Shown: piece after piece, positions 1-64,000 of the stretch | Position numbering within the stretch: the first letter of the stretch is position 1 | How the letters are laid out: the number at the start of each line of letters is the position of its first letter | IMG/VR virus record: IMGVR_UViG_3300034023_001061 | From: an uncultured virus (IMG/VR IMGVR_UViG_3300034023_001061) | Lineage: Duplodnaviria > Heunggongvirae > Uroviricota > Caudoviricetes | Reading direction: 5' to 3' (one strand) | DNA length: 64,000 nucleotides | Notes under the pieces: model-generated | Seen by the model: only the letters and a program-made list of their open reading frames with translations | Databases searched by the model: none | What the model was told of the DNA's origin: nothing | Translations under genes and position numbers: made by a program

Positions 1-275
1 GCACGGGTGGCACCGTACCGAAGCCCGTGGGGACTCCCGGCGCGAGCACGGGCGGTGGCAACACCGCGATCGTGCCCGTGGCGCCCGCGACCCCGGCGAT
101 GCGCCCCGAGTCGACCACGCGCCCCGGTCAAGTGGTGACCGCGACGCCGGTCGTTCCGCCCCCGGCCCCCGCTGCGTCGTCGTCGAAGACCCCGTACATC
201 GTCGGCGGCGCCCTCGTGCTCACCGCGGGCGTGATGTACTGGCAACGCGACGCCATCCGCAAGATGTTCAAGTGA
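1..275 (+). CDS. Pro/Thr-rich protein with C-terminal TM anchor (5' partial)
   Basis: PT-rich linker, then YIVGGALVLTAGVMYW and a basic tail. Confidence 0.7.
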   Translation, partial: TGGTVPKPVGTPGASTGGGNTAIVPVAPATPAMRPESTTRPGQVVTATPVVPPPAPAASSSKTPYIVGGALVLTAGVMYWQRDAIRKMFK

Positions 276-285
276 ACAGGAGACG

Positions 286-795
286 ATGATGAGCGAAGTC
301 GACCCCTCCTGCGGATGCCCGATCACCCGAGCGAAGAAGGCCCGCGAGGAGGCGGCTCGGGTCGCCGCTGCGGGCGATCCCACCGACGTTCCCGTGACGC
401 CGGTCGAGACGCCCGCAACGCCGGTCGCGCCGGTTCCCGCGTCTCCCGTGATGGTGCCCATCGCGCCTCGTCCGACGAACGCGATCCAGCAGTGCCGCAC
501 GGTCACGACGGACGGGTTCTGGTTGCGCCCGACGCCGACGTTCGCGCACGTCGGGTATCACTACCCGCCGCGCACCGAAATCATCGTGCTCGAACGCCAG
601 CCGTTCCAGTCCGGCATCTTCACCCTCTTCCGCGTGCGCGTGGTGACACCCGCCGCGGGTGAGCCCGCCGAAGGTTTCGCTGCGCTGCGCCTCGCCGACC
701 TCGCCACGTCGTCGTGCCAGTGGGCGGGCGCCGACAACCACATCGCGGGGCCGAACGCGGTGCTGCTCAAGACGTACGGCGGAAAGGCGCCCTGA
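286..795 (+). CDS. Hypothetical protein, possible SH3b-like domain
   Basis: RBS AGGAG; Pro-rich linker then FWLRPTP...YPPRTEIIVL. Confidence 0.6.
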   Translation: MMSEVDPSCGCPITRAKKAREEAARVAAAGDPTDVPVTPVETPATPVAPVPASPVMVPIAPRPTNAIQQCRTVTTDGFWLRPTPTFAHVGYHYPPRTEIIVLERQPFQSGIFTLFRVRVVTPAAGEPAEGFAALRLADLATSSCQWAGADNHIAGPNAVLLKTYGGKAP

Positions 796-798
796 TAC

Positions 799-1155
799 AT
801 GCCCGCGAACCAGCAACGCGAGATCACGTTCGCGCTTCAGGGGACCATCCCCGCGTACGTGCTCGGCACCGTGGACGGTACGGTCGCGGGTGACTTCGTG
901 CTCAACGGCGCGACCTCGATCTACCTCACGGTGGACGCGAGCGCGCTCGCGTCGCCGACGACGATCACGTTCTACGTGAAGACGACCATCTACGGCACCG
1001 CGACGCCGCTCGGAACGTTCGTCGTCGCCGCGGGTGCGGTCGAGACCATCGTGACGATGCCCTCGTTCGGCCCGCTCGTCGCCTACGCCGTGCAGGTTAC
1101 GGTGACGACGGGCGGCGCGGGCGGCGACGCGATCATCAGCGCCCGCGCGCAGTAG
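799..1155 (+). CDS. Beta-rich putative virion protein
   Basis: T/V/G/A-rich with alternating beta pattern. Confidence 0.6.
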   Translation: MPANQQREITFALQGTIPAYVLGTVDGTVAGDFVLNGATSIYLTVDASALASPTTITFYVKTTIYGTATPLGTFVVAAGAVETIVTMPSFGPLVAYAVQVTVTTGGAGGDAIISARAQ

Positions 1156-1699
1156 CGAACCCGTCAACCCACCGCTGCAACTCCTCCGGGTCGACGGCAT
1201 CGAGCCTCGCACGAAGAGCGCCCTCGGCGTAGTCCATCTGCGCGTTCGCGGCGGCTTGCGCTTCGATCATCACCACACGGGCGTTGCCCCACCACGACGT
1301 TTCGTCGAGCGGCTCGCTCTCGGCGGCAAGCTCCGACCACACGTTCTCCGGCACGAGACGAATTGCGTCGGCGTGCGGTCCGAGCGCCTCGGCGACCCGC
1401 AAGCACGCGGCGCCGAGTTCGCCGTATTCCTCCTCGCCAGCAGCCGCCCACGAGCGGTCGAGAACGATCGCGGCGCGGAGCACGACGGGTGCGAGTACGA
1501 GGATTTCTTCGCGCAGTTTCTCGTCGTACGTCGGTCCGTCGGCGTCGCCGCGAATCCACATGGCGCCGTAGCGCATCGCCTCGACGCAGTGAGGCGCGGA
1601 GAGGAACGCCGCCACGTCGAGCGCCGCGCGGCGGTGCCCCAGCGCGACACGTTCGACGAGAGCTTCGAGGCACGGCGCGAGACGGGGTGCGGGGGTCAC
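1136..1699 (-). CDS. Hypothetical protein (paralog of 2413-2874)
   Basis: GTGA overlap; VWSELAAE..SWW motif. Confidence 0.7.
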   Translation of the reverse strand: MTPAPRLAPCLEALVERVALGHRRAALDVAAFLSAPHCVEAMRYGAMWIRGDADGPTYDEKLREEILVLAPVVLRAAIVLDRSWAAAGEEEYGELGAACLRVAEALGPHADAIRLVPENVWSELAAESEPLDETSWWGNARVVMIEAQAAANAQMDYAEGALRARLDAVDPEELQRWVDGFATARGR

Positions 1700-2367
1700 T
1701 GCTCGCCCTCGACGAACGCATACATCGCGTCCGCCGCGATCTGCCCTACGGTCGTGGCGGGCTCCTGCCACGCTACCGCGCAGAGTCGCTCGTCGGCAGC
1801 GATGGCCCGCGCGGCGGCGGGTCGCGTGAACACGTCGGCGTGCGCCATGATCTTCTTGTCGAGCGCATCAAGCAGAGCGTCGAGGGCGGCGTTGTTGCTG
1901 CGAGAAAACATCGCGTGCAGCGCGTCGTTCGCCGACTGGAGATCGTCGCGGTCGTTGAGGGTTTCGACCGCATACTCCTCGGTGAGCGGTCGGTCGTAGA
2001 CCATGCCGCAAAACGTGACCGCTTCGGCGAGGAGCACGTCGATCACCTCGACGGGCAACGACGCGATCCACTCGCACCAGCGATCCCACGGGCTGCTACG
2101 AAGTTCCGCGGCGTCGAGCATCTGCGCGAGGGTGAGTTCACGCGGCTTCGCAGGCGACCACACGCGCGCCGCAGTGCCGTAAGCTGCGACGGTGCGCAGG
2201 ACGCTCCCGCAGAGCACCGCGGGGTCACGCACGGCGGTGCAGAATTCGGGCACCTCGTGGTCCGCGAAGATGCCGGTCGGCGGCTCGATGGTGAGCGCGG
2301 TGGTGGGGATGAACGTGGCAACCGCGGCGGCGCTCGGGGAGACGGGGGCGGTTTCGATGGTGGTCAT
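1696..2367 (-). CDS. Hypothetical protein
   Basis: ATG right after promoter motif; acidic and helical. Confidence 0.75.
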   Translation of the reverse strand: MTTIETAPVSPSAAAVATFIPTTALTIEPPTGIFADHEVPEFCTAVRDPAVLCGSVLRTVAAYGTAARVWSPAKPRELTLAQMLDAAELRSSPWDRWCEWIASLPVEVIDVLLAEAVTFCGMVYDRPLTEEYAVETLNDRDDLQSANDALHAMFSRSNNAALDALLDALDKKIMAHADVFTRPAAARAIAADERLCAVAWQEPATTVGQIAADAMYAFVEGEQ

Positions 2368-2410
2368 GGTGTCCCTCTTACGTCGCGGGTCGGCCGTTTC
2401 TAACGCGAAA
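2368..2410 (-). promoter_or_regulatory. ECF-like promoter motif
   Basis: GTTAGAA-N15-CGTAAGAGGGACACC-ATG. Confidence 0.55.
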
Positions 2411-2412
2411 AC

Positions 2413-2874
2413 TTACGAACACGCACCCGGCGCGAGCGCGTCGGCGTAGGCTTGACACCACCACGCGCCGCCGCACTCGGGCAGGAGTTCCCATTCCGCG
2501 AGTTCGCGCCACACGTCGTCGCCCGCGAGCAACGCGGCATCTTCGTATCCTTCCATCTTCGCCTCCGTCTCAGCGATGGCGGCGATCAGCCTGTTCTCGT
2601 CGCGACTGAACACTCCCCACAACGCAACGTTGCACACGCCGATCGCGCGAACGACGGCGGGCACGATCTGCGTCGCGCTGTAGTCGAGCCACTCGTCGGT
2701 CGCCGACGTGCCGCGCACCATCGCTGCGGCGTGTCGGAGCACCGCGATCACGGGCTCGGTCGCGCAGAACTGCGCGAGGTTTACGAAGTCGTCGCATCGC
2801 CCACTCTCTCGGGCGATGCTGGTGAGTTCGACGATGGCGACGGCGTGCGAAACGCACGGTGCGGAGGTGTTCAT
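2413..2874 (-). CDS. Hypothetical protein (paralog of 1136-1699)
   Basis: VWRELAEW..AWW motif; ATG after CGTCGAG motif. Confidence 0.7.
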   Translation of the reverse strand: MNTSAPCVSHAVAIVELTSIARESGRCDDFVNLAQFCATEPVIAVLRHAAAMVRGTSATDEWLDYSATQIVPAVVRAIGVCNVALWGVFSRDENRLIAAIAETEAKMEGYEDAALLAGDDVWRELAEWELLPECGGAWWCQAYADALAPGACS

Positions 2875-2911
2875 AGTTTCTCGACGTTCCGGGTATTGGT
2901 TTTCTGACACG

Positions 2912-3139
2912 TCACGCCGCGCAGCGATTGCCCTTGCGGGGGAACGACGGGCGCGGCGTCGCGGCGCACTCGCACCAGTCCGCTTGCAACCGGCGCCCGA
3001 GCGACGTGGCGGGCGTCGTGTGGTCGCAGCGGAGGTGCCCGCGCGTCCACTCGCCAGCGCCACGGAAACACTGCGGGAACACGGGGTGCGTGACGGAGGG
3101 GATTGAGACGAGGCCAGCGACGCAGTGGGTGGTGTTCAT
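2912..3139 (-). CDS. Small Cys-rich hypothetical protein
   Basis: ATG directly after a clear promoter motif copy. Confidence 0.5.
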   Translation of the reverse strand: MNTTHCVAGLVSIPSVTHPVFPQCFRGAGEWTRGHLRCDHTTPATSLGRRLQADWCECAATPRPSFPRKGNRCAA

Positions 3140-3192
3140 GGTGACCCTTCTACGTCGCCAGTTGCGGCGACCTTACGCTGCTCCGCCGATTT
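3140..3192 (-). promoter_or_regulatory. ECF-like promoter motif
   Basis: AAATCGG..GCGTAAGG-N16-CGTAGAAGGGTCACC-ATG. Confidence 0.7.
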
Positions 3193-3218
3193 CGCGGCGC
3201 CGTCGCCAGAATGCGCGC

Positions 3219-3248
3219 TTGACGCGGTTCGCGCCACACACGTATTCT
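3219..3248 (+). promoter_or_regulatory. Sigma70-like promoter
   Basis: TTGACG-N18-TATTCT. Confidence 0.55.
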
Positions 3249-3292
3249 CTTGCACGCGCCCGATCACGGTCGCGAACACAACGGAGTCGAAA

Positions 3293-3346
3293 ATGGCCGA
3301 GAAGGTTGCACGGGTCGGAGTCGAGCGCGCGGACGGTTGCCTATGA
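3293..3346 (+). pseudogene. Small ORF truncated by tnpB element 1
   Basis: RBS GGAG, MAEKVARVGVERADGCL; stop codon lies in the element right end. Confidence 0.4.
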
Positions 3347-3520
3347 ACCTCCCCGCCGCGAGCGACGGGGCTTCTCGTGTCGGCTTACGCCGACGCCGAA
3401 CTACTTGCAGGGGTTCCGCCTGAACTACGGGGTGGCGGTTGCCCGCCTCCTCGATACTTTCTCAAAGGGCGAACGAACACGATCGTGCTTGGCATCGGTT
3501 GGTTGGGCAACAGTTGCCCG
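3323..3520 (-). ncRNA. Putative omegaRNA of tnpB 1 (bounds approximate)
   Basis: Established position over tnpB 3' end and right end; guide would start AGGCAACCGTCCGCGC. Confidence 0.5.
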
Positions 3521-4653
3521 TTGAGACCGATGCCTCGAATGTTCGCGCACCCCACCACGTCACGCGGCGCCACCAACCCGCACTGCGGGTTCCGACACCG
3601 ATAGACCCTTCGGCACTTCTGCCGATTCACGCAAGCGGGACACGCTTGCGAACTGTACGCCTCGCAGACGCGCTCGACGCCAGCGAGTTTGTAGCCCAAC
3701 TGCGCGATGATCTTGCCGGTGCAAACCTGCGAGACTTGCTGCGCAGTGCGACGATTCATCTTCGCCGCAGCATCGTTGAACGGCTCGCCGACGAAGGCGT
3801 GCGCTCCGGGGAACGCACGCGCAACGGCGGCGGTCGCCTTGTGCGTGATGTCCTTGATCTTGCGCCTGCACTTCGCGAGCATCTTGTGCTTGCGCCGCGC
3901 GAGTTTCTTCTGTCGACGACTCCCTTGCTTGCAGCGCGACGAGCGCGAATCGATGCTCGCCAGTTGCTTGTTCCGGTACTGGACGATGGCCTTCGCCTCG
4001 CGACCCGATACGACGATCGCGGTCTTGCCGTCGGTCGCCGCGATGAGCGAGTTCACGCCGAGGTCGCAACCGATCACGGTGCCAGACTCGATCACTGACT
4101 CGACGGGCAACGCGCAGACGATGCGAACGACGCAGAAGCCGAGCGTCACCTCCATCAACCGCCCCGACAACGCGAACGGCAGACGAATGCGGAGCGTTTG
4201 GTTGACCCCTCTCCCACTACCACCGCCGTTGTTGAGGCGCAGAAATCCATCGCGTATCAGCGCGCCTTGGTTCGAGTACGTGACGTCTCGGTAGCGCGGC
4301 GTTTTGCGCGGGTACTCGGCGGTCACTTCTTCGCCGCGCGCCCGCTGCGCCTTGCGCTTCGCGGTAGTCCACGCGATGTTCTCGCAGAACTGCGCCACGG
4401 TTCGCTGGACGGACTGCGCGGACATCGCGGGGAACTTGCCCTTCGCCCACGCCAACCAGCGCGAGAGCGACGGCCACTTCCACCGCAACCGTCGGATGCG
4501 GGCGTGAAGGCGTACCATCGCGTTCCACAACGCGGCGTTCGCGAGGCGAGACGCCGTGAACGTGGCCCACTGAACCGACGATCGCGGTCGCCACGCAACC
4601 TCGACAACGCGATGCGTCGTCTCCGGGGCGTTGGTGACTGCTTTCTCCTGCAC
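3385..4653 (-). CDS. tnpB: RNA-guided endonuclease TnpB
   Basis: IGCDLG, VCEAYSSQACPAC, CRNPQC, RDVVGCANI; start chosen 7 nt after a -10 box. Confidence 0.92.
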   Translation of the reverse strand: MQEKAVTNAPETTHRVVEVAWRPRSSVQWATFTASRLANAALWNAMVRLHARIRRLRWKWPSLSRWLAWAKGKFPAMSAQSVQRTVAQFCENIAWTTAKRKAQRARGEEVTAEYPRKTPRYRDVTYSNQGALIRDGFLRLNNGGGSGRGVNQTLRIRLPFALSGRLMEVTLGFCVVRIVCALPVESVIESGTVIGCDLGVNSLIAATDGKTAIVVSGREAKAIVQYRNKQLASIDSRSSRCKQGSRRQKKLARRKHKMLAKCRRKIKDITHKATAAVARAFPGAHAFVGEPFNDAAAKMNRRTAQQVSQVCTGKIIAQLGYKLAGVERVCEAYSSQACPACVNRQKCRRVYRCRNPQCGLVAPRDVVGCANIRGIGLNGQLLPNQPMPSTIVFVRPLRKYRGGGQPPPRSSGGTPASSSASA

Positions 4654-4660
4654 GGGCACC

Positions 4661-4689
4661 ACCGTACTCACGGACTCCGTACGTGTCAA
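4661..4689 (-). promoter_or_regulatory. Sigma70-like promoter of tnpB 1
   Basis: TTGACA-N17-TACGGT-N7-GTG. Confidence 0.6.
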
Positions 4690-4871
4690 GGGCGGCTCTT
4701 GCCCTCGACGGCGTTGAGGATGCGCTTCGCTTCGATCACGGAGGCGCGGCGAACCAGCGACGAAATATCGTCGCCGCACGCCGTCGCAGCGCGCTCGATC
4801 AGTGCCTTCTCCTCCGTGGTGAGGCGGAGGTCCATGCGGGCGTCGCGAGGCGTGTCGTTGTACTTGCTCAT
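4686..4871 (-). CDS. Ribbon-helix-helix protein, DUF1778-like
   Basis: RMDLRLTTEEKALIERAA...ISSLVRRAS. Confidence 0.8.
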   Translation of the reverse strand: MSKYNDTPRDARMDLRLTTEEKALIERAATACGDDISSLVRRASVIEAKRILNAVEGKSRP

Positions 4872-4935
4872 TGCTGTCGTACGCTCCGTCCGTGTGGGAG
4901 TTTTACTCTCATCTCTCGCTCAATCGTAGATCGCC

Positions 4936-5268
4936 TCACGGCGCCTCGTACGCGAACTCCGGGTCGAGCATGCGCGCCATCGCTACGACCGCCGCGATGT
5001 TCGCCGCAGCGCGGTCAACACCGACCGTTCGCACGATGCTCACCGGCCCTCCGCCATTCCCGCCACGAACGTAGTAACCCACGTCGCAGTTCGCATCGCG
5101 AACGCGGTCGAACGGTAGTCCCTCGTAGCCCTCCGTAGCGCACGCATCGTCGACGATGCCGCGATGCTTGAGCACCTCGCCAGCGACGCGCAGAAGCGTC
5201 GTGGTGTACGGGCGTTCGTCGCGGTTGTACCGCGTCGGGAGGCGCAATTCTTCGGGCGTGAGTTTCAC
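4936..5268 (-). CDS. Hypothetical protein
   Basis: GTGA overlap with upstream gene. Confidence 0.65.
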   Translation of the reverse strand: MKLTPEELRLPTRYNRDERPYTTTLLRVAGEVLKHRGIVDDACATEGYEGLPFDRVRDANCDVGYYVRGGNGGGPVSIVRTVGVDRAAANIAAVVAMARMLDPEFAYEAP

Positions 5269-5447
5269 TGCGTTTCCTTGCTGTTCAACCGCGCGAGAGC
5301 CTCGCGCATGTACTCCCGATCGGCCTCGGTGATCGGCTGCGGCTTCGTCGGCGCCAGCCGCACCGCATCGTTCCACCGCCCGCACTTCGGGCAGACGGTG
5401 TTGAGCGACGCGAGCGGGGCGCGGCACCCGTCGCAGTGGAAGTTCAT
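5265..5447 (-). CDS. Zinc-ribbon protein
   Basis: CDGC...CPKC. Confidence 0.65.
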   Translation of the reverse strand: MNFHCDGCRAPLASLNTVCPKCGRWNDAVRLAPTKPQPITEADREYMREALARLNSKETQ

Positions 5448-5839
5448 CGTTTCTCCGCCTTCCGTGCCTTCGATGCGAGTGCTGCGAATCCCGTGCTCGC
5501 CTCCTTCGCCATTCGAGCGCCGTCGGGATCGCGATGTTTTATCGCACGCCAAATGCTATCGTCCGTTTCCGAGAGGTGGGACAACGCACACCCGATTTCG
5601 CGGGCGTCGTCAGCCGAGAATCGAAGCGCACCATTTTTGTACGCGTTCGCGAGGAGACGGTACTTCGGTGCGTCCTTATCGCCCATTTCCTCCTCGATGC
5701 TCGCGATTTCTGCGATGACATCAAGTGTAGACGCTACGGACCCGCGCACCGGCAGCGTCACCGTTTTGCGGACGCGAGCGGTAACGCCGCGCGTCGTGTT
5801 GCTCATCAACTCGCCGACTTCGTGGATGTTCTTGCTCAT
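5444..5839 (-). CDS. Hypothetical protein
   Basis: ATG after promoter motif. Confidence 0.65.
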   Translation of the reverse strand: MSKNIHEVGELMSNTTRGVTARVRKTVTLPVRGSVASTLDVIAEIASIEEEMGDKDAPKYRLLANAYKNGALRFSADDAREIGCALSHLSETDDSIWRAIKHRDPDGARMAKEASTGFAALASKARKAEKR

Positions 5840-5975
5840 GGTGCTCGCTTCTACGCCCGCCGCTCGCCGCTTCTTTACATCGCCCCGTCGGTTTTCGCAA
5901 AACCGCTTCTGCGAAGGCCAGCGCAAGAAAACTTCGTGGCGGCGTAAGGTCTGCCGCGCTGGAACCGTAAGAGTG
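5840..5975. promoter_or_regulatory. Divergent pair of ECF-like promoter motifs
   Basis: Minus: TGTAAAG-N17-CGTAGAAG; plus: GCGTAAGG-N16-CGTAAGAG. Confidence 0.65.
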
Positions 5976-6006
5976 ACAGGTTCCGCAACATCAAGGGGAC
6001 ACTGCA

Positions 6007-6192
6007 ATGGCAAATAAACCGCATCTTCTCATCGGGCCGCTCGCCGACAAGGTGTACACCGTGGTCGACCGCAATAAGGTAGAGATCGTCACGTATCAGC
6101 GCGGAGAAGTTACTCAGGTTCGAGAGGCCAGCACCGAAGAGGCAAGAGCTTCTTACAGGCAACTCCTGAGCGCCGGGTGGAAGACTTGCTAG
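6007..6192 (+). CDS. Small hypothetical protein
   Basis: RBS AAGGGG; downstream of promoter motif. Confidence 0.65.
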   Translation: MANKPHLLIGPLADKVYTVVDRNKVEIVTYQRGEVTQVREASTEEARASYRQLLSAGWKTC

Positions 6193-6213
6193 CGCCACGC
6201 GCGACCGAGAGCC

Positions 6214-6810
6214 TTACCTGCGCGTAGTCTCGATTCGCGATGCGGCGCGCTTGATGTTAGCGCCGCAAGTAATCGCCTCCCGCACCGACGCGGCGCTTCG
6301 CTCCCACGCGAGGCGCCCGTCGGGCAGCGCCCGCACGTCGGCCCACCGGACGAACTCCTCGCGCCCGCCGCGCTTCACCGCGAGCACCGCAACGCCACCG
6401 CCCTTCGAGTAGGCGTTCAGTTGCGCCTGTTGCCGCTCGGTGAGCGCCGGGTCGCGCCCACGACCCGCCGCCTCCGCGTGCGTCTCCGTGGCCCACACGT
6501 CGCCCTTCGCGGTGCTCTTCGCCTCGACGCAGAACCCGCGACCGCCCGCGAGCAACCCCACGAAATCGCACGCCGACGGGATGCGCGCGATCACCTTGCC
6601 CTTGCGCTCGACCTTGCGCGCGTCGATGCGCAGGTAGTCGGCCACCGCGCCGGTCACCACGAGCGCGTCAAGTTCCTTCTCGATGGCATCCTCGAACGAT
6701 GCACCGCCACGGCGCGCAGAAGCCCCGCGCGTCGCCGCGGACGCCTTCGGGGCCAGTCCGGGGTTGAGCGCCGCCGTCGAGGCGTTCATGGGCGGCAGCG
6801 AACGTTTCAC
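6214..6810 (-). CDS. RecU-like Holliday junction resolvase (PD-(D/E)XK)
   Basis: GASFE...CDFVG...FCVEAKST...LTERQQAQL. Confidence 0.8.
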   Translation of the reverse strand: MKRSLPPMNASTAALNPGLAPKASAATRGASARRGGASFEDAIEKELDALVVTGAVADYLRIDARKVERKGKVIARIPSACDFVGLLAGGRGFCVEAKSTAKGDVWATETHAEAAGRGRDPALTERQQAQLNAYSKGGGVAVLAVKRGGREEFVRWADVRALPDGRLAWERSAASVREAITCGANIKRAASRIETTRR

Positions 6811-7187
6811 GGGCACTCCGCGGGCACGCACACGCGCAGGAGCACGCCGTCGGCCGACTTCTCGACGACGACGGAGTGCGGCATCGCCCGTGCCACGCAA
6901 CCCGCGCTGGCGACTTGTCGGCGGGCGACCATCCCCTCCGAGGCGCGCGGGTCGTCGAGGGCGACGCGCGGCGACTCCGCGACGATCGTTGCGCCCGTCA
7001 CGCGGTGGCGCCACGTATGCCTCACCCCGAGGATGCCGTCGCCCCCGACGTGCTCACGGAGAACGTGATCGTAGGGCCGCTCCGGGTCGTCGGGAGTCGC
7101 TGCGCGGCGCACGTAGGCGGGTGGCGGCGGAGCGTCGGGGCACTTGCGGGCTGTATGCCCGGTGCGCGTGCAGATGCGGCAGGGCAC
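6807..7187 (-). CDS. Zinc-knuckle protein
   Basis: CRICTRTGHTARKC (CCHC). Confidence 0.65.
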   Translation of the reverse strand: MPCRICTRTGHTARKCPDAPPPPAYVRRAATPDDPERPYDHVLREHVGGDGILGVRHTWRHRVTGATIVAESPRVALDDPRASEGMVARRQVASAGCVARAMPHSVVVEKSADGVLLRVCVPAECP

Positions 7188-7190
7188 GGC

Positions 7191-7421
7191 CTAGCGACCG
7201 TCGCGCGACTGCGCACGTTGCCGTCGGAGGTACTCGCGCTGTTGCTCTCGCGGCGACGGTTGCTCGCGGAGTGCGCGTTTCGGTGGCGGTTCAGGGTAGG
7301 CCGATGCCGCCGCCGTGGTGACGCGGAACACGCCCGACGGCACCGCCGTCGAGTCGCTTGCGACGAACGCGAGCGAACCGTCCGCCGTCGTGGCGTATTC
7401 ACTGAAGGGCCGACCGTTCAC
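7191..7421 (-). CDS. Hypothetical protein
   Basis: GTGA overlap chain. Confidence 0.5.
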   Translation of the reverse strand: MNGRPFSEYATTADGSLAFVASDSTAVPSGVFRVTTAAASAYPEPPPKRALREQPSPREQQREYLRRQRAQSRDGR

Positions 7422-7762
7422 GACGCGCCGATCACCCGCGCGAGGTCGTCGGGGTCGACGACGATGCCGAACTCCGACGCCTCGCGCAGCGCATCCTCGA
7501 ACGTCGCAGCCCACACGAGCGGGTGGCCGACGGGCTCGTCGAGCGGGAACGCATCGCTGATAGCGAACACGGCGTGCGCGTCGCCCGTGCGGAGGTGCTC
7601 GCGCAGCGCCTCGATGCGGGGCACCGACACGGGCTCGACGCGGGTCGCCTTGTCGACGCCGTTCACGATCGCGAAGATCGCATCGTTGAGCGTCTCCGTG
7701 GCGACCGGAACGCGCGCGAACTCGGTGCCGTCGGCGTAGTGCAGAACGAGGTTGTTCTTCAC
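7418..7762 (-). CDS. Hypothetical protein
   Basis: GTGA overlap chain. Confidence 0.6.
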   Translation of the reverse strand: MKNNLVLHYADGTEFARVPVATETLNDAIFAIVNGVDKATRVEPVSVPRIEALREHLRTGDAHAVFAISDAFPLDEPVGHPLVWAATFEDALREASEFGIVVDPDDLARVIGAS

Positions 7763-7962
7763 GAGTTTCTCACCCGCGCGATGGCGTGACCCGCAGCGCG
7801 AGCGAGCGCATCGCGCGCTTGATCGTGCAGCGCGGCGCACTCCATCGCTTCGTCGCCGCCCGCCGCCATCGCGGCCTTGATCGTGCGGCGAAACTCGGCG
7901 AGTTGCTCGCCCGCACGGGCAAGCGAGGCGTTGATCGCCGCTTCTTGTTCGGCCTTGCTCAC
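7759..7962 (-). CDS. Small helical hypothetical protein
   Basis: GTGA overlap chain. Confidence 0.55.
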   Translation of the reverse strand: MSKAEQEAAINASLARAGEQLAEFRRTIKAAMAAGGDEAMECAALHDQARDALARAAGHAIARVRNS

Positions 7963-8558
7963 GTCGCCTCCGCGATGCTCGGGATCGCGAGCCCCGACTG
8001 CGTGAACTGGAACACGAACCGCTGGCCGTCCGAACCGTAGCGGTTCTTCGCCACCGTCACGACGACGTTTGCGCGGTTCTCTTCGCGAGAGAGCATGAGC
8101 AGCACGTCGGCGGTGTGCTCCGGCGCGACCCACTGAGGGTACGTCAACTCCGTGAACGACGGCGCGATGATCGTCGCGGCCTTGAAGGCGGGTGCCTTCG
8201 CGACGCGCAGAACGTCATCGAAGCGGTGCGGCGGGAGGCGCGGACGATCGAGCACCACGAGGTCTTCGTCGCTCGCGAGGCAACGATCGAACGGGTCGCC
8301 ATCGGACGAGAAGCCTTCGACGCGAAGTCTCAACAAGGCTTCGTTGCTCATCCCCCCGAAGCGCCGACGCATGGTGAAGTCCGTCTCGTCGTCCGTAGCG
8401 TACGCCACCGACGCGCCGTTCTTCGCCGCGTAGCGCACCATCGCCACGAGCAGCGTCGTTCGCCCGACGCCTGGAGCGCCGATCACCACCGTCACGTTCC
8501 GCGGTCGCATCACGATATCAACCAACTTCGCGATCCCGCACTTCTTGTCGATCATCAT
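7959..8558 (-). CDS. Degenerate DnaB-like RecA-fold ATPase
   Basis: GAPGVGRTT, LVVLD, ADVLLML, VAKNRYG. Confidence 0.75.
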   Translation of the reverse strand: MMIDKKCGIAKLVDIVMRPRNVTVVIGAPGVGRTTLLVAMVRYAAKNGASVAYATDDETDFTMRRRFGGMSNEALLRLRVEGFSSDGDPFDRCLASDEDLVVLDRPRLPPHRFDDVLRVAKAPAFKAATIIAPSFTELTYPQWVAPEHTADVLLMLSREENRANVVVTVAKNRYGSDGQRFVFQFTQSGLAIPSIAEAT

Positions 8559-8676
8559 TGGAGTTCTCCTTGTGTTGCCAGCGTGGATGCTCCGCGATTC
8601 AGCGCGCAGAGGAAACGCCTTCTCGACTTGAACGAGCATCCACGCGACCTTCGGCGAGAACCGGCGTCGGGTTCAC
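8556..8676 (+). mobile_element. 121-bp non-autonomous IS200/IS605-type mini-element
   Basis: First ~63 nt align with left end of tnpB element 2; preceded by TCAT, ends in TCAC. Confidence 0.65.
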
Positions 8677-8951
8677 GCGAGGGCCGCGGTGAGTTCGGCC
8701 TTGATGCCCTTCTCGATCTGATCCTTGAGCGAACTCATCAGCAGGCCCAGTTGAAGGTTCACGCGAACCTGCGTCTGCGAGACCGTGAATGTCCCCTTGA
8801 CCGGCGCGGCGATGGCGTACGTCGTGGCGTTCTGCCACGTACCGTGGATGCCGTACTTCTTCGCGATTGCCGCGTAGGCGACGGTGACGCGGCGCTTCGC
8901 TTCGTCGAGCCCGCGGTTGTGCTCGTGCGTGATGTTGACTTCGACTGCCAT
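8673..8951 (-). CDS. Polyhydroxyalkanoic acid system (PHA_gran_rgn-like) protein
   Basis: ITHEHNRGLDEAKRRV...KYGIHGTW...LGLLMSSLKDQIE. Confidence 0.75.
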   Translation of the reverse strand: MAVEVNITHEHNRGLDEAKRRVTVAYAAIAKKYGIHGTWQNATTYAIAAPVKGTFTVSQTQVRVNLQLGLLMSSLKDQIEKGIKAELTAALA

Positions 8952-8990
8952 GATCGATTTACGCTCCTCGCACGCATTGTATTCACTCTT
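8952..8990 (-). promoter_or_regulatory. ECF-like promoter motif
   Basis: GTGAAT-N17-CGTAAATCGATC-ATG. Confidence 0.6.
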
Positions 8991-9369
8991 GCGCGAACGG
9001 CAACGACGTTTGCACAGTCGAGCCGCCAGCGAGGCTACGCACGATTGCGTCGATGCGTTCGGCCCACGACCGCGGGTATCGGGCGTGGCAGTGGCTCCCG
9101 CGCCCGCTCGACTTCGCCGTGTTCGCCTTCGGTGGGAGCGAGTGGTGCTCGCGCGCCCACTCCGCGCGAACGGCGCTCCCGGCGTTCCACGCCAGCCGCT
9201 TCGTGTGCTCGACGCCGACCGCGTGGATGCGCGCGACGACCGTTGTCGTTTCGGCATCCTCCTGATCGAGCACGTCGAGCATCGGTTGCATCGCCCGCAG
9301 TCGCGCCACCTCCGCCCGCAGCGCATCGTTCTCCGCGCGGAGCATCGCCAGTTCGTCTCTCGTTCGCAT
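8983..9369 (-). CDS. Coiled-coil protein with possible DNA-binding C-terminus
   Basis: LRAENDALRAEVARLR; follows dnaB. Confidence 0.6.
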   Translation of the reverse strand: MRTRDELAMLRAENDALRAEVARLRAMQPMLDVLDQEDAETTTVVARIHAVGVEHTKRLAWNAGSAVRAEWAREHHSLPPKANTAKSSGRGSHCHARYPRSWAERIDAIVRSLAGGSTVQTSLPFAQE

Positions 9370-9372
9370 CGG

Positions 9373-10950
9373 TCACTCCAAGTATTCAGGCAGGTCCAGT
9401 CCCGCCATATCGGTGTACGTGTCCGGCGCGTTGCTGTTCGCAAGATCGTCGGGAAGCGAGTCCGGCAACGCGCCGCTACGGTGATTCAGCGTGTCACGGA
9501 ACAGCCCGCGCGGCTTGTCGAAGAGAATCGTCACGCCGCCCGTCGGCCCGAAACGGTTCTTCGTGACGTTCACTTCCGTCGCGAAGCACCCCATCGGCAC
9601 CTCACCGATATCGCGCGTTTTCTTCTTCTTGAACTTGCTCTTCTCGCCTTCATCCTCGCCGTCGTCGTTGAGCGGCACCAGAAACATCACCGTGTCGCTG
9701 GCGAAGTCGAGGCCCGACCCGCTCGTGCCGTGCGTGCCCGGTTTGCCCGCGGCGGTGTCCTTCTGCGACTCCTTCGTGATCGACGAAACGACCACGAGCG
9801 GCGCGTTGCCGTCCTTCGCGGCCTTCACGAGCAACTTCGCGCGCGCCTGATGCTCCTCGGTCGAGTTCGCCTTCTCGGTGCCGCGCGTGCGGTCGAGTTG
9901 CTGAAAATAGTCGATGCCCGCAAGCGCGCAGACCTTGCCGTTCGCCCGCATCCCGACGAGGTAGGCGTAGATATCGTTCGCCGTGATCGAACCGTTGTTC
10001 GTCTCCGAGTCGATCACGTCGATCGGCAGGTAGGCGATTTCGTTGACCGCCGCGTAGAGTCGATCGGTCTCTTGCTGGTTGACTCTACCCGCGCGCAGTC
10101 GGTTGAAGTCGATGCACGCACGCGCGCAAGCGAGTCGGAGCGAAACGTCGGGGCCGGTCATCTCGGCGGAGAAAATCACCACCCGCGCCGCCTTGTCGGT
10201 GTCGCCACCCGCAGCGGCGATCGCATCCTGCGCGCTCACTACCGCAGCCTGCATCATGAACGTCGTTTTGCCACCGCCCGGTGGCGCCGCGATCGTGAGC
10301 ACGTTGCGGCGGTGGATGCCGTTGAGCATCCCGTCGAAACGTCCGTCGACCGACCCGTCGAGCGCCTCCACCCCGAAGCGCGCCGTGACGATCGCGCCGC
10401 GAGCGCGCGCCTCGTTCGCCTTCTCGATGCTTTCGAGCGCAGCGTCGAGACGGTGAAGCAGCGCCACGTTCTTGTTCGCCTGCACGCCACTCGGGACGGT
10501 GAGCGAGAGCGCGTGCATCTTCGCGAGGCGCTCCGTGGCGGACTCCGGCGCGCGGGCCGTCGCGATGATATCGGAGGCGACCGCGTGAGCCTTGCGCAGT
10601 TGCGCGTACTCGACAACGATCTTGCCGTGCGCCTCGCAGTGCGCAAGCGTAGGGATCACGTCGGTGAGTTCGCCGATGTACTGCGCGCCACCGATCGTGT
10701 TGAGGCGATTCAGCGAACGAAGCGCGGCGCACAACGTGAGAACGTCGACACCGCTGCCCGACTTCTTGACTTCGAGGATCGCCTGCCAAATCAGCGCGTG
10801 GCGCGGGTCGTAAAACGACTCCTCCGTGATGCCCTGCGACTCGAAGCGAGCAAGCGTCCCGTTCGGCATCGAAGTGTCAAGCATCACCTCGCCGAGAACT
10901 GCGCGTTCCGCGTCGGGGTCGTGCATCGGAACTGCATCGAACACGCTCAC
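9373..10950 (-). CDS. dnaB: Replicative DNA helicase
   Basis: AERAVLG, FYDPRHALIW, APPGGGKT, FSAEM, IDYFQ, KNRFGPTG. Confidence 0.92.
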   Translation of the reverse strand: MSVFDAVPMHDPDAERAVLGEVMLDTSMPNGTLARFESQGITEESFYDPRHALIWQAILEVKKSGSGVDVLTLCAALRSLNRLNTIGGAQYIGELTDVIPTLAHCEAHGKIVVEYAQLRKAHAVASDIIATARAPESATERLAKMHALSLTVPSGVQANKNVALLHRLDAALESIEKANEARARGAIVTARFGVEALDGSVDGRFDGMLNGIHRRNVLTIAAPPGGGKTTFMMQAAVVSAQDAIAAAGGDTDKAARVVIFSAEMTGPDVSLRLACARACIDFNRLRAGRVNQQETDRLYAAVNEIAYLPIDVIDSETNNGSITANDIYAYLVGMRANGKVCALAGIDYFQQLDRTRGTEKANSTEEHQARAKLLVKAAKDGNAPLVVVSSITKESQKDTAAGKPGTHGTSGSGLDFASDTVMFLVPLNDDGEDEGEKSKFKKKKTRDIGEVPMGCFATEVNVTKNRFGPTGGVTILFDKPRGLFRDTLNHRSGALPDSLPDDLANSNAPDTYTDMAGLDLPEYLE

Positions 10951-11969
10951 GCCCGCCCCCTGTAGTCGACCGGAGGCAACTCCTCGAACGGTTCGAGCCC
11001 CGCCGTGCGCTGTTCGTTGTTGAGACGCGACCGCACACGTTCGTCGTAGACCGGCTTCTTCTCTTCGTCGATCGTCGCCATGTACCGCTGAATGAAGGCA
11101 TCCCGCGAGAGGTTCGTCGTGACCAGCGTAAGTTTCCCCGCGTTGTAGCGTTTGAGCAGAATCGACCACACGCGGCGCCCCGCCCGATTTGAGACCTCGA
11201 CGCCGCACTCGTCGATCGTGAGCAGTTCGTACGTGAGCAGTTCATCGCGCAGCTTGACGTACTCCCCGTAGTCGCTATCGGGCAACCCGGCGATGTAGTC
11301 CGCCGTGACGAAGCGCGCCGACCCGCGCCACGTTGCGACGGCGTACGTTCCCGCCGTCGTTTTGCCCGCCCCGTTGCTCCCACACAAAATCAGCATCGCC
11401 CCCGTCGAGAGCGGGCCTTGCCGGTGTTCGTTGTACCACTTCATCGCGTTACGAACCGCCTGCATCGCGGGCGTGAGTTTCGCCTTCATCACCGCGAGCA
11501 TCGTCGGGCGGTGCGACGGGCATCCCCTCGCGATGGCGCGGTCGATCAACTCCTCGACGAGACGCGCCTTCTCGCGCTCGCCACGTTCGCGGGCGTCGCG
11601 GTCGGCGAGCGCCTTCGCGGCGGCTTGCTTGCGCTCCCACGCTACGGGGTCTGCGAGGCGCTCCGCTTCGCGACGGAAGTGCTCCTCGACGACGAGCCCG
11701 ATCGTAGGCAGCGTGGGCATTGCAGCGCCTTCTGGCGCGAACGGCGCGAGCTCATCGACGGTGCGGTACGTCCGCGTCCGTTCGAGGCGCGGCGCGGCGA
11801 CCGGGCGTGCGGGCTCCGTCGGCGACCGCGTGGCGAGCGCGTGAAGCGATAGAACGTGGCGGGCGACGACTGGCGACGACGCGACGAGAACGTTCTCCCC
11901 GTCCGCGTCTACGATGCGCGTCGGGTCGGCTTCGTCGAGGCGCCACGGCTCGGAGGGCAGCACGGTCAA
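10947..11969 (-). CDS. DnaC/IstB-like helicase loader ATPase
   Basis: GSNGAGKT, LLTIDECG, TTNL, ERVRSRL; adjacent to dnaB. Confidence 0.85.
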   Translation of the reverse strand: MTVLPSEPWRLDEADPTRIVDADGENVLVASSPVVARHVLSLHALATRSPTEPARPVAAPRLERTRTYRTVDELAPFAPEGAAMPTLPTIGLVVEEHFRREAERLADPVAWERKQAAAKALADRDARERGEREKARLVEELIDRAIARGCPSHRPTMLAVMKAKLTPAMQAVRNAMKWYNEHRQGPLSTGAMLILCGSNGAGKTTAGTYAVATWRGSARFVTADYIAGLPDSDYGEYVKLRDELLTYELLTIDECGVEVSNRAGRRVWSILLKRYNAGKLTLVTTNLSRDAFIQRYMATIDEEKKPVYDERVRSRLNNEQRTAGLEPFEELPPVDYRGRA

Positions 11970-12532
11970 CGCGACCTCGCCCCGTCCTTGTAGCACGCGC
12001 GGCACCGTGCCTCGTACGCGTCGGCGGCGCCGACTTGCACGATCTCGTTGCCCGCTGCGATGCGGTACGATCGCGTCGCAGCACCGCCGCATACGGAGCA
12101 CACCGCGTCGAGTTTCACGAACGTCTCCGCGATGGCGAGGAGTTGCGGGATCGGGTCGAAGGGTTCCCCGCGGTAGTCTTGATCGAGGCCCGCGACGATC
12201 ACCCGCACGCCACGGTCGGCGAGCGACTGCACGAGCGGCACGAGCGCGTGGCCGAAGAACTGCGCCTCGTCGATGCCGACGACTTGCGTATCCTTGAGCA
12301 CCGCGGCGGCGAGACCGTCGCAGTCGGCGACCGCGAGCGCCTCGAACGACTGCGCGCCGTGGCTCGCGAGGTGCGTGGTGTGGTAGCGCCGGTCGATCGA
12401 AGGCTTGAACGCCTGCACGCGACGGCGGGCGATTTGCGCGCGGCGAAGGCGGTGGATCAACGTCTCCGTTTTCGAGGAGAACATCGGCCCGCAGATCACC
12501 TCGACGGAGCCACTTCTGCGAACGTCCGTCAC
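11966..12532 (-). CDS. tdk: Thymidine kinase
   Basis: GPMFSSKT, IDEAQF, AGLDQDYRGEPF, CSVC...YEARCRAC. Confidence 0.95.
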   Translation of the reverse strand: MTDVRRSGSVEVICGPMFSSKTETLIHRLRRAQIARRRVQAFKPSIDRRYHTTHLASHGAQSFEALAVADCDGLAAAVLKDTQVVGIDEAQFFGHALVPLVQSLADRGVRVIVAGLDQDYRGEPFDPIPQLLAIAETFVKLDAVCSVCGGAATRSYRIAAGNEIVQVGAADAYEARCRACYKDGARSR

Positions 12533-13785
12533 TTGAGGGCTCCGAAGAGTGGGCCGAAGTCGCTCGACTTCGCGACGATCGGAGACACTGCGTCCGTGTC
12601 GAAAACTGCCATGCGTCGCTTCTGAATCTCAGGGTACGTCGGGTTGAGTTCGGCCATGATTGCGCGGCGATTGTTCTGGAGAGCGACGAGTGCCGTAGTG
12701 CCAGCGCCGCCGAACGGGTCGAGAATCACGTCGTCACGTTCGGAGCCCGCGAGGATGCAGCGCCGTGCGAGTTCGGGAGGCATCGTGGCGAAGTGCGCTT
12801 CACTGCACGGCTCCGATGCAATATCCCATACATCGCGGGCGTTTCGCTTTCCGTCGGTCACGCGCAGGCGCGGGTTGTTGTTGAATGCGCACCCCTTTGC
12901 GTCTCGCCTTTCTGACTCTGCGTTTGTGGCTTGAACGTTTCTGCCGTTTACCGATTTCGCATCTGACTTTCGCTCGTCCGTCCGACGCGCGCTCGACACG
13001 TTTGTTGAGATCGACTCAGTGCCGGTAACGGCCTTCTCTCTTATCGCCTCGTCGTCGTAGAAGTAGGCGTCTCTCTTCGACATCAGAAACACGAACTCGT
13101 GGGCGCGAGTAGGTCGGTCTGTCACCGATTCTGGCATCGGCGATCTCTTATGCCACACGATATCGCTCCGCAGATACCACCCGTCCGCTTGCAGCGCGAA
13201 CGCAGCGAGCCACGGCACGCCGATAAGATCCTTCGACTTCGGCCCCTCGGGAACCTTCGACGATTGCCCCTGAACGAGCGTTGACCACTTGGTCGGCGAC
13301 ACTTGGTACGATCGGTTCGCCGCGTACGAGTCGCCGAGGTTCAACCACAACGTCCCGTCGTCCGCGAGCACGCGCCATACTTCGCGGAACACCTCCAGAA
13401 GATGCGCGACGAAAACGTACGGCGACTCTTCGTTGCCGAGCGACGACCACGTTCCGTCGGACCACTGCGATTGCGCGCCGACGGTTCCGTCCCACCGCAC
13501 CGAACCGTCCTTCTGGACGTTCTCCGCGGCACCGCCCGACGAGTAGCGGCATCGATCGGACCCGTACCTCGCGTTCCACTCGATCGCCGACTCCACCGAC
13601 CACTGTGTCGCTTCTTCTTGAGTCGAAAACGTCTTGCGCGCCGAGTATTCTCGGAGCCCGAAATACGGAGGCGACGTGACGCAGCACCGCGCGCTGCCGG
13701 TCTTCATCTCGCGCAAGCGATCCATCACGTCGCCGATGGCGCACGCCCACTTGCGTTTCCCGTCGATCACTTCGGCGATGCTCAC
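12529..13785 (-). CDS. N4-cytosine/N6-adenine DNA methyltransferase (beta class)
   Basis: TSPPY...HFATMP...LDPFGGAGTT. Confidence 0.93.
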   Translation of the reverse strand: MSIAEVIDGKRKWACAIGDVMDRLREMKTGSARCCVTSPPYFGLREYSARKTFSTQEEATQWSVESAIEWNARYGSDRCRYSSGGAAENVQKDGSVRWDGTVGAQSQWSDGTWSSLGNEESPYVFVAHLLEVFREVWRVLADDGTLWLNLGDSYAANRSYQVSPTKWSTLVQGQSSKVPEGPKSKDLIGVPWLAAFALQADGWYLRSDIVWHKRSPMPESVTDRPTRAHEFVFLMSKRDAYFYDDEAIREKAVTGTESISTNVSSARRTDERKSDAKSVNGRNVQATNAESERRDAKGCAFNNNPRLRVTDGKRNARDVWDIASEPCSEAHFATMPPELARRCILAGSERDDVILDPFGGAGTTALVALQNNRRAIMAELNPTYPEIQKRRMAVFDTDAVSPIVAKSSDFGPLFGALK

Positions 13786-14072
13786 TCCGGCACCTCGATC
13801 CCCATCAGTCGCGCCGCCTCCATCACGACCGGGATCGCATCGTCGTACGTGAGCGTGTGCCACGGAACCTCACACGCGAGACGCCAGTTGCGAACGTTAC
13901 GCAGCGCGAGAGACCACGCGTCATGATAGCGGCGCTCCTCGCTCGCCATCGCGAGCACGCCCTGCGCGAACGCGACGAACGTCGGCGCGTCGACCGCGTA
14001 CATCGCCGGAACCTGCGCCATCGCTCGCAGGATCTTGCCCGCCCGCACGGCGGCATCGTCGGTGCGCATCAC
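13782..14072 (-). CDS. Hypothetical protein
   Basis: Overlap chain. Confidence 0.55.
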   Translation of the reverse strand: MMRTDDAAVRAGKILRAMAQVPAMYAVDAPTFVAFAQGVLAMASEERRYHDAWSLALRNVRNWRLACEVPWHTLTYDDAIPVVMEAARLMGIEVPE

Positions 14073-14482
14073 CGCGCTCCCGTGGTCACGTACCGATAGA
14101 GCGATTCCATATCGATGCCCTTCATCCACGCGAGCACCACCACGCTCCCGTCAAGTTCATCCGCGGCGAGTTCGCGTTCGTCGGTCGGAACCATCACCAA
14201 AACCTCTACCTTGCCGTGCTTGAACGAGTGCACGCCGTAGCGCGTCGCACGGCGCATCATCGTGTACGCCTCGTCGCTGGTGAGCGGTTGCCCGCCGACG
14301 CCGTTGCGTCCCTCGGCGTTGCACGACGTGAGTCGCGCCACGAACTCGCGCTCCTCGCGTTGCGCGACTTCGCGGGTCTGCGACGCCTCGAACGCGAACC
14401 AGAAGCCATCGTGCGACCACCCTTCAGGCGGCGAGTCGACGGTCTCACGAACGATTGAACAGAGACGATTGCCGGGGGTCAC
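14069..14482 (-). CDS. Hypothetical protein
   Basis: Overlap chain. Confidence 0.6.
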   Translation of the reverse strand: MTPGNRLCSIVRETVDSPPEGWSHDGFWFAFEASQTREVAQREEREFVARLTSCNAEGRNGVGGQPLTSDEAYTMMRRATRYGVHSFKHGKVEVLVMVPTDERELAADELDGSVVVLAWMKGIDMESLYRYVTTGAR

Positions 14483-14763
14483 GACTGCACCTTCTTCTTG
14501 CTCCGCTCGTACGACGCGAGCGCGTGTACGTTATTCACCGAAAGGCCCGTTCGCGCGGCTACCTCTTGCACCGGAACCGACTGCGCCAGCAACGCACGCG
14601 CCGCTGCACGTTGCGACGACTGCGCGGGGCCGCGCGGTCGGATCTTGACACCCGCCGCGATCAACTCCGCACGCACCTTCGTGAGCGAGCGTCGCGCGTT
14701 CGCTTCGATCCACTTGAGACCCTTGCCTCGCTCGTACGCCTCCACGATCTGCGCGGGGTTCAT
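14479..14763 (-). CDS. Tandem HTH protein
   Basis: IVEAYERGKGLKWI; VQEVAARTGLSVNNV. Confidence 0.7.
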   Translation of the reverse strand: MNPAQIVEAYERGKGLKWIEANARRSLTKVRAELIAAGVKIRPRGPAQSSQRAAARALLAQSVPVQEVAARTGLSVNNVHALASYERSKKKVQS

Positions 14764-14785
14764 CGCGGGTTCCGTCGCCCGCTCC

Positions 14786-15196
14786 CTACGCGCCATCGGC
14801 GGCGCGAGCCTTCGCGAGAACCTCACGCCCTGCGTCGGTGATCGTGACCGTCGCGGGCGAGCCCTTGCCCTTCGCCTCGACGAGCGTGATGTACCCGTTC
14901 CTCGCGAGCCACCGCAACGTCTGGCGGTTGAAGTCCTGCTTGTGGTCGTACGATGACGACGTGACGTTCACCGTGCCCGCCGTTTCGAGACGCGTGAGGT
15001 GCTGGCGCTGCGGCTTCGTGAGGATCGCAGGCACGACCTTCTTATTCCACACGCCAGCGTCGGTCGCGACACGCGCCACGGTCTCCGCGCTCACACTGAA
15101 ACGCTTCGCGATCTGGTCCGTCGGCACGCGGTCCTTGACGGCATCGACGATGCGGCGTCGCTCCGCGTCGGTGAGAAGTTCGTACGCACTCTTCAT
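14786..15196 (-). CDS. HTH + winged-helix protein
   Basis: DQIAKRFSVSAETVARV; LARNGYI...ITDAGREVL. Confidence 0.75.
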   Translation of the reverse strand: MKSAYELLTDAERRRIVDAVKDRVPTDQIAKRFSVSAETVARVATDAGVWNKKVVPAILTKPQRQHLTRLETAGTVNVTSSSYDHKQDFNRQTLRWLARNGYITLVEAKGKGSPATVTITDAGREVLAKARAADGA

Positions 15197-15459
15197 GGCG
15201 GTTGTACGCCCGCCGTGAGTCGCGTATTCACGGCGATTTCGTAAGGCGAGAGGATCGTGCACACGGGCCAGCGCGACTTGATCGCGACGGCCATCACCGC
15301 GATGCGAGGATCGGACGCCCCGTACCAGCGCCCCGTGGGGCACTGCGCGCGCCACTCGCCGTGGTCGAGAATCGTGGGCACGTCGTGGTGACCGTCGGGC
15401 GTGACCACGCGCCACGGGGACAACGTGGCGACGCGAGCGATCGTCTCGTCAGGGGTCAT
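15193..15459 (-). CDS. WRV-family paralog
   Basis: WRVVTPDG...RIAVMAVA...WPVCTILSPYE. Confidence 0.6.
   Translation of the reverse strand: MTPDETIARVATLSPWRVVTPDGHHDVPTILDHGEWRAQCPTGRWYGASDPRIAVMAVAIKSRWPVCTILSPYEIAVNTRLTAGVQPP
15197..15240 (-). promoter_or_regulatory. ECF-like promoter motif
   Basis: GTGAAT-N17-CGTACAACCGCC-ATG. Confidence 0.6.
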
Positions 15460-15656
15460 CGCGATCCCTGCGCGTAATCTTCGATCGCGACTTCGAGGAG
15501 CGTCACTTGCTCTTGCAGCGAGGCGCTCACGTTTCTTGCCCAATGGTAGAATCGGAACTGCGCGCCGAACTCCGGCGAGAACCACCACCCCAGCGCACGC
15601 CGCCACAACGGGAACGTTTCGGGTGCCACGAGTTCTGCGGAGCGATAGGGGCTCAT
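15456..15656 (-). CDS. PYR-motif Trp-rich small protein
   Basis: MSPYRSA...LWRRALGWW. Confidence 0.6.
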   Translation of the reverse strand: MSPYRSAELVAPETFPLWRRALGWWFSPEFGAQFRFYHWARNVSASLQEQVTLLEVAIEDYAQGSR

Positions 15657-15928
15657 CGGTAATCCTCCCAACCTTCCCATTGCTGCCGGTAGAGCCAGTT
15701 CCTATCGAGCAACCCGAGTTGCAGTAGCGCATCGACGCGAACCCACTGGTCGTCACCGAAAACGTACGTCTTCTTGATCCACACGCCGCCCGCGAAGCGT
15801 CTGTACCAGCGCAGGTTCTCGCACTCGCGCTTCGTGAGCGCCGCCTCGGCGATCCACGCAAGCGAGCGCATACGAAGCGTCGGGGCGGCGCGCGTCGTCG
15901 GGGCGTGCGCAGTGCGGTACGGGCTCAC
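15653..15928 (-). CDS. PYR-motif Trp-rich small protein
   Basis: MSPYRTA...WYRRFAGGVW. Confidence 0.6.
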   Translation of the reverse strand: MSPYRTAHAPTTRAAPTLRMRSLAWIAEAALTKRECENLRWYRRFAGGVWIKKTYVFGDDQWVRVDALLQLGLLDRNWLYRQQWEGWEDYR

Positions 15929-16233
15929 GGATAAACCTCGCAGTAGCACTTGCGAACGTGGCACATGCCGTCGAGAACGTGCGGGCAATTGCACTTGTGT
16001 TTGTCGCATCCGAGTCCGTTCCAGCCTAGCGCGGGGCAGTGATTCACCCTCCCCCACACCGCCGTGCGGTAGTCTTCGCCGATGCCGAGGGTCCACTGTC
16101 CGCCGATGGCCCGACTTGCCCACGGCCACCGCTGCGCGGCTCCCTCGCGGTCGAAACGGAACCACGCCCGCTGCCACCACGGGATCACCTCCGCCACGTC
16201 CGCAACCGGCACGCACGAGCGGTACGGCGTCAC
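15925..16233 (-). CDS. PYR-motif Trp/Cys-rich small protein
   Basis: MTPYRSC...WASRAIGGQW. Confidence 0.6.
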   Translation of the reverse strand: MTPYRSCVPVADVAEVIPWWQRAWFRFDREGAAQRWPWASRAIGGQWTLGIGEDYRTAVWGRVNHCPALGWNGLGCDKHKCNCPHVLDGMCHVRKCYCEVYP

Positions 16234-16514
16234 GGCCACGCCTCGCACTCGTGGTGACGATTCGTGCACTGGCACAACACGATTGCGTCGGGCAAGGACT
16301 CGTGCTCGCAACGATCCACGCGGTGCCAGCACGGCGGGCCGAAGGGCGAGTTGCCGCGGCACCACCGCCCGCCGACGGCGCGACGATACCAGCGGTACGC
16401 CGCCAAATCCTGCGGCGGCATGAACGGTTCCGCGACGCGGGCTAGCGCGCGGAACCACCACGGGGCACGCGACGGCGGCGTCACGGGAGCGGTGCGGTAG
16501 GGGTGGCTCACCAT
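16230..16514 (-). CDS. PYR-motif Trp/Cys-rich small protein
   Basis: MVSHPYRTA...WYRRAVGGRW. Confidence 0.65.
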   Translation of the reverse strand: MVSHPYRTAPVTPPSRAPWWFRALARVAEPFMPPQDLAAYRWYRRAVGGRWCRGNSPFGPPCWHRVDRCEHESLPDAIVLCQCTNRHHECEAWP

Positions 16515-16574
16515 CGTAGTTCTCCGAGTATTGCCAGCGTGGATGCTCCGCCGTTCACGGCGGAGAGGAATCAC
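16512..16574 (+). mobile_element. 63-bp single-hairpin IS200/IS605-type mini-element
   Basis: TCAC|CATCGTAGTTCTCC...GATG-CTCCGCCG-TTCA-CGGCGGAG-AGGAA-TCAC. Confidence 0.7.
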
Positions 16575-16840
16575 TCCTCGATCAGAACCCGGACCAGCGC
16601 GGCGAGCGCACGCAGCGCCGAGATTTGCGTAGCGCCGAACTCCGCCGCGCTGAGTCGCGGGGCCTCGACGCGGCGAGGGCCGTTCACTTCGGCGCGAGCG
16701 AGGTAAGCGTGGGCCTCCGAACGTGATGCGTTCGGCCCGAACACGCCCACCTCGACGGTGTGCAGCGGGTCGTTCCTGAGCGCCTTCTCGATCGCGAGGC
16801 GCAGCGCTTCGACCGTTGCGTCGTCGTTGTCGTCTGCCAT
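16571..16840 (-). CDS. IExALR-family paralog
   Basis: LRLAIEKALR...GATQISALRALA; promoter motif at 16841-16880. Confidence 0.6.
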   Translation of the reverse strand: MADDNDDATVEALRLAIEKALRNDPLHTVEVGVFGPNASRSEAHAYLARAEVNGPRRVEAPRLSAAEFGATQISALRALAALVRVLIEE

Positions 16841-16872
16841 GATGCCTCCGACGATGTGTGGGGCGCGGTTAT

Positions 16873-17661
16873 TCACACGGCGACGCCGCGGGCCGACAAT
16901 CGCGTGCGGAGCGTACGCAGTGCGCCGGACTCGATCTGCCGCACACGCTCCTTCGTTAGCCCGTACGCATCGCCGCACTCCTCCAGGGTTTGCTCCTCGC
17001 CGACGAAACCGAAGCGCCGGTTGAGCACGTCTCGCTCGCGCGCTGTGAGCGTCGCGACGATCGACCGGGCGAAGGCGTTGTGCTCGCACGTCGCCACGAT
17101 CTGCTCGGGAGTCGGCACCTCGCGATCGTCGGTGTAGTCGCTCGGGATCGACGGCGCCACGTCGGGCCAGAGTTCTTCCGGCGTTGTGCCGAGCGCGGCG
17201 GCGACGTTAAGGGCGATGTTGCGCCACCGACCGTCGCTGCGACGCAACGGGGAGTAGCGCCCGGTTTCCAGCGAGGCGAGGAGCGATTGCGTGCAGCCGT
17301 ACGTCGCGGCGGAGAGTTTCGCGCCCGTGAGGCCAGCGGCGACGCGAGCCGCCGTGAGCGCCGAGCGCGTGGTGTCGACGGCGCGGAGGGCCGCGATTTC
17401 GTGGTTGCGCCGTTGCGTCTCGGACCAACCGAACGTCACGTCGCCGTTCGGAGCGCGCAGCGTTCGGATGGCGTCGAGTGCGTCGCCCGTCACGCCGTAC
17501 GCCGCCGCCATCGAGTCGAGGCGCTTGCGACTCGGGTGCCACGATCCGCATTCGATGTTGTAAACGGCGGACTGCGAGACGCCGAGAAGCGACGACGCGT
17601 TGCGAACGTCGATCCCCGCGGCGATGCGGGCCTTCTTGAGCGCGATGCCGAGGGGTGTCAC
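16873..17661 (-). CDS. XRE-HTH x2 + sigma70 region-4 protein
   Basis: LKKARIAAG..LGVSQSAVYNIE; LTARERDVLNRRFG..TLEECGDAYGLTKERVRQIE. Confidence 0.85.
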   Translation of the reverse strand: MTPLGIALKKARIAAGIDVRNASSLLGVSQSAVYNIECGSWHPSRKRLDSMAAAYGVTGDALDAIRTLRAPNGDVTFGWSETQRRNHEIAALRAVDTTRSALTAARVAAGLTGAKLSAATYGCTQSLLASLETGRYSPLRRSDGRWRNIALNVAAALGTTPEELWPDVAPSIPSDYTDDREVPTPEQIVATCEHNAFARSIVATLTARERDVLNRRFGFVGEEQTLEECGDAYGLTKERVRQIESGALRTLRTRLSARGVAV

Positions 17662-18467
17662 GATTGCCTCTCGTCGAGTTCGGCGTTGCTGTAGTTGCGC
17701 CAGAATCGCGTGCGCAGCGTGCGAAGAGCACGCACCTCGATTTGCCTCACTCGTTCGGGAAAACAGCCGAACTCATCGCCACACTGCGCGAACGTTTTCG
17801 GTTCCCCGGTGAACCCGAAGCGGAGGTGAATAACGCGCTGTTGCTTCAGCGGGAGCGTCAGGAGGAACAGTCGCACCGTTCGGTCGCGGTCGCGTGCCAG
17901 CGCGATATCCTCCGGCGTCGGAATCGTTTGATCGTCGGCGTGGTCGATCGGGGCCAGTGGCGCCACGTCGGGCCAGAGTTCTTCGGGTGGCACGCAGAGC
18001 GCGGCGGCGATGCTTCGTGCCACGGGGCGCCACTGCCCGTCACGGCGTCGGATCGGTGACTCGCGACCCGTCTCCAGCGCGGCAAGAAGCGACGGGGTGC
18101 ATCCGCGAGCAATCACTGCGAGTTTCGTTACCGTGAGGCCCGCGGCGACGCGAGCGGCGGTGAGTTCCGATCGGCGGGTGTCTGCGGCCCGAAGGTGCGC
18201 GAGTTCCATGTTGCGTCGATGCTCCGCACTCCACTTCGCGTGCGGTTGGGCGTTTATTACGCGCAGGGCATGGAGTGTAGCACGTTCCTCGGTTGTCACG
18301 CCGTACGCCGTCGCCATCGCGTTGAGCATCCTGCGTGTCGGGCAACGCTGGTCGAGTTCGATACCGCAGAGGCTCGACTGCGACACGCCGAGTTCCTGCG
18401 CTGCCCTGCGCACACCCATTCTCGCCGCGACGCGCGCGGCCTTGAGCGCGATGCCGAGCGGTGTCAT
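17658..18467 (-). CDS. XRE-HTH x2 + sigma70 region-4 protein (paralog)
   Basis: Same architecture; LPLKQQRVIHLRFG..ERVRQIE. Confidence 0.85.
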   Translation of the reverse strand: MTPLGIALKAARVAARMGVRRAAQELGVSQSSLCGIELDQRCPTRRMLNAMATAYGVTTEERATLHALRVINAQPHAKWSAEHRRNMELAHLRAADTRRSELTAARVAAGLTVTKLAVIARGCTPSLLAALETGRESPIRRRDGQWRPVARSIAAALCVPPEELWPDVAPLAPIDHADDQTIPTPEDIALARDRDRTVRLFLLTLPLKQQRVIHLRFGFTGEPKTFAQCGDEFGCFPERVRQIEVRALRTLRTRFWRNYSNAELDERQS

Positions 18468-19945
18468 CGACGGGCGCCGCCGAACGAGAGCACCGGGCAG
18501 TCGGGGTAGTCCGCGAGGTTGTACTCGTGCTCGGGCGCGTCGGACTTCGGGGCTTCGGGCATCCCGCACGACACGGCCTTGCCGGTGGCCTTCGCGCGCT
18601 GTTGCTCGGGCGTGAGGTTCGCCGAGTCGTAGCCGCGGGGGATGCCCGTGGGAGCGGCGGTGCGGGCGACGAAGGGGCGCTCACCGTTGCGCCGCCGACC
18701 GTTCGCGACCCACTTCTCGGCGACCGCGAGGCGCCCGGTGAACCACCCGTCCGTGACACGATCGATGCCGATCACGTCGTAGTGCCCGTCGCCGTTGACG
18801 CCGAGCATTTCGCCGACGAGTACCCACTCCGCGATGTCGGGGAACGTGAGCGCGCACCGTGCGAGGTTGCGCCACACCCCGTCGGACCACTTCGACCCCA
18901 TCGCGAAGCGGTCGCCCGCGGCGTCGGCGAGGGCCTTGACGCACGCCAGCGTCACCGACGGGTGCGGGCCGCGAGCCTTCTTCTCCTTCGGCGGGGCCTT
19001 CTCGCCGCTCGACGGGGCCTTGCGGGCGCTCCGAGGCTTCGCGGCGGGCTTCGGGGCGTCGGTTGCCTCCGAGGGCGTTGCAGGGGCGGTGGGGGCGTCG
19101 GCGAAGAGTGTCGGTTGCTGCATCGGGGCTCCGGTGGGTTGCGAACTCATTGAGGTATGGGAGGGGCGCTGCGGTGTGGCGGGCGTCGCCGTCGGTTCGG
19201 TTGCGAGACGGAGAGTCGGTGCCCGTGATTCACCGCCCGAGTGCGCCGCAGGCGGCACGACGGGCACGACCCGAGTAGGGTCGTTCTGTGTGGGTGCGTG
19301 TGCGACGATTGCGGCGCTGCGCAGAGACACCGTAGGTGTCTCTTCTGTTGTATTGGGGATCGGAACGGGACGGGACGGGACGGGGCGATCGGCTTGCGAT
19401 TTTGCGATCGGCGCATGATTGCCGCTGCAATCTGCACGATTGAGCCCGCCACGCGCCGTATCGTCGGCGAAGTTGGCGCTGTCTTGTGACACCGGCTTCA
19501 CGGCGGTGCGACCGCGAAGCGATCGGTTTGCGACGACGTTTGCGATTTTGCGATCGGTGCCCCACCGCACCTCGTTGCCCTTCTTGCCAGCCTCCGACCG
19601 CTTGCGGGAAACGTCGGCGCGTTTAGCTTCGACCTCCTCGCGGGTAGGCTGGTACACCAACCAATCGTGGAACGCCCACTGGTTCGGGCCGACGGACTCG
19701 AAGTAACCCACCGACACGAGCGCCGCAATCGCCCCTTCTACGGCGTCCGGGGGGAGCATCACGACGCGACGTGCGCGGTCGAGCGTGAACACGCCGTCGG
19801 TGAGTCGGGATGCGCAATCGGCGCCCATGAGAGTCCACGTCGCGACGGCGTACGCGAAGGCTCCATGATCTTCACCGACAGATTCACGCAGGCGTTCGAG
19901 TTTCGGGTGAGAAGCGAACCGATCGTCGATCTTGAACCACGTCAT
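18464..19945 (-). CDS. Phage replication initiator-like protein
   Basis: MTWFKIDDRFASHPK...FHDWLVYQPT; low-complexity linker. Confidence 0.7.
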   Translation of the reverse strand: MTWFKIDDRFASHPKLERLRESVGEDHGAFAYAVATWTLMGADCASRLTDGVFTLDRARRVVMLPPDAVEGAIAALVSVGYFESVGPNQWAFHDWLVYQPTREEVEAKRADVSRKRSEAGKKGNEVRWGTDRKIANVVANRSLRGRTAVKPVSQDSANFADDTARGGLNRADCSGNHAPIAKSQADRPVPSRPVPIPNTTEETPTVSLRSAAIVAHAPTQNDPTRVVPVVPPAAHSGGESRAPTLRLATEPTATPATPQRPSHTSMSSQPTGAPMQQPTLFADAPTAPATPSEATDAPKPAAKPRSARKAPSSGEKAPPKEKKARGPHPSVTLACVKALADAAGDRFAMGSKWSDGVWRNLARCALTFPDIAEWVLVGEMLGVNGDGHYDVIGIDRVTDGWFTGRLAVAEKWVANGRRRNGERPFVARTAAPTGIPRGYDSANLTPEQQRAKATGKAVSCGMPEAPKSDAPEHEYNLADYPDCPVLSFGGARR

Positions 19946-20781
19946 TGAGCGGAACCCTTGCGAGAGATTTCATCGATGAAGGCCACGAGTTCGCGCGACG
20001 GGTTGAACCACTCGCCGTGCAATCGATCCTTTGCGAACGCGCGGTGGAGAGTGCGCTCGACTTCGATGCCGCCGCGCATCGTCGCGACGACGCGCAGAAC
20101 GTACGGACTGCCGACTTGCAGTTCCGTGAGTCGGCCATCCGGCGATGTGCTGTGCCCGATCTTGATCGGACCGCCCCCGGCGCATTGTACGAAATACACG
20201 TAACGCGCGGGAGTTCGCTCCGGTTGGTGCAACGTGCTTTCGATGTAAAACCGATCGTGCCTTCTACAAGCGGCGCAACTGAGACACGTAAACTCGTGCG
20301 AACCGAAGTCCGCGCAGAAGACGGCCCCGCCGCCAGTGGTAGACCGCCATGCGACGTAGGCGCGCTTGCTGTCGTACCGTCTCAGAATCACGACCGGAGC
20401 ATCGTCGAGGTTGAAATCGTCCGTGTAGGACTCCCACAGAGCCTCTACGACGAAAGCTACGTGCTCTACCCACGACGGGCACCCCCACCGAGGATCGTGA
20501 GGGTCGTTACGGATTGAGTTGACGCATCGGTCGAACGATGCCTTGCTCGATCGCCAGTTCACGTTCCAGTCGTTCTGGAACTTGCACGCGTTGTCGTACA
20601 ACCCCACCGAGATGCCGAAGGCGCGGTCGCTTTCGTCTGTCAGGTAGATACCGCTGTGACCGTCGCGGGAGAGGTCGAAGTGAGGAATCTCACCGCGATC
20701 GTTGTACCATTGGATCGAGTAGAACGGCGAATCGCCGTAACTCGGGTGCGTGACTTCGCTTGCAGTCTCGCCTTCGCTCAT
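19942..20781 (-). CDS. T5orf172 (GIY-YIG-like) domain protein
   Basis: VYFVQ..IKIGHS..RLTELQVGSP..ERTLH..RLHGEWF. Confidence 0.85.
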   Translation of the reverse strand: MSEGETASEVTHPSYGDSPFYSIQWYNDRGEIPHFDLSRDGHSGIYLTDESDRAFGISVGLYDNACKFQNDWNVNWRSSKASFDRCVNSIRNDPHDPRWGCPSWVEHVAFVVEALWESYTDDFNLDDAPVVILRRYDSKRAYVAWRSTTGGGAVFCADFGSHEFTCLSCAACRRHDRFYIESTLHQPERTPARYVYFVQCAGGGPIKIGHSTSPDGRLTELQVGSPYVLRVVATMRGGIEVERTLHRAFAKDRLHGEWFNPSRELVAFIDEISRKGSAQ

Positions 20782-20858
20782 ACGTTCCGAGCCCCTCCGG
20801 TCGCAACCGTCGCCAGTGTTTCTGAATACGCGAGGCATACTAAACGAGACGACGGTTG

Positions 20859-20888
20859 TTGCGCAAGCACCTAATAGCGATTTATAGT
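20859..20888 (+). promoter_or_regulatory. Sigma70-like leaderless promoter
   Basis: TTGCGC-N18-TATAGT-N6-ATG. Confidence 0.6.
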
Positions 20889-20894
20889 CCGAGC

Positions 20895-21110
20895 ATGGCA
20901 CGCCCGAAGATGATCGATGAACCGACCGCGATTGCGTTTCGTTTCCCGACGGCGCTGCTCGCCGCGGTAGACGCCACGGTCGAGCGCGTCAACAGCGAGA
21001 ACCCCCACGGCCCGCGCAGAACGCGCGCGGACTTAGTGCGGGAGTGTGTGTCGCGCGGGCTCCTGCAATGGTTCCCGTCGCCCGACTCCGAAACCACCCG
21101 CGCCGCGTAG
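20895..21110 (+). CDS. Ribbon-helix-helix (CopG-like) regulator
   Basis: IAFRFPTALLAAVD...TRADLVRECV; divergent from replication operon. Confidence 0.75.
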   Translation: MARPKMIDEPTAIAFRFPTALLAAVDATVERVNSENPHGPRRTRADLVRECVSRGLLQWFPSPDSETTRAA

Positions 21111-21129
21111 CTGCACGTAGGGCAACGCC

Positions 21130-21528
21130 GTGTCACGTACCGCGGCGCTGCGTGGCGGAATGCGAACATCCCGACACGCCTACCGCAAGTCCGCCACGTT
21201 CCGCAAGCGCAGAAATCGCGCTCGCATTTTGATACGGAGCAGCATGGAACCGCGTCGCGCATCACGCACACAACTTGCCGCCCTTCGCGGCGCCTTCGCT
21301 CGCGCCTCGGGGCTGCGCCGCTCGCAGGTTCGCGTGCGTGTCTGCCCCGAGGATATCGGTTGCCCCGGCATCGACACGGGCCACGTCGTGATCGACGTTC
21401 GCGTGACCCCCGGCGACGGCGTGTACTACTGGTCGCGTACCTGCCACGCGGAGTGGTCACATCGCTTCGTGCGACGCCTCGCACGCGGCCTCGCCGAAGG
21501 TCACCGCACTGGCGTGAGCGTGCCGTGA
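21130..21528 (+). CDS. Basic hypothetical protein (start uncertain)
   Basis: Fills gap after RHH gene. Confidence 0.45.
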   Translation: MSRTAALRGGMRTSRHAYRKSATFRKRRNRARILIRSSMEPRRASRTQLAALRGAFARASGLRRSQVRVRVCPEDIGCPGIDTGHVVIDVRVTPGDGVYYWSRTCHAEWSHRFVRRLARGLAEGHRTGVSVP

Positions 21529-21688
21529 GCGACGCGACGCACGCTTGCCACGAACACCTCGTGCTCACCGCGCGCCCCGGTCGCGTGCTTACGTGGCACG
21601 GCGAACACAACCCGCGACCGGGCGAAATGCCGCTCGGTAACGTTGCAGACGCGGTGCCCGCTGCGGACGAGCGACGGCTTGCGGGCGC

Positions 21689-22093
21689 TCACGGCGTCAC
21701 CTCGTCCGTGCCCGTGTCGCCCGACTCGATGCCGCGCATCGCGTCGCCGAGGGCCGCGCCCACCGCGCGGAGCGTCGCCGTCGACTTGAGACCGTCGTAG
21801 CGGTGCGCTTCGTCGCGCACGCGAGCGGCGCATCGGGCGCGCTCCGCGGCGACGGCGGCATCGCGCTCGCGAGTGAGGCGGGCGTTCTCGGCGCGCAGCG
21901 CGATCACGTTGTGGGCGAGGTCTTCGGACGCAGCGTTCATGGCGCCGTACGCCACCTTTTTCCGCGAGCACGATTTGCACAGGCACCCGTAATAAACGCT
22001 TGACACGTCGTGCGTGCAGACCAGCGCGTCGGCTTCTACGATGGCGTCGAGCAGCGCCCGCGCCTCTTCGGTGGTGACGTTTCGGGCGCTCAC
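21689..22093 (-). CDS. Coiled-coil hypothetical protein
   Basis: GTGA overlap; LRAENARLTRERD. Confidence 0.6.
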   Translation of the reverse strand: MSARNVTTEEARALLDAIVEADALVCTHDVSSVYYGCLCKSCSRKKVAYGAMNAASEDLAHNVIALRAENARLTRERDAAVAAERARCAARVRDEAHRYDGLKSTATLRAVGAALGDAMRGIESGDTGTDEVTP

Positions 22094-22551
22094 GGCGTCA
22101 CCACGGCGCGCTTGCAGGGGCGGCACTTGGCGTCGAGCGGCCACCACGGACGCCCTCCGGTCCCTCGGATGTACCGAACGCCGCTTGAGTGTTCGATCAC
22201 ACGCGGGCGCCCCTCCCACATGCAGAGCCACGACGAACCGAGTCCGTTCGCGCGTTCGTGCGCCTCGACTTCGGCATCGGTCGGCGGAACGTCGCTCCCC
22301 TCGATGATCGCGCGGGCTTCGTCGCGCTGTTGCTCGGTCGCCGCGAGCGAGTTGAGGAGCCCGCTGCGCTCGTCGAGCAACTCCGCGATGGTGGTCTGCG
22401 CGCCAGTGATCGTGAGCGCCTGCGCGTCGATCACCGCGAGCAACCCGCGCACCAGCGCGGGCGCGTCGAAGTTGCTCCAGTTGCCGCCATAGTTGAGCGC
22501 GTCGAGTGCTTCGCGCGCGAGTTCGATGGGGTCGGTTTTCGGGTCGATCAT
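22090..22551 (-). CDS. Hypothetical protein
   Basis: ATG after GTTAAAG-N17-CGTAAGAG motif at 22552-22606. Confidence 0.65.
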   Translation of the reverse strand: MIDPKTDPIELAREALDALNYGGNWSNFDAPALVRGLLAVIDAQALTITGAQTTIAELLDERSGLLNSLAATEQQRDEARAIIEGSDVPPTDAEVEAHERANGLGSSWLCMWEGRPRVIEHSSGVRYIRGTGGRPWWPLDAKCRPCKRAVVTP

Positions 22552-22904
22552 GAATGCCTCTTACGTCGCGGCGTCGCAGGTTCTTTAACCGCGGCGACCG
22601 TTTTCTTGCCGTGCGCCGGTTCGATCCCCACGAGCGCCCGCAGGTAGGCGACTTGCGACGCGAGGAGCCCCTCCCACAAGCGCGACCCGATCCAACGACC
22701 GGCGTTGTCCGCGCGCTCACGCGAGGCGTCGAAGATCGCCACGAGTTGCCGACGTTCGGCGGCGGTGAGGTTCCGCCGCTCGCGCAGGGCCGTGAGTTCG
22801 GCGGTGCGAGCGGCGTCCGTGGCTGGCATGATGTACTCCCGCAGCGCCTCGACGTGCGGCGCGAGCGCAGCGGGCACGGGCGGGTCGGCGGCGCGCTTGC
22901 TCAC
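22548..22904 (-). CDS. Hypothetical protein
   Basis: Overlap chain. Confidence 0.55.
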   Translation of the reverse strand: MSKRAADPPVPAALAPHVEALREYIMPATDAARTAELTALRERRNLTAAERRQLVAIFDASRERADNAGRWIGSRLWEGLLASQVAYLRALVGIEPAHGKKTVAAVKEPATPRRKRHS

Positions 22905-23515
22905 GGGAGCACCACCGCGAGAACCACGTCGCGCCCCGACACGCCGACGAGGTGAAACCCGAGGTCGTACAGGTTGCGCAGCATCGTCCACGCGGCCCGC
23001 ACGGCGGGGTGGAAGAACGTGCACGCCTCGAACGGGCGCGGCCCGTTGAGTTCGGTCGCGAACGCTTCGTCGAGTGCGAGTTCCTGCCCGAACGGTCGCA
23101 GGATTGCGCGGCCCCACGTATCGGCGTGGTGGTCGCGGAGGTCGCTCTCGCTCATCGCGCGCCACACCACGTTCGTGCCGTCGCCGAGCATCGCCTTCAC
23201 GATCTGCACGGCGTCGAGCATCGCCGTGACTCCGAGCGACGCCACGGCGACGACGTTCGCGAGGCGCAGCGGCCTTGCGAGGTGCCCGACGCCGTAGCGG
23301 CACAGGTGCGTGCCTAGACCGGGCACCGAGAGGGCGCCCGTGCCGTCGCAGCGCTTGCAGTACCACTGCGGTGCGCCTTCGCCCGCGGGCCACGGGTAGA
23401 GCGCAGCAGCGGCGAGGCGAGCGAGCGCTACGTCGGCGTCGTCGTCGTGCCCGCGGACGATGGCTTGCACCGCGTCGAGGGCGGGGCGTTCGGGGTGAAG
23501 GCTCGTGGTGTTCAT
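22901..23515 (-). CDS. Hypothetical protein
   Basis: RBS GAGGAG; CKRCDGTG. Confidence 0.65.
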   Translation of the reverse strand: MNTTSLHPERPALDAVQAIVRGHDDDADVALARLAAAALYPWPAGEGAPQWYCKRCDGTGALSVPGLGTHLCRYGVGHLARPLRLANVVAVASLGVTAMLDAVQIVKAMLGDGTNVVWRAMSESDLRDHHADTWGRAILRPFGQELALDEAFATELNGPRPFEACTFFHPAVRAAWTMLRNLYDLGFHLVGVSGRDVVLAVVLP

Positions 23516-23583
23516 CGGTGGCTCCTCTCAACAGGCGAAGCCTCCCGTGCTCGCGCAGGGGAGGCGGTGGCGATGCGTGGCGC
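23516..23583 (+). repeat. Candidate IS200/IS605 end remnant
   Basis: TCAT, then GAAG-CCTCCCGTGCTCGCGCAGGGGAGG resembling right end of element 1. Confidence 0.4.
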
Positions 23584-23889
23584 TCAGTCGTCGCCGAGGT
23601 TGAGCATCTTGCCGAGACTGAGAAGGTCGGCGATCACGTCGATGGGGCCACCGTTCGCTGCGATGATCGCGTCGCGATGCGCAGTAGCCTCCGCGACGGC
23701 GGCGTCGCTGGCGCTCACCATCGCATCGAAGAGCGCCTCGCGCTCGGCGCTGCCGTAGACGAGGCGCTCGCGGAGGTCGGTCTCGTAGGCGGGTTCGACG
23801 ATGGTCGCCGTGATCTTGCGGAGGCGCGCTGCGTAGGCCGCTTCGGCGGCGGCAATGGCGGCGGACTGCTCTGCGGTGCGGTTGTTCAT
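23584..23889 (-). CDS. Ala-rich hypothetical protein
   Basis: ATG after promoter motif. Confidence 0.65.
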   Translation of the reverse strand: MNNRTAEQSAAIAAAEAAYAARLRKITATIVEPAYETDLRERLVYGSAEREALFDAMVSASDAAVAEATAHRDAIIAANGGPIDVIADLLSLGKMLNLGDD

Positions 23890-23945
23890 AGTGTCCCTTC
23901 TACGCCCGTGGTCCCGCAGTTCTTTACGGCACCGTGCCGATTTCT
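23890..23945 (-). promoter_or_regulatory. ECF-like promoter motif
   Basis: AAATCGG..CCGTAAAG-N17-CGTAGAAGGGACACT-ATG. Confidence 0.7.
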
Positions 23946-23952
23946 CTCGCCG

Positions 23953-24321
23953 TTACTTCGCTCCTACGCAAGCGGGCGCCTTCGCAGGAACGTTCGCTCG
24001 CGTGTACCATCGGCGAGGGTGCTCGATCGCGGCGTCAAGGTCGGCGGAGGCGAGCGCGCTCGCGAGGAGCACACGGCGGTTCACGTCCGGCAGGTTGCAG
24101 ACCGGGCCACCGTCTTCTTCGGCCACTTGAACTCGCCACGCGCTGCGGTGGGTTACCGTCCCGAAGCGATCTGTCTCGTCCCACTCCCCGCCATAGACGC
24201 GCCCGAAGAGAAAACCCTCCTGCGCGAGCAGTCCCACGAGGACGACCCACGCGGCGTCCGCGGTCGCGAAACCGCCGTATACGTGTTCCCAGCACCATTG
24301 CGTGTCGTCGATGGCTTGCAT
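23953..24321 (-). CDS. Hypothetical protein
   Basis: ATG after GCGTAAGA-N16-CGTATGAG. Confidence 0.65.
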   Translation of the reverse strand: MQAIDDTQWCWEHVYGGFATADAAWVVLVGLLAQEGFLFGRVYGGEWDETDRFGTVTHRSAWRVQVAEEDGGPVCNLPDVNRRVLLASALASADLDAAIEHPRRWYTRANVPAKAPACVGAK

Positions 24322-24412
24322 GGTGACTCATACGCCTCGTCGGAGGCGATTCTTACGCCTGTTCTGGCGATGCCGTTGCGTTTCGCCGGTTCGTCTGGCA
24401 GCATCGACGATC

Positions 24413-24745
24413 ATGGCGACCACAAAACGCAAGTCTCAGAAGAATGGCATCCGCGACATGAAGGACGACGACCCCACTGCGAAGCTGTTTCGCGCGCTTG
24501 ACGGGCGTCACTTCACCCTCGATGGCGTGAGCGGCGTCCTGAGTTACGAGAAACTCGTCGCGACGTACCCCTACCCGCACGTCGACCACTCGTTTCACCA
24601 CACGGCGGACGCGAAGGGGCGCCGCTCCGAGGAGTACCTCAAGGTGCGGAGAATCCTCCGCGACGACTGGTCGACGGACCTTACGAACTCCGAGCGCCTC
24701 GGCGAAATCGCGCAGAAACTCCGCGTCAACACGTCGAAGCTCTAG
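24413..24745 (+). CDS. Hypothetical protein
   Basis: Protein-like composition; TTGCGT-N17-CAGCAT upstream. Confidence 0.65.
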   Translation: MATTKRKSQKNGIRDMKDDDPTAKLFRALDGRHFTLDGVSGVLSYEKLVATYPYPHVDHSFHHTADAKGRRSEEYLKVRRILRDDWSTDLTNSERLGEIAQKLRVNTSKL

Positions 24746-24763
24746 GCGCCCGTAACGCAGCGC

Positions 24764-24792
24764 GTGACAACGCAACCGTTCGCGGTTAGCGT
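24764..24792 (+). promoter_or_regulatory. Sigma70-like leaderless promoter
   Basis: GTGACA-N17-TAGCGT-N6-ATG. Confidence 0.55.
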
Positions 24793-24798
24793 GCTCGC

Positions 24799-25056
24799 AT
24801 GGCATCACGTCGTTGCACGCCTGAGTGGTTGATCGCGGAGGCTGCGCGCCTTGCTGCGTGCGCGTGGTCCGACGACCGGGCGCGGGCGGAGGCGATCGGG
24901 CACCTCTGCAACGCCGCAGTGCGACTGCGGGAGGTGTCCGCGCGTCGGGCGGCGGAGCGCGACCGCGAGGCCACCATCGCCGACGCGGCGGAGCGGGCGA
25001 TGCGGTTGCTCGGGGAGTACGTCGGGGGCGACGGTTCCGGCGCGATGCGCCAGTGA
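24799..25056 (+). CDS. Hypothetical protein
   Basis: ATG 6 nt after -10 box. Confidence 0.55.
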   Translation: MASRRCTPEWLIAEAARLAACAWSDDRARAEAIGHLCNAAVRLREVSARRAAERDREATIADAAERAMRLLGEYVGGDGSGAMRQ

Positions 25057-25088
25057 CAACCGTGCGGGGCGTGGTTATCGGTTGCGGA

Positions 25089-25574
25089 ATGAGCGACACA
25101 ACGACCGAAGAGAAGCCCGTTTCTGAGGCCGCAACCCCCACCGCCGCGAACGTTCGCGATCAGTCCGCGTTCATCGACGAGTCCGAGGATATGTTCCGCA
25201 CGGCGTGTGACCTCGCCGCCGAACCGTGGCAGAACGAGACGCTGCGCCTGCGAGCGATCGTGTTCCTCGTGCGGAGCGGGACGAGGCTCCGCGAGATGGA
25301 GCACGCCGCCGATGCTGCGTCAGTCGAGCGGGAGCGGATGACCGATGAGCGGGAACGGATGACCGATGAGCGGGAACGCGAGATCCGTCGGCACGAAGAG
25401 ATGCGCGCCAACGATCGCGAGCACGCGGAGGAGAACCGTCGCAGGGCGCTCATCGAAACCCTCCTCCCGATGGCTCTCGCAGCACACGCGGAGGGCAAGA
25501 ACATCGACTTCTCGTCGGCGTTGAACTCCGCCTTGGAATTCAAGAAGCTCTTCGATCTGATTCTCAAGCCGTAG
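25089..25574 (+). CDS. Coiled-coil protein with ERERMTD repeats
   Basis: ATG after GTGACA promoter shared with 31442. Confidence 0.65.
   Translation: MSDTTTEEKPVSEAATPTAANVRDQSAFIDESEDMFRTACDLAAEPWQNETLRLRAIVFLVRSGTRLREMEHAADAASVERERMTDERERMTDEREREIRRHEEMRANDREHAEENRRRALIETLLPMALAAHAEGKNIDFSSALNSALEFKKLFDLILKP
25326..25378 (+). repeat. 21-bp in-frame tandem repeat, ~2.5 copies
   Basis: GAGCGGGARCGGATGACCGAT. Confidence 0.85.
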
Positions 25575-25576
25575 TC

Positions 25577-25849
25577 CTACTCCGCGATGTGGCAAGGCCA
25601 CCACACGCGGGTCGCGGCGTCGTAGAGGCTCACGACGGTGATCCAGCCGCCGCTCGTGGCCTCCGCGGCGCTCACGAGGGCGGCAGTGAGCGACCGCTTG
25701 CCACGTCCGATTGCGGTGGCGCCTCGCACCCCGTCGTAGACGGTCTGCACGCTAGCGTCGCCGCGCCGGTACGTGGTGAGAGTGAAGCGGCCGATGCGCC
25801 CGGTGATCGGGTCGCCGCTCGTTGAATCGACGATGCCTTGCTTGCTCAC
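25577..25849 (-). CDS. Hypothetical protein
   Basis: RBS GAGGAG. Confidence 0.6.
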   Translation of the reverse strand: MSKQGIVDSTSGDPITGRIGRFTLTTYRRGDASVQTVYDGVRGATAIGRGKRSLTAALVSAAEATSGGWITVVSLYDAATRVWWPCHIAE

Positions 25850-25861
25850 GGTGTTCTCCTC

Positions 25862-26356
25862 TCAGCCCTTCTTCTCGATGCGCTCGATGGCCTTCTTCGC
25901 CTTCGCGAAGTCCGCGGGCTTCGGCGGCATGTACCAGTCGCGCATCCCCTTCGCGGAGAAGTGCGCCTCCGTGCGGTGCCTGAGTTCGTAGTAGAGGCGC
26001 TGGTCGAACGAGCGCAGCCCGCGCTCCTCGCAGATCGTCGCCTCGTACCGTTTCCACTCCGCGGCGAGCGCGTGCAGCCCCGCGAGTTTCGCCTGCGCCT
26101 TCGCGAGCGAAATCGCGTGGGCCTTCGCGTCCTTGATCGCAGCGCCGAGGTGCGCAGCCTCGCGGGTGGCGCACGTATCCCCCATGATGGCGCGCGTACC
26201 GTCGCTGAGTTCGACGTGCGCGTGAACCTCGTGCTGCGCGCCGCAGCGGGCGCACTCGTTCATCACGCCGCTACCGGGGATCGGGAACGCGCCCTGCGGT
26301 CCGACGGTCCAGTTGCGGGTGTCGATCACGGTGATGACGCGGGTGATGGTTCGCAT
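25862..26356 (-). CDS. Zinc-finger hypothetical protein
   Basis: CARCG...MGDTCA; promoter motif upstream. Confidence 0.7.
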   Translation of the reverse strand: MRTITRVITVIDTRNWTVGPQGAFPIPGSGVMNECARCGAQHEVHAHVELSDGTRAIMGDTCATREAAHLGAAIKDAKAHAISLAKAQAKLAGLHALAAEWKRYEATICEERGLRSFDQRLYYELRHRTEAHFSAKGMRDWYMPPKPADFAKAKKAIERIEKKG

Positions 26357-26400
26357 GGTGTCCCTTGTACGGTGCAAGTCGGGCGGACCTTACGCCGCCC
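26357..26400 (-). promoter_or_regulatory. ECF-like promoter motif
   Basis: GCGTAAGG-N16-CGTACAAGGGACACC-ATG. Confidence 0.75.
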
Positions 26401-26402
26401 GG

Positions 26403-26609
26403 TCACTTCGTCGCGAAACGCTTCTCCGCAGCGGCGAGTTCCGCGCCCGTGAGGGGCACGCACTCCGACTCGAACAAGTAGTGACCGTAGCCGAACTCGT
26501 CGCCGAGCCACACGCGACCTTGTGATCCGCGGTTGCCGGTGCGGCCAATATCGCCCGACGGAGCGTGGCGGACGAGGGTGCCGGTGGGGATGCTGGTGTT
26601 GTCGTTCAT
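26403..26609 (-). CDS. Small SH3/KOW-like beta protein
   Basis: IPTGTLVRHAPSGDIGR..RVW. Confidence 0.65.
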   Translation of the reverse strand: MNDNTSIPTGTLVRHAPSGDIGRTGNRGSQGRVWLGDEFGYGHYLFESECVPLTGAELAAAEKRFATK

Positions 26610-26665
26610 GGTGTCCCTTGTACGCCTGCCGTCGCGGCAACCTTACGCCGCACTCGCCGATTCTT
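26610..26665 (-). promoter_or_regulatory. ECF-like promoter motif
   Basis: AATCGG..GCGTAAGG-N16-CGTACAAGGGACACC-ATG. Confidence 0.75.
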
Positions 26666-26677
26666 GCTGGGGCTCCA

Positions 26678-26932
26678 TCAACGGCGCTTCGCGGGAGCGC
26701 CACGGCGGGCGCGGGTAGCGGCGGCGCGTCGCTCCGCGCGGTTGCGCGGGTAGTCGTTGTCGACGGGGTTCGGAGACTCCGACGCGCGGAGGGTGATGGA
26801 CTCGGCGTGCATCCACTGGCGCAGGGCGTCGTCGCGGTCGGCGTCGTCGGCGACCATCGTGACGCGCTCGACGGTTGACGTGGAGGGCGCCAGCGCGGCG
26901 ATAGCGGCGTATGTGAGACTGGTGGATTTCAT
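26678..26932 (-). CDS. Hypothetical protein
   Basis: NRAERRA tail; GTGAAG-N17-CGTCGAAG upstream. Confidence 0.6.
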   Translation of the reverse strand: MKSTSLTYAAIAALAPSTSTVERVTMVADDADRDDALRQWMHAESITLRASESPNPVDNDYPRNRAERRAAATRARRGAPAKRR

Positions 26933-26964
26933 GGTGGCTTCGACGCTCCCGGTCGCAGTGTTCT

Positions 26965-27153
26965 TCACTTCGCCACCGCGGCTTCGTACGCGGCGCGGGC
27001 GGCGCACGCCTTCTGCCACGCGAGGCGCTCACGGTGTCGCGCGAGGCCCACCGTGCGCGAGCCAGACACTTCGGCGCGGTATGCCGCGCGGGCGGCGCTC
27101 TCGTGGGCGACGGTGGCGGTTGCGTAGGCGGCGCGGAGGGTCTCGGTGTTCAT
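26965..27153 (-). CDS. Small Ala-rich protein
   Basis: ATG after promoter motif. Confidence 0.6.
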   Translation of the reverse strand: MNTETLRAAYATATVAHESAARAAYRAEVSGSRTVGLARHRERLAWQKACAARAAYEAAVAK

Positions 27154-27293
27154 AGTGCCCCTTCTACGCCGCCAGCCCGACGAACCTTACGGCGCCACGT
27201 CGCATTCTCTCGCACCGCCTGTTTTGCGGCGCTTCGGAGAAACCACCGGGCCGACGAAAGAACTGGCGCCGCCGATGCGTAGAAGGGCTCGCC
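27154..27293. promoter_or_regulatory. Divergent promoter pair at the main strand switch
   Basis: Minus: CCGTAAGG-N16-CGTAGAAG; plus: CGAAAG-N17-CGTAGAAG. Confidence 0.7.
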
Positions 27294-27557
27294 ATGAACA
27301 ACGACAACACCGACGAAGCGTTCCGACGTTACGCTGCGATGGAGGCGAACCACGCCCGACGCAATGCCACGCGCGAACTGCGCAACGTGGCCGACGAGGT
27401 GGCGAAGATGCTCGCCGACTGCGAGAGCGGCACGCCGAGCGAAACACGCGCAGAGCACGTTGCCCGCAACGTCGTGAACTCGTTCGCCTGCGCGTGCGTG
27501 GCCTACGGCAAGTGGGCGACCTTCGCCGCGCTGGCGTGGGGGGCGGAGCGACCGTGA
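27294..27557 (+). CDS. Hypothetical protein
   Basis: ATG after promoter motif. Confidence 0.65.
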   Translation: MNNDNTDEAFRRYAAMEANHARRNATRELRNVADEVAKMLADCESGTPSETRAEHVARNVVNSFACACVAYGKWATFAALAWGAERP

Positions 27558-27805
27558 ACCTCACCCTCGACACCGCGGAGCGGCTTGCCCGCGCCGTGGA
27601 TGCTAGCGCGAGGCGCGAGTTCGATCGCGCCGTGTGGGCACACGACAACACCGATCCGCGTTGCGGCGAGTTCATCGCCGCCGCCGTCGCGCACTACCAG
27701 CGCGCCGCAGCCCGCCGCGAGGCAGTGCAGCGCCTCCTGCGTCGCAAAGGCTTCGTGGTCGACTCGCTCCCCACGGGCTTCTACACGATCGTGAGGGCGC
27801 CGTGA
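27554..27805 (+). CDS. Hypothetical protein
   Basis: GTGA overlap. Confidence 0.6.
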   Translation: MNLTLDTAERLARAVDASARREFDRAVWAHDNTDPRCGEFIAAAVAHYQRAAARREAVQRLLRRKGFVVDSLPTGFYTIVRAP

Positions 27806-27837
27806 ATACCGCCGCCGAAGCGCCCGTCTCAGCGGGT

Positions 27838-28236
27838 GTGAACCACGACTGGCAACTGCGAAGCAAGTTCGTGACGGACACCATGATGCGATGCGCCGCG
27901 TGCAAGGCGCTGCGTGTCGAGTACACGAACAGCAAGGGAGGTCGGTTCTACAACTACCGCCGCAAGGGTCACTACAACTGGCACGCGGAGGAACCCGTGT
28001 GCGGGCCGAAACCCGCCGCAGAACCGAAGCCCGCCGCCGTGAAGGCCCTGAACAAGAACGTTTCGCGCGAGGCCGTGGCGGCGGTCGCCGTGGAACTGCG
28101 CCAGCGGGCCGACGAGGCGCACCGCGAAGCCATAGAGGCACGGGATGCGAACGACGACAACAGGGGCGCGGTGTGCGGAGCGCGCTTCGTCGCCTACGCC
28201 ACCGCCGCAGAAGCGATCGAGAGGGTTCTCAAATGA
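27838..28236 (+). CDS. Zinc-binding hypothetical protein
   Basis: HDW...CAACK; GTGAAT-N17-CGTC upstream. Confidence 0.6.
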   Translation: MNHDWQLRSKFVTDTMMRCAACKALRVEYTNSKGGRFYNYRRKGHYNWHAEEPVCGPKPAAEPKPAAVKALNKNVSREAVAAVAVELRQRADEAHREAIEARDANDDNRGAVCGARFVAYATAAEAIERVLK

Positions 28237-28637
28237 GCGAGAAAACGAGCGAAGAGAAGGCCACGGCGCTGCGGGAGCGCATCGAGGCGGCGCTGCGGGC
28301 GCGTGACGCCGCAGTGGCGGTGTTCTCCTACGATGCGCAGGTTACCATGCTCGCGAGCGGGGCCACCGAAATCGACGCGCTTCGCTCCGTGGCGAGCGCA
28401 GTCGGCCTCGACTCCGACGGCAACGACCGCCGCAGCGCCGCGCTCAACGCCGTACGTTCGGCGCTCGGGCACCGCGCGGAGAAGTACGGACGTGACGCCG
28501 ATATCGCAAGCATGGTCCGCGAACTCGTGGCCGAGCGAGACGCCGCAATCGCGGAGGCCACGGCGCTGCGCGACACCCTCTACCGCGCGGTCGGGCAGGC
28601 GTGCCCCGCGTGCGGCTACGTCGCGGTGTGCAAGTGA
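28233..28637 (+). CDS. IExALR-family paralog
   Basis: LRERIEAALRAR...ATEIDALRSVA. Confidence 0.65.
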   Translation: MSEKTSEEKATALRERIEAALRARDAAVAVFSYDAQVTMLASGATEIDALRSVASAVGLDSDGNDRRSAALNAVRSALGHRAEKYGRDADIASMVRELVAERDAAIAEATALRDTLYRAVGQACPACGYVAVCK

Positions 28638-29191
28638 CGCCCGCCGAACTGCGCGGGCGCATCGAGACGGCGCTGCGAGCGCGGCACGCGACCGATGACG
28701 TGAACATCGAGACGACACGGCGTCACTTCGGCGTGCCAGCGTGGGGAGTGGGCGCCGACTGCGGCGACGTGCGGCACCTCGTAGCGGGCGAGAGCGCCAC
28801 CGAACTCGACGCCCTCGCGTCGCTCGCGGTCGCCGTGGGCCTCGACGCCGACGGGACCGATCCGCGCGCCGAGAACGAGCGCCTTCGTGCGGTGCTCGCG
28901 GTGGCGCAATCGTCGCTCGCCGCCGCCGTGCGCGACGAGCGGGTGACGGTGGTCGACGAGGTGGCGCGTCTCACCCGCGAGCGCGACGCCGCGGTAGCCC
29001 GCGCAAACGCCGCCGTCACCGAAGCGGGTGCACTGCGCGCGGCGGCGCGGGAGTACATCGATGCGGTGGCCGATATCGAGCGCGCGGTCACGGGGCCGCG
29101 CACGGGCGCCGCGATCGACTCGGCGGCGATGATCGCGCGCCGCAATGCCGCTCGCGTCGCCCTCGCAGCGATCGCGGGAGGCAAGCCGTGA
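28634..29191 (+). CDS. IExALR-family paralog
   Basis: LRGRIETALRAR...ATELDALASLA. Confidence 0.65.
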   Translation: MTPAELRGRIETALRARHATDDVNIETTRRHFGVPAWGVGADCGDVRHLVAGESATELDALASLAVAVGLDADGTDPRAENERLRAVLAVAQSSLAAAVRDERVTVVDEVARLTRERDAAVARANAAVTEAGALRAAAREYIDAVADIERAVTGPRTGAAIDSAAMIARRNAARVALAAIAGGKP

Positions 29192-29889
29192 GCGCGCTCG
29201 ATGAAACGATCGACCTGCACCCTGCGGTCGCCGAGTGCATCTTGCGGTTGCGGAGCGAACGCAACGCCGCCGTCACCGAAGCGGAGGTACTGCGGTCCGC
29301 AGTGCGGGAGTTCGTCGCGGCGAAGGCGCATCACGATTCCACGGTCGCCGCGCGGCACGACGCGGACGTTTCGGCACTCGAAGAGACCGAAGCCGCGAGG
29401 TACGCGAGTCAAGCAAGGCTCGACGCTCCGCGAGTGCCTCACGGCGATCGCGGGAGGCGCGAAGTGAGCGCGCTCGACGTAGCCACGATCGTCGCCCGTG
29501 CGCTGGCGGCGACGGAGAACGTTCGTGACGACGGCTACCGCATCACGGCGCCCGACGGGACGGTGATCGTCGAGTACAAATACTCGTACCACCGCAACGC
29601 GCAGGCCGACAGCGCGCTGTTCGCTCACGCCCGCGAAGACGTGCTCGCGCTCGCCGATGCGCTGCGGGAGCGCGAATTGCAACTCAACGCGCTGCGGACG
29701 GCGGCACGGGAGTACCTCGCGGCGTGTGTCTCCGTTGAGACGACGATCGAGACGTTCAAGAGGCACGTCGCCGCTGGCGACCCCGATGCCGCTCGCGCGA
29801 GCATGAGGGACGGCGCCGCTGCGATCCAGCGCGCCGACGCCTTGCACGCGACGCTCACGGCACTCGCAGCGGAGGTGCCCCGTGGCTGA
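29188..29889 (+). CDS. Hypothetical; probably two genes (29188-29467, 29464-29889) fused by a frameshift
   Basis: Second VSALD start with RBS at 29464; AIAGGAK-stop in alternate frame. Confidence 0.55.
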   Translation: MSALDETIDLHPAVAECILRLRSERNAAVTEAEVLRSAVREFVAAKAHHDSTVAARHDADVSALEETEAARYASQARLDAPRVPHGDRGRREVSALDVATIVARALAATENVRDDGYRITAPDGTVIVEYKYSYHRNAQADSALFAHAREDVLALADALRERELQLNALRTAAREYLAACVSVETTIETFKRHVAAGDPDAARASMRDGAAAIQRADALHATLTALAAEVPRG

Positions 29890-30361
29890 ACACCCGAACG
29901 AAGAACTGCGGCAACGCATCGAAACGGCGCTCAAGTCGCGCGCCGCCGATGCCGAAGTCTGCATACGCCCCGAGACGGACGATTGGTACGGGCGGCAAGA
30001 TCCGTTCGCCGTCGCGATGTGGAACGCGGTCGAGTTCTTCGCCAGCGCAGCGACCGAGACCGACGCGCTGCGCGAACTGGCGAAGGCCGCGGGGCTCGCC
30101 GAAATCGAACGTCTCCGCGCGGAACTCGCAGCCCTTCGTGCCGCCCGAGAAGACGCGCTCGACGCTGCGTTCAACGACGGCGTGAACGCGATGAAGGCGC
30201 TTGCCATCAAGGCGTGCAACGTGGTGTCGGACACGCACGGCCCCGACCCGAAGCGCCAGCGGTGGCCCGCGCAAGTCGGGGCGCTCGACACGCGAGCAAC
30301 GATCAAGGCGTGGCCCGTGCCGAAGCGCGGCGAGCCCGTCGTAGAGGAGGAGGAATCGTGA
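29882..30361 (+). CDS. IExALR-family paralog
   Basis: LRQRIETALKSR...ATETDALRELA. Confidence 0.65.
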   Translation: MAEHPNEELRQRIETALKSRAADAEVCIRPETDDWYGRQDPFAVAMWNAVEFFASAATETDALRELAKAAGLAEIERLRAELAALRAAREDALDAAFNDGVNAMKALAIKACNVVSDTHGPDPKRQRWPAQVGALDTRATIKAWPVPKRGEPVVEEEES

Positions 30362-30708
30362 CGCGAAGAGCGCAGACGACGAAGGAACGGGCGACGGAGT
30401 ACATCCGCGCCGCGTTCGGAGAGTGCGGGATTCACGAGTCGGAACCGAACGAGTTGGGAATCGTTCGTGTGATTCTTTTCAGGTCCGAGTCTCGCAGATG
30501 GAGCGAGTCCGTGGTGAACGTCACCGGCAAGGGAGTAAACGAGGCGTGGGAGAAGGCCATGCGCCGAGCCCGCGTGGTCGCCGAAGCGCAGATCCCTCAC
30601 TTCGACGCGAGGATCGCGCAGGCCGAAATCGCCGCCGACCGCGAACGTGCCGCGCGACTGCGACTCTTCGACGTGCTCAACTCCGACGGCACCACGGAGG
30701 CGACGTGA
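30358..30708 (+). CDS. Hypothetical protein
   Basis: RBS GGAGG, overlap chain. Confidence 0.6.
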   Translation: MTRRAQTTKERATEYIRAAFGECGIHESEPNELGIVRVILFRSESRRWSESVVNVTGKGVNEAWEKAMRRARVVAEAQIPHFDARIAQAEIAADRERAARLRLFDVLNSDGTTEAT

Positions 30709-31040
30709 CGACCGAAACCGAACGCCTCAAGCGCGAACTGGCCGACGCGCTGGCAGTGGTCTACCACTCCGCCGCGAAGTGCGACGTGTGCCGCGAGTAC
30801 GTCGCTACGCGCGCGGGATACGACGATATCCGCGGGTGGATCGTGTGCGATCGAGCCGACTGCGGCGAACCGATCGAGTGCGTCGCGAGCAATACGCCGC
30901 ACGACCCGCCGCAAGGCCATCGCGCAGCATCGTGCGCGTGGTGCGGGAGCACGCGCCGCGTGCCACGGTCGCCATCATGGCAAGAGCTCCCGCACGCCGC
31001 GACACTCCGCGCGGCGAACGCTGCGCACGGTGCGCCGTGA
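30705..31040 (+). CDS. Cys-rich hypothetical protein
   Basis: CDVC, CDRADC, CAWC. Confidence 0.6.
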   Translation: MTTETERLKRELADALAVVYHSAAKCDVCREYVATRAGYDDIRGWIVCDRADCGEPIECVASNTPHDPPQGHRAASCAWCGSTRRVPRSPSWQELPHAATLRAANAAHGAP

Positions 31041-31214
31041 CTCGCCGCGAACGTCGCGCCGCGACCCGAGCGGTGGCCCACGCATGGCGCCCGCGATGCG
31101 TCGGCACCAGCGTTCGGTGGCCCGCGTGCCGCCCTGCGCGGCTCCGGTGCTCCGCCGACTGGCGCGCGAAGAGACGGGTGTACCTCCCGCGGTTCTTCTG
31201 CCGGAGGGCGCCCG

Positions 31215-31445
31215 GTGAGTAGGTGCGCCGAAACGTTCGCGTGGTGCTCGGAGACTACGGCGCTCACGTTCGACCCCGAGGAGCGGCGCCGCGAGAAGCA
31301 AGCGTCGCGCGACGAGGATGCCCGCCGACTCGCCGCGGGCGAAGTGACGCCAGCGCAACTGGCCCGCGAGAACAGCCCGTTCTCGGGGCTCGTCGGCGTG
31401 CCCGATTACTCGCGCGTCGGACTCCCACGATACCGCCGCCCGTGA
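31215..31445 (+). CDS. Small hypothetical protein
   Basis: RBS GGAGGG; KQASRDEDARRLAAGE. Confidence 0.55.
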   Translation: MSRCAETFAWCSETTALTFDPEERRREKQASRDEDARRLAAGEVTPAQLARENSPFSGLVGVPDYSRVGLPRYRRP

Positions 31446-31470
31446 CAACGGTGCGGGGCGTGATTACGCT
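31442..31470 (+). promoter_or_regulatory. Sigma70-like leaderless promoter
   Basis: GTGACA-N17-TACGCT-N6-ATG; near-identical to 25053-25077. Confidence 0.6.
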
Positions 31471-31476
31471 GCGCGC

Positions 31477-31716
31477 ATGAACTCACGACTCGACTCGCTC
31501 CTATCGACGGTTCTCCGTCACGCCGACAACGCCCCCACGTTCGCGCAGCGCATCGCGTGGACGATGCTCGCCCGCGGCATCGCCGCGCAGGCCGACGCCG
31601 CCGACTCACGGCGTTACGCGGTGGATCGGTTCGTCGCGGGGGTGATCGCGCCCGCCGTCACGATGGCGTATGCGTTCCGCACGGAGCATTCCGCGCCGTC
31701 GCCGATGGCGAACTGA
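31477..31716 (+). CDS. Hypothetical protein
   Basis: ATG 6 nt after -10 box. Confidence 0.6.
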   Translation: MNSRLDSLLSTVLRHADNAPTFAQRIAWTMLARGIAAQADAADSRRYAVDRFVAGVIAPAVTMAYAFRTEHSAPSPMAN

Positions 31717-31747
31717 ATACGCCGCACGTCGCCTCCGTCGAAGCGGC

Positions 31748-32212
31748 ATGGGAAACAAGCTGGTGTGGCGCAAGCCCACGCTGCAACTGATCGGCGAAGG
31801 GGCGCCGAGGCCAGAGCGCATCGACGCGCACGACGAAGATCCGCGTACGATGAAGATGTACGTCTACCTCGACGTGAATCACGCGGCTCGTATGCGCATC
31901 CACGATGCGAACGCCACGGTGCGCGGTGCCTACCGCGGCGACGTCGAGAAGCACCTCCCCACGCGGACGTACACGATCGACATCGACTACCCGCTGCACA
32001 CGAAGGCGCGAGTCACGGTGTACCCGTTCCGCGACGCGCGAGGCACGGAGCACGTTACCGTCGGCTACTTGCTCGCGATGCTCGGGCGGACGTACAGGCG
32101 CATCTACCGCGAGCCGCAGAAGTTCGGCGTGTGGGGCCACGGCATCGGCGACCTCACGTTCGCGAAGATCGAAGTGTGCGACAACATCATCAACATCGGA
32201 GTTGACTCGTGA
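31748..32212 (+). CDS. Hypothetical protein with IDYPL / GVWGHGIGDL motifs
   Basis: CTGAAT-N17-CGTCGAAG upstream. Confidence 0.75.
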   Translation: MGNKLVWRKPTLQLIGEGAPRPERIDAHDEDPRTMKMYVYLDVNHAARMRIHDANATVRGAYRGDVEKHLPTRTYTIDIDYPLHTKARVTVYPFRDARGTEHVTVGYLLAMLGRTYRRIYREPQKFGVWGHGIGDLTFAKIEVCDNIINIGVDS

Positions 32213-32487
32213 CGTACAACCACCACGCGCCGCGGTCGCCGCGCGAAACCGCGTACCTGATGATCCAGCACCGCGTCGTCGATGGCGTGCCGACGACGGC
32301 GAACGTCCGCATCCTCTCGACGAACAACCCCGCCACGATCGGCGACGTGTTCTGGACGTGCGTGACGACGGCAGACGGCACCACGTTTCAGCAGGCGCAC
32401 GAAGCCATGATCCGGCACGTTCGCACGGCGCGGTGGCTCGCGTGGGCGGTGCCTTACATCGAGAGGGAATATGCCAACGTTCTCTGA
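32209..32487 (+). CDS. Hypothetical protein
   Basis: Overlap chain. Confidence 0.6.
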   Translation: MTYNHHAPRSPRETAYLMIQHRVVDGVPTTANVRILSTNNPATIGDVFWTCVTTADGTTFQQAHEAMIRHVRTARWLAWAVPYIEREYANVL

Positions 32488-32761
32488 CCTCGCTCGCGTG
32501 GCATCGTTCAATCTCGTCGGCAGGATGGTGGCCGCGCTCGACCAGCACGGCAGCAAGATCGCGGCGCTCCGCGACGAACTGGAACGCGAGCGGGACCGCC
32601 GCGTCGCCGCAGAAGAGGCGCTCGACGCCGCGAACGCTCGCGCCGAGGCGAGGCTCGACGTGGTGAGGCGCGCACTGAAGCTCGCGCCGAGCGGCGTGAT
32701 CGAACGCGCGCTCGACAACGTTCTCGAAGACATCGAAGCGATCGTGGCGGAGCGACGATGA
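32471..32761 (+). CDS. Coiled-coil hypothetical protein
   Basis: RBS GAGGG. Confidence 0.6.
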   Translation: MPTFSDLARVASFNLVGRMVAALDQHGSKIAALRDELERERDRRVAAEEALDAANARAEARLDVVRRALKLAPSGVIERALDNVLEDIEAIVAERR

Positions 32762-33144
32762 AAACCAACGACGAAGAAGTCGCCGAAATCGTCGCCGAGA
32801 TCACCCGGTTCGCGAACGCGTACGACGAGTGCGATCGTGTCACCGCCACGACGATCGCGCTGGCCGAAACGTGGTTGAAGTTCGCGATCGCCGTGACGCC
32901 GCAAGGCGCATGGAAACGCCCTCACGCGTCGCCTTCCGCGTGCCAAGAGGTGATCGTGGAGTGGCACAACAGCGCACGGCAAGTAACGCTGTTCATCGAC
33001 GACGAAGGCGCGCAATACGTCAAGTCGTGGGGCGCCAACATCAACGATGAAATGGAGGATGGCGAATTGACGCAGGATGGCCTCGTCGGGCTCCTCCGGT
33101 GGCTGCGAGGTGACGATGAAAACGAAGCGCCGACTCGCTCGTGA
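32758..33144 (+). CDS. Hypothetical protein
   Basis: ATGA overlap; EVIVEWHN..YVKSWG. Confidence 0.65.
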   Translation: MKTNDEEVAEIVAEITRFANAYDECDRVTATTIALAETWLKFAIAVTPQGAWKRPHASPSACQEVIVEWHNSARQVTLFIDDEGAQYVKSWGANINDEMEDGELTQDGLVGLLRWLRGDDENEAPTRS

Positions 33145-33397
33145 CAACGATCGGCTCCGAGCGGAGGTGAAGCGCCTCGCCGGGTTTCGCGACGCCGTGT
33201 TTGAGACGCTCGACGCCGAGAGCGAAGAAGGCTTCGACTGCGACGCGAACACCGCCTTGCCCGCCGAGCAACGGCATCAAGGCTTCGTCGCGGCGATGGC
33301 ACTCGCGACGGTCGCCATGAAGTTGCAACGTTTCCTCTCGCCGCGGGAGCGACGCGCGCGGCGGGAGTCGATCGTCGCGAAGTCGGGCACCCCGTGA
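33116..33397 (+). CDS. Hypothetical protein
   Basis: RBS GAGG. Confidence 0.55.
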   Translation: MKTKRRLARDNDRLRAEVKRLAGFRDAVFETLDAESEEGFDCDANTALPAEQRHQGFVAAMALATVAMKLQRFLSPRERRARRESIVAKSGTP

Positions 33398-33756
33398 CCC
33401 TCCTCAACGGCATCGCCACGGTGGCCGACTTCGCCTCGCACAACCTGCGTGACCGGCGCCGCAGTCACGCGTGGCTGCGCGACAAGGCCACCGGCTACCG
33501 CGTCGTGTGATTGCGCGAGCCGTTGCCCGTCAACCTCGCCCGCAAGGCGTCGCGGGCGCTCGCACGGCCCGTCGAGGCGCCCACGTACACCGTTCGCGCG
33601 GGCTGGTGGCACTTCACCGACGGGCGGCGCCTTCTGGTGGCGTTGCCGCGCAATCACGCGCAGGCGTTCGCGGAGTTCATCGGCGCCGTGCCCGCGCCGG
33701 AGAAATCGACGGGGGCGGAGAAGAATTGCGGAGCGGCGGACGTAGAACCGGCATGA
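33394..33756 (+). pseudogene. ORF with in-frame TGA at 33508-33510
   Basis: Same frame open on both sides; GTGA and ATGA overlaps at the ends. Confidence 0.5.
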
Positions 33757-34280
33757 GCAACTACGAAGCAGGCTACCGCCGAACGGTGAACGCTTACGAC
33801 GAAGCGCGACGTTCACTGCTCGACCTCGCCGCACACGCGATCCGCGAGGCGTTCATCGTGTCGCCCGCTGGGCTGCAACTCGCGCTCTCGCTCACCCGCG
33901 TCGGCGAGCGGCAACGCTTGTACGACGCGCTCCCGATGATCGTCGCGGACGTTCGGCTCCCGTGGCTTGTGGGCGCCCTCACGGGCATTCACGGTGCGCT
34001 CACGACGTTCGAGAAACGCCAGTACGACGCCGACGACAAGGTGGCGTCGCTCGCCGCCGCGCTCAACAAGGTGCACGCGAACGTCGCCGCCACCATCCTT
34101 CGCTGCCCTCGCGTCGAAGGCGTCGTGATCCTTCGGAACGTCAACACGAACTTGTGCGCCTGCGGCGTGCAGAAGCGTGCCGGGAAAACGTTCGTCGAGT
34201 ACGAGACGGTCGGCGCGACCGCGCAAGGCAACGTTCGCGTGGTGACGCGCGGCGACACGGAGTGGGCGGTGCTCCCGTGA
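33753..34280 (+). CDS. Hypothetical protein
   Basis: AAATCG..GAGAAG-N17-CGTAGAAC upstream. Confidence 0.65.
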   Translation: MSNYEAGYRRTVNAYDEARRSLLDLAAHAIREAFIVSPAGLQLALSLTRVGERQRLYDALPMIVADVRLPWLVGALTGIHGALTTFEKRQYDADDKVASLAAALNKVHANVAATILRCPRVEGVVILRNVNTNLCACGVQKRAGKTFVEYETVGATAQGNVRVVTRGDTEWAVLP

Positions 34281-34558
34281 GCGCTGCACCGACTCGCGAG
34301 GCTGTTCACGAGATTCTCGTGAGCGCGTTCACGCCAGCCGAAGAACTCCCGCGCAAGCGTGGCGTCACGGCTGGTTTCCAAGTGTTCGGTGCCGACGCGG
34401 AGGGCATGTCGGTGGCGTACTACGCGGGCTCCGCGGAGCGCCGTGGTATCGGCGGGACACCGCAGAATCACCTTCACGCTGCCTACGCTGACCTTCTGGC
34501 AACGTATTACACGGTCGAGTGGCGCATCGGTTCGTTGCGCGTGACGGTGAAGCGGTGA
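34277..34558 (+). CDS. Hypothetical protein
   Basis: Overlap chain. Confidence 0.6.
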   Translation: MSAAPTREAVHEILVSAFTPAEELPRKRGVTAGFQVFGADAEGMSVAYYAGSAERRGIGGTPQNHLHAAYADLLATYYTVEWRIGSLRVTVKR

Positions 34559-34764
34559 TCGTCGTGCTCAAGAGCATGCGGTGCCCGTTCTGCGGCGGTC
34601 GCGTGTGCTCGCTCGACGTCGCCGACGACTCGCTCGCGCACACGGACCCGGCGTGCGTGGTGTACGTCGATTTGCCGCGCGAGACGTACCTGCGCATGTT
34701 CTTCCGCGGGCGCACGCCGCTCCGTGCGGCATCGGTCACGTCAACGATCGCAGGCGACTCGTGA
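34555..34764 (+). CDS. Small zinc-binding protein
   Basis: CPFCGG...HTDPAC. Confidence 0.55.
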   Translation: MIVVLKSMRCPFCGGRVCSLDVADDSLAHTDPACVVYVDLPRETYLRMFFRGRTPLRAASVTSTIAGDS

Positions 34765-35159
34765 AGCGCCAGCGCGTCGTAGCTGCGATCGAGAAGTCGC
34801 AGCGATATCTCGGGATCGAGTACAACCGCGCGAAGGTCCGCGTGCACGTTTCCGCGCCTATCGTGACCGCTGCGGAGTGCGTGGAAATGAGGTGGCGCGA
34901 GTGGGGCATCAAGGACGCGAGGCGCGGGCGATGGCGCGACGGCGGGCAAGTCGTCGAGTTCCTGTTCAAGACCTTCAATCGTGGCGACACGCTGCACCAC
35001 GCGGCGTTTCTCGTGGCGTGGATCAAGGGCATCAAGTGCCGCGGAGCGAACGTGCGGTTGCTCAACGCGGCGGCGCTACCGATGCACGCGCTCCGCTCGA
35101 TTTGGCGCGCGAGGCGCCTGCGGGAACAGCGGGCGAAACAATCGGCGGGGCGGGCGTAA
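34761..35159 (+). CDS. Basic hypothetical protein
   Basis: Overlap chain. Confidence 0.6.
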   Translation: MKRQRVVAAIEKSQRYLGIEYNRAKVRVHVSAPIVTAAECVEMRWREWGIKDARRGRWRDGGQVVEFLFKTFNRGDTLHHAAFLVAWIKGIKCRGANVRLLNAAALPMHALRSIWRARRLREQRAKQSAGRA

Positions 35160-35192
35160 GGTCGGCGACGCGAGAGGCGTACAAGGGGCACT
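35140..35192 (+). promoter_or_regulatory. ECF-like promoter motif
   Basis: AATCGG..GCGTAAGG-N16-CGTACAAGGGGCACT-ATG. Confidence 0.75.
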
Positions 35193-35363
35193 ATGAACGC
35201 CCGCAACACGCATCCCGATCACGCTCTCGTCGCCTGCGAGTCGCTCCCGAACAGCCAGTGGCGCATCGAGTATGGCCCGCGGTGCCTCCCGCGCCCGTGC
35301 CGCCACCCGAAGCACGGCATCAAGGGCTGCGGGTGTGGCGCTGCGACGTGCCGACCCGCCTGA
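35193..35363 (+). CDS. 56-aa Cys-rich peptide (below ORF track cutoff)
   Basis: ATG immediately after a clear promoter motif copy. Confidence 0.5.
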   Translation: MNARNTHPDHALVACESLPNSQWRIEYGPRCLPRPCRHPKHGIKGCGCGAATCRPA

Positions 35364-35388
35364 AACGATACGCAATCAAGGGGCCACT

Positions 35389-35667
35389 ATGAACACCGAC
35401 GAAATCAACGAAGAGGCGCTCGCGACGCTGCACGAACTCGCGGAGGGTCTCCCACGCTGCAAGCGATGCGGCGCGCTGGCGATCGGCGAGTTCGCCGGTT
35501 CGCGCCGCGTGATCGGACGCAAGGCGTACGGCGAGAACTGGACGCCGTACTGCGAGTGCCACCCGATGGGCGAGGGCGTGCTCACGCGCATGTTCGCCTA
35601 CCACCGCGCCGCGGAGCGGTACAACCGCGCTACGGCGGCGATGAAGGAGATGCCGCGTGGATCGTGA
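35389..35667 (+). CDS. Zinc-finger hypothetical protein
   Basis: LPRCKRCG...YCECH; similar to 39912-40196. Confidence 0.6.
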   Translation: MNTDEINEEALATLHELAEGLPRCKRCGALAIGEFAGSRRVIGRKAYGENWTPYCECHPMGEGVLTRMFAYHRAAERYNRATAAMKEMPRGS

Positions 35668-35938
35668 AGCAGTAGTGGCCTACCTCGCGTCGCTCACCGA
35701 CGAGGAGAGCAAGGCCGTGTTCGTCGAGTCCGACCATCGGCGCTACCCGTTTCACCGTCGCCGATGGTCGAGCGGCGAAGTGTTCTGCGCGCGCCTCGTC
35801 GGCGAGCACGCGACGGCGTACGAGATCGACAACTGCGACGACGTGACGCTTGCGATGGAGAACGTCGTGAAGTTCGGTCGCCCAGGCAGCGAAGAGGATC
35901 GCTACTGGGTCGACGATCACTCGACGCGCATCGACTAG
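35657..35938 (+). CDS. Hypothetical protein
   Basis: RBS AAGGAG. Confidence 0.6.
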   Translation: MDREAVVAYLASLTDEESKAVFVESDHRRYPFHRRRWSSGEVFCARLVGEHATAYEIDNCDDVTLAMENVVKFGRPGSEEDRYWVDDHSTRID

Positions 35939-36591
35939 AACCCTGCAACCCTCGGCGCCCCGAAGCGTTCCCCGTCGTACGGGTGCCACGCGACGGTGCG
36001 CGCCTCCGTATCCACCACGCACGCGCACGGCCCGTGCCCGCGGTGCAACGTGCCCGCGTTGACGAACACGCATCCCGCGTAGGGCGACGTAGCGTCGGGG
36101 TCACCGATCCACCGAACGTGCTCACGGTGCGTATGCCCGCCGATGTGCATCGCGATGCGGTGCGAGCGGAGGTGCTCCCACGCGCCGTGCGCCGTGACGT
36201 TGTACTCTAGCGAGTCGAGGTCGACCGCGGCGAGGTCGTCCGTCACGAGCCCGTGCGCGACCATCACCGTGCCGAGGTTCGTCGGGAACGTGAGCGTTTG
36301 CGGTAGCGACGCGACCCACTCGATTTCGTCGTCGAGGGCGCCCGTCGCGATGGCCTCCGCATCGTCTCTACGGCGTCCGCAGAGCCACCACCTGTCGTGG
36401 TTGCCCGCGACGGTCGCCACGACGTGCTCCCGCAGCGTGCGGAGGCACTGGCGGGCCGCTGCGAGGCCGACGGCGCCGTCTACGAGGTCGCCCACGCACA
36501 CCACGCGGTCGACGGTGGGCGCGAAGCGTTCGAGCGCACGGGTGAGGGCGACGGCCTCTTGATGCACGTCGCCGATGGCGAGGATTCTCAC
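35935..36591 (-). CDS. Calcineurin-like metallophosphoesterase
   Basis: GDVH, GDLVD, GNHD, AHG, GHTH, NAG. Confidence 0.92.
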   Translation of the reverse strand: MRILAIGDVHQEAVALTRALERFAPTVDRVVCVGDLVDGAVGLAAARQCLRTLREHVVATVAGNHDRWWLCGRRRDDAEAIATGALDDEIEWVASLPQTLTFPTNLGTVMVAHGLVTDDLAAVDLDSLEYNVTAHGAWEHLRSHRIAMHIGGHTHREHVRWIGDPDATSPYAGCVFVNAGTLHRGHGPCACVVDTEARTVAWHPYDGERFGAPRVAGF

Positions 36592-36595
36592 GCGG

Positions 36596-37399
36596 TCACT
36601 TGCGCTTCTTGCGTGACCCGTTTCGGAGCGATTCTCGCGGGCCGCTGCACCGATGCTGAACGTCGCTCGCGTCACCCTCGACGATCGCGAACTGAGCGTT
36701 CTGCCCTGAGACGTAGGCATCGCGGACCTTGCCGCTGCGGTCGGTCTCTACCTCGAAGCGGCCCTGCCGAACGTAGGTTGGCACGACGTACCAGAGGCCA
36801 CGAATCGCAGCGGCGGAGAGACTGCCGCGCGTCGCCCACTCACCGACCGGAACGTGTTTCGGATCTTCTTCGTGAGACACCGACAACCACCGCGGGATCG
36901 CGATGATAACCCCAGGACGGTTCTTCGTCGGGCGGAACGGCAGTGGCGCGTAGTCGCTCGCGTATTCCTTCGCCGTGCCCCACCGCCCGAAGAACGTCAT
37001 GTTGTGCTGGTCGACGTTGAGCGTGCCCTTGCTGCGCACGAAGCACGACGATCGGATCGACTGCCACTCCTCCCATGCCATGCCTCGGTACACCATCGCG
37101 TCATCGGACTCGACGTCATCGACGGTTTTTGACGGCTTGCGATAGGACGCATACAGGCGATCCCGGTCGTCGGTGCGCATGGTTCCGTCGATCGGCTCGA
37201 CCAGCGTGCGGTAGTGAATTCCGTCGTAGTCACGATCGACCTTGACCAGAGAGAAGCGCCACCGATCTGCCGCGAGTCGCAATTGAAGGTCGCCACGACT
37301 CTTGAAGAACGCGGCGATCGCCGACTTCGCAGCGCGAACGTTGTCCGCCGTCACGGAGTCGCTGCCCTTCGTCACTCTGAGTACGATGCGTTCGCGCAT
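36596..37399 (-). CDS. Putative ADP-ribosyltransferase-fold protein
   Basis: VYRGM, TFF..TAKEYA, GVIIAI, GEWATRGSL. Confidence 0.6.
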   Translation of the reverse strand: MRERIVLRVTKGSDSVTADNVRAAKSAIAAFFKSRGDLQLRLAADRWRFSLVKVDRDYDGIHYRTLVEPIDGTMRTDDRDRLYASYRKPSKTVDDVESDDAMVYRGMAWEEWQSIRSSCFVRSKGTLNVDQHNMTFFGRWGTAKEYASDYAPLPFRPTKNRPGVIIAIPRWLSVSHEEDPKHVPVGEWATRGSLSAAAIRGLWYVVPTYVRQGRFEVETDRSGKVRDAYVSGQNAQFAIVEGDASDVQHRCSGPRESLRNGSRKKRK

Positions 37400-37415
37400 G
37401 ATGGCGCCGATGTTC

Positions 37416-37667
37416 TCACGGGGTATCGGGTCGGTCAACGATGGTTTCGCGCGCCAGCGCAGCCCGGTAGTTCCGCTCGCGTGCTTGCCAGAACACGACG
37501 TTCGGGCCGAGCACGGATGCGAGTCGAGCGCATAGGTCGGTGTCGAGGGGCGGGCGTTCGTCGCGCAGTGTAGCGACGGTGATGCCGACGCTCACGCAGA
37601 ACTCGGCGTCGCTTACGCCGCTATCTTCGATCAGGTCGACGACGGTTTCCCACGGGGAGGAGTGCAT
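37416..37667 (-). CDS. HigA-like XRE regulator/antitoxin
   Basis: SPWETVVDLIEDSGVSDAEF..LCARLASVLGPNVVFWQARERNY; TACGCT-N6-ATG. Confidence 0.75.
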   Translation of the reverse strand: MHSSPWETVVDLIEDSGVSDAEFCVSVGITVATLRDERPPLDTDLCARLASVLGPNVVFWQARERNYRAALARETIVDRPDTP

Positions 37668-37803
37668 GGCGGGAGCGTACACCGAAGCGGCGTGTGGGCG
37701 AACACGGCGTCGCCGCAATCGCGGCACTTGCCGGTGACGTGAAGGTCGTGCGGGCGCTGCGGTGCGTCGCACACGAACGCTCGCAGCGGGTGCTCGCAGA
37801 CGC

Positions 37804-37995
37804 TCACAGGTGAACGTCGCCCCCGCCGATATCGTCGGGCGGCTCGCGGCGGAGGTAGGGCTGCATCGCGTTCTCCGCGGAGTCGGCGATGGCCCAGAGC
37901 ACGAGTCCGGTGACGCCGAGCACGGTGCCGGGGATCGCCGTTGCGACGTACACGGTGGTGAGCACCGCGAGCTTCGCCTTCTCGCGGAGGCTCAC
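37804..37995 (-). CDS. Small membrane protein
   Basis: Hydrophobic stretch LAVLTTVYVATAIPGTVLGVTGLVLWAI. Confidence 0.5.
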   Translation of the reverse strand: MSLREKAKLAVLTTVYVATAIPGTVLGVTGLVLWAIADSAENAMQPYLRREPPDDIGGGDVHL

Positions 37996-38156
37996 GACGC
38001 CCGCCGCGGGGCGAACTCGCGCTCGAAGGCGGCGGCGATGGCATCCTCGCTCCAGTCGAAGGGGACGTTCGCGGGCCGATCGTTCTCCGTGGGCGTGACG
38101 GGGAGTGTGGCGAGTTGCAGTTCCAGCATGGCGGTGTCGAAGTCGGCGTTGCGCAT
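37992..38156 (-). CDS. Small hypothetical protein
   Basis: TTGAAT-N17-CGTATAC upstream. Confidence 0.5.
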   Translation of the reverse strand: MRNADFDTAMLELQLATLPVTPTENDRPANVPFDWSEDAIAAAFEREFAPRRAS

Positions 38157-38235
38157 GGCGGTGTATACGCGAGCGCGGTGTGCCGTATTCAACTGCGCCT
38201 TGACCGCACGCGTCGCAACGGCGTAAAACGTGGGC

Positions 38236-39405
38236 ATGGCGAGAGCGTGCGGCCTTGTTGTAAATCCCGTGAACGGGCGCGTCGGCGAGGTGAACTTCGA
38301 CCGCGGCGATTCGTCGGTGACGTTGTACGGGCTTGACGGCACCGTGATCGCGCAGGGCGCGCTCGACGACGGTTCCTACGGCGCGAAGTACACGCTGCCC
38401 GCCGAACTCTCGGGCTACCCGCGCGTGCATACGAACCCCGGCGTCGAGGCGCCGTTCCGCGCCGAGAAGGGGTGGGGGACGTGTCTCTACGCGGGCGCCG
38501 CGCTCGCCGCGCATCTCGGGATGAACAGCAAGATCCCGCTGGACAAGGTGTCCGGCGACCGCGACGGCGTGTGCTCCTCCGCGAATTCGCGATCCAGTTC
38601 CGCGAGTCGGTGGTGGGACGCTGCGCGGAATGCGTACGGGCTCGCCGTCGAGGAGAACGTTTGCGGCGCGGCGGGCGAAGAGGAGGGATCGTTCTCCTCT
38701 AGCAGCGCGGGTCGCAACGCGAAGCGGGCAATCGAAGACGTTCTCGGCGAAGTCGTTTCGGATACGGTTTCGGACGTGGTTTCGTGGGAGCTCACGGCGA
38801 AGTACACCATCGAGAAGTGCATCGACGTGGACGTGCTGACTTACGATTCCGTGAGCGACGCAGGACTCATCTTGTCCGTGGGCAGCGGCAAGGAGACGGG
38901 CGGGAACTCGTTCGTCTACCTCGACGACGCGGAGTTGCTCCGCGACTTCGGCGACGTGTCGCTCCCGGTGATGCGCGCGGTGAACGTCGGCTACCTGCGC
39001 GGCTTCGGCAAGAGCGAGGCCGACGATGCGATGGAGAACCTCGTGCGACTCACGATTCACGCGGGCGGCACGCAGGCCGACGTAGACTCGATGGTCGAGC
39101 GGTACAACGCGGGCGTCGATGCGGACCAGCCGCGCTACGTCTCGCCCGTCACGGCGCACGCGAACCCCGGCACGATGTACCTGCGCCGCGCGCTGCGGAA
39201 CGGGCGCTCGGTGATGGTGCGCGCCACGATGCCGAGCGTGCTCACACCGCGCCGCGTGGCGCCCGCGAAGGTCGTGGTGTACGGGCGCAAGGGGCGACGG
39301 GCGGAGCGCAACCCGCCGATCACGCGACACGTTCGCGATGCGCTCGCGCGTGTGCATGGACAGCGGGTGCGACTCGGGTGGGGCGCCTTCGCGGGCGCGC
39401 TCTAG
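38236..39405 (+). CDS. GNAT-like acetyltransferase domain protein with basic tail
   Basis: VEAPFRAEKGWGTCLY (motif A-like), SASRWW. Confidence 0.6.
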   Translation: MARACGLVVNPVNGRVGEVNFDRGDSSVTLYGLDGTVIAQGALDDGSYGAKYTLPAELSGYPRVHTNPGVEAPFRAEKGWGTCLYAGAALAAHLGMNSKIPLDKVSGDRDGVCSSANSRSSSASRWWDAARNAYGLAVEENVCGAAGEEEGSFSSSSAGRNAKRAIEDVLGEVVSDTVSDVVSWELTAKYTIEKCIDVDVLTYDSVSDAGLILSVGSGKETGGNSFVYLDDAELLRDFGDVSLPVMRAVNVGYLRGFGKSEADDAMENLVRLTIHAGGTQADVDSMVERYNAGVDADQPRYVSPVTAHANPGTMYLRRALRNGRSVMVRATMPSVLTPRRVAPAKVVVYGRKGRRAERNPPITRHVRDALARVHGQRVRLGWGAFAGAL

Positions 39406-39815
39406 GCCGTCTGCGCCTTGAACTCGCGGGCTGCGTCGGCGTCGTGCCACACGATCGACGGCACGGCGATGTCGTGCATGGCGCGGGCGATGCTCGTCTC
39501 GGCGGCGTAGTGCGAGACGATTGCGTTGACCGCCTTGCGCATGGCGGCGTCGCGCGAGTAGCGATCCTCCTCGAAGCGGCGCGAGCCGAGCGCCATCGCC
39601 TTCTCGCGACCGGGCATCGTCTGGATCACGGTCGTCCAGTACGGTTCGGCGGGCGCCATTTCCTTCGCCCACGCGGAGCGGCCATCGTAGCCGGGGAGGC
39701 GACGGACGGCCCACACCTCGCGGCCATCGACGGTGCAGACGCGGTGGGCGGCGCCGCCGTCGGCGGACACGTAGGAGGGGAACGCGGGAGCGGGAACGGT
39801 TTCGGTGGGGTTCAT
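39402..39815 (-). CDS. Hypothetical protein
   Basis: ATG after promoter motif. Confidence 0.65.
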   Translation of the reverse strand: MNPTETVPAPAFPSYVSADGGAAHRVCTVDGREVWAVRRLPGYDGRSAWAKEMAPAEPYWTTVIQTMPGREKAMALGSRRFEEDRYSRDAAMRKAVNAIVSHYAAETSIARAMHDIAVPSIVWHDADAAREFKAQTA

Positions 39816-39911
39816 GCTCGCTTGTACGCCGACCGCGAGGCGATTCTTACGCGCCGCGGAGAAAATCGGAGGGAGCGTGAAGAGTCGGGGGAGGCGTCGC
39901 GTATTAGCACC
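39816..39911. promoter_or_regulatory. Divergent pair of ECF-like promoter motifs
   Basis: Minus: GCGTAAGA-N16-CGTACAAG; plus: GTGAAG-N17-CGTATTAG. Confidence 0.65.
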
Positions 39912-40196
39912 ATGCCGACCATGACCGCCGCCGACGCCTCCGAGGCGCTCTGCGTGCTCACCGACACGGGCGCGCACTCACCTGCGACGCTCGCCCTCGC
40001 ACTGCGCAGTGTGGTGCTCCTGCGCGTCGTGATCGACGCGCTCCCGAAGTGCGCCGACTGCGGCGCCATCGCAACGCGCCACGGGCGCCCGATGGAGGGC
40101 TATGTGTGCGACGATCACACGCCTACGGGGTTGTACCAGCCGAACGATTACGACTTGCCGCACGCCGACGCCGTGCGCGCGATGGAGACGACGTGA
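39912..40196 (+). CDS. Zinc-finger hypothetical protein
   Basis: LPKCADCGAIATR..VCDDH..LPHA. Confidence 0.6.
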   Translation: MPTMTAADASEALCVLTDTGAHSPATLALALRSVVLLRVVIDALPKCADCGAIATRHGRPMEGYVCDDHTPTGLYQPNDYDLPHADAVRAMETT

Positions 40197-41008
40197 TGGT
40201 GGCGAAGGAGAAGAACGTTCGCGTGCCGAAGTGCAGGAGGAACGCGGGCAAGCCGTGGACGCCGAAGTTGAACGCGGCGTTCACGCTCGACTGGGGTCGG
40301 CTCGCAGAACGCAAGATGGTCGAGATTTACGGACGAACTCCGACGGCTCTCTACCGTCACGCGGAGGCTCTCGGACTCCCGATGCAACCCGCGATGCTCG
40401 GCAAGGTGTCGATCAACGATGCGGCGAAGAAACTCGAAGTCTCAAACGACGGACTGCACGCCGTCCTGAAACAGTGCGGCCCCCTCGCGTCTCGTTCTTC
40501 GTACGTGAGAATCGTGCGCAGCAAGGCCAACGGGCCACGCACGTTGTACGTGGACCCGGCTGCTGCCGAAACGTGCCTCGTCTCGCACGATAGCCGCACT
40601 GCGACGCTCGGACTCTATGCTCGGTCACGCAAGCGGTCGCGCCAGTCTACGATGCAATTCCTCGCCCGTCGCGGGCTGCTGGTCAAGGAGCGGCCTATCC
40701 GAAAGGTCCGCTACCCATACGACCTTCTCGACGAGGTGTTCTCGGGCACCGAAGGGCCGTGGTGCACCGTGTGGCGGGCGGTTCTGGCGGCGGGCGAGTT
40801 GCCCGTCGCGCGGTGGTTCGTGGCCCTCGCGGTGCACGACTACGTGTTCGGCGACGTGGCGTCGCGCGAGTGGTTCGAGACCGTCGCGACGAAAACGTCG
40901 CGGGACGTGGTGATGCCGCTCGTCAAGCAACTGCGCGGCCCGTCGGTCGTGCGGGCGGAGCGCAAGAGCGACGTGTCGCGTAGAAGAAACCGCGAACGGG
41001 CAGCGTAG
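40196..41008 (+). CDS. Putative multi-HTH DNA-binding protein
   Basis: PWT..GRTPTALYRHAEALGL; SINDAAKKLEVS. Confidence 0.65.
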   Translation: MVAKEKNVRVPKCRRNAGKPWTPKLNAAFTLDWGRLAERKMVEIYGRTPTALYRHAEALGLPMQPAMLGKVSINDAAKKLEVSNDGLHAVLKQCGPLASRSSYVRIVRSKANGPRTLYVDPAAAETCLVSHDSRTATLGLYARSRKRSRQSTMQFLARRGLLVKERPIRKVRYPYDLLDEVFSGTEGPWCTVWRAVLAAGELPVARWFVALAVHDYVFGDVASREWFETVATKTSRDVVMPLVKQLRGPSVVRAERKSDVSRRRNRERAA

Positions 41009-41025
41009 AAGGGACGGAGGCGAGT

Positions 41026-41487
41026 ATGGTCGAAACGGTGAATGCGGCAGAGGCAGAAGAACGTGTGCGCGCGTGGTATCGCGACGAACGCAACGGCGTC
41101 TCGCGCGAGGAGACCGGACTCGTGGCGTCGTTCTGCGTGGTGTTGGTGCGCGGCGAGAAGTTGCTCTCCGCGATCGCCGTCGCGTCGATGTGGCGACTCG
41201 CGACCAACCCCGACCGAGTTATCTCGACGCTCCCCACCGAGTCGCGGTACGCCACGTTCGAGCGCATGGCCTACTCGGTGTTCCCCGCGGACTTCGCCGC
41301 GGAGGCGGCGCGGCTCGTGCGCAACGAACCGAAGCGCGATCGCAACCCGACGCTGGAGCGCATCGCCGACGCGCTGGAGTGCATCGCGCTCGCGACCGAT
41401 CGTGACCGAGCGGACCTCAACGCAATGCTCCACGAGTACGATTTCGCACTGGACGTCGTCGCGGAAAACGCCGGGAGGCCGAAGTGA
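41026..41487 (+). CDS. Hypothetical protein
   Basis: TAGAAG-N17-CGTAGAAG and RBS; LERIADALE. Confidence 0.65.
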   Translation: MVETVNAAEAEERVRAWYRDERNGVSREETGLVASFCVVLVRGEKLLSAIAVASMWRLATNPDRVISTLPTESRYATFERMAYSVFPADFAAEAARLVRNEPKRDRNPTLERIADALECIALATDRDRADLNAMLHEYDFALDVVAENAGRPK

Positions 41488-41681
41488 CCCCGCGCTTCAT
41501 CACCGGGGCGCACCGCATGGTGCCGTCGATCACGCCGCCGCCGCCGCGCGAGACGGAGCGGTGCCCGATGTGCGGGCGCGACGTGCCCGTCGGCATGGTC
41601 ACGGAGGGGGCGTGCGAGGTGTGGTGCCGCATGGCGCAACCGGGCGACCCGATGCCCGCGAACGAGAAGGTGACGCCGTGA
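41484..41681 (+). CDS. Small zinc-binding protein
   Basis: CPMCG...CEVWC. Confidence 0.5.
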   Translation: MTPRFITGAHRMVPSITPPPPRETERCPMCGRDVPVGMVTEGACEVWCRMAQPGDPMPANEKVTP

Positions 41682-42376
41682 GCCTCGCGTGGATCGTTTC
41701 GGGTGAGCACTACGCCAGCAACGACGGCGAGTCGCACGTAGCGTACGGCGACACCGCCCTCGACGCTGCGCGGGCGCTCGACAAGGCCAGTACCTCGACG
41801 TTCGTGCCGGTCGACGCCGACGAACTCGCGCCGTGTGTCACGGTCACGCGCGCCTCGCAGTGGGATCACCTCGCGCCCGACGGGCCGACGACGGCGATGC
41901 TCTTCGCCGACGGGTGGCAGTTCACCTGTAGCGAGTGCGAGCACGAAGTCCGCTCCGACGGCTGCGAAGCCTGCGCGGAGGAGCGGCACAGCGACGAGCA
42001 CGGCGAGGCGCCGATGCGCGAGCCCGTAGTGATCGACGACGCCGTGTTCTGCGGCGCGGCGTGCCTGCGCAAGTGGCAGGCGTACCGAACCGCCCGAGAC
42101 CGGCGCAAGCAACTGGCGGCACACCGCGCCATCGAGCGGTGGCCGTCCATCACGATCACCGACGTTGATGGGAACGTGTACGTCGGCGGCGAACTCGGCG
42201 CGGTTGTAACGTTCACCTTCGACGGCAACCGTGAGGGCGCGTGGGCCGACGGCAAGCCCGACGTGCAGAAGGGCGAACGTCCGGCGTTCCGGTTCAACAA
42301 CGAAGCAGACGCGGAGCGGTGGCGCGTGCTATCGGTGGGCATCGACGAGTTCAACATGCGGCGAGGTGCGACGTGA
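41678..42376 (+). CDS. Cys-rich phage hypothetical protein
   Basis: GWQFTCSEC..CEAC..FCGAAC. Confidence 0.65.
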   Translation: MSLAWIVSGEHYASNDGESHVAYGDTALDAARALDKASTSTFVPVDADELAPCVTVTRASQWDHLAPDGPTTAMLFADGWQFTCSECEHEVRSDGCEACAEERHSDEHGEAPMREPVVIDDAVFCGAACLRKWQAYRTARDRRKQLAAHRAIERWPSITITDVDGNVYVGGELGAVVTFTFDGNREGAWADGKPDVQKGERPAFRFNNEADAERWRVLSVGIDEFNMRRGAT

Positions 42377-42715
42377 GAAACGTTCTCGAAGTGGCGCAGT
42401 ACGCGTTGCTCTCGATGCAGATGGAGCGCGTTCTGCAAGAGATCGTCAACGACGTGACGAAGAGCGAGGCGATGCGCGCCGCCGCCCGTGAGGCGCTCGC
42501 GAACGCCCGCAAGCGACAGGGCGACGGTTGAACATCGACCCCGACAACGCAGCGCGCATCGTGAGCGACCTAGAGCGCATCGCCGACAACCCACGGAAGT
42601 CGGCGATTTTGCGTGAGGCGGCGCACGAGGCGCTAGCGAAGTTGCGCAAACTCAAGCCGCAACCGCCGTTGAATACGGTACGCCGCAGCGGCGTATAGGG
42701 CATCGGAGAGTAATC

Positions 42716-42979
42716 GTGAGTCGAACCAGCTTCTTTCTCGCGCTCGCGGAGGAACACCGCGACGAGGCCGTTAAACTAGTCGCGCGAGTTGTCGACACCG
42801 CGCAGACGCAAGCGGGCCGACAAATCCCGCGCGGCGCACCGCCCGCCGCGTTCTTCCGCGCGGGAGCATCGCGCAACCCGACGTACGGCACGATCGCGAG
42901 CATCTGCGAGAAGCACGCGCTCGGGTGGGAGGAACTCGACCGCGCGGTCGCCGTGAAGAACAGGATCGTGCGACCGTGA
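42716..42979 (+). CDS. Hypothetical protein, possible HTH
   Basis: TTGAAT-N17-CGTATAGG and RBS upstream. Confidence 0.55.
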   Translation: MSRTSFFLALAEEHRDEAVKLVARVVDTAQTQAGRQIPRGAPPAAFFRAGASRNPTYGTIASICEKHALGWEELDRAVAVKNRIVRP

Positions 42980-43410
42980 TCGGTTACATTCTGCCGACGC
43001 TGGTTTCGCCTCCCACGGGCTTCGTGTTCCCGCGAGTGCTCGGTCGCGATCGTGCGTACCTCGCGGCGTGCGTCGCGACGTGTTTCCGCGTTGACGCTGG
43101 CGACCCCGAAGAGGCGCACGTTCTGTACGACGTGGCGCGACGCACCGCTGCGAGCATCGCGAGCACGATGGATCACGACCGCGCCCGTCGCATCGAAGCG
43201 TTCGCGGAGGCCGCGAGTGATATCCTTCTCGAACTCGACTCGAACGATCGCATCGCTGTGATGGGCAACGCGATCCGCCGATTTATCGACGACGACCACG
43301 AGGAGTGCTTCGACCTCGACGTGGCGGTGAAGCGCGTGTGCTCGCTGTTCGAGACGACGGAGGCGCACGATCGCATCGCGCGCAAGGTCGTCGAGGCGGT
43401 CACAACGTGA
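42976..43410 (+). CDS. Hypothetical protein
   Basis: Overlap chain. Confidence 0.6.
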   Translation: MIGYILPTLVSPPTGFVFPRVLGRDRAYLAACVATCFRVDAGDPEEAHVLYDVARRTAASIASTMDHDRARRIEAFAEAASDILLELDSNDRIAVMGNAIRRFIDDDHEECFDLDVAVKRVCSLFETTEAHDRIARKVVEAVTT

Positions 43411-43604
43411 GCACGCGCACCGACGACGTTCGCGGCCCGCGCTTCTCGCGCATCGGCGACTTCGACACGATCCACTACCCGACGGGCTTCACGATGGGGC
43501 GCACGAAGCTCGCGGCGCTGGCGGAGGCGCTGAAGATCCATCGGTGGCACATCGACAACGCGCGCGTCGTGGCGGCGATGGACGCGCGAAACGCGACTGA
43601 ATAA
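43407..43604 (+). CDS. Small hypothetical protein
   Basis: Overlap chain. Confidence 0.5.
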   Translation: MSTRTDDVRGPRFSRIGDFDTIHYPTGFTMGRTKLAALAEALKIHRWHIDNARVVAAMDARNATE

Positions 43605-43631
43605 TCGCCGCACTGCGAACGTCGAAACGCT

Positions 43632-43997
43632 ATGAGCGAAACCGTCACCGACCTCATTACGCTCTGCTACGAAGCCGCCGCCCGCGAGACTGCGGCGCAA
43701 GAGGAGCAACGCATCGCGAGGGAGCGTGTCGCGTTCGTGCTGGCGCTCCCGCCGAAGCGGGTTCGCGTCGAGCGCGAGCCGTTCTACGTGCGTGACGGCG
43801 GCGTGTTCGTGCTGTACGAGGGGCGGTGGCTCCCCGAAACGTCGGAGCGTTTCGTCGAGCGACGCGAAGATCACGGAGTGCTCGTGGGTACGGCGACGGT
43901 GTACGGGTTCAGTTGCCCGTCGTACGAGTCGTTCGTCGTGCACCCGCTCACGTCGGAGCGCGCGGGGCCGCCTTCTAGCGAGGCAAACGACGAGTGA
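43632..43997 (+). CDS. Hypothetical protein
   Basis: CTGAAT-N17-CGTCGAAA upstream. Confidence 0.65.
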   Translation: MSETVTDLITLCYEAAARETAAQEEQRIARERVAFVLALPPKRVRVEREPFYVRDGGVFVLYEGRWLPETSERFVERREDHGVLVGTATVYGFSCPSYESFVVHPLTSERAGPPSSEANDE

Positions 43998-44055
43998 CAG
44001 ACTAAGTCACACGCGAGTTGCGGCGCACGCGATCGCGAGTAGAGTACGGGGAGCG

Positions 44056-44298
44056 ATGAACCTCGGGGCGATGGCAAACACGATTCACGAAGCGATGCGC
44101 GACCGCCACGACGGGCTCACGTACGTGCGCGTGTTTCCGTGCCATCGGAGCGACACGGTGTTCTGCTGGCGGCTCGAAGCGCAGTGGTCCGATCGTGGTG
44201 AGCGGTACACGTTCGAGGGCGGCGCGACGGGGGCGGACTCCGCGTCGGCGCTCGCGAGCCTCGCGCGGAGCGTGGGGGTGGCGGCGTGCTCGACCTGA
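44056..44298 (+). CDS. Distant IExALR-family paralog
   Basis: TIHEAMRDR...SALASLARSVGV. Confidence 0.55.
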   Translation: MNLGAMANTIHEAMRDRHDGLTYVRVFPCHRSDTVFCWRLEAQWSDRGERYTFEGGATGADSASALASLARSVGVAACST

Positions 44299-45365
44299 TC
44301 GTCGATTGCTACCCGACGCGCGAAGCGTGGCTGCATGGCCGTCGCGACCCGTTGAACATCGGCGCCTCGGAGGCAGCGGTTGTGCTCGGCGTGTCGCCCT
44401 ACGCCGATGCGTGGTCCTTCTGGGAGAAGAAGACGGGGCAAGCGAAGGGCGAGTTCATCCCCGACGACGCCGATGCGTTCGTGCTCTCGCGCGGCAACCG
44501 ATGGGAACCCGTGGTGCTCGAAGAGTACGGGATCGCGTCGGAGAGCACGATCGTGGAACCGGGCGAGAACTTCGGTCGCAAGGGCCATATCGTCACGCTC
44601 TCGAACCCCGCGTTCCCGTGGTTGCGTTCGTCGCCCGATGCGTTCGCGATCGACAAGTGGGGCACGTTCGGCCACGTCGAGGCGAAGACCGCGCTCGACC
44701 GCGACGCATGGACGCGCGACCGCGGCATCATCATCGACAAGTGGGCCGACAGGAGCGAGGAACTCTTGCCGCCGCACTACGCCGTGCAGGCGTACTCGCA
44801 ACTCGCGGTGTCGGGCCTCCCGTGGAACGACGTGTGCGCGCTTGTGCCGTCGAGCGGGTGGCTTGAGGTTCGGTGGGTGCGCTTGATGCGCGACGCCGAC
44901 ACGCAGGATGCGATCGTCGAGGCGTGTGCGGCGTGGCGTGATAAACACCTCGTTCGTGGTGAGGCGCCCGACGTAGACGGCACCGCCGCGTGCAACCGCT
45001 ACCTCGCGCGCCGACTCAACGTTCCCGATGCGCGAGCGCGCCGCATGGCGAGCGAAGAGGAGGCGACGAAGATCCACGAACTCGCGGCGCTGCGGGCCAC
45101 GATCGGTGCCGCCGAGGATCGGGTCAAGGTTCTCACGAACGAACTCGTGGTTGCCGCGGGCGAGAGCATCGTCGCCGTCGCGGAGGGCAAGAAGGCGCCG
45201 TACGGGCAGGCGCAGAAGGTAGGCGCGAAGGAAACGATCGACACGAAGAAACTGAAAACCGAGTTCCCCGAGGCGCACGCCGCGTGCAAACGCACGGGAG
45301 CGGCGAGCGTGTGGTTCGCAACGTACAGGTTCGAGAAACAGACGAAAGAGAGCGACGATTCATGA
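44286..45365 (+). CDS. YqaJ-like viral recombinase exonuclease
   Basis: WLHGRR..IGASEAAVVLGVSPY, GNRWE, SSPDA, VEAKT, YAVQ. Confidence 0.92.
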   Translation: MLDLIVDCYPTREAWLHGRRDPLNIGASEAAVVLGVSPYADAWSFWEKKTGQAKGEFIPDDADAFVLSRGNRWEPVVLEEYGIASESTIVEPGENFGRKGHIVTLSNPAFPWLRSSPDAFAIDKWGTFGHVEAKTALDRDAWTRDRGIIIDKWADRSEELLPPHYAVQAYSQLAVSGLPWNDVCALVPSSGWLEVRWVRLMRDADTQDAIVEACAAWRDKHLVRGEAPDVDGTAACNRYLARRLNVPDARARRMASEEEATKIHELAALRATIGAAEDRVKVLTNELVVAAGESIVAVAEGKKAPYGQAQKVGAKETIDTKKLKTEFPEAHAACKRTGAASVWFATYRFEKQTKESDDS

Positions 45366-46300
45366 CGACCGAAAACAACAGCCTCGCCCCGACGAACAAC
45401 GTTCCCCCGCTGCCCGCCGCGGAGGCGCCGAAGAAGCCGAAGAGCGCCGCCCTCGCCGTGCAGGCGTGGATGGATCAACCGCGCATGAAGGACGCGCTCT
45501 CGAACGCGCTCTCGGGCTACATGAGCGTCGAGGCGTTCGCGGCGCAGTGCTACATCGCGGCGCAGAACCCCGACCTCGCGGCGTGCTCCGCGGAGTCGCT
45601 GTTCAAGGCGTTTCTGGAGTGCGCGCAGATGGGGCTCCTCCCCGGCACGCACCACCGTCACGTCGCGATGGTGCCGCGCAAGGGCGTCATCACGGTCACG
45701 CCGCAGTGGCAGGGCTTCAAGTTCCTGATGGAGCGGCAGGAGGGCATCAAGCGCGTGAAGCCCGTGCTCGTGCACGCCAAGGACACGTTCGAGATCATCA
45801 ACGGCGCGGTGCACCACGTCTACGATCCCTTCGACGACGCGCGACGTTTCGAGCACCCCGACGACGCCCGCGCGGCGAAGCGCGAGTCGGGGCTGCGCGG
45901 CGGCTACCTCGAAATCCTGCACACGACGGGCGAGGTCGAGTACCACTTCGTGTCGGCCGACAAGATCGACCGCAATCGTCGCTGCGCCGAGACGCAGATG
46001 ATCTGGAAGAAGTGGTTCGAGGAGATGTGCATGAAGACCGTGCTCCGCGACGCGTGGGCGAAGCGCGTCGTCTCGATCGACCCGGCGCTCGCGGCCCGCG
46101 TGGGCCACGCCGACGAGGCCGAGAACGTCGCGCTCGGCAACGACCCCGCCCGCGTCGCGAAGATGCTCGCCAGCGGCGCCGACGACGTGCCCGATATGAG
46201 CCGACTCCCCACGGGTCTCGCGGCGCTCGGCCTCGCGGGCGGCGAGCGGGCTCCCGAAACGGCGCAGACCGTCGTGGTGACCCCCGTCACCGCCGACTGA
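45362..46300 (+). CDS. recT: RecT-like ssDNA annealing recombinase
   Basis: LAACSAESL..AQMGLLP, WQG, WFEEMCMKTVLR; follows YqaJ. Confidence 0.88.
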   Translation: MTTENNSLAPTNNVPPLPAAEAPKKPKSAALAVQAWMDQPRMKDALSNALSGYMSVEAFAAQCYIAAQNPDLAACSAESLFKAFLECAQMGLLPGTHHRHVAMVPRKGVITVTPQWQGFKFLMERQEGIKRVKPVLVHAKDTFEIINGAVHHVYDPFDDARRFEHPDDARAAKRESGLRGGYLEILHTTGEVEYHFVSADKIDRNRRCAETQMIWKKWFEEMCMKTVLRDAWAKRVVSIDPALAARVGHADEAENVALGNDPARVAKMLASGADDVPDMSRLPTGLAALGLAGGERAPETAQTVVVTPVTAD

Positions 46301-46334
46301 GAAGATCCCGCCGCCCCGCGACGTATAAGGGGGC

Positions 46335-46754
46335 ATGAGCAACTCCGCCCCGATGACCGCCGAACAGGCGGCTCACGAACTCGACCTCCTCAAGTACGGC
46401 GTCAGGCCGAACACGCCCGTGGCGCAAGCCTTCGAGGCCGTGATCGACCTCCGTGCCAGCCTCCGCTACTACACCGACCGCGAGGCGTTCTTCGCCCGCG
46501 AACTCGACGTGAGCGACGGCGGCAAGTACCGCAACGACTGGCCCGGTGCCGTCGAGCGCCTGATCGCCCGAAGCAAGCGGCTCGCGCTCGACGTGATCCA
46601 CTGCCCCGACCCCTCGTGCCGCACGCGCTACCTCGGCCCCGAGTTGCCGGAGCAAGGCACCACGGCCCGCTGCCCCGCGTGCAGCCTCCCGGTGATCCTG
46701 CGGGGCGACCACTACGTGCCCGCGCCCGACGCGGGGCCGACGGAGGCGCCGTGA
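46335..46754 (+). CDS. Protein with C-terminal zinc ribbon
   Basis: CPDPSC...CPAC; GAGAAG-N17-CGTATAAG upstream. Confidence 0.65.
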   Translation: MSNSAPMTAEQAAHELDLLKYGVRPNTPVAQAFEAVIDLRASLRYYTDREAFFARELDVSDGGKYRNDWPGAVERLIARSKRLALDVIHCPDPSCRTRYLGPELPEQGTTARCPACSLPVILRGDHYVPAPDAGPTEAP

Positions 46755-47062
46755 ACTGCGACGAGCGGAACGAACGCGCGAACCTCGCGTGCCTCGCGGC
46801 GGTCGAAATCCACCGCGTCGCGCTCGCGATCAACGCCGCCACCGCGCGCTGCGTCTCCTACAGCGACACGCCCGCGACGTGGCGTGAAGCGTCGCGGTTG
46901 CTCGCGGCGTACGACCGTCCCGACGCCCGCGCCGCGAGCGACGCTGCGGGGGTGCTGGCGAACGGTAGGCCCGACGTCGCCGCCGTGATCCTCGCGACGA
47001 TGCGCGGACTCTCGACGGCGGCGTGGGTCGAAGCGATGCAAGCGGAGAAGGCCGATGGCTAA
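46751..47062 (+). CDS. Hypothetical protein
   Basis: Overlap chain. Confidence 0.55.
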   Translation: MNCDERNERANLACLAAVEIHRVALAINAATARCVSYSDTPATWREASRLLAAYDRPDARAASDAAGVLANGRPDVAAVILATMRGLSTAAWVEAMQAEKADG

Positions 47063-47408
47063 CCCGAAGGTGCAGTGCCGAACGTGCCCGTGGCGTCGCG
47101 GGGCGACCACGGACGCGATCCCCGGCTACGTGCGCGAGAAGCACGAAGCGTTGTGCGACACGATCGCGCAACCGGGCGAACTTCGGTTCGGTGGTGGGCT
47201 GCGCGTGATGGCGTGCCACCACTCCGTCGAGGGCGACGATCACCCGTGCGTCGGGTGGGCCGCGCATCAACTCGGCGAGGGCAACAACATCGCGCTCCGA
47301 CTCGCGGCGCTCACCCACCCGCGGTTGCAAGGGCTCCGCACCGTCGGCCCGCAGCGCGCGACCTTCGGCGAGACGTTCGCATCGGGACGGCGGCGCCGCG
47401 GTGAATAA
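47055..47408 (+). CDS. Cys/His protein, DUF6283-like
   Basis: CRTCPWR...MACHHS...CVGW. Confidence 0.6.
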   Translation: MANPKVQCRTCPWRRGATTDAIPGYVREKHEALCDTIAQPGELRFGGGLRVMACHHSVEGDDHPCVGWAAHQLGEGNNIALRLAALTHPRLQGLRTVGPQRATFGETFASGRRRRGE

Positions 47409-47436
47409 CCGGAGTCTCGCCGCCGTCGCACGGAGC

Positions 47437-47721
47437 ATGGAGCACCCCGTCAACTACACGTTCCCGTGCGACACGGGCGCGTACCTCGCGGAGCCGCGGG
47501 TGCTCGCGGTGGCACACAAGGGCGTACGCATCGCGTCGTTCCGGTGCGTCGCCGACGACGGCGACGTGATGCGTGCGTTCCTGAGCGCCGCGGAGTCACT
47601 CGACCCGTTCTCCGCAGTGGGCGCGGGCGACGCGGTGAGCATCCGCGACTGGAACCTCGCGCGGACGATGTACGCGGTCGGTGTTCTCGTGGAACGTGGG
47701 ATGGTCGGAGCAACGAAGTGA
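47437..47721 (+). CDS. Hypothetical protein
   Basis: GTGAAT-N17-CGTC upstream. Confidence 0.55.
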   Translation: MEHPVNYTFPCDTGAYLAEPRVLAVAHKGVRIASFRCVADDGDVMRAFLSAAESLDPFSAVGAGDAVSIRDWNLARTMYAVGVLVERGMVGATK

Positions 47722-48239
47722 ACGAGAAACAACTCAGGGCTGAGAACGCGCGACTGCGTGCGGAGAACAAGCGCCTTCGCGACGCGAACGCGACGCTTCG
47801 TGAGGCGGGCGGAATCGCTGGCGCGATGGAGTCGCTTCGTCCGCTGGCGACACGGGCGTACCGTGCGCTCAGACGGGACGTGGGCGATGGCGCACCACTG
47901 CCTGACGATGCGCCACTGGAGAAACACTATGACGGCGGTGCAATCCAGTTGCCGTCCATCATTCTCCGTCTGGAACTCTGCGGCGACCGATCGTGGGAAT
48001 GGTCCGCTCAAGTGTTGTGCGAGGATATGTTCGATGACGAAGATGCGCACACGCTCGAACTCTCGCTTGGCGAATCGGCGAGCGACCCGATCGGTGCGCT
48101 CGAAAACCTGCGCGACGCGCTCGAAGAGGAACCGGGCGAAGATGGCGTGCGGGTGACGGCGGCGATGCGGGCAACGCTCGATGTGATCGATCGTGGGAAC
48201 GAGGGGAGCTCGGCGCCGTCGGGCGAGAAGCCGAACTGA
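47718..48239 (+). CDS. Coiled-coil hypothetical protein
   Basis: LRAENARLRAENKRL. Confidence 0.6.
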   Translation: MNEKQLRAENARLRAENKRLRDANATLREAGGIAGAMESLRPLATRAYRALRRDVGDGAPLPDDAPLEKHYDGGAIQLPSIILRLELCGDRSWEWSAQVLCEDMFDDEDAHTLELSLGESASDPIGALENLRDALEEEPGEDGVRVTAAMRATLDVIDRGNEGSSAPSGEKPN

Positions 48240-48247
48240 GGCGCACG

Positions 48248-48775
48248 ATGGCCGACTACCCGCAACCGCTCGCGCTGCACGGTCACCTCGCGGAACGCGC
48301 TCGCTACGTCGCTCCGCGTCTCGTGATCGCCGACCTCGCAGGGGCCACGCATCACGACCTCGACGGGCCGCTGTACGTGCTCGACCTCCGCGATCCAACG
48401 TTCACCGACGATCGCGCCGCGCAGCGGTGGCGCCACCCCGAGCACCACACCGACGCGCGCATCGCGCACTTGCGCATGATGCCCATCACCGACGGCGCAG
48501 TGGTGCCAGCGGAGACGATCGCGGAGGCCGTCGCGTGGTATCGCGACGTGCGAGCGATGGCGCCCGACGCGAACGTGGTGATCCACTGTTACGCGGGCGC
48601 GAGTCGCAGCGCGACGGTCGGCTATGCGATCCTGCGCGCGTGCTACGGGGTGGGGCACCTCGCGGCGAGGCTTCGCGTGCGGACGCGCAACGGCATCATC
48701 GCGTACCCGAGCGACCGCGTGATGGCCGACGCGGCGCGGTGGTGCAACGAAGAGCGGCTCTCGGTGCGACGATGA
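48248..48775 (+). CDS. Dual-specificity/tyrosine phosphatase-like protein
   Basis: CX5R signature VVIHCYAGASRS; upstream PITD. Confidence 0.85.
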   Translation: MADYPQPLALHGHLAERARYVAPRLVIADLAGATHHDLDGPLYVLDLRDPTFTDDRAAQRWRHPEHHTDARIAHLRMMPITDGAVVPAETIAEAVAWYRDVRAMAPDANVVIHCYAGASRSATVGYAILRACYGVGHLAARLRVRTRNGIIAYPSDRVMADAARWCNEERLSVRR

Positions 48776-50607
48776 GCCGCTACGTCCCGTGCAAGATGGC
48801 CGACGAACTCACGACGATCGCGCGAAGGTCGTATGGCGCGAGCGCCGTGGTCGTGAAAAACGCCACGGCGGAGGAGAGATTCACGCTCTTCGTGGAAAAC
48901 AAGTTCGTGCTGAACCAGATCGGCACGACGCACGAAGAAGCGTTCCGAACGCTCAGGACGAAACTGGAGACGATGGCGATGCTTACCGAAGTGCAGCGGG
49001 TGAAGGAGACGGCGAAGGACGCCGCCGAAACGAAGCGCATGGTCGACGAGTTCGCCGAACTCGCGAAACGTGCGTATCCGAACTGCGTTCCGGTTTTCGA
49101 CGCCGCGACGCGCACGTTCACCGTAACGCGTAGCGGCGAAACGCTCGTGACCGAGACCGGCGTCACGACGTTCGACGCCTATCGGGCCGTGATGCCGAAG
49201 TTGCGGGACGAGGCGGTGGCGCTCGACACCGCGCTCAAGTCGTTCAACGCGCTGCCCGCGCTGATGAACGAAGTTTTCGGCGCCGACGCGCAGTTGATCG
49301 TGCAGACGCAGCAACCGTACGTCACCATCGAGTCGCGCATCGGCAAGCACACGGTGTTCGCATCGTCCGCGGCGGCGACCACGCAGGAGGCCGTGAGCGC
49401 GTCGCACGAGTGGCTCACGTCGCTGAAGGTGATGGTGCCGACGCCTGCAACGATCGCTGCGGAGGCGCGGCGCGTGTTCGGTCCGGGTGCGTCCGTCACG
49501 TCCGAGGGCGATCACTGTTGGATCAGTAGCGCCAACGGCCTTGAATGGCGATACGTCGAAGACGGGAGCGGGCGCGAGGCTCGCAAGGCGCTCGCTCGAC
49601 TGCGGTGCCGTCCGTCGAAAACCGTCGCAGGGAGTGAAGCGACGGCGTCGGAGGCGCGTACAACAGGCGTGAGCGACGAGGCGAGCATCGAAGAACTGAG
49701 CGATAAACTTCTGCAAGAAGCGCGTCGTGTGTGCGGACCCGGAACCGAAATACAAGCGGGACACGACAAGGCGTGGCCCTACGTTTCTGTTTCGAGCGAC
49801 AACTTCTACGCGATGCGAGAATCGCGGGCAACGGCACTCGAAGTCCGTGAAGCGATGCTCGCGCGCCTCCGCGCGATGCCCACGTTCGTCGCGCCGCAAC
49901 CGAGCACCATCGCGGCCTTCAACAACGCCGTGGCCGACGATCTCAAGACGAGACTCATGCCCGCGACGCCCGCGGGCATGGGCGCACTCACGTACGGCGC
50001 ATCCGCGTACGCAGGGTGTGGCGTTCGCGACACGATCACGTCCCCCGACGGCACCACGTTTTCCAACGGCTCCGCTCCCGTCAACCTCAGACTCACCGTC
50101 ACCAACACAACCCCCGAACAGAAGGCACCCCCGACGATGCAACCTCCCGCCCCGACACCGATCATGGATACCGTCAAGGCCGACGCCGAAGCCGCAGCGT
50201 GGATGCTGGCGGGCTCGCAGTTCGTGAAGCTCACGAAGGAACCGATCGTGGCGCTTCTCTCGCGTCACCTCGGCCCCGGCGACGACTCGCTCCGCGCCCG
50301 CATCGCCGCGTTCCTCGACACGGAACTCGGCACGGCGATCGTGGCGGCGATCCTCTCCGGTGGACTCTCGGCGATGCCCGCGCCGCCCGGTTCGCCCGCC
50401 GCGAACATCAACGCGAGGCTCGCGCGGGAACTCCGCGTCAAGTCGATGGCGACCGTGGGCGACGCCGCGGTCGACTTGATCGCAGGGCCGATGCGTCAGG
50501 TGATCTCGCTCTACATCGCGGGCGCCACCGCGTTCCCGATGGGCCTCCCCGACGGCGCCGACCGCATCGTCGTGCCCTCGACGGTCGCCGATGCGGTGGC
50601 GAAGTGA
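48772..50607 (+). CDS. 611-aa protein with internal repeats and helical C-terminal domain
   Basis: ARRSYGA / AKRAYPN / NEVFGAD / ARRVFGP / ARRVCGP units. Confidence 0.75.
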   Translation: MSRYVPCKMADELTTIARRSYGASAVVVKNATAEERFTLFVENKFVLNQIGTTHEEAFRTLRTKLETMAMLTEVQRVKETAKDAAETKRMVDEFAELAKRAYPNCVPVFDAATRTFTVTRSGETLVTETGVTTFDAYRAVMPKLRDEAVALDTALKSFNALPALMNEVFGADAQLIVQTQQPYVTIESRIGKHTVFASSAAATTQEAVSASHEWLTSLKVMVPTPATIAAEARRVFGPGASVTSEGDHCWISSANGLEWRYVEDGSGREARKALARLRCRPSKTVAGSEATASEARTTGVSDEASIEELSDKLLQEARRVCGPGTEIQAGHDKAWPYVSVSSDNFYAMRESRATALEVREAMLARLRAMPTFVAPQPSTIAAFNNAVADDLKTRLMPATPAGMGALTYGASAYAGCGVRDTITSPDGTTFSNGSAPVNLRLTVTNTTPEQKAPPTMQPPAPTPIMDTVKADAEAAAWMLAGSQFVKLTKEPIVALLSRHLGPGDDSLRARIAAFLDTELGTAIVAAILSGGLSAMPAPPGSPAANINARLARELRVKSMATVGDAAVDLIAGPMRQVISLYIAGATAFPMGLPDGADRIVVPSTVADAVAK

Positions 50608-51053
50608 GCAACCACCACGTCTGCACCGCGCACGTTCTCGTCGATGGCGGCGAACCCGAGCCGTGCGATCGGCCCGCGAGCGTTCGCATCGTCAAGGCCG
50701 ACGGCACCACGCGGGCGCTCGCGTGCCGCCTCGGCTCGCAGCGACTCTACACCGGAGAGACGCTCGCCCCGATCGACCCGCCCGCGGAGGGGGCCACGGT
50801 GAAGCCCGTGAGGCTCGCGGAGGCAACGTACAACCTCGGCAAGCCAACGGGCCACCCCGCGGAGGCGAACGCGCCCCGTGAGGCGCCTACGCCCGCGCAG
50901 ACGGCACCCGTGTTCGCCCCGACGCCCACCCCCGTCGGAGACCTCGCGTCGGCGGTGGCGGTGCTCGTGCGGCACTGCGACACCCTCCGCGGTCGGCGCC
51001 GCCGCGACTTCTCCGACGCCCTCGTCACGATCGTTCGCGAGGCGACCCGCTGA
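50604..51053 (+). CDS. Hypothetical protein
   Basis: Overlap chain. Confidence 0.55.
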   Translation: MSNHHVCTAHVLVDGGEPEPCDRPASVRIVKADGTTRALACRLGSQRLYTGETLAPIDPPAEGATVKPVRLAEATYNLGKPTGHPAEANAPREAPTPAQTAPVFAPTPTPVGDLASAVAVLVRHCDTLRGRRRRDFSDALVTIVREATR

Positions 51054-51607
51054 TGCTGTTCGTGCCCGCCGCACTGCGCCGCTACGATATCGTTGTCGTA
51101 ACCGGGAGCATCGCGCTCGGCGACACGCCGCGAGCGGGGGCGTGGGCGTTCAGTACGATGCTGGCGGGCTTCGTGACGTCGGCGCCGTACATGCTTGTGC
51201 ACGGTGACGCTTCGGGCGCCGACCACGCAGCGGAACGTGCGGCGAGCGAGGCGGCAATCCCGTCGCTCGTGTTCCCGAGCGACAAGGGCCGCGCGATGGC
51301 GCGCTGGCGCATCGGTCTCTTCGACCCGCCGCCAGAACGTGTCTGCGGCGACCCGCGCCCCGATATCGCGTCGGTGTTGCCCGAGTACGATGGGCATCCG
51401 CTGCGGCGCAACGACGCGATGGTGGCGTGGGCGAAGGTCCGCCGTGATGCGGGCGCAAGGGTGCTCGTGGTTGCGCTGGCGGCGCCGTGGTGCAAGCGGT
51501 ACTCCGCGGGCCGCGGGGGCACCCGTTACACCGCGCATATGGCTGAGAAGGCGGGGCTCCCGGTGAAGTGGTTCGTGTGTCCTGAAGAGTACGCGGGGAA
51601 AGAATAA
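51053..51607 (+). CDS. SLOG-superfamily (DUF2493/YspA-like) protein
   Basis: VVVTGS, LVHGDASGAD, RRNDAMV, GGT. Confidence 0.75.
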   Translation: MLFVPAALRRYDIVVVTGSIALGDTPRAGAWAFSTMLAGFVTSAPYMLVHGDASGADHAAERAASEAAIPSLVFPSDKGRAMARWRIGLFDPPPERVCGDPRPDIASVLPEYDGHPLRRNDAMVAWAKVRRDAGARVLVVALAAPWCKRYSAGRGGTRYTAHMAEKAGLPVKWFVCPEEYAGKE

Positions 51608-51978
51608 TGCAACTCACGCTCGAAAACGAAACGAAGGCTCCGATCGCGGACGAACTCTCTATCGTGATTGACACGGCGATCGCACGTAGGGTTGGAACGT
51701 TAACGCCGCCCGCGGTGGCGAAGGCATGGAACGTCATCGCGAACGTCGCGAGAACGCTCGCGTGGGTGTCCGAAGTGGAACTCGGCGGTCACGTCATGCT
51801 GCACGGCGACGATGCGAGCGCCGCGACGCAATGTGCCGCGCTGCTGGAGGCGTTCATCGTCGGTCGCACCGACGCGCAGAAGGCTGGTGGCGCGGGCCTC
51901 GTGTGCCCGCTGCTCGAACGTAGCGACGCCGCGGTGCGGGCGCTCGGCGGCACGCTGGCGGTGAAGGTCGCGCGGTGA
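51607..51978 (+). CDS. Hypothetical protein
   Basis: TAATG overlap. Confidence 0.6.
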   Translation: MQLTLENETKAPIADELSIVIDTAIARRVGTLTPPAVAKAWNVIANVARTLAWVSEVELGGHVMLHGDDASAATQCAALLEAFIVGRTDAQKAGGAGLVCPLLERSDAAVRALGGTLAVKVAR

Positions 51979-52195
51979 GGTGCGGAGGCACGCGAGGCGT
52001 GACGCGGGAGGCGTGCGACGAAGGCTCGGCGGCGCGCTGCGCAAACTATCGCCCGCGGTGGTGTGTCGGCGATCGTTCGGTTGAGCTCGCGGTGGCCTAT
52101 TTCGGGCACGACCCGAGCGACGAGGCATCGGAGTTCCCCGCGCTCGAACGCGAGTATCGTCGCATCGAGTCGCTTCGCGGGTTCTGCAAGGGGTG

Positions 52196-52903
52196 ATGGC
52201 GATGACCTACAAGAAACGTTCGCGGCGGGAGTACGAGGCCGACCTGATCGCGGATTGCCGCAAGGCGTTCGCGAAGCACACCATCGCCTCACGCGGCGAC
52301 GGGCGGTGGGTTCTGCGAGAACCGGGCACGAGCAACCTTCAATGCGAAATCGTCGCGCTGGCGTGGGGAACGTTGCTCGTGCACGGCGACTTCTCGCACT
52401 GCATCTGGACGTACTACAGCGGCGATGGCGGACCGGAGGCGCTGGTGCGCTGGATCGGGCGCCAGAGCGGTCTCGGTTACGTTTGCCAGAAGGCCATCAA
52501 GGGGCTCGAAGATCACCGGCTCGTCGAGGAGATCAACGGCGAGGTGCTCGCCCACGATCTGCAAGAGTACCTCGACGAGTGGCGCGAGCAGAACGCGCTT
52601 GACGACGAAGACAACGACCCGAGCGAAGATGAACAGCGCGAACGGGAGCGCATCACGGAAGCGATCGAAGATGCCATCAAGGAGGCGAGCGGCGCGTCGG
52701 ACGACGGCGACGGGCACCGCATCGTGCACGCGCTGGTCGACGACGACGTGATCGACTCCGAGACTGCGGGGTCGCTCGGCGAGGTGCCGACGCGTCGCGT
52801 GGTGTGCGCGTGGCAGGCCGTCGTGCGGTTGCGGGAACTTCTCGACGAAGAATCGGCGGCGCGCGTGAAGAACGGCGAGGCGGAGAGCGTACAAGGCGCA
52901 TGA
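52196..52903 (+). CDS. Phage hypothetical protein
   Basis: LREPGTS..GTLLVHGD; acidic C-terminal half. Confidence 0.7.
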   Translation: MAMTYKKRSRREYEADLIADCRKAFAKHTIASRGDGRWVLREPGTSNLQCEIVALAWGTLLVHGDFSHCIWTYYSGDGGPEALVRWIGRQSGLGYVCQKAIKGLEDHRLVEEINGEVLAHDLQEYLDEWREQNALDDEDNDPSEDEQRERERITEAIEDAIKEASGASDDGDGHRIVHALVDDDVIDSETAGSLGEVPTRRVVCAWQAVVRLRELLDEESAARVKNGEAESVQGA

Positions 52904-53061
52904 AGGAAATGTTCCTGGCCTTTATCGCGTTCTGCGCGATTGCTGTTACCGTCACCATCAGCATTTCGCCCAAGCCCGCGCCGTGTGACGGCCAACTCGT
53001 GACGGGCGCCATCGGCACCATCGAGTTCCGGTACTGCGTGCACCCCGTGGTGGCGCAGTGA
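52900..53061 (+). CDS. Small membrane/secreted protein
   Basis: MKEMFLAFIAFCAIAVTVTISI. Confidence 0.55.
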   Translation: MKEMFLAFIAFCAIAVTVTISISPKPAPCDGQLVTGAIGTIEFRYCVHPVVAQ

Positions 53062-53309
53062 CGCTCGCCGACGCAGTGCTCCGCTCCCTTCTCGCGCTCG
53101 ACCGACTTGCGGCGCCCGGTCCCTTCGAGCGCGGTGCAACCGTTCGCTTGATCGACCGCACCGACGTGTACGCGGTCGGCGACGTGGGCGAGGTGATCGC
53201 GTCCGATCGCGAGTACACGTCCGTCCGCATCGGCGGGTGCCAGCAGACCGTGCGAACGTCGCAACTGCGCGGGTCGCGGGCCGAAGTGATGTCGGAGGGG
53301 CTGCGGTAA
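53058..53309 (+). CDS. Small KOW/SH3-like protein; stop codon supplied by element 2
   Basis: FERGATVRL..GDVGEVI. Confidence 0.6.
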   Translation: MTLADAVLRSLLALDRLAAPGPFERGATVRLIDRTDVYAVGDVGEVIASDREYTSVRIGGCQQTVRTSQLRGSRAEVMSEGLR

Positions 53310-53480
53310 ACAATCCCCGCGCTAAAGCGCAGGGCTTTCGGTGCGTCGCTTGCGTGACGGCACCTTCGCGGCTCCACTCGCACGGACACCCCCACCAGTC
53401 TTCGGGGTGCGCGCTACGGGCTTTTCGTGGGCTGCATACGGGGGGTTTACGTGACCCTTGCGGGTCGCCACCGGAGGATC
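53286..53480 (-). ncRNA. Putative omegaRNA of tnpB 2 (bounds approximate)
   Basis: Established position; guide would start CGCAGCCCCTCCGACATC. Confidence 0.55.
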
Positions 53481-54863
53481 ACCGTTTTGCTGGGTGGTGA
53501 TCCAGTTCGCCGCGTCGAGCGCGGCCTTGCGAATGTTCTTCGCGGCGTTCACGTCCGCGTTCTCCGCGTGCCCGCACTTGCGGCACTGAAACCGCGACTG
53601 CGAGCGACGATTGTTCCGCGCCGTGTGCCCACAACACGAGCATCGCTGCGACGTGTACGCGGGATCGACGTAGACGATCGTGATCCCGTACTCGCCCGCC
53701 TTGTACTCCAGCATCTCCTGCTGGCGGCGGAACGTCCACGAGTGGATGCGACGCTTCGTCTTGCGATTGAAACGTCGGCATCGAGTACGGATGTTTGTCA
53801 GATCCTCAAGCACGAGAATCGTGCCTGCGGGCAGACTGCGGAGAAGTTGAGTCGTGAGACGATGGTCGGCATCAACGCGAAACCGAGACCACTTCCGCGA
53901 GCGCCGCTTCGCGCGGCGTTTTGCAGACTTGGTGCCTTTGCGCTGGAGAGACTTGCCAGTGTTGAAGTAGCGCCTTTCGACGGAGTGCCAGTTAGGGTCG
54001 CCGAGTTTGCGACCGTCGGAGAGAGCGAAGGGTGCGACGACGCCACGATCGCCGCCGATCACGTTCGCCGTGTCGGGGTCGAAGGTTTCGGGTGTCACGC
54101 CCGCGGGTGCGGGGCGAGAAAACGAGATGGAGATCCAGAAGCGTCCATCGCGATCCTCGCTCACACGCGCAGCGCCGAGTTTCCATCCGCTCCCCTCGCG
54201 GAAGTAGCGGCGCAGTTGCTTGTGACCGACGATGCGGCCTTCGATGCGCTTGCCGAGCGTCGTGAGCGTCACGTCCTTGCCGTTCGGTCGCACGCGCATC
54301 GTGCGAGCGTCATAGGGAATCGGCACGTTCGCGTAGAGCGGCTTCGAGACGGCGTTGCCGAGTTTGGCGAGCGATCGGAGTGCGCGGACGGCGCCGAAGG
54401 CGAGCGTCTGCACGTTGCACACGAACTGCGACGGCAAGCGCGGGAACCGCGCACGCAGCGTCGTGTAGACCGCGTGGTGGAACGTTTCGTAGTTCCTGAA
54501 CCGATGCGGGTAGGCGATATCCACCGCGTCCTGCATCGCGGCGGTGATGAGCGGCGCCACGTCGCGCATGGCACGCTTGCCGTCGTCGGTGAGCATCAGC
54601 GGGCAACGGACCGTGCGCATCATTGCGGGCGCTCGCTTGCCGCGCGGGGACACAACGGCGTCCGCCGTCGTTTCCTGCGCTGCATCGGTGAATGCGCCGT
54701 CCATCGACTGCGTATGTAGCACGCTACACGGAGCAAGTTCACGGGAACTGCTGACGTGTGACATAGACTGTCCGGCACGTCGCTTGCTCGTCTGCTCGGG
54801 CGTTTCCTCTCCGCGCTCAAGCGCGGAGTACCCACGCTTGCATCACACTGGAGAACACCAAGA
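53306..54863 (-). mobile_element. IS200/IS605-family (IS1341-like) tnpB element 2
   Basis: Right end AAAG-hairpin-TTAC; left-end hairpin CTCCGCGC-TTGA-GCGCGGAG; target TCAT. Confidence 0.85.
53322..54704 (-). CDS. tnpB: RNA-guided endonuclease TnpB (start uncertain)
   Basis: IGGDRG, LVLEDL, YTSQRCSCCG, CRKCG, NADVNAAKNI. Confidence 0.95.
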   Translation of the reverse strand: MDGAFTDAAQETTADAVVSPRGKRAPAMMRTVRCPLMLTDDGKRAMRDVAPLITAAMQDAVDIAYPHRFRNYETFHHAVYTTLRARFPRLPSQFVCNVQTLAFGAVRALRSLAKLGNAVSKPLYANVPIPYDARTMRVRPNGKDVTLTTLGKRIEGRIVGHKQLRRYFREGSGWKLGAARVSEDRDGRFWISISFSRPAPAGVTPETFDPDTANVIGGDRGVVAPFALSDGRKLGDPNWHSVERRYFNTGKSLQRKGTKSAKRRAKRRSRKWSRFRVDADHRLTTQLLRSLPAGTILVLEDLTNIRTRCRRFNRKTKRRIHSWTFRRQQEMLEYKAGEYGITIVYVDPAYTSQRCSCCGHTARNNRRSQSRFQCRKCGHAENADVNAAKNIRKAALDAANWITTQQNGDPPVATRKGHVNPPYAAHEKPVARTPKTGGGVRASGAAKVPSRKRRTESPAL

Positions 54864-55208
54864 ATGAACGAAGGGCCGTACCGCGCCAGCGATATCGTCA
54901 ACGCCCCACCGCCGAACGGCATCGTCGCGCTGATCTGGCGCTGGATTCTCCTGCGCCGCGCCGAACGGCTCGAAGCGGAGGAGCGCAAGGTGCCGCTCGC
55001 GCTGGTAGCGCCGGTCCCGAAGTCGGAGAAGCGCGTCACGATCCGCATGGTGCGGTCCGATGGGTTCGCGCCGTACAAGGTTGAGCGCGTAGTGGTTTCG
55101 TCGTGCCCCGGCAAGAGCGCGCAACGGCCATCGGACGTCTCGCACCACTTCGTTTTCGACTACTGGCTGTGCACCGACAAGCACTGCTGCTGCGAGGTTC
55201 AAGAATGA
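54864..55208 (+). CDS. PYR-motif Cys-rich protein
   Basis: MNEGPYRA..LIWRWIL; RBS from element left end. Confidence 0.65.
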   Translation: MNEGPYRASDIVNAPPPNGIVALIWRWILLRRAERLEAEERKVPLALVAPVPKSEKRVTIRMVRSDGFAPYKVERVVVSSCPGKSAQRPSDVSHHFVFDYWLCTDKHCCCEVQE

Positions 55209-55456
55209 GTAACGGAGTCAACGAAGGCACGGTTCTCGTCAACGCGAAGAAGAACGGCAAGCGGTTCGGCCAACTGGAGGGCGGAACGTCCGTCGCGTGG
55301 CTCGTGTGCGATGGCGCGAACTGCAACCGATACCGCGTCCTTGCCGACGCGGGCGACACGGAGGCGCTGATTCTCGCCGCCATCGAAGAGGGGTGGGAGT
55401 GCAACGATTCCATCGACTTCTGCTACTCGTGTGTCGCGAGGATGCAGGAGCGATGA
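55205..55456 (+). CDS. Zinc-binding small protein
   Basis: CDGANC...GW..DFCYSC. Confidence 0.6.
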   Translation: MSNGVNEGTVLVNAKKNGKRFGQLEGGTSVAWLVCDGANCNRYRVLADAGDTEALILAAIEEGWECNDSIDFCYSCVARMQER

Positions 55457-55737
55457 AGCACACGGTCACGATCGGGTCGCGAACGTTCGACATCACGCTC
55501 AAGGTTCACCCCGGTTGGGGCGGCAACCGTGAGTGCCCGCCCGAGCCGCCCACCGTGGACGTGCTGGCGATTCACGAGGGCGGGCGCGAGGTAGACGCCG
55601 ACGAGTTCGATGCTCACCTCGCAGCGTCCGTGCTCGACGTCGGAGCGTGGTGGGCGCAACTGGAGGACGAGGCCGATCTGGCGGACCGAGAAGCCGCAGC
55701 GGCGGCGATGGAGAAAGCGGGTTTCTGCGATGGGTGA
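55453..55737 (+). CDS. Hypothetical protein
   Basis: Overlap chain. Confidence 0.6.
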   Translation: MKHTVTIGSRTFDITLKVHPGWGGNRECPPEPPTVDVLAIHEGGREVDADEFDAHLAASVLDVGAWWAQLEDEADLADREAAAAAMEKAGFCDG

Positions 55738-55996
55738 CTCGACCTCCGCGAGCATGTTTCGGCGCGTGTTTCTCAACCTCGCCGACGGCATTGCCGATGC
55801 TCCAGCGATGGTCGCGGAGGAGCGCAAGCGTATCGCGTCGATGCTATGGGACGAAACGTCGAGGCTCGACTTCGCCGACTACGAACTCGAATGCGACGAT
55901 GCGCTTATCACGCTCGGGATCGCGAGGCGTGTCGCCGACCCGGAGTACCCCGACGAAATGAAGACGGCCTACAAGGGATACGGAGGCAAGTGGTGA
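55730..55996 (+). CDS. Hypothetical protein
   Basis: Overlap chain. Confidence 0.5.
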   Translation: MGDSTSASMFRRVFLNLADGIADAPAMVAEERKRIASMLWDETSRLDFADYELECDDALITLGIARRVADPEYPDEMKTAYKGYGGKW

Positions 55997-56433
55997 ACGA
56001 TCGGGCGAAGAACGTGATCCTGCGCCTACGGGCGGAACTGGCGAGCGTCGCCGATGCGGTGGCGGCGCAACTTACGGCGGTGGCCGACGTGCTCACGGAG
56101 CGCGACCGGCAAGAGTTCAAGTGGGGAGAGCAGAATCACCCGATCGTCGGCAAGGCCGCGCGTCGAGGGCTCCTCGCGGGCAAGAAGGAGTGCGAACGTC
56201 TCGGCATCATCGGCGCCGACGAAGCGCGCGAGCGGTGCGACCGTGCCCACCGCAACGGCGAAGGCACGTACACGCACATCATCATCGAGGAGCTCGCGGA
56301 GGCCATCGAGGCGAGCACCGAAAACGGCGACGCGAGCGTGCAGTCGCGCGAGGAGTGGGTGCAAGTCGCCGCGGTCGCGCTGGCGATCGTCGAGCGGATC
56401 GACCGGGCTCGCAACGCCGAGGGCGTGCGGTGA
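55993..56433 (+). CDS. MazG-like nucleotide pyrophosphohydrolase
   Basis: ERDRQEFKWGEQNH..IEELAEA..EEWVQVAAVA. Confidence 0.7.
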   Translation: MNDRAKNVILRLRAELASVADAVAAQLTAVADVLTERDRQEFKWGEQNHPIVGKAARRGLLAGKKECERLGIIGADEARERCDRAHRNGEGTYTHIIIEELAEAIEASTENGDASVQSREEWVQVAAVALAIVERIDRARNAEGVR

Positions 56434-56638
56434 GCGAGACGTGCCAGTTCATCGGAGCGACGACGCGGTGCGCCGCGTCGAAACGTCTCCGCAAGTCGGG
56501 TGCGTTGTGCCCGCTGCGAGCGCTGATCGGTGCGCGGTGCGAGCCGTGCATAACGTCGCGCGACCGGCGAGAAGCGGCGATGCGACGGGCACGAGCGCGT
56601 TCGGTTCTCGCGGTCGCGACGGCGATCGGTAGGTGGCC

Positions 56639-57037
56639 GTGAGCTACACGATATACGACCCCGCCGACTCGCAGAACCGGGTCCGGTTCACGAACGGCGA
56701 GTGGTCGCACCTCGGCCTTCGCGGCGTGCTTCTGCCCGCGGGCATCTTCGGCGTGCGGGACTTCGGGCACCCGACGAACGACGCGGACCGCTTCGCTACG
56801 ATGGTCGATCGTGTTTACGTGAGCGACCGCGCCGACAAGGCCGACGGCACGATGGTGACGGCGACCGCTGCGGAGGCTCGCGCGTGCGGCATGGCGATGC
56901 GGGCCTACGCGGACGCCGTGCGCTACGGCATCGAGGGGCGCCGCGGTTGGGTGGAGGCGCTCGACCGCGTGCTGTTGAGCAAGGCCGACGACGTGGTCGA
57001 GTTTTTCGCGACGTGCAACGGCTTCGCGACGAGGTGA
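56639..57037 (+). CDS. Hypothetical protein
   Basis: Ends EFFATCNGFATR. Confidence 0.65.
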   Translation: MSYTIYDPADSQNRVRFTNGEWSHLGLRGVLLPAGIFGVRDFGHPTNDADRFATMVDRVYVSDRADKADGTMVTATAAEARACGMAMRAYADAVRYGIEGRRGWVEALDRVLLSKADDVVEFFATCNGFATR

Positions 57038-57042
57038 GGGCG

Positions 57043-57597
57043 ATGGACGAGAAGCAAACGTATCGGGTGATCGACGACGCGGGCGTGGTACACGAACTGG
57101 TTGTCGCGTGCCGCGTTTTCGACACGGGGCCGAAGTTCACGGTCGTGACCGAGTGGGCACCGTCCTACTACGAGATTGCCCGCATGGCACTGATGCAGCA
57201 CTCGCTCTTTGAGCGGTGGACCGTCGCCGAAATCCTCGCGCCCGGTGAGCCGTCGCGGGCGGATTTGCGGTCGGCGCTGGCCGACGCAGTGACCGACGCC
57301 GCCATCGAGTCGCGAGCCAAGGAGGAATCGTGGCAGGAGTGCGACGAACTCCGCGGTCAAGCCGCATCGGCGTGGGCAGACGGCGCCAGCGCGATGCGGG
57401 CGGCTGCGGTTGCCGCCGTGAAGCGACGCGCGGAGGAACTCGACGCGGGCGTCAACGAAGAAGAAGCGGCCGACGACGAAGAGGGCTACGGACGGTTTCA
57501 GGAGGCGCTCGAACTCGCCGAACTGCTCGGCGCTCTCCCGCTGCCCGAAGCGCCCGCGGCGAAGCCGCTCAACGACGACGGCGGGGTGGCAACGTGA
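57043..57597 (+). CDS. WRV-family paralog
   Basis: TYRVIDDAG..WTVAEILAPGEPSRADL. Confidence 0.7.
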   Translation: MDEKQTYRVIDDAGVVHELVVACRVFDTGPKFTVVTEWAPSYYEIARMALMQHSLFERWTVAEILAPGEPSRADLRSALADAVTDAAIESRAKEESWQECDELRGQAASAWADGASAMRAAAVAAVKRRAEELDAGVNEEEAADDEEGYGRFQEALELAELLGALPLPEAPAAKPLNDDGGVAT

Positions 57598-58046
57598 GCG
57601 ACGAACAGGCCGAAACGTGGCGGGTGATCGAAGAGTCCGGTGAGGAGCGCATCGTCGAGGTTACGCACATCACCGACCGATCGTTCCCGTACTGGCAGGC
57701 GTGGTGCCACTCGGATCGTCGCGGCGGGATGCTCTCGCAGAACAGCGCGCGGCACGCAGTGCTCGAACTCGCCGCGAACCACAAGTGGAACGCCGTCGAG
57801 GTGCTCGCACCGGGGCAGGCATCACGCGTACAGGTCGAGCGTGAGCGCGACGAGGCGCTGGCATCGTCGATCGCAGCGACGCGACGCGCCCACGCGATCC
57901 GCGACGTCGTGGCGAAGGTGCTCGAAGACCGCGCATCCCAACACGGGCGGCGCGGCGACCGCGTGGTCGAGTTCGCTCTATCGGACGCTGCCGCCGAGGT
58001 GCGCGCGCTCAACGTGCCCGAAGCGCCGAACACGGTGGAGCGATGA
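57594..58046 (+). CDS. WRV-family paralog
   Basis: TWRVIEESG..WNAVEVLAPGQASR. Confidence 0.7.
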   Translation: MSDEQAETWRVIEESGEERIVEVTHITDRSFPYWQAWCHSDRRGGMLSQNSARHAVLELAANHKWNAVEVLAPGQASRVQVERERDEALASSIAATRRAHAIRDVVAKVLEDRASQHGRRGDRVVEFALSDAAAEVRALNVPEAPNTVER

Positions 58047-58612
58047 AGCAAGCGAACATCGAAACGTGGCGGGTCGTTCTCGCCGACGGCACAGAGCGCG
58101 AGGTACGCGCAGTGCAGTACGAACCCGGCGACGCGGAGGCATGGGTGCCCGCACGCTTGGATCGCAACGAGGGTGCCGCTACGATGCGCGAGGCAGTCGC
58201 GAAGGTCGCAGTGGCGAACGAGTGGCCCGTCGCCGAGGTGCTCGCACCGGGCGAAACGTCTCGCGCGGAGTTGCAGCGCGAGCGCGACGAGAAGCAGGCG
58301 TGGGCCGAACAGCACGCGGTCGCGCTCCGTGTCGTGGCGCTGTGGCTCGGCGGTCCGCACCACTCGTCGCATCCCGGCGACGTGGCAGCGCTGGCCCGCG
58401 CGAAGGGGGCCGAACTCGACGCGATGCGCGAGCAAATCGCCACGGCACACCGTGAGGGCGCGGAGGCAATGCGGGAGGCGGCGGCGGGCGTGTGCGACGC
58501 AGGCGCCTCCGCGGAGTGCCGCTACGCCGTGCTCGCGGCGGCGCGAGTGTGGGCCGAGACGATCCGCGCGCTCCCGATCCCCGAAGCGCCGAACACGGAG
58601 ACGAAGCGATGA
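58043..58612 (+). CDS. WRV-family paralog
   Basis: TWRVVLADG..WPVAEVLAPGETSRAEL. Confidence 0.7.
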   Translation: MKQANIETWRVVLADGTEREVRAVQYEPGDAEAWVPARLDRNEGAATMREAVAKVAVANEWPVAEVLAPGETSRAELQRERDEKQAWAEQHAVALRVVALWLGGPHHSSHPGDVAALARAKGAELDAMREQIATAHREGAEAMREAAAGVCDAGASAECRYAVLAAARVWAETIRALPIPEAPNTETKR

Positions 58613-58974
58613 AGCAAGCGAACGACGGGACGTGGCGGGTGGTCGACGAGTCGGGTGCGGTTCACGAGGTGTCGCTGAAAACGCGGCGCAACGGATGGAT
58701 CGCGGAGGGCGCGGACGACGACGGCGCGACCTACTACACGACGCAGCGTCTCGCGGTACTCTCGCTCGCGGTAGAACGCCAGTGGATGATCGCCGAAGTG
58801 CTCGAACCGGGCGAACGTTCGCGGGCGGAACTTCTGGCGGTGGTGCGCGAGTATTTCGAGTCCGGTCGCGAGTACGACGAAGTGCATCATCGTGCGGGTC
58901 ACTCCCCGTTGCTGGCGAAACGATGCGAGGTGGCCGAGGCCGCGCTCCTCGCGCTCGTGGGAGGTGACCCGTGA
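58609..58974 (+). CDS. WRV-family paralog
   Basis: TWRVVDESG..WMIAEVLEPGERSRAEL. Confidence 0.7.
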   Translation: MKQANDGTWRVVDESGAVHEVSLKTRRNGWIAEGADDDGATYYTTQRLAVLSLAVERQWMIAEVLEPGERSRAELLAVVREYFESGREYDEVHHRAGHSPLLAKRCEVAEAALLALVGGDP

Positions 58975-59354
58975 GCGCCGCCGAGTACCTGCGACGCATC
59001 GGCGTGACGAACGTTTCGGAGAACGGCGCCCGGTGCGCCGAACTCGTCGAGGCGTGGTTCGGCGGGATGCACCATTTCCCCGCCGACGCGCGCAAGGTCA
59101 ACTGGAGCGGCGAGCAAGTCACGTTCGTGATGCACGCGGGCGGGCTCTCGACGTTCGACTACAGCGAACTCACGCGCCTCGTGTTCCTCGCGCACGACCA
59201 CGCGATCCGCGCGGAGATCAAGCCTGCGATGCAAAACCTGCGCATCATACTCTCGCCGCGAACGCGCGAGGCGAGCATGATTCTCGGGCACCCGACGCTC
59301 GAAGAAGCGGTGGCGAAGTACCGCACGAAGTTTCCGAAGGAGCGCGAGCGGTGA
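58971..59354 (+). CDS. Phage hypothetical protein
   Basis: GGMHH..LSTFDYSELTRLVFLAHD. Confidence 0.7.
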   Translation: MSAAEYLRRIGVTNVSENGARCAELVEAWFGGMHHFPADARKVNWSGEQVTFVMHAGGLSTFDYSELTRLVFLAHDHAIRAEIKPAMQNLRIILSPRTREASMILGHPTLEEAVAKYRTKFPKERER

Positions 59355-60040
59355 GCAAGCAAACGATGCACTCGATCGCACTCACGGAGCGTGATGTTCG
59401 CGCTGTTCTCGCGGGTGAACAGACGGTGTTTCGGCGCGAGGTGAAGGCCGCTCGTGGCAGGCAGGCCGAGTGGCTCTCGCCCGCGCTGCTCACGGCCAGT
59501 CCGAGCGCGGAGGTGTGCAGCGTTCGCGGTGCGCTCGGTGTGCAACTCGAACACCCGAAGGGCGGGCCGCTCGGGTGGGTGCGCTGCCCCTACGGCGGCG
59601 TGGGCGATCAACTATGGGTGCAGGAAACGTGGGCCTATTACGGCGGCGACGAGTACCTGTACCAGTGCGACCCGGACGCCGTTGCGTACCGCGCAACCTA
59701 CGCCGACGACGTGCGAGTCCCGCTCGCGCAGCGATGGTATGGCAAGCCTCCGGGTGGCCGCTGGCGCCCGTCGATCCATATGCCGCCGTGGGCATCGCGC
59801 ATCACCCTCAACGTGGTGAATGTTCGCGTCGAGCGCCTGCACGGCATCGACGATGCCGACGCGCTGCGCGAGGGCGTGAAGTTCTACGACCCGGAGCACT
59901 TGTGGGACGTGCCCGAACCGCCCTTCACGCCGCGCGAGGTGTTCAATCACTTGTGGGCGCGGTTCAAGGGCGTCGCTTCGTGGCGATCGAACCCGTGGGT
60001 ATGGCGCATCGAGTTCAAGGCGAAGGAGAAGGCACGATGA
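59351..60040 (+). CDS. ASCH-like domain phage protein
   Basis: VRAVLAGEQT..CPYG..LWVQETW..WRPSIHMPPWASRI..NPWVW. Confidence 0.8.
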   Translation: MSKQTMHSIALTERDVRAVLAGEQTVFRREVKAARGRQAEWLSPALLTASPSAEVCSVRGALGVQLEHPKGGPLGWVRCPYGGVGDQLWVQETWAYYGGDEYLYQCDPDAVAYRATYADDVRVPLAQRWYGKPPGGRWRPSIHMPPWASRITLNVVNVRVERLHGIDDADALREGVKFYDPEHLWDVPEPPFTPREVFNHLWARFKGVASWRSNPWVWRIEFKAKEKAR

Positions 60041-60621
60041 ACAGGATTCCGCACGAAGCGATGGCCGCATTCTGCGAGGGCGATGAAGAAGATCGCCAGC
60101 GCCCCGAAAACAACACGCCGACCGCGAGGGCACGCCGCGCACTCGGTGGCAGTGTGTTCTGCCGCGTGGATGGCCCGGTCACCGTGAGCGTCAACGGGGA
60201 CGATTACGCGATGTTCGCGACGCGGCACGGCGTCCTGTTGACGCGCCACGTTCTCGGAAACCCCGGAGCGTCTGCACGAGCGACCGACTACGCCGTCGCC
60301 ATGCTCGGCGCAACGCGACACCAGACGGACCTCGCGGCGCTGCGCGAGTGGCTCTACGCCTTCGATGGTTCTGCGAGCGTTCGCGTGTTCGGGGTGCCGA
60401 TGGTGGCGAGGCAACTCTACGACTCGTTCGAGGCGTTTTCGAGCATCGGCGATGGGGCGTATGCGGTCGTGAAGATCGATGCACACGTCGGAGACGAAGA
60501 GGCCCCCGGCGCGTCGATGCTGTGCATCGAGAGCGATGGCGTCTCGGTCACGATCGCGCCGCTGGAGTCGTCGAAGAACTGCGTCGCCGCGTGGCCGATT
60601 CCCGTGGGCGTGAGAGAATAA
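60037..60621 (+). CDS. Hypothetical protein
   Basis: ATGA overlap. Confidence 0.6.
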   Translation: MNRIPHEAMAAFCEGDEEDRQRPENNTPTARARRALGGSVFCRVDGPVTVSVNGDDYAMFATRHGVLLTRHVLGNPGASARATDYAVAMLGATRHQTDLAALREWLYAFDGSASVRVFGVPMVARQLYDSFEAFSSIGDGAYAVVKIDAHVGDEEAPGASMLCIESDGVSVTIAPLESSKNCVAAWPIPVGVRE

Positions 60622-60649
60622 CGGCGCCGTCCGCCGCGTCACACGCACC

Positions 60650-60889
60650 ATGCAACCACCGCTCTCCGTCGCGCAGCGGCAACACCTCGAACGCATCGTC
60701 GCCGCGGGTGGCACCGCCACCGTGCGCAGCGGGCCGCTCACGCAGGGCAACGGGTGGGCGCGCAACGTGCTCAACCTGCTCGCGAAGCGCGGGCTGATCG
60801 TGCTCAAGCAAGGCACCGCGGGCGTGGCGCCGACCGCCACGATCACCGACGCGGGCATCGAAGAACTCAAGAAGGGAGCGATTGTGTAA
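60650..60889 (+). CDS. Winged-helix protein (similar to C-terminal half of 14786-15196)
   Basis: QRQHL..LAKRGLI..ITDAG; GAGAAT-N17-CGTC upstream. Confidence 0.7.
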   Translation: MQPPLSVAQRQHLERIVAAGGTATVRSGPLTQGNGWARNVLNLLAKRGLIVLKQGTAGVAPTATITDAGIEELKKGAIV

Positions 60890-61854
60890 TGGGCGAAAAG
60901 ACTGGAATTTCCTGGACCAACCGGACGTTTAACCCGTGGTTTGGATGCCAGCGCATCTCGCCCGCGTGCGGAGGCTCGAAGGGCGAAGGGGGATGCTACG
61001 CCGAGGCGCTGGTGGTCGGGCGCATGGGGTACAACCTCGACGCGACCGTCGAGAAGAAGCGCCTGCGCGTGTGGGGACCGCCCGCCACGTCGTCGCGCGT
61101 GAGAACGTCGGTGGCGAACTGGCGCAAGCCTATCGCGTGGAACAAGGAGGCAAAGAAGAACGGCACGAGGGATCGCGTGTTCTGCGCGTCACTCGCCGAC
61201 GTTTTCGAGGCGCACCCGGACCTCGATGCTGTTCGCGCCGACCTCTGGCCCATGATCGAGGCGTGCGAGTCGCTCGACTGGCAGTTGCTCACGAAGCGCC
61301 CCGAAAACATCCGTGCGATGGTGCCGCCCGCGTGGCTCACGGCGTGGCCCGAGCACGTCTGGATCGGTACGACGGTCGAGTCGCAGAAGTACGCGGAGAA
61401 GCGCATCCCCGAACTGCTCGCGGTGCCTGCTCGCGTACGTTTCCTCTCGTGCGAACCGCTACTCGAAGCGGTGTCGCTCGATCTGCGCGCGCGGTCGTTC
61501 GATGGCGGATGCCGCAACGGATGCCTGGAATCAAGCGACTATGCGTCAGGTGACGGTGCAATGCGGTGCTTCGACTGCCAGCACCCGACCACCGTGTTCA
61601 ACGCGCGCATCTCGTGGGTCATTGTCGGCGGCGAGAGCGGAACCGGCGCGCGGCCCTTCGACATCGCGTGGGCGCGCGGCATCGTTGCGCAGTGCCGCGA
61701 GGCTGGCGTGCCCGTGTTCGTGAAGCAGATGGGCGACAACCCCGTGGAGAACGGCGTCGCGATCAAGTCGCGCTTCAAGGCGCACCACGGCGCCGACCCG
61801 AACGAGTGGCCCGAAGACCTGCGCGTTCAAGAGTTCCCCGAGGTGGCGCCGTGA
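60889..61854 (+). CDS. DUF5131 / phage Gp37-Gp68 family protein
   Basis: ISWT..TFNPWFGC, VFCASLAD, LLTKRP, SCEPLL, WVIVGGESG. Confidence 0.9.
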   Translation: MGEKTGISWTNRTFNPWFGCQRISPACGGSKGEGGCYAEALVVGRMGYNLDATVEKKRLRVWGPPATSSRVRTSVANWRKPIAWNKEAKKNGTRDRVFCASLADVFEAHPDLDAVRADLWPMIEACESLDWQLLTKRPENIRAMVPPAWLTAWPEHVWIGTTVESQKYAEKRIPELLAVPARVRFLSCEPLLEAVSLDLRARSFDGGCRNGCLESSDYASGDGAMRCFDCQHPTTVFNARISWVIVGGESGTGARPFDIAWARGIVAQCREAGVPVFVKQMGDNPVENGVAIKSRFKAHHGADPNEWPEDLRVQEFPEVAP

Positions 61855-62288
61855 CCGACTTCGCCGAAGCCGTGCGGCGTGGCATCGCCGCGTACAACGA
61901 CGCCAAGCGCGTTCGCGCGGAGGTGGGCGATGTGCTCGCCGAGTTGTCCAGTGAGGTTCACAAGGCCAGCGACGGTGCAATCGTCGTGAGCGTGCGGAAT
62001 AAATCGGTCAACCTCAACGAAAGCACGATCGAGGCGGCGCGTCCCGATGCGCTGGAGGCGGGAACCTACTTCTTGCTCGTGGCATACGCGAGCCACAACT
62101 TCGACGTGTACGAAATCATCGCGAACATTTCGATCGACGAGAAGGGCTACCCGGTGTCGTTCACCTACGCCTCGGAAACGGTCATGTGCTTCGACCGCGA
62201 GGAGACGGTCAAGACGCTGAACGGCCTTCTCTCGCACCCCGTCACGGGGTGTTTCTTTAGTAGGGTCTGCCGCGGAGGGAAGCAGTGA
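61851..62288 (+). CDS. Hypothetical protein
   Basis: Overlap chain; GYPV. Confidence 0.65.
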   Translation: MTDFAEAVRRGIAAYNDAKRVRAEVGDVLAELSSEVHKASDGAIVVSVRNKSVNLNESTIEAARPDALEAGTYFLLVAYASHNFDVYEIIANISIDEKGYPVSFTYASETVMCFDREETVKTLNGLLSHPVTGCFFSRVCRGGKQ

Positions 62289-62560
62289 GCGAACGATTCA
62301 GCAAGGCAGCGGTCATCGCCTACGCGACGGAGCGAGCGGACGCCGCCGCGGCGACGTTCCAGAAGCTCACGGGCAACGCGATCGACCCGAAGAACGGCAC
62401 GTCGCAAACATGGCCTACCGCATGGGAGCCGCTCGCGCGCCCCGAAGGCGATAAGAACCATCTCATCAAGCGAGCGCAGGAGGTGGCCGACGCCTTCGCG
62501 ACGTGGAAGGCGATGCAGCGACTCGTCGGCGATATCAACGATGGCTACGTGGTGAAGTAA
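62285..62560 (+). CDS. Hypothetical protein (paralog pair)
   Basis: MSERFSK..LTG..ID..GT.QT. Confidence 0.65.
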   Translation: MSERFSKAAVIAYATERADAAAATFQKLTGNAIDPKNGTSQTWPTAWEPLARPEGDKNHLIKRAQEVADAFATWKAMQRLVGDINDGYVVK

Positions 62561-62832
62561 TGAGCGAACGATTCAGCAAGAAGAGCGTGGTCGCCGAGCT
62601 CCTGCGTCGTATGGACACGATCGAGACGCAGTACAAGTCCCTCACGGGCCGCACGATCGACTCCGACGGCGGGACCGATCAGACGCGCGTGGTGAACTGG
62701 TCTGAGCTCGGACGCAAGCACGCGACGCCCGACAAGGAACGCGAGGCGTGCGACCTTTACGGTCGCTGGCGGGCGCTGCGCCGGTTCTGCTTCGACGTTC
62801 GCAGCGGCGACGTTCCAGCGGTGACGCCGTGA
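62560..62832 (+). CDS. Hypothetical protein (paralog pair)
   Basis: MSERFSK..LTG..ID..GT.QT. Confidence 0.65.
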   Translation: MSERFSKKSVVAELLRRMDTIETQYKSLTGRTIDSDGGTDQTRVVNWSELGRKHATPDKEREACDLYGRWRALRRFCFDVRSGDVPAVTP

Positions 62833-63236
62833 CCGCCGAAACGTGGCGGGTGAGGCACCCCGACGGGAGCACCGACGCGGTGACGGTCACGAAACTCGAC
62901 GACGGGAGGTGGCGCGCTGAGACACCGAGTGGGCGATCGTGGTCCGTTCGACCGTCGCCGCGTGCCGCCGTCACCGCCCTCTTCGACGATTCATCGGGCA
63001 CGGTGTTCGGCCCCGGCGAGACGCCCGAAGAACGCGCGGCGTTCGCCCGCGGCGTCGAGGCGATGCGCGCAGCGGCGGTGGCGGTGTGCCTCGCAGAAGG
63101 CGATGCCTCCGTCGCGGACGCGGAGAAGGCGACTGAGTACGAGGGCGTCTCGAATGCGCGATGGTCGGCGGCAACCTCGCTCATGCTCTCGCAGAACATC
63201 GAGGCCATCGTGATCGAACAGGAGAAAGCCAAGTGA
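62829..63236 (+). CDS. WRV-family paralog
   Basis: TWRVRHPDG..FGPGET..GVEAMRAAAV. Confidence 0.65.
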   Translation: MTAETWRVRHPDGSTDAVTVTKLDDGRWRAETPSGRSWSVRPSPRAAVTALFDDSSGTVFGPGETPEERAAFARGVEAMRAAAVAVCLAEGDASVADAEKATEYEGVSNARWSAATSLMLSQNIEAIVIEQEKAK

Positions 63237-63475
63237 GAACAACCGAAAACGATGCAAGCATTCTCGTCGCCGTGGCGCGAAGGGTCGCCGACGAGACGAC
63301 CAAGATGGCGGAACCCGGCGAGGTTGTCGAGGTTTCTGCGAGAGCCTACGCTTCTGTTTTTCGCGCACTGGAATTGTGCGCGAGCGGACGGCACACGGAA
63401 GCGCTACAGCACATCGCGAACGTCGCGGGTGTCTCCGTGGATCGGTGGAGAGAACTCGCGGCAGACGAGAAGTGA
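63233..63475 (+). CDS. Hypothetical protein
   Basis: Overlap chain. Confidence 0.5.
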   Translation: MRTTENDASILVAVARRVADETTKMAEPGEVVEVSARAYASVFRALELCASGRHTEALQHIANVAGVSVDRWRELAADEK

Positions 63476-63816
63476 GACGCCTCCCGCTGCTATGCGCGTC
63501 CGTTCTCGAAGAGCACGTCCTGCGCACCGAACCGTGCAGCGGAGCCGCGTGCGGCTGGTGGCGCGGTGGCGGTTGCTCCGCTCACGCAGCCACGGAGGCG
63601 AAGCTGGCGGAGTGGCTCGGCTACACCACGGGGCCGCTCCCGCCATGCCCGATCGCCGATCGTTGTACGTGGAACATCACGGCGCTCCGCGCGGGGCAAG
63701 CGGCGTGTTTCCCGCGGCGCACGGGCGACGTGTGCGAGCATCAAGGCGGCGAGTTCAACGCATTCGATTACGCCTATGGCCTTGAGTCGTCGCGGCAAGA
63801 GAGTGAGCAATCGTGA
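63472..63816 (+). CDS. Cys-rich hypothetical protein
   Basis: Overlap chain; multiple Cys. Confidence 0.55.
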   Translation: MRRLPLLCASVLEEHVLRTEPCSGAACGWWRGGGCSAHAATEAKLAEWLGYTTGPLPPCPIADRCTWNITALRAGQAACFPRRTGDVCEHQGGEFNAFDYAYGLESSRQESEQS

Positions 63817-64000
63817 CGTTCCCTCGATACCTCGACGGCCCGTACACGAACACCCGCTACGTCGCGGAGCGCCTGATCGTCGCCAGCGAAGACGGGGCCG
63901 CAGAATCGGTGACCGAGCGTACCGTAAAACTCGACCTACGCAACGACGGAGAAGCCGCTGCGTTCCCCGTCGAGTCGCACGGTCGCATCGCGATCGACGA
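63813..64000 (+). CDS. Probable paralog of phosphatase 48248-48775 (3' partial)
   Basis: RYVAERLIVA..LDLR versus RYVAPRLVIA..LDLR. Confidence 0.5.
   Translation, partial: MTFPRYLDGPYTNTRYVAERLIVASEDGAAESVTERTVKLDLRNDGEAAAFPVESHGRIAID

Follow-up and report, generated by a model that had tools for sequence, protein, structure and literature searches.

A 63-nt sequence between two genes of a phage-like genome is probably a non-coding miniature remnant of an IS200/IS605-like insertion sequence (IS) that carried tnpB, lodged in a former GTGA stop/start overlap. The motif to which this sequence (copy B) belongs forms the left end (LE) of TnpB elements resembling IS200/IS605, because it is carried by 51 of 80 viral tnpB loci and by a Dactylosporangium genome. 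The window, meaning the whole 64-kb stretch of DNA that was analysed, has a GC content of 67% and is phage-like, encoding a replication module, RecT, a methylase, a thymidine kinase, a DUF5131 protein and numerous ORFans, with genes oriented on the - strand up to ~27 kb. It contains three copies of the motif (A, 8556-8621; B, 16512-16574; C, 54797-54863; Table 1), and a start codon stands at the end of each. The 18-mer core is found at three sites in the window with ≤3 mismatches, compared with 0.06 expected, and a repeat finder aligned 8547-8614 with 16503-16570 (81% identity over 68 nt) and paired both, inverted, with 54799-54847.

Table 1. Positions of copy B, its parts and neighbouring genes, and of related elements in the window.
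Feature	Position	Strand	Description
Upstream gene	16571..16840	-	89 aa; C-terminus ...LIEE, then stop
Downstream gene	16230..16514	-	94 aa; Cys/His-rich; ATG 16514
Copy B, mini-element	16512..16574	+	LE linker, single hairpin, AGGAA, TCAC
Target motif (TAM) TCAC	16508..16511	+	complement GTGA, the former stop/start overlap with native GTG start (16511-16509, -)
Right-end motif (TEM) TCAC	16571..16574	+	5 nt past hairpin foot; complement gives G + TGA, the upstream-gene stop
Hairpin P2	16546..16565	+	8 bp, loop TTCA; CTCCGCCG-TTCA-CGGCGGAG
Predicted outward translation start at LE tip	16512..16525	-	GGAGAAC 16525-16519, N7, ATG 16514-16512
Copy A	8556..8676	+	complete LE with helix P1 (8556-8621), then 55 nt to a putative right boundary at TTCAC (8672-8676); 90.8 bits; TAM TCAT 8552-8555
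Element 2, full-length	53306..54863	-	LE 54863-54797; tnpB 54704-53322; RE hairpin 53334-53315; end ...GTTTAC at 53306; TAM TCAT 54867-54864
Other TnpB gene (tnpB1) and RHH gene	3385..4871	-	tnpB1 3385-4671; RHH 4686-4871, just upstream

Copies A and B are at least 4 kb away from any tnpB. Copy C lies within the 159 nt that separate a 114-aa gene from the divergent tnpB at 53322-54704, with which it forms a full-length element (element 2) whose LE and right-end (RE) hairpins are identical at 16 of 20 positions. The protein of this element, TnpB2, has OrfB_IS605 and Cas12f1-like TNB domains (PF07282, 2.4e-25; PF01385, 6.2e-06 at 26.9 bits, which is under the curated cutoff of 30.5). The TAA stop of a convergent 83-aa gene (53058-53309) falls at 53307-53309, inside the terminal bases of the right end of tnpB2. 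The other TnpB gene of the window, tnpB1, has a right end of the form hairpin-AGGTTCAT, and no copy of the LE motif was present at it in a search of the window with covariance model R1 (see below). The RHH gene before tnpB1 encodes a 61-aa TacA1/NikA-like protein, and the arrangement of the two genes resembles the arc-tnpB described in a 2026 preprint (10.64898/2026.09.24.754181).

Two further sets of repeats were observed in the window. Directly upstream of copy B, at 16873-18467, an 806-nt tandem duplication (repeats 17077-17299 / 17883-18105 and 17314-17416 / 18120-18222) yields two paralogues with an XRE-type HTH N-terminal part and a sigma-70 region 4 C-terminal part. Repeats of ~50 nt form a second family (2356-2406, 3128-3178, 26345-26395, 26598-26648 and 27142-27192, with inverted partners at 5938-5993 and 35137-35208); these read GCGTAAGG...N...CGTACAAGGGRCACYATG on the gene strand, and a start codon closes each copy. 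They may represent a phage promoter or leader family, separate from the IS ends.

Anatomy and junctions of copy B

The top (tnpB-sense) strand of copy B is the + strand of the window and is antisense to the phage genes. As originally predicted, direct reading places TCAC on both sides of the element, and the sequence resembles the left end of element 2, with arms at 16532-16570 and 54804-54842 that are 79% complementary over 39 nt. Hairpin P2, a candidate transposase-binding palindrome, is preceded directly by GATG (16542-16545) and followed directly by AGGAA. Read along the gene strand, the spacer of 56 nt is UUCCU-CUCCGCCG-UGAA-CGGCGGAG-CAUCC-ACGCUGGCAAUACUC-GGAGAAC-N7-AUG-GUG. The linker from the TAM to the structured part measures 24 nt (21 nt in copy A and 25 nt in copy C), and the distance from hairpin to TEM is 9 nt, compared with 8-9 nt at right ends. 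Neither copy A nor copy B carries an ORF, the 63 nt of copy B being homologous to non-coding IS ends, and copy B has one hairpin only, so that it lacks the pair of LE and RE palindromes that defines a palindrome-associated transposable element (PATE).

On the - strand, the upstream gene ends in GAG GAG TGA (stop 16573-16571), and the element-borne ATG (16514-16512) is in frame with GTG AGC (16511...). Deletion of 16512-16574 gives GAGGA-GTGA-GCC, in which GAG GAG TGA overlaps GTG AGC; the overlap that excision had been predicted to restore was obtained by direct computation. Deletion of element 2 (53306-54863) likewise gives CTG CGA TGA overlapping ATG AAC, and deletion of copy A gives CTC GCA TGA overlapping ATG ATC. 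The computed empty sites are thus ATGA (element 2), ATGA (A) and GTGA (B) overlaps, with the last residues of the upstream protein unchanged each time, and the open frames flanking the computed junctions extend for 106/114, 270/199 and 211/93 codons, respectively. In place, the complement of the RE motif (GTAA, GTGA and GTGA) supplies the in-frame stop and the LE tip supplies GGAGAAC; in copies A and B, an extra CAT follows the TAM, which is ATG on the gene strand. The description of copy B as a portable stop-RBS-ATG cassette holds for all three window copies, each deletion of which leaves an RTGA overlap and the same upstream C-terminus.

The added residue can be read from homologues of the downstream proteins. 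All three homologues of the 94-aa protein begin at the position of the native GTG and read MTHPYR/MTTPYR (93, 93 and 92 aa), compared with MVSHPYR here, in agreement with the one extra residue that had been foreseen. The 94-aa protein itself belongs to no Pfam or PHROG family, and its public gene call (P0121) begins at ATG 16514. For the ATPase-like protein downstream of copy A, the four closest of eight homologues are 198 aa long and start MNDRKC/MKNEKC, compared with 199 aa and MMIDKKC here, and the remaining four, which are more distant, are 192-196 aa long. At the level of protein sequence, these comparisons confirm that the solo copies A and B each add one Met, i.e. the element-borne ATG. 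The left edge of copy B retains a 3-nt ambiguity (63 or 60 nt), because P0148, the sole clear homologue of the 89-aa upstream protein (78% identity, 90 aa), ends ...IEEK, one residue beyond the upstream protein here. The edge could accordingly lie at 16515, giving 60 nt, if CAT is counted to the target, and the IEEK end fits this alternative boundary equally well.

The seamless stop/start pattern is not general beyond the phage of the window. Outside the window, a stop/start overlap site was found for one of seven family elements with both ends mapped, and in TTGAC-type elements the upstream frame enters the RE by 6 codons, with its stop in the hairpin loop. ORFs of ≥50 codons starting from the flanking NTG were present at 22/41 LEs, compared with 38% of all ATGA sites, which is a weak enrichment; LE tips resembling a Shine-Dalgarno (SD) sequence were modestly enriched (11/43 LEs, against a background of 11.6%).

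Copies A and B are unlike in architecture, and there is no sign of multiplication of the 63-nt form. The tail of copy A is not significantly similar to the right ends of tnpB1 or tnpB2 (110/500 and 324/500 shuffles, respectively, score as high or higher). The LE box of copy A also recurs within the copy as a perfect inverted repeat of 12 nt (8634-8645 vs 8581-8592; GCGTGGATGCTC / GAGCATCCACGC), and the two could pair as a long alternative stem around the LE hairpin. On either side of copy A, just beyond its edges (8455-8459 and 8679-8682), contigs of the metagenome runs X14 and X15 depart from the window sequence by two deletions of 1 nt each and by two G>C substitutions, the latter 39-40 nt from a contig end; these differences may represent a strain variant around copy A.

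The motif at the ends of TnpB elements

Close relatives of TnpB2 among public proteins share 91%, 77% and 70% identity with it. An alignment of 19 TnpBs was used to collect 80 IMG/VR loci encoding distant TnpB relatives (28-52% identity), and two covariance models of the motif were built, one from the three window copies alone (R1) and one from 16 R1 matches in the 80 loci (R2). R1 has exactly three full-length matches in the window (90.8, 88.5 and 80.8 bits, with copy B at 88.5), the next best scoring 16 bits, and it matched 36 places in the 80 TnpB loci at E≤1, nearly all shortly upstream of tnpB and on the antisense strand. R2 recovered the full-length motif in 51 of the 80 unrelated viral TnpB loci, with 52 of 54 matches upstream of and antisense to tnpB; of the two that do not conform, one adjoins another divergent tnpB-sized ORF and one is a solo copy. 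Copy B was the top match of the R2 search, at 64 bits. In nine loci, R2 matched the hairpin alone just downstream of the tnpB stop, and these matches correspond to RE hairpins, and full-length relatives possess similar subterminal hairpins at LE and RE on the same strand. The original prediction had named a motif never linked to tnpA/tnpB as the finding that would point to a plain regulatory RNA; linkage to tnpB in 51/80 loci is the opposite of this.

The LE folds into an outer helix (P1) and an inner hairpin (P2). Among 61 distinct rows, 94.3% of the cells of the two helices are paired, compared with 59.4% in shuffles, and 223 cells are changed on both sides, compared with 64 in shuffles, 223 being attained by 0/500 shuffles; slid controls reach ≤54% paired, and the alignment is model-fitted, so that these figures are somewhat flattered. 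Wobble-compatible mismatches in P2 favour the tnpB-sense strand (17 vs 7), a bias that would be expected of a transposase-bound top-strand DNA hairpin, and those in P1 (4 vs 7) are undecided. Rfam returned nothing at the gathering threshold in the window, noise only at E≤5 around copy B and nothing at E≤0.01 in nine family loci. Neither helix P1 nor the conserved loops UUCCUC and YWUCC (antisense strand) have a counterpart in Rfam or in the accessible part of a study of ISGst elements (PMC10055086). Many family LEs (L225, L238, L287, L290, L246 and others) have, adjoining helix P1 on its inward side, a purine-rich GAAAGGAGG (antisense; CCTCCTTTC on the tnpB strand); this could pair alternatively with the conserved UUCCUCC of the inner loop or stem, to which it is complementary.

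The ends of the family follow a common plan. The LE comprises a target motif TCAY, a linker, the outer helix, the hairpin and AGGAA, and the RE comprises a guide, the same hairpin and then 8-9 nt ending in a TCAY-like motif; the guides of IS608 are AAAG and GAAT, according to PMC3597680. NTGA (antisense; TCAN in sense) occurs ≤45 nt from helix P1 in 43 of 45 distinct LEs, and the 41 with enough flank divide into 32 ATGA, 7 GTGA and 2 TTGA. Right ends terminate in TTGAC in most viral loci, and also in GTCAA, TTCAT (tnpB1) and TTTAC (tnpB2). The related elements of L224 and L233 occupy different sites, and their sequences part precisely at TCAT on the left side and, on the right side, after ...TCGTTGAC (...GTTGAC).

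The closest family was found in the genome of an actinomycete, Dactylosporangium sp. (which holds locus L166), one of five bacterial genomes probed, with 17 R2 matches. Nine of the ten LEs listed for this genome have the form T/CATCRGATTCC...GGAWA-hairpin-AGGAAACGG, its REs have the form GGAAT-hairpin-AGGA(A)(T)GTCAA, and both hairpin flanks are common to LE and RE. LE-RE pairs in this genome lie ~1.3 kb, ~600 nt or ~280 nt apart. Those separated by merely ~280-600 nt (L310, L312, L314 and L316) suggest PATE-like or internally deleted elements. The tail of copy B, hairpin-AGGAA-TCAC, matches the RE tails hairpin-AGGAA-GTCAA, whereas other LEs run on as AGGAA-ACGG; copy B is therefore read as an LE linker, one hairpin and an RE tail. 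This composition fits both origins originally proposed, a scar of recombination between left- and right-end hairpins or a minimal element whose single hairpin serves both ends, and singles out neither.

Origin of copy B and alternative explanations

Searches for a transposase and for other states of the locus bear on how copy B arose. A search for Y1 TnpA (PF01797) came back empty for the 132 called ORFs of the window (64 kb out of a contig of ≥180 kb), for five viral records and for the L166 genome; with positive controls, matches were obtained in 6 of 14 genomes. No related DNA was found in scans of phages, IMG/VR, metagenomes and GTDB: megablast and blastn of the B region against phages gave no match, nor did tblastn of the 94-aa protein and TnpB2, and the IMG/VR scan used a 20-mer pattern, the sigma-like protein, the 94-aa protein and an alignment of the latter as queries. 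The 18-mer core occurred at ≥220 loci in metagenome (59 of 64 parts) and GTDB contigs, all by chance and none with hairpin and SD context together. The window stretch is present in 24 lake or freshwater metagenome runs, and no RNA runs containing it are listed. Contigs spanning copy B in four runs are identical to the window, and no excision joints at A or B occur in the contigs of these runs, which as contigs cannot reveal rare excision; one unrelated 8.5-kb skip with a 21-nt side was seen among them. No second copy of the B architecture exists in the window, the 80 viral loci or the L166 genome, where full-length matches all retain helix P1.

In the proposed history, a parent element, oriented antisense to the phage genes, would have entered directly 3' of TCAC, the complement of the GTGA overlap, presumably mobilised by a Y1 transposase in trans. 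What remains on the top strand would be the LE linker (CAT...GCGTGGATG), one subterminal hairpin and an RE-type tail of AGGAA and TCAC, most likely produced when a longer element lost, by internal deletion, the stretch between its LE and RE hairpins, which are nearly identical. The host may tolerate the remnant through ends that mimic the junction split by insertion: GTGA, the complement of the RE motif, would restore the in-frame stop of the upstream gene, and the LE tip GGAGAAC-N7-ATG would re-initiate the downstream gene one codon ahead of its native GTG, if the SD and ATG are used in vivo. Since nothing that was searched yielded another copy with the B architecture, internal deletion is preferred to present mobility.

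That copy B is instead a still-mobile minimal transposon, a 63-nt unit of one hairpin, TAM and TEM served by a transposase in trans, is an unlikely alternative. Protein-free PATE-like elements are known (PMC10055086), and in copy B every cis part is present at the spacing typical of the family. The hairpin flanks of LE and RE are also alike in the L166-genome family, yet this reading has to contend with the lack of a second copy of the same architecture, of a transposase in the ORFs and genomes searched and of joints in the contigs of four runs. In IS608-type synapsis, a TnpA dimer engages two hairpins.

A native cis-regulatory leader or intercistronic phage RNA (hairpin, box and SD) with no link to transposition is very unlikely, despite three window copies at a fixed distance ahead of a start codon with GGAGAAC, covariation of helices P1 and P2 and G.U pairs of the window copies on the mRNA strand. 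The motif flanks tnpB in the majority of the viral loci and has 17 matches in one bacterial genome, the P2 hairpin recurs at right ends, the P2 wobble pairs across the family favour the opposite strand, and the ATG is extra relative to homologues of the downstream proteins. As the origin of the motif, a leader RNA was the first reading and was dropped once R1 and R2 matched tnpB flanks; it is now largely refuted. An exapted RNA role on top of an IS origin is possible. No convincing fit to the sigma-70, sigma-54 or ECF promoter consensus was apparent by eye. It is most improbable that the 63 nt are coding, with a start at GTG 16574 overlapping the upstream TGA and a 21-residue N-terminal extension of the downstream protein: homologues of the 94-aa protein show no such extension, its public gene call begins at the later ATG, and the 63 nt share homology with IS ends that are non-coding. 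The element can be read through without a stop (ORF 16230-16574), 63 being a multiple of 3, and the RE motif recreates a GTGA overlap, but a 20-codon open frame is estimated to be not unusual at the GC content of the window.

Comparison with known elements and significance

The non-autonomous TnpB elements of the IS200/IS605 group are the nearest counterpart of the remnant and its relatives. As described in PMC10055086, the ISGst family of Geobacillus stearothermophilus has, as here, same-strand subterminal hairpins at both ends, tnpB without tnpA, a TAM of 4-5 nt next to the LE and a TEM of similar sequence that closes the RE (TTCAC in ISGst2; TTCAC, ATCAC and TTTAC here). The same source reports TAM, TEM and protein-free PATE-like derivatives for IS200/IS605 elements, together with flexible boundary spacing and capture of extra bases at alternative boundaries, which would account for the extra CAT in copies A and B. 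Unlike ISGst, the present family has an additional covarying LE outer helix P1 with the conserved UUCCUC and YWUCC loops, none of the genomes examined yielded a Y1 TnpA, and all three phage insertions lie in stop/start overlaps. PATEs, which are protein-free derivatives of IS200/IS605 ends, compare with the ~280- and ~600-nt LE-RE pairs in the L166 genome; copy B differs from them in having one hairpin for both ends, in measuring just 63 nt and in being single-copy in such form. No start-codon-targeting or single-hairpin IS605 derivative was described in the open-access literature searched.

Two other kinds of short element share features with copy B. REP elements consist of a short single hairpin with a conserved flanking tetranucleotide and have an evolutionary tie to Y1 transposases (RAYT); they are high-copy and stand mostly downstream of genes. 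Copy B is like a REP in its single short hairpin and flanking tetranucleotide, but no RAYT or Y1 gene was found here and its homology to the LE of TnpB elements is clear. The start-associated sequences of cluster K mycobacteriophages are many-copy native regulatory motifs directly upstream of start codons. The present motif is similarly conserved and directly upstream of phage start codons, but it is a transposon end and has three copies.

A wider proposal, which is tentative and rather doubtful, is that these elements represent a TnpB lineage with translationally seamless ends, in which a TCAY target, a stop-restoring RE and an LE tip bearing an outward SD (and ATG) would permit spread without polar damage. 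Under this proposal, the 63-nt form would be the smallest transposase-recognisable substrate, and the LE outer helix with its UUCCUC/YWUCC loops would be an undescribed DNA or RNA module. The locus offers a case of an RNA-guided-nuclease transposon that, in a gene-dense phage genome, splits stop/start overlaps and restores both signals with sequence of its own ends, and a decay product retaining one hairpin, TAM and TEM bears on the minimal cis needs of single-strand 'peel-and-paste' transposition. In annotated genomes, proteins next to such elements gain an N-terminal residue that is spurious or extra, and the elements themselves resemble conserved 5' leaders. Worth following up are the LE model, the additional conserved helix and the logic of the seamless junctions, and the covariance model marks LE boundaries, hence TAMs, across a TnpB-element clade absent from Rfam.

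Follow-up and report, generated by a model that had tools for sequence, protein, structure and literature searches.

A TnpB-only IS200/IS605-type element at a phage gene junction, with ends that may replace the interrupted stop codon and ribosome-binding site

In a stretch of 64,000 nt from an uncultured virus of the Caudoviricetes (IMG/VR record IMGVR_UViG_3300034023_001061; hereafter the window), a tnpB gene lies on the minus strand within an array of plus-strand phage genes. The initial annotation had placed an element at 53306-54863 between two plus-strand genes, and these coordinates held. The features of the locus are as follows.

53058..53309, plus strand: upstream phage gene, 83 aa; its final base and stop codon are donated by the element
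53306..53355, minus strand: right end of the element, with AAAG, a hairpin at 53315-53334, and 9 nt ending in TTAC
53322..54629, minus strand: tnpB ORF of 435 aa when begun at the Met that aligns with relatives; a start at 54704 or 54764 would make it longer
54790..54863, minus strand: left end of the element, with 35 nt, a hairpin at 54809-54828, and then a conserved AGAGGAAACGCC-type stretch
54850..54856, plus strand: outward GGAGAAC, Shine-Dalgarno-like, inside the left end; GGAG lies 10 nt from the ATG at 54864
54864..55208, plus strand: downstream phage gene, 114 aa; its ATG follows directly after 54863

From its sequence, the element was read as a 1558-bp TnpB-only insertion of the IS200/IS605 type (IS1341-like), antisense to the gene array, with tnpB and no tnpA as its coding content. 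Neither TTCAT nor CGCAG, the sequences that flank it, is duplicated, and its two ends have no terminal inverted repeats. Both ends carry GC-rich subterminal hairpins, and AAAG is placed 5ʹ of the right-end hairpin. The target TTCAT lies directly 5ʹ of the left end and is the reverse complement of the ATGAA that opens the downstream gene. The earlier assignment to the IS200/IS605 type, with hairpin ends and no target duplication, was thus borne out by this reading and by the relatives.

The boundaries could be set because relatives share the ends but differ in the flanks. On the left, the element of the related contig L081 matches ours with 89.6% identity across 1446 nt as far as TTCAT and diverges beyond it. 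On the right, a hairpin followed by 8-9 nt and TTAC was also found in L082, L001, L083, and L084, where unrelated flanks follow. A right-end nhmmer profile made from 5 elements had its sole match in the window at 53306..53355 (E 2.6e-9), and the left-end profile matched 54790..54863 with an E of 6e-21. The promoter scan returned no promoter-like sites, the terminator scan gave 2 terminator-like sites vs 1.8 expected, and in the search for an omega RNA no Rfam family scored above threshold in 53200-55000.

The TnpB protein matched Pfam PF07282 (zinc-ribbon, TNB) with an E of 2.5e-25 and PF01385 at 26.7 bits, under the cut-off of 30.5 for the latter, as well as PDB chains of TnpB and Cas12f. The RuvC-like D-E-D residues D194, E275, and D359 were invariant across 30 TnpB relatives, and TnpB appears to be intact. 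Among 120 predicted window proteins compared with PHROGs, no Y1 (HUH) TnpA was found, and the transposase matches were two TnpB-like proteins only. Judging from this gene content, the element is a non-autonomous, TnpB-only member of the IS200/IS605 type (IS1341-type), which must rely on a TnpA acting in trans. Read in antisense, tnpB has a frame that is open over 98% of its length. We rejected this stop-free frame as a special feature, because 5 of the 15 other window genes of at least 250 aa are 100% open in antisense, which is ordinary at 67% GC.

We then compared the two junctions with the flanking genes. The upstream ORF ends with CTG CGG TAA (Leu-Arg-stop), in which the G at 53306 and the TAA at 53307-53309 are the reverse complement of the terminal TTAC of the element. 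It had been proposed that this right end, read as GTAA on the coding strand, lets the upstream protein keep its Leu-Arg-stop, and this is seen directly in the bases. Among homologues of the upstream protein, 5 of 7 clusters are likewise 83 aa long with a C-terminus of Gly-Leu/Met-Arg. The upstream frame is otherwise open for about 470 codons past the TAA, so the stop carried by the element matters at this locus. When the flanks were joined without the element, they read Leu, Arg (CGA), and a TGA that shares its A with the next ATG, with GGAGG 7 nt upstream. The earlier description of this joint, including its native ribosome-binding site, agrees with the flanks. The remark that it matches the style of the genome is in line with our own gene calls, in which 50 of 111 same-strand neighbour pairs in the window overlap by 4 nt. 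As derived from the flanks, the site before insertion would have been an ATGA overlap.

On the downstream side, all six homologues of the downstream protein start at the aligned Met. Five of them keep Met-Asn/Ser-x ahead of an invariant Gly-Pro-Tyr-Arg, and P0134 is without those two residues. In the window, 17 of 69 ATGAA sites are predicted starts, so one insertion at a start site is not surprising. The left end had been claimed to provide a new ribosome-binding site for this gene. Comparison with L081 supported the part of the claim that assigns GGAGAAC to the element rather than the target, but in L081, the nearest relative, GGAG is lost at the homologous position. The spacer of 10 nt occurs in 4 of the 55 phage genes with such a core, where 4-7 nt is usual (35/55), and it is less favourable than the 7 nt of the native GGAGG. 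GGAGAAC is a candidate for a working ribosome-binding site, and transposase binding may instead be the reason why the left end keeps its pyrimidine-rich stretch. Both flanking proteins appear to be unchanged, provided that phage transcription reads through the element.

Two further loci in the window resemble the left end.

8556..8676, plus strand: relic c1, homologous to the left end but lacking tnpB, with a minus-strand gene on either side (nhmmer E 4.9e-22)
16512..16574, plus strand: relic c2, 63 nt, between two minus-strand genes (nhmmer E 7.6e-19)

Relic c1 ends with TCAC, so that the upstream gene reads G and TGA, and besides GGAGAAC it has an in-frame ATG of its own. Relic c2 has one hairpin with 34 nt ahead of it and 9 nt behind, also ending in TCAC, and its joined flanks would form a GTGA overlap. 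The right boundaries of both relics are those that we infer. The heptamer GGAGAAC is present in both; c1, c2, and the L081 element begin with CAT, and an extra in-frame ATG lies 7 nt after GGAG in c1 and c2. The two loci had been described as further copies with the same geometry. Their motifs and geometry agree with that description, but they are left-end-like sequences without tnpB and not full copies. Repeats of the family D2/D9 were considered as further relics and rejected, as they form a promoter-like direct-repeat motif that is also found within three divergent intergenic regions.

Such copies could be read in another way, in which the hairpin with GGAGAAC belongs to the phage itself as an intergenic signal (for example, a terminator, processing site, or ribosome-binding site), tnpB merely adjoins one copy of it, and the true element is shorter. 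Two tnpB-free occurrences of the motif, at 8556-8626 and 16512-16574, do lie just upstream of a start codon, and the phage has another repeated upstream motif. In L081, however, where the gene at the site is another one, motif and tnpB still form one continuous stretch, and the homology ends at TTCAT. The same layout of CAT, 20-35 nt, and a hairpin upstream of tnpB recurs in the more distant relatives L082, L001, L083, L084, and L086, which lie in unrelated DNA. We consider the native-signal explanation very unlikely.

L081 is a contig of a related phage: its positions 3-814 are 87% identical to 13658-14469 of the window, and 1332-2023 are 75% identical to 14504-15195. Its element, 90% identical to ours, also follows TTCAT but abuts the start of another gene, which indicates that the left end travels with tnpB. 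This points to mobility within the phage lineage. L081 and the window were also tried as a pair of occupied and empty alleles and rejected, because the L081 element sits at an extra gene of 79 aa that is absent from the window there.

No empty allele of the insertion site was found in searches of four lake-water runs, IMG/VR, and INPHARED. In the runs X13, X17, X18, and X19, 31 contig pieces showed 0 differences and bridged both junctions, with no joint skipping the element. Searches with the neighbouring protein of 236 aa gave no relative in IMG/VR or INPHARED, and those with the downstream-protein family gave none in IMG/VR. The identical sequence in contigs from the four runs, together with the lack of tnpA among the predicted proteins, would suit a domesticated TnpB that is no longer mobile and acts as a TldR-like regulator or a phage weapon. 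The intact catalytic D-E-D, the two intact transposon ends, and the sister copy at another site in the related phage argue against domestication, which we regard as highly improbable.

The initial annotation had proposed that the family uses RTGA junctions as a safe harbour. To evaluate this claim, we examined targets, right ends, and gene context in relatives. The left flank ends with TTCAT in our element, L081, L082, L083, and L002, with CTCAT in L001, and with GTCAT in L086. In total, TCAT was found 5ʹ of the left end in 7 of 8 close elements with a left flank, the exception being L085 (GGCAT); L084, whose left flank is only a CAT at the contig start, stands outside this count. The ATG that abuts the left end opens an ORF of at least 50 aa in 7 of 8 evaluable close relatives, and in L002 the abutting gene belongs to the DinB family. 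Where the right flank was available, the element gives an in-frame stop to a real upstream ORF in three of five cases: ours, L001 (157+ aa open), and L084 (233+ aa open). The claim thus stands in part for the close relatives, which mostly abut gene starts. Insertions away from junctions, which had been named as evidence against it, were nevertheless found: L083 lies within a gene for a membrane protein that has the same strand as tnpB, and L082 and L002 are in spacers between genes, which require no stop.

As a rule for the whole family, the safe-harbour claim was not supported. In distant relatives, the adjoining ATG opens an ORF of at least 50 aa in 5 of 13 cases vs 174 of 597 control TCAT sites (29%), which is no enrichment. 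This test of ORF starts is a weak one in GC-rich DNA, with control values near 50% in such flanks. The right end is TTAC in 5/5 of the close clade, and in 92 of 104 distinct right flanks of distant relatives it is TTGAC, which makes no stop. Outward GGAG or GAAAGG-like motifs were seen in our element, c1, c2, L082, L083, L086, L001, and L085, samples that are related to each other, and were absent or weak in L081, L084, and L002. Seven further relatives (L093, L088, L095, L092, L097, L098, and L087) were left out of all tallies. By eye, most of them have CAT before the left end; L095 and L088 resemble true gene starts, and L092 lies within a same-strand ORF.

The anatomy of the element, its boundaries, and the conserved termini of the flanking proteins are shown by the sequences. 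The explanation that we prefer, with a probability of about 0.7, is that an IS200/IS605 element inserted 3ʹ of TTCAT and that its silence is mostly a by-product of an N|ATGA target preference combined with the loss of disruptive insertions. An element with tnpB and without tnpA would enter by single-strand 'peel and paste' transposition 3ʹ of TTCAT. Since TTCAT is the reverse complement of ATGAA, the insertion point would be the base before a start codon on the opposite strand, and the element would lie antisense to the downstream gene. At a 4-nt ATGA overlap, the insertion would fall after the second base of the last sense codon of the upstream gene. The terminal TTAC would complete that codon with G, changing CGA to CGG (Arg in either case), and add TAA in frame, and the GGAGAAC of the left end could substitute as a ribosome-binding site, 10 nt from the ATG. 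Phage transcription would presumably read through the element, and TnpB homing would be expected to use the 16-20 nt after the right end as a guide.

The same picture could result from adaptation, if a sub-lineage of IS605 evolved for stop/start junctions and its target, stop, and ribosome-binding site, with an ATG in some copies, are a selected cassette that needs no splicing. The close clade differs from 92 of 104 distant right ends at the very base that creates the stop (TTGAC vs TTAC, and TCAC in the relics), but 2 of 3 possible changes at that base create a stop, and this evidence is weak. GGAGAAC is kept in the three diverged left ends of the window while adjacent bases vary, and the outward motifs of several relatives, the initial CAT in c1, c2, and L081, and the additional ATG in the two relics point in the same direction, although related left ends are non-independent samples. 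All three insertions in the window would lie at 4-nt overlaps. On the other hand, L081 is without GGAG, L002 is without both a stop and a motif resembling a ribosome-binding site, L083 lies within a gene, distant TCAT-targeting relatives have no preference for gene starts, and phage survivorship predicts an identical picture. There is modest evidence in these sequences that the ends of the sub-clade may be tuned, and we regard an adapted cassette as doubtful. We hold as equally tentative the wider proposal of a phage IS605 sub-lineage with a portable stop and ribosome-binding site, and sometimes an ATG, whose insertion at ATGA or GTGA would be silent and whose scars of 60-120 nt with deleted interiors (c1 and c2) would be working gene punctuation. 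Insertion by target preference, followed by survivorship in a compact phage genome, explains much of what was seen.

Elements such as IS608 and ISDra2 have subterminal hairpins, no inverted repeats, and no target duplication, and they insert 3ʹ of a target of 4-5 nt that is also the TAM of TnpB. The target is TTAC in IS608 and TTGAT in ISDra2. TnpB is a RuvC-type nuclease, and its homing with an omega RNA is the subject of Karvelis 2021 and Meers 2023. The present element is like IS608 and ISDra2 in its hairpin ends, the lack of inverted repeats and duplication, insertion 3ʹ of the target, and its RuvC-type TnpB. It differs from them in having no tnpA, in its target TTCAT, in a left cleavage site 35 nt from the hairpin, and in a right-end TTAC that is a stop on the other strand. 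TnpB-only elements of the IS1341 type and PATEs are non-autonomous and have short derivatives without genes. Relics c1 and c2 would be akin to these derivatives, but unlike a two-ended PATE, c2 has a single hairpin and resembles a deletion between the left- and right-end hairpins.

IStrons, fusions of IS605 or IS607 elements with group I introns, splice at the RNA level, and canonical IS605 elements are said to lack such mitigation (Zedaveinyte, 10.1101/2023.11.20.567912). The present element would resemble IStrons as a transposon that limits harm at the interrupted locus, but without splicing, as its ends would replace the lost stop and ribosome-binding site. If the ends truly substitute, this would be a second route by which IS605-type elements cut the cost to their carrier, and it would help to explain the persistence of tnpB in tight phage genomes, where nearly any insertion should be lethal. 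For annotation, short spacers with a hairpin and a ribosome-binding site between phage genes may be transposon scars, and the places where such elements may turn up can be predicted from a TCAT-type TAM. For genome engineering, the locus offers a possible natural model for placing cargo in operons while avoiding polar effects.

The target itself has a precedent. For IS605B and ISC elements, N|ATGA was verified with empty sites at 12 loci in Microcystis and others, which is the same target seen from the other strand; their hosts are cyanobacteria and proteobacteria, whereas the present host is a phage (Kapitonov 2016, PMC4810608). Start or stop codons have 0 occurrences in the main text of that paper, and the literature that we searched held no description of the translational consequence of an N|ATGA-type insertion. 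The surprise to specialists is moderate, because the effect is largely predictable from the published target preference. The N|ATGA target is already known, and the present case is a tidy variant of a known element.

The TnpB-only IS200/IS605 element of the window (53306-54863, minus strand, 3' of TTCAT) is real and has clean boundaries and a translation-sparing geometry. The layout described in the initial annotation, with its stop, start, GGAGAAC and joined flanks, was present in full:

53058-53309, plus: upstream gene, 83 aa, C-terminus Leu-Arg-stop
53322-54629, minus: tnpB ORF, longer start possible, with Pfam and PDB matches and invariant acidic residues
54850-54856: GGAGAAC in the left end of the element, before the downstream ATG
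54864-55208, plus: downstream gene, 114 aa, starting at the first base past the element

Read on the opposite strand, the TTAC that terminates the element provides the final base of the upstream gene's Arg codon and the following TAA. Joining the flanks without the element would place a TGA that overlaps the ATG directly after Leu and Arg (CGA), and GGAGG would then lie 7 nt before the ATG. A GC-rich 8-bp hairpin lies at either end of the element, and AAAG is directly 5' of the right one. The encoded TnpB matched the Pfam Cas12f1-like TNB domain (E 2.5e-25) and 20 PDB sequences of TnpB and Cas12f, its OrfB_IS605 score was 26.7 bits, under the 30.5 cut-off, and three acidic positions (D194, E275 and D359) were unchanged in 30 relatives. 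The frame of the upstream gene stays open for about 470 codons beyond the TAA. This long open antisense frame of tnpB is ordinary, because 5 of 15 other long genes of the window have a fully open one.

The boundaries were examined with L081, a metagenome contig carrying the nearest relative (TnpB 91% identical). Its element was 89.6% identical over 1446 nt up to TTCAT and diverged beyond. Because homology runs to TTCAT and then stops, the stretch bearing GGAGAAC belongs to the element. Other L081 segments matched 13658-14469 (87%) and 14504-15195 (75%) of the window. Judged by sequence, the source of L081 is a related phage. Independent evidence also confirms the element boundaries: in four contigs with related elements (L082, L001, L083 and L084), the right end (AAAG, hairpin, 8-9 nt, TTAC) recurred and unrelated DNA came next. 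The L081 element adjoins the start of a 79-aa gene with no counterpart at the corresponding place in the window; thus at least two sites have been occupied in the phage lineage, both after TTCAT and antisense to the start of a small gene.

The surrounding genome is tightly packed and phage-like (67% GC), with PHROGs matches to a DnaB-like helicase, helicase loader, thymidine kinase, DNA methyltransferase, RecE/RecT pair and sigma-like regulators. A self-trained caller predicted 122 genes, and 50 of 111 same-strand neighbour pairs overlapped by exactly 4 nt, which bears out the genome-wide overlap style claimed earlier. Past about 39.8 kb, the minus-strand TnpB ORF is the only gene off the plus strand. 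A second, unrelated TnpB-like gene (3385-4671, minus, 428 aa; E 3.5e-30 against PHROG transposase families) shares the strand of its neighbours and starts a few bases past the upstream gene's stop; 3' of it are a hairpin and then a stretch with a TTCAT end. A motif of about 50 nt is repeated 5' of at least seven starts (2356-2406, 3128-3178, 24308-24358, 26345-26395, 26598-26648, 27142-27192 and 39802-39852), with three copies in divergent intergenic regions. It consists of a CGTAAG/CGTACAAG-like word in two copies at a distance of about 18 nt, followed by AAGGGACACC and ATG, and looks like a phage-specific promoter plus RBS. Its readers are perhaps the sigma-like proteins at 16873-18467, a tandem paralogous gene pair (262 and 269 aa) with an HTH regulator part and a sigma-factor region-4-like C-terminus; the repeat finder gave their DNA segments as 72-77% identical and 806 nt apart.

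An nhmmer profile of the left end found exactly three copies in the window, the next match having only E 0.31:

left end of the full element (53306-54863), E 6e-21
8556-8626: c1, E 4.9e-22
16512-16574: c2, E 7.6e-19

The right-end profile matched nothing in the window besides the full element. Both c1 and c2 are flanked on either side by a minus-strand gene, to which they are antisense, and the element-borne ATG, 7 nt after GGAGAAC, is in frame with the native start. Their terminal TCAC makes the upstream gene read G plus TGA. From the flanks alone, we infer original overlaps of ATGA at c1 and GTGA at c2. The two further copies claimed in the initial annotation kept GGAGAAC, the stop and the junction position, but neither has a tnpB, and they carry less weight as evidence than the full element does because their right boundaries are inferred. 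The single hairpin of c2 (63 nt) is preceded by 34 nt and followed by 9 nt, a spacing that matches the two ends of the full element; we read c2 as the product of a deletion running from one of the two similar hairpins to the other. In c1, the left-end hairpin is enclosed by a perfect inverted repeat of 12 bp (8581-8644; DNA fold -27.6 kcal/mol, z -1.5).

The left end had also been proposed to supply a new RBS. GGAG or GAGG occurs within 22 nt of the start in 55 of 121 phage genes, 35 of them with a 4-7 nt spacer. c1 and c2 retain GGAGAAC, L081 has lost it, and the 10-nt spacer of the element's GGAG is unusual (4 phage genes; 7 nt for the native GGAGG). Outward GAAAGG- or GGAG-like motifs occur in several relatives and are absent from others. 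A role as RBS for the downstream gene is plausible, and the site is partly conserved; alternatively, the pyrimidine tract of the left end could serve the transposase.

Homologues of the flanking proteins were compared as proteins alone, which does not separate element-free from element-bearing genomes. Five of seven upstream clusters have 83 aa and end in Gly-Leu/Met-Arg. All six downstream homologues begin at the aligned Met, and Gly-Pro-Tyr-Arg is invariant just after the start; Met-Asn/Ser-x is found in five, while in P0134 the two residues following Met are missing.

Insertions elsewhere in a near-spacerless genome would wreck genes and be lost, so that a single junction insertion is unremarkable and three are just suggestive. 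Less trivially, a junction insertion would be tolerable only where the upstream gene keeps a stop, and here its frame would otherwise run on well beyond the TAA. The window has 69 ATGAA sites, of which 17 are at predicted starts and 6 at 4-nt overlaps.

The proposed family-wide habit of using gene junctions was partly supported. In the group of close relatives (TnpB identity 45-92%, with L002 added at 39%), TCAT precedes the left end in 7 of 8 elements with a left flank (GCAT in L085); in L084, CAT alone is visible at the start of the contig. In 7 of 8 evaluable cases, an ORF of at least 50 aa begins at the adjacent ATG, although this test is weak in GC-rich DNA, where about half of the control TCAT sites in these flanks open long ORFs. 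One of the seven is a shadow ORF: the L083 flank, inspected by eye, seems to code for a membrane protein on the same strand as tnpB, which would place this element inside a gene. The neighbour in L002 is a DinB-family gene. In L001, a Saccharibacteria-labelled MAG contig, the left-end-adjacent gene reads, at 2310-2381, ATG, (GA)n, a frame break and then a 2OG-Fe(II) oxygenase ORF; the break may reflect an assembly error or phase variation of the start. The right-end TAA stops a long upstream ORF in the window element, L001 and L084; L082 and L002 lie in spacers, and the TGAC end of L002 gives no stop. For distant relatives (30-40%), with boundaries read from pairs with differing flanks, the ATG opened an ORF of at least 50 aa in 5 of 13 versus 174 of 597 control sites (29%), showing no enrichment. 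Of 104 distinct right flanks in these relatives, 92 show a TTGAC right end, so the stop-making end is limited to the close clade.

The stretch 52600-55600 was detected in 24 lake-water/freshwater metagenome runs (2020-2024), with at least half of the sampled words in 18; 11 are possibly its source. In four runs, all 31 contig pieces were identical to the window, and some bridged both junctions. No joint skipping the element occurred among these pieces, so the suggested search for empty alleles yielded none there. Phage and element are thus widespread and stable, being present in 24 runs and free of any difference in four.

Our full-text literature search found no paper on IS605 insertions preserving stop/start overlaps, and such insertion is not described in the main texts of a 2026 OMEGA review (PMC13565253) or the Meers, Arc and IStron preprints. 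The N|ATGA target of IS605B and ISC elements was established with empty sites by Kapitonov et al. 2016 (PMC4810608), whose main text is silent on start and stop codons. We concluded that the geometry follows for the most part from this published preference for a target and from selection on a compact genome, with modest evidence that the ends of the close clade are tuned. In the main text of the IStron preprint (10.1101/2023.11.20.567912), canonical IS605 elements, unlike IStrons, are said to be without cost mitigation.
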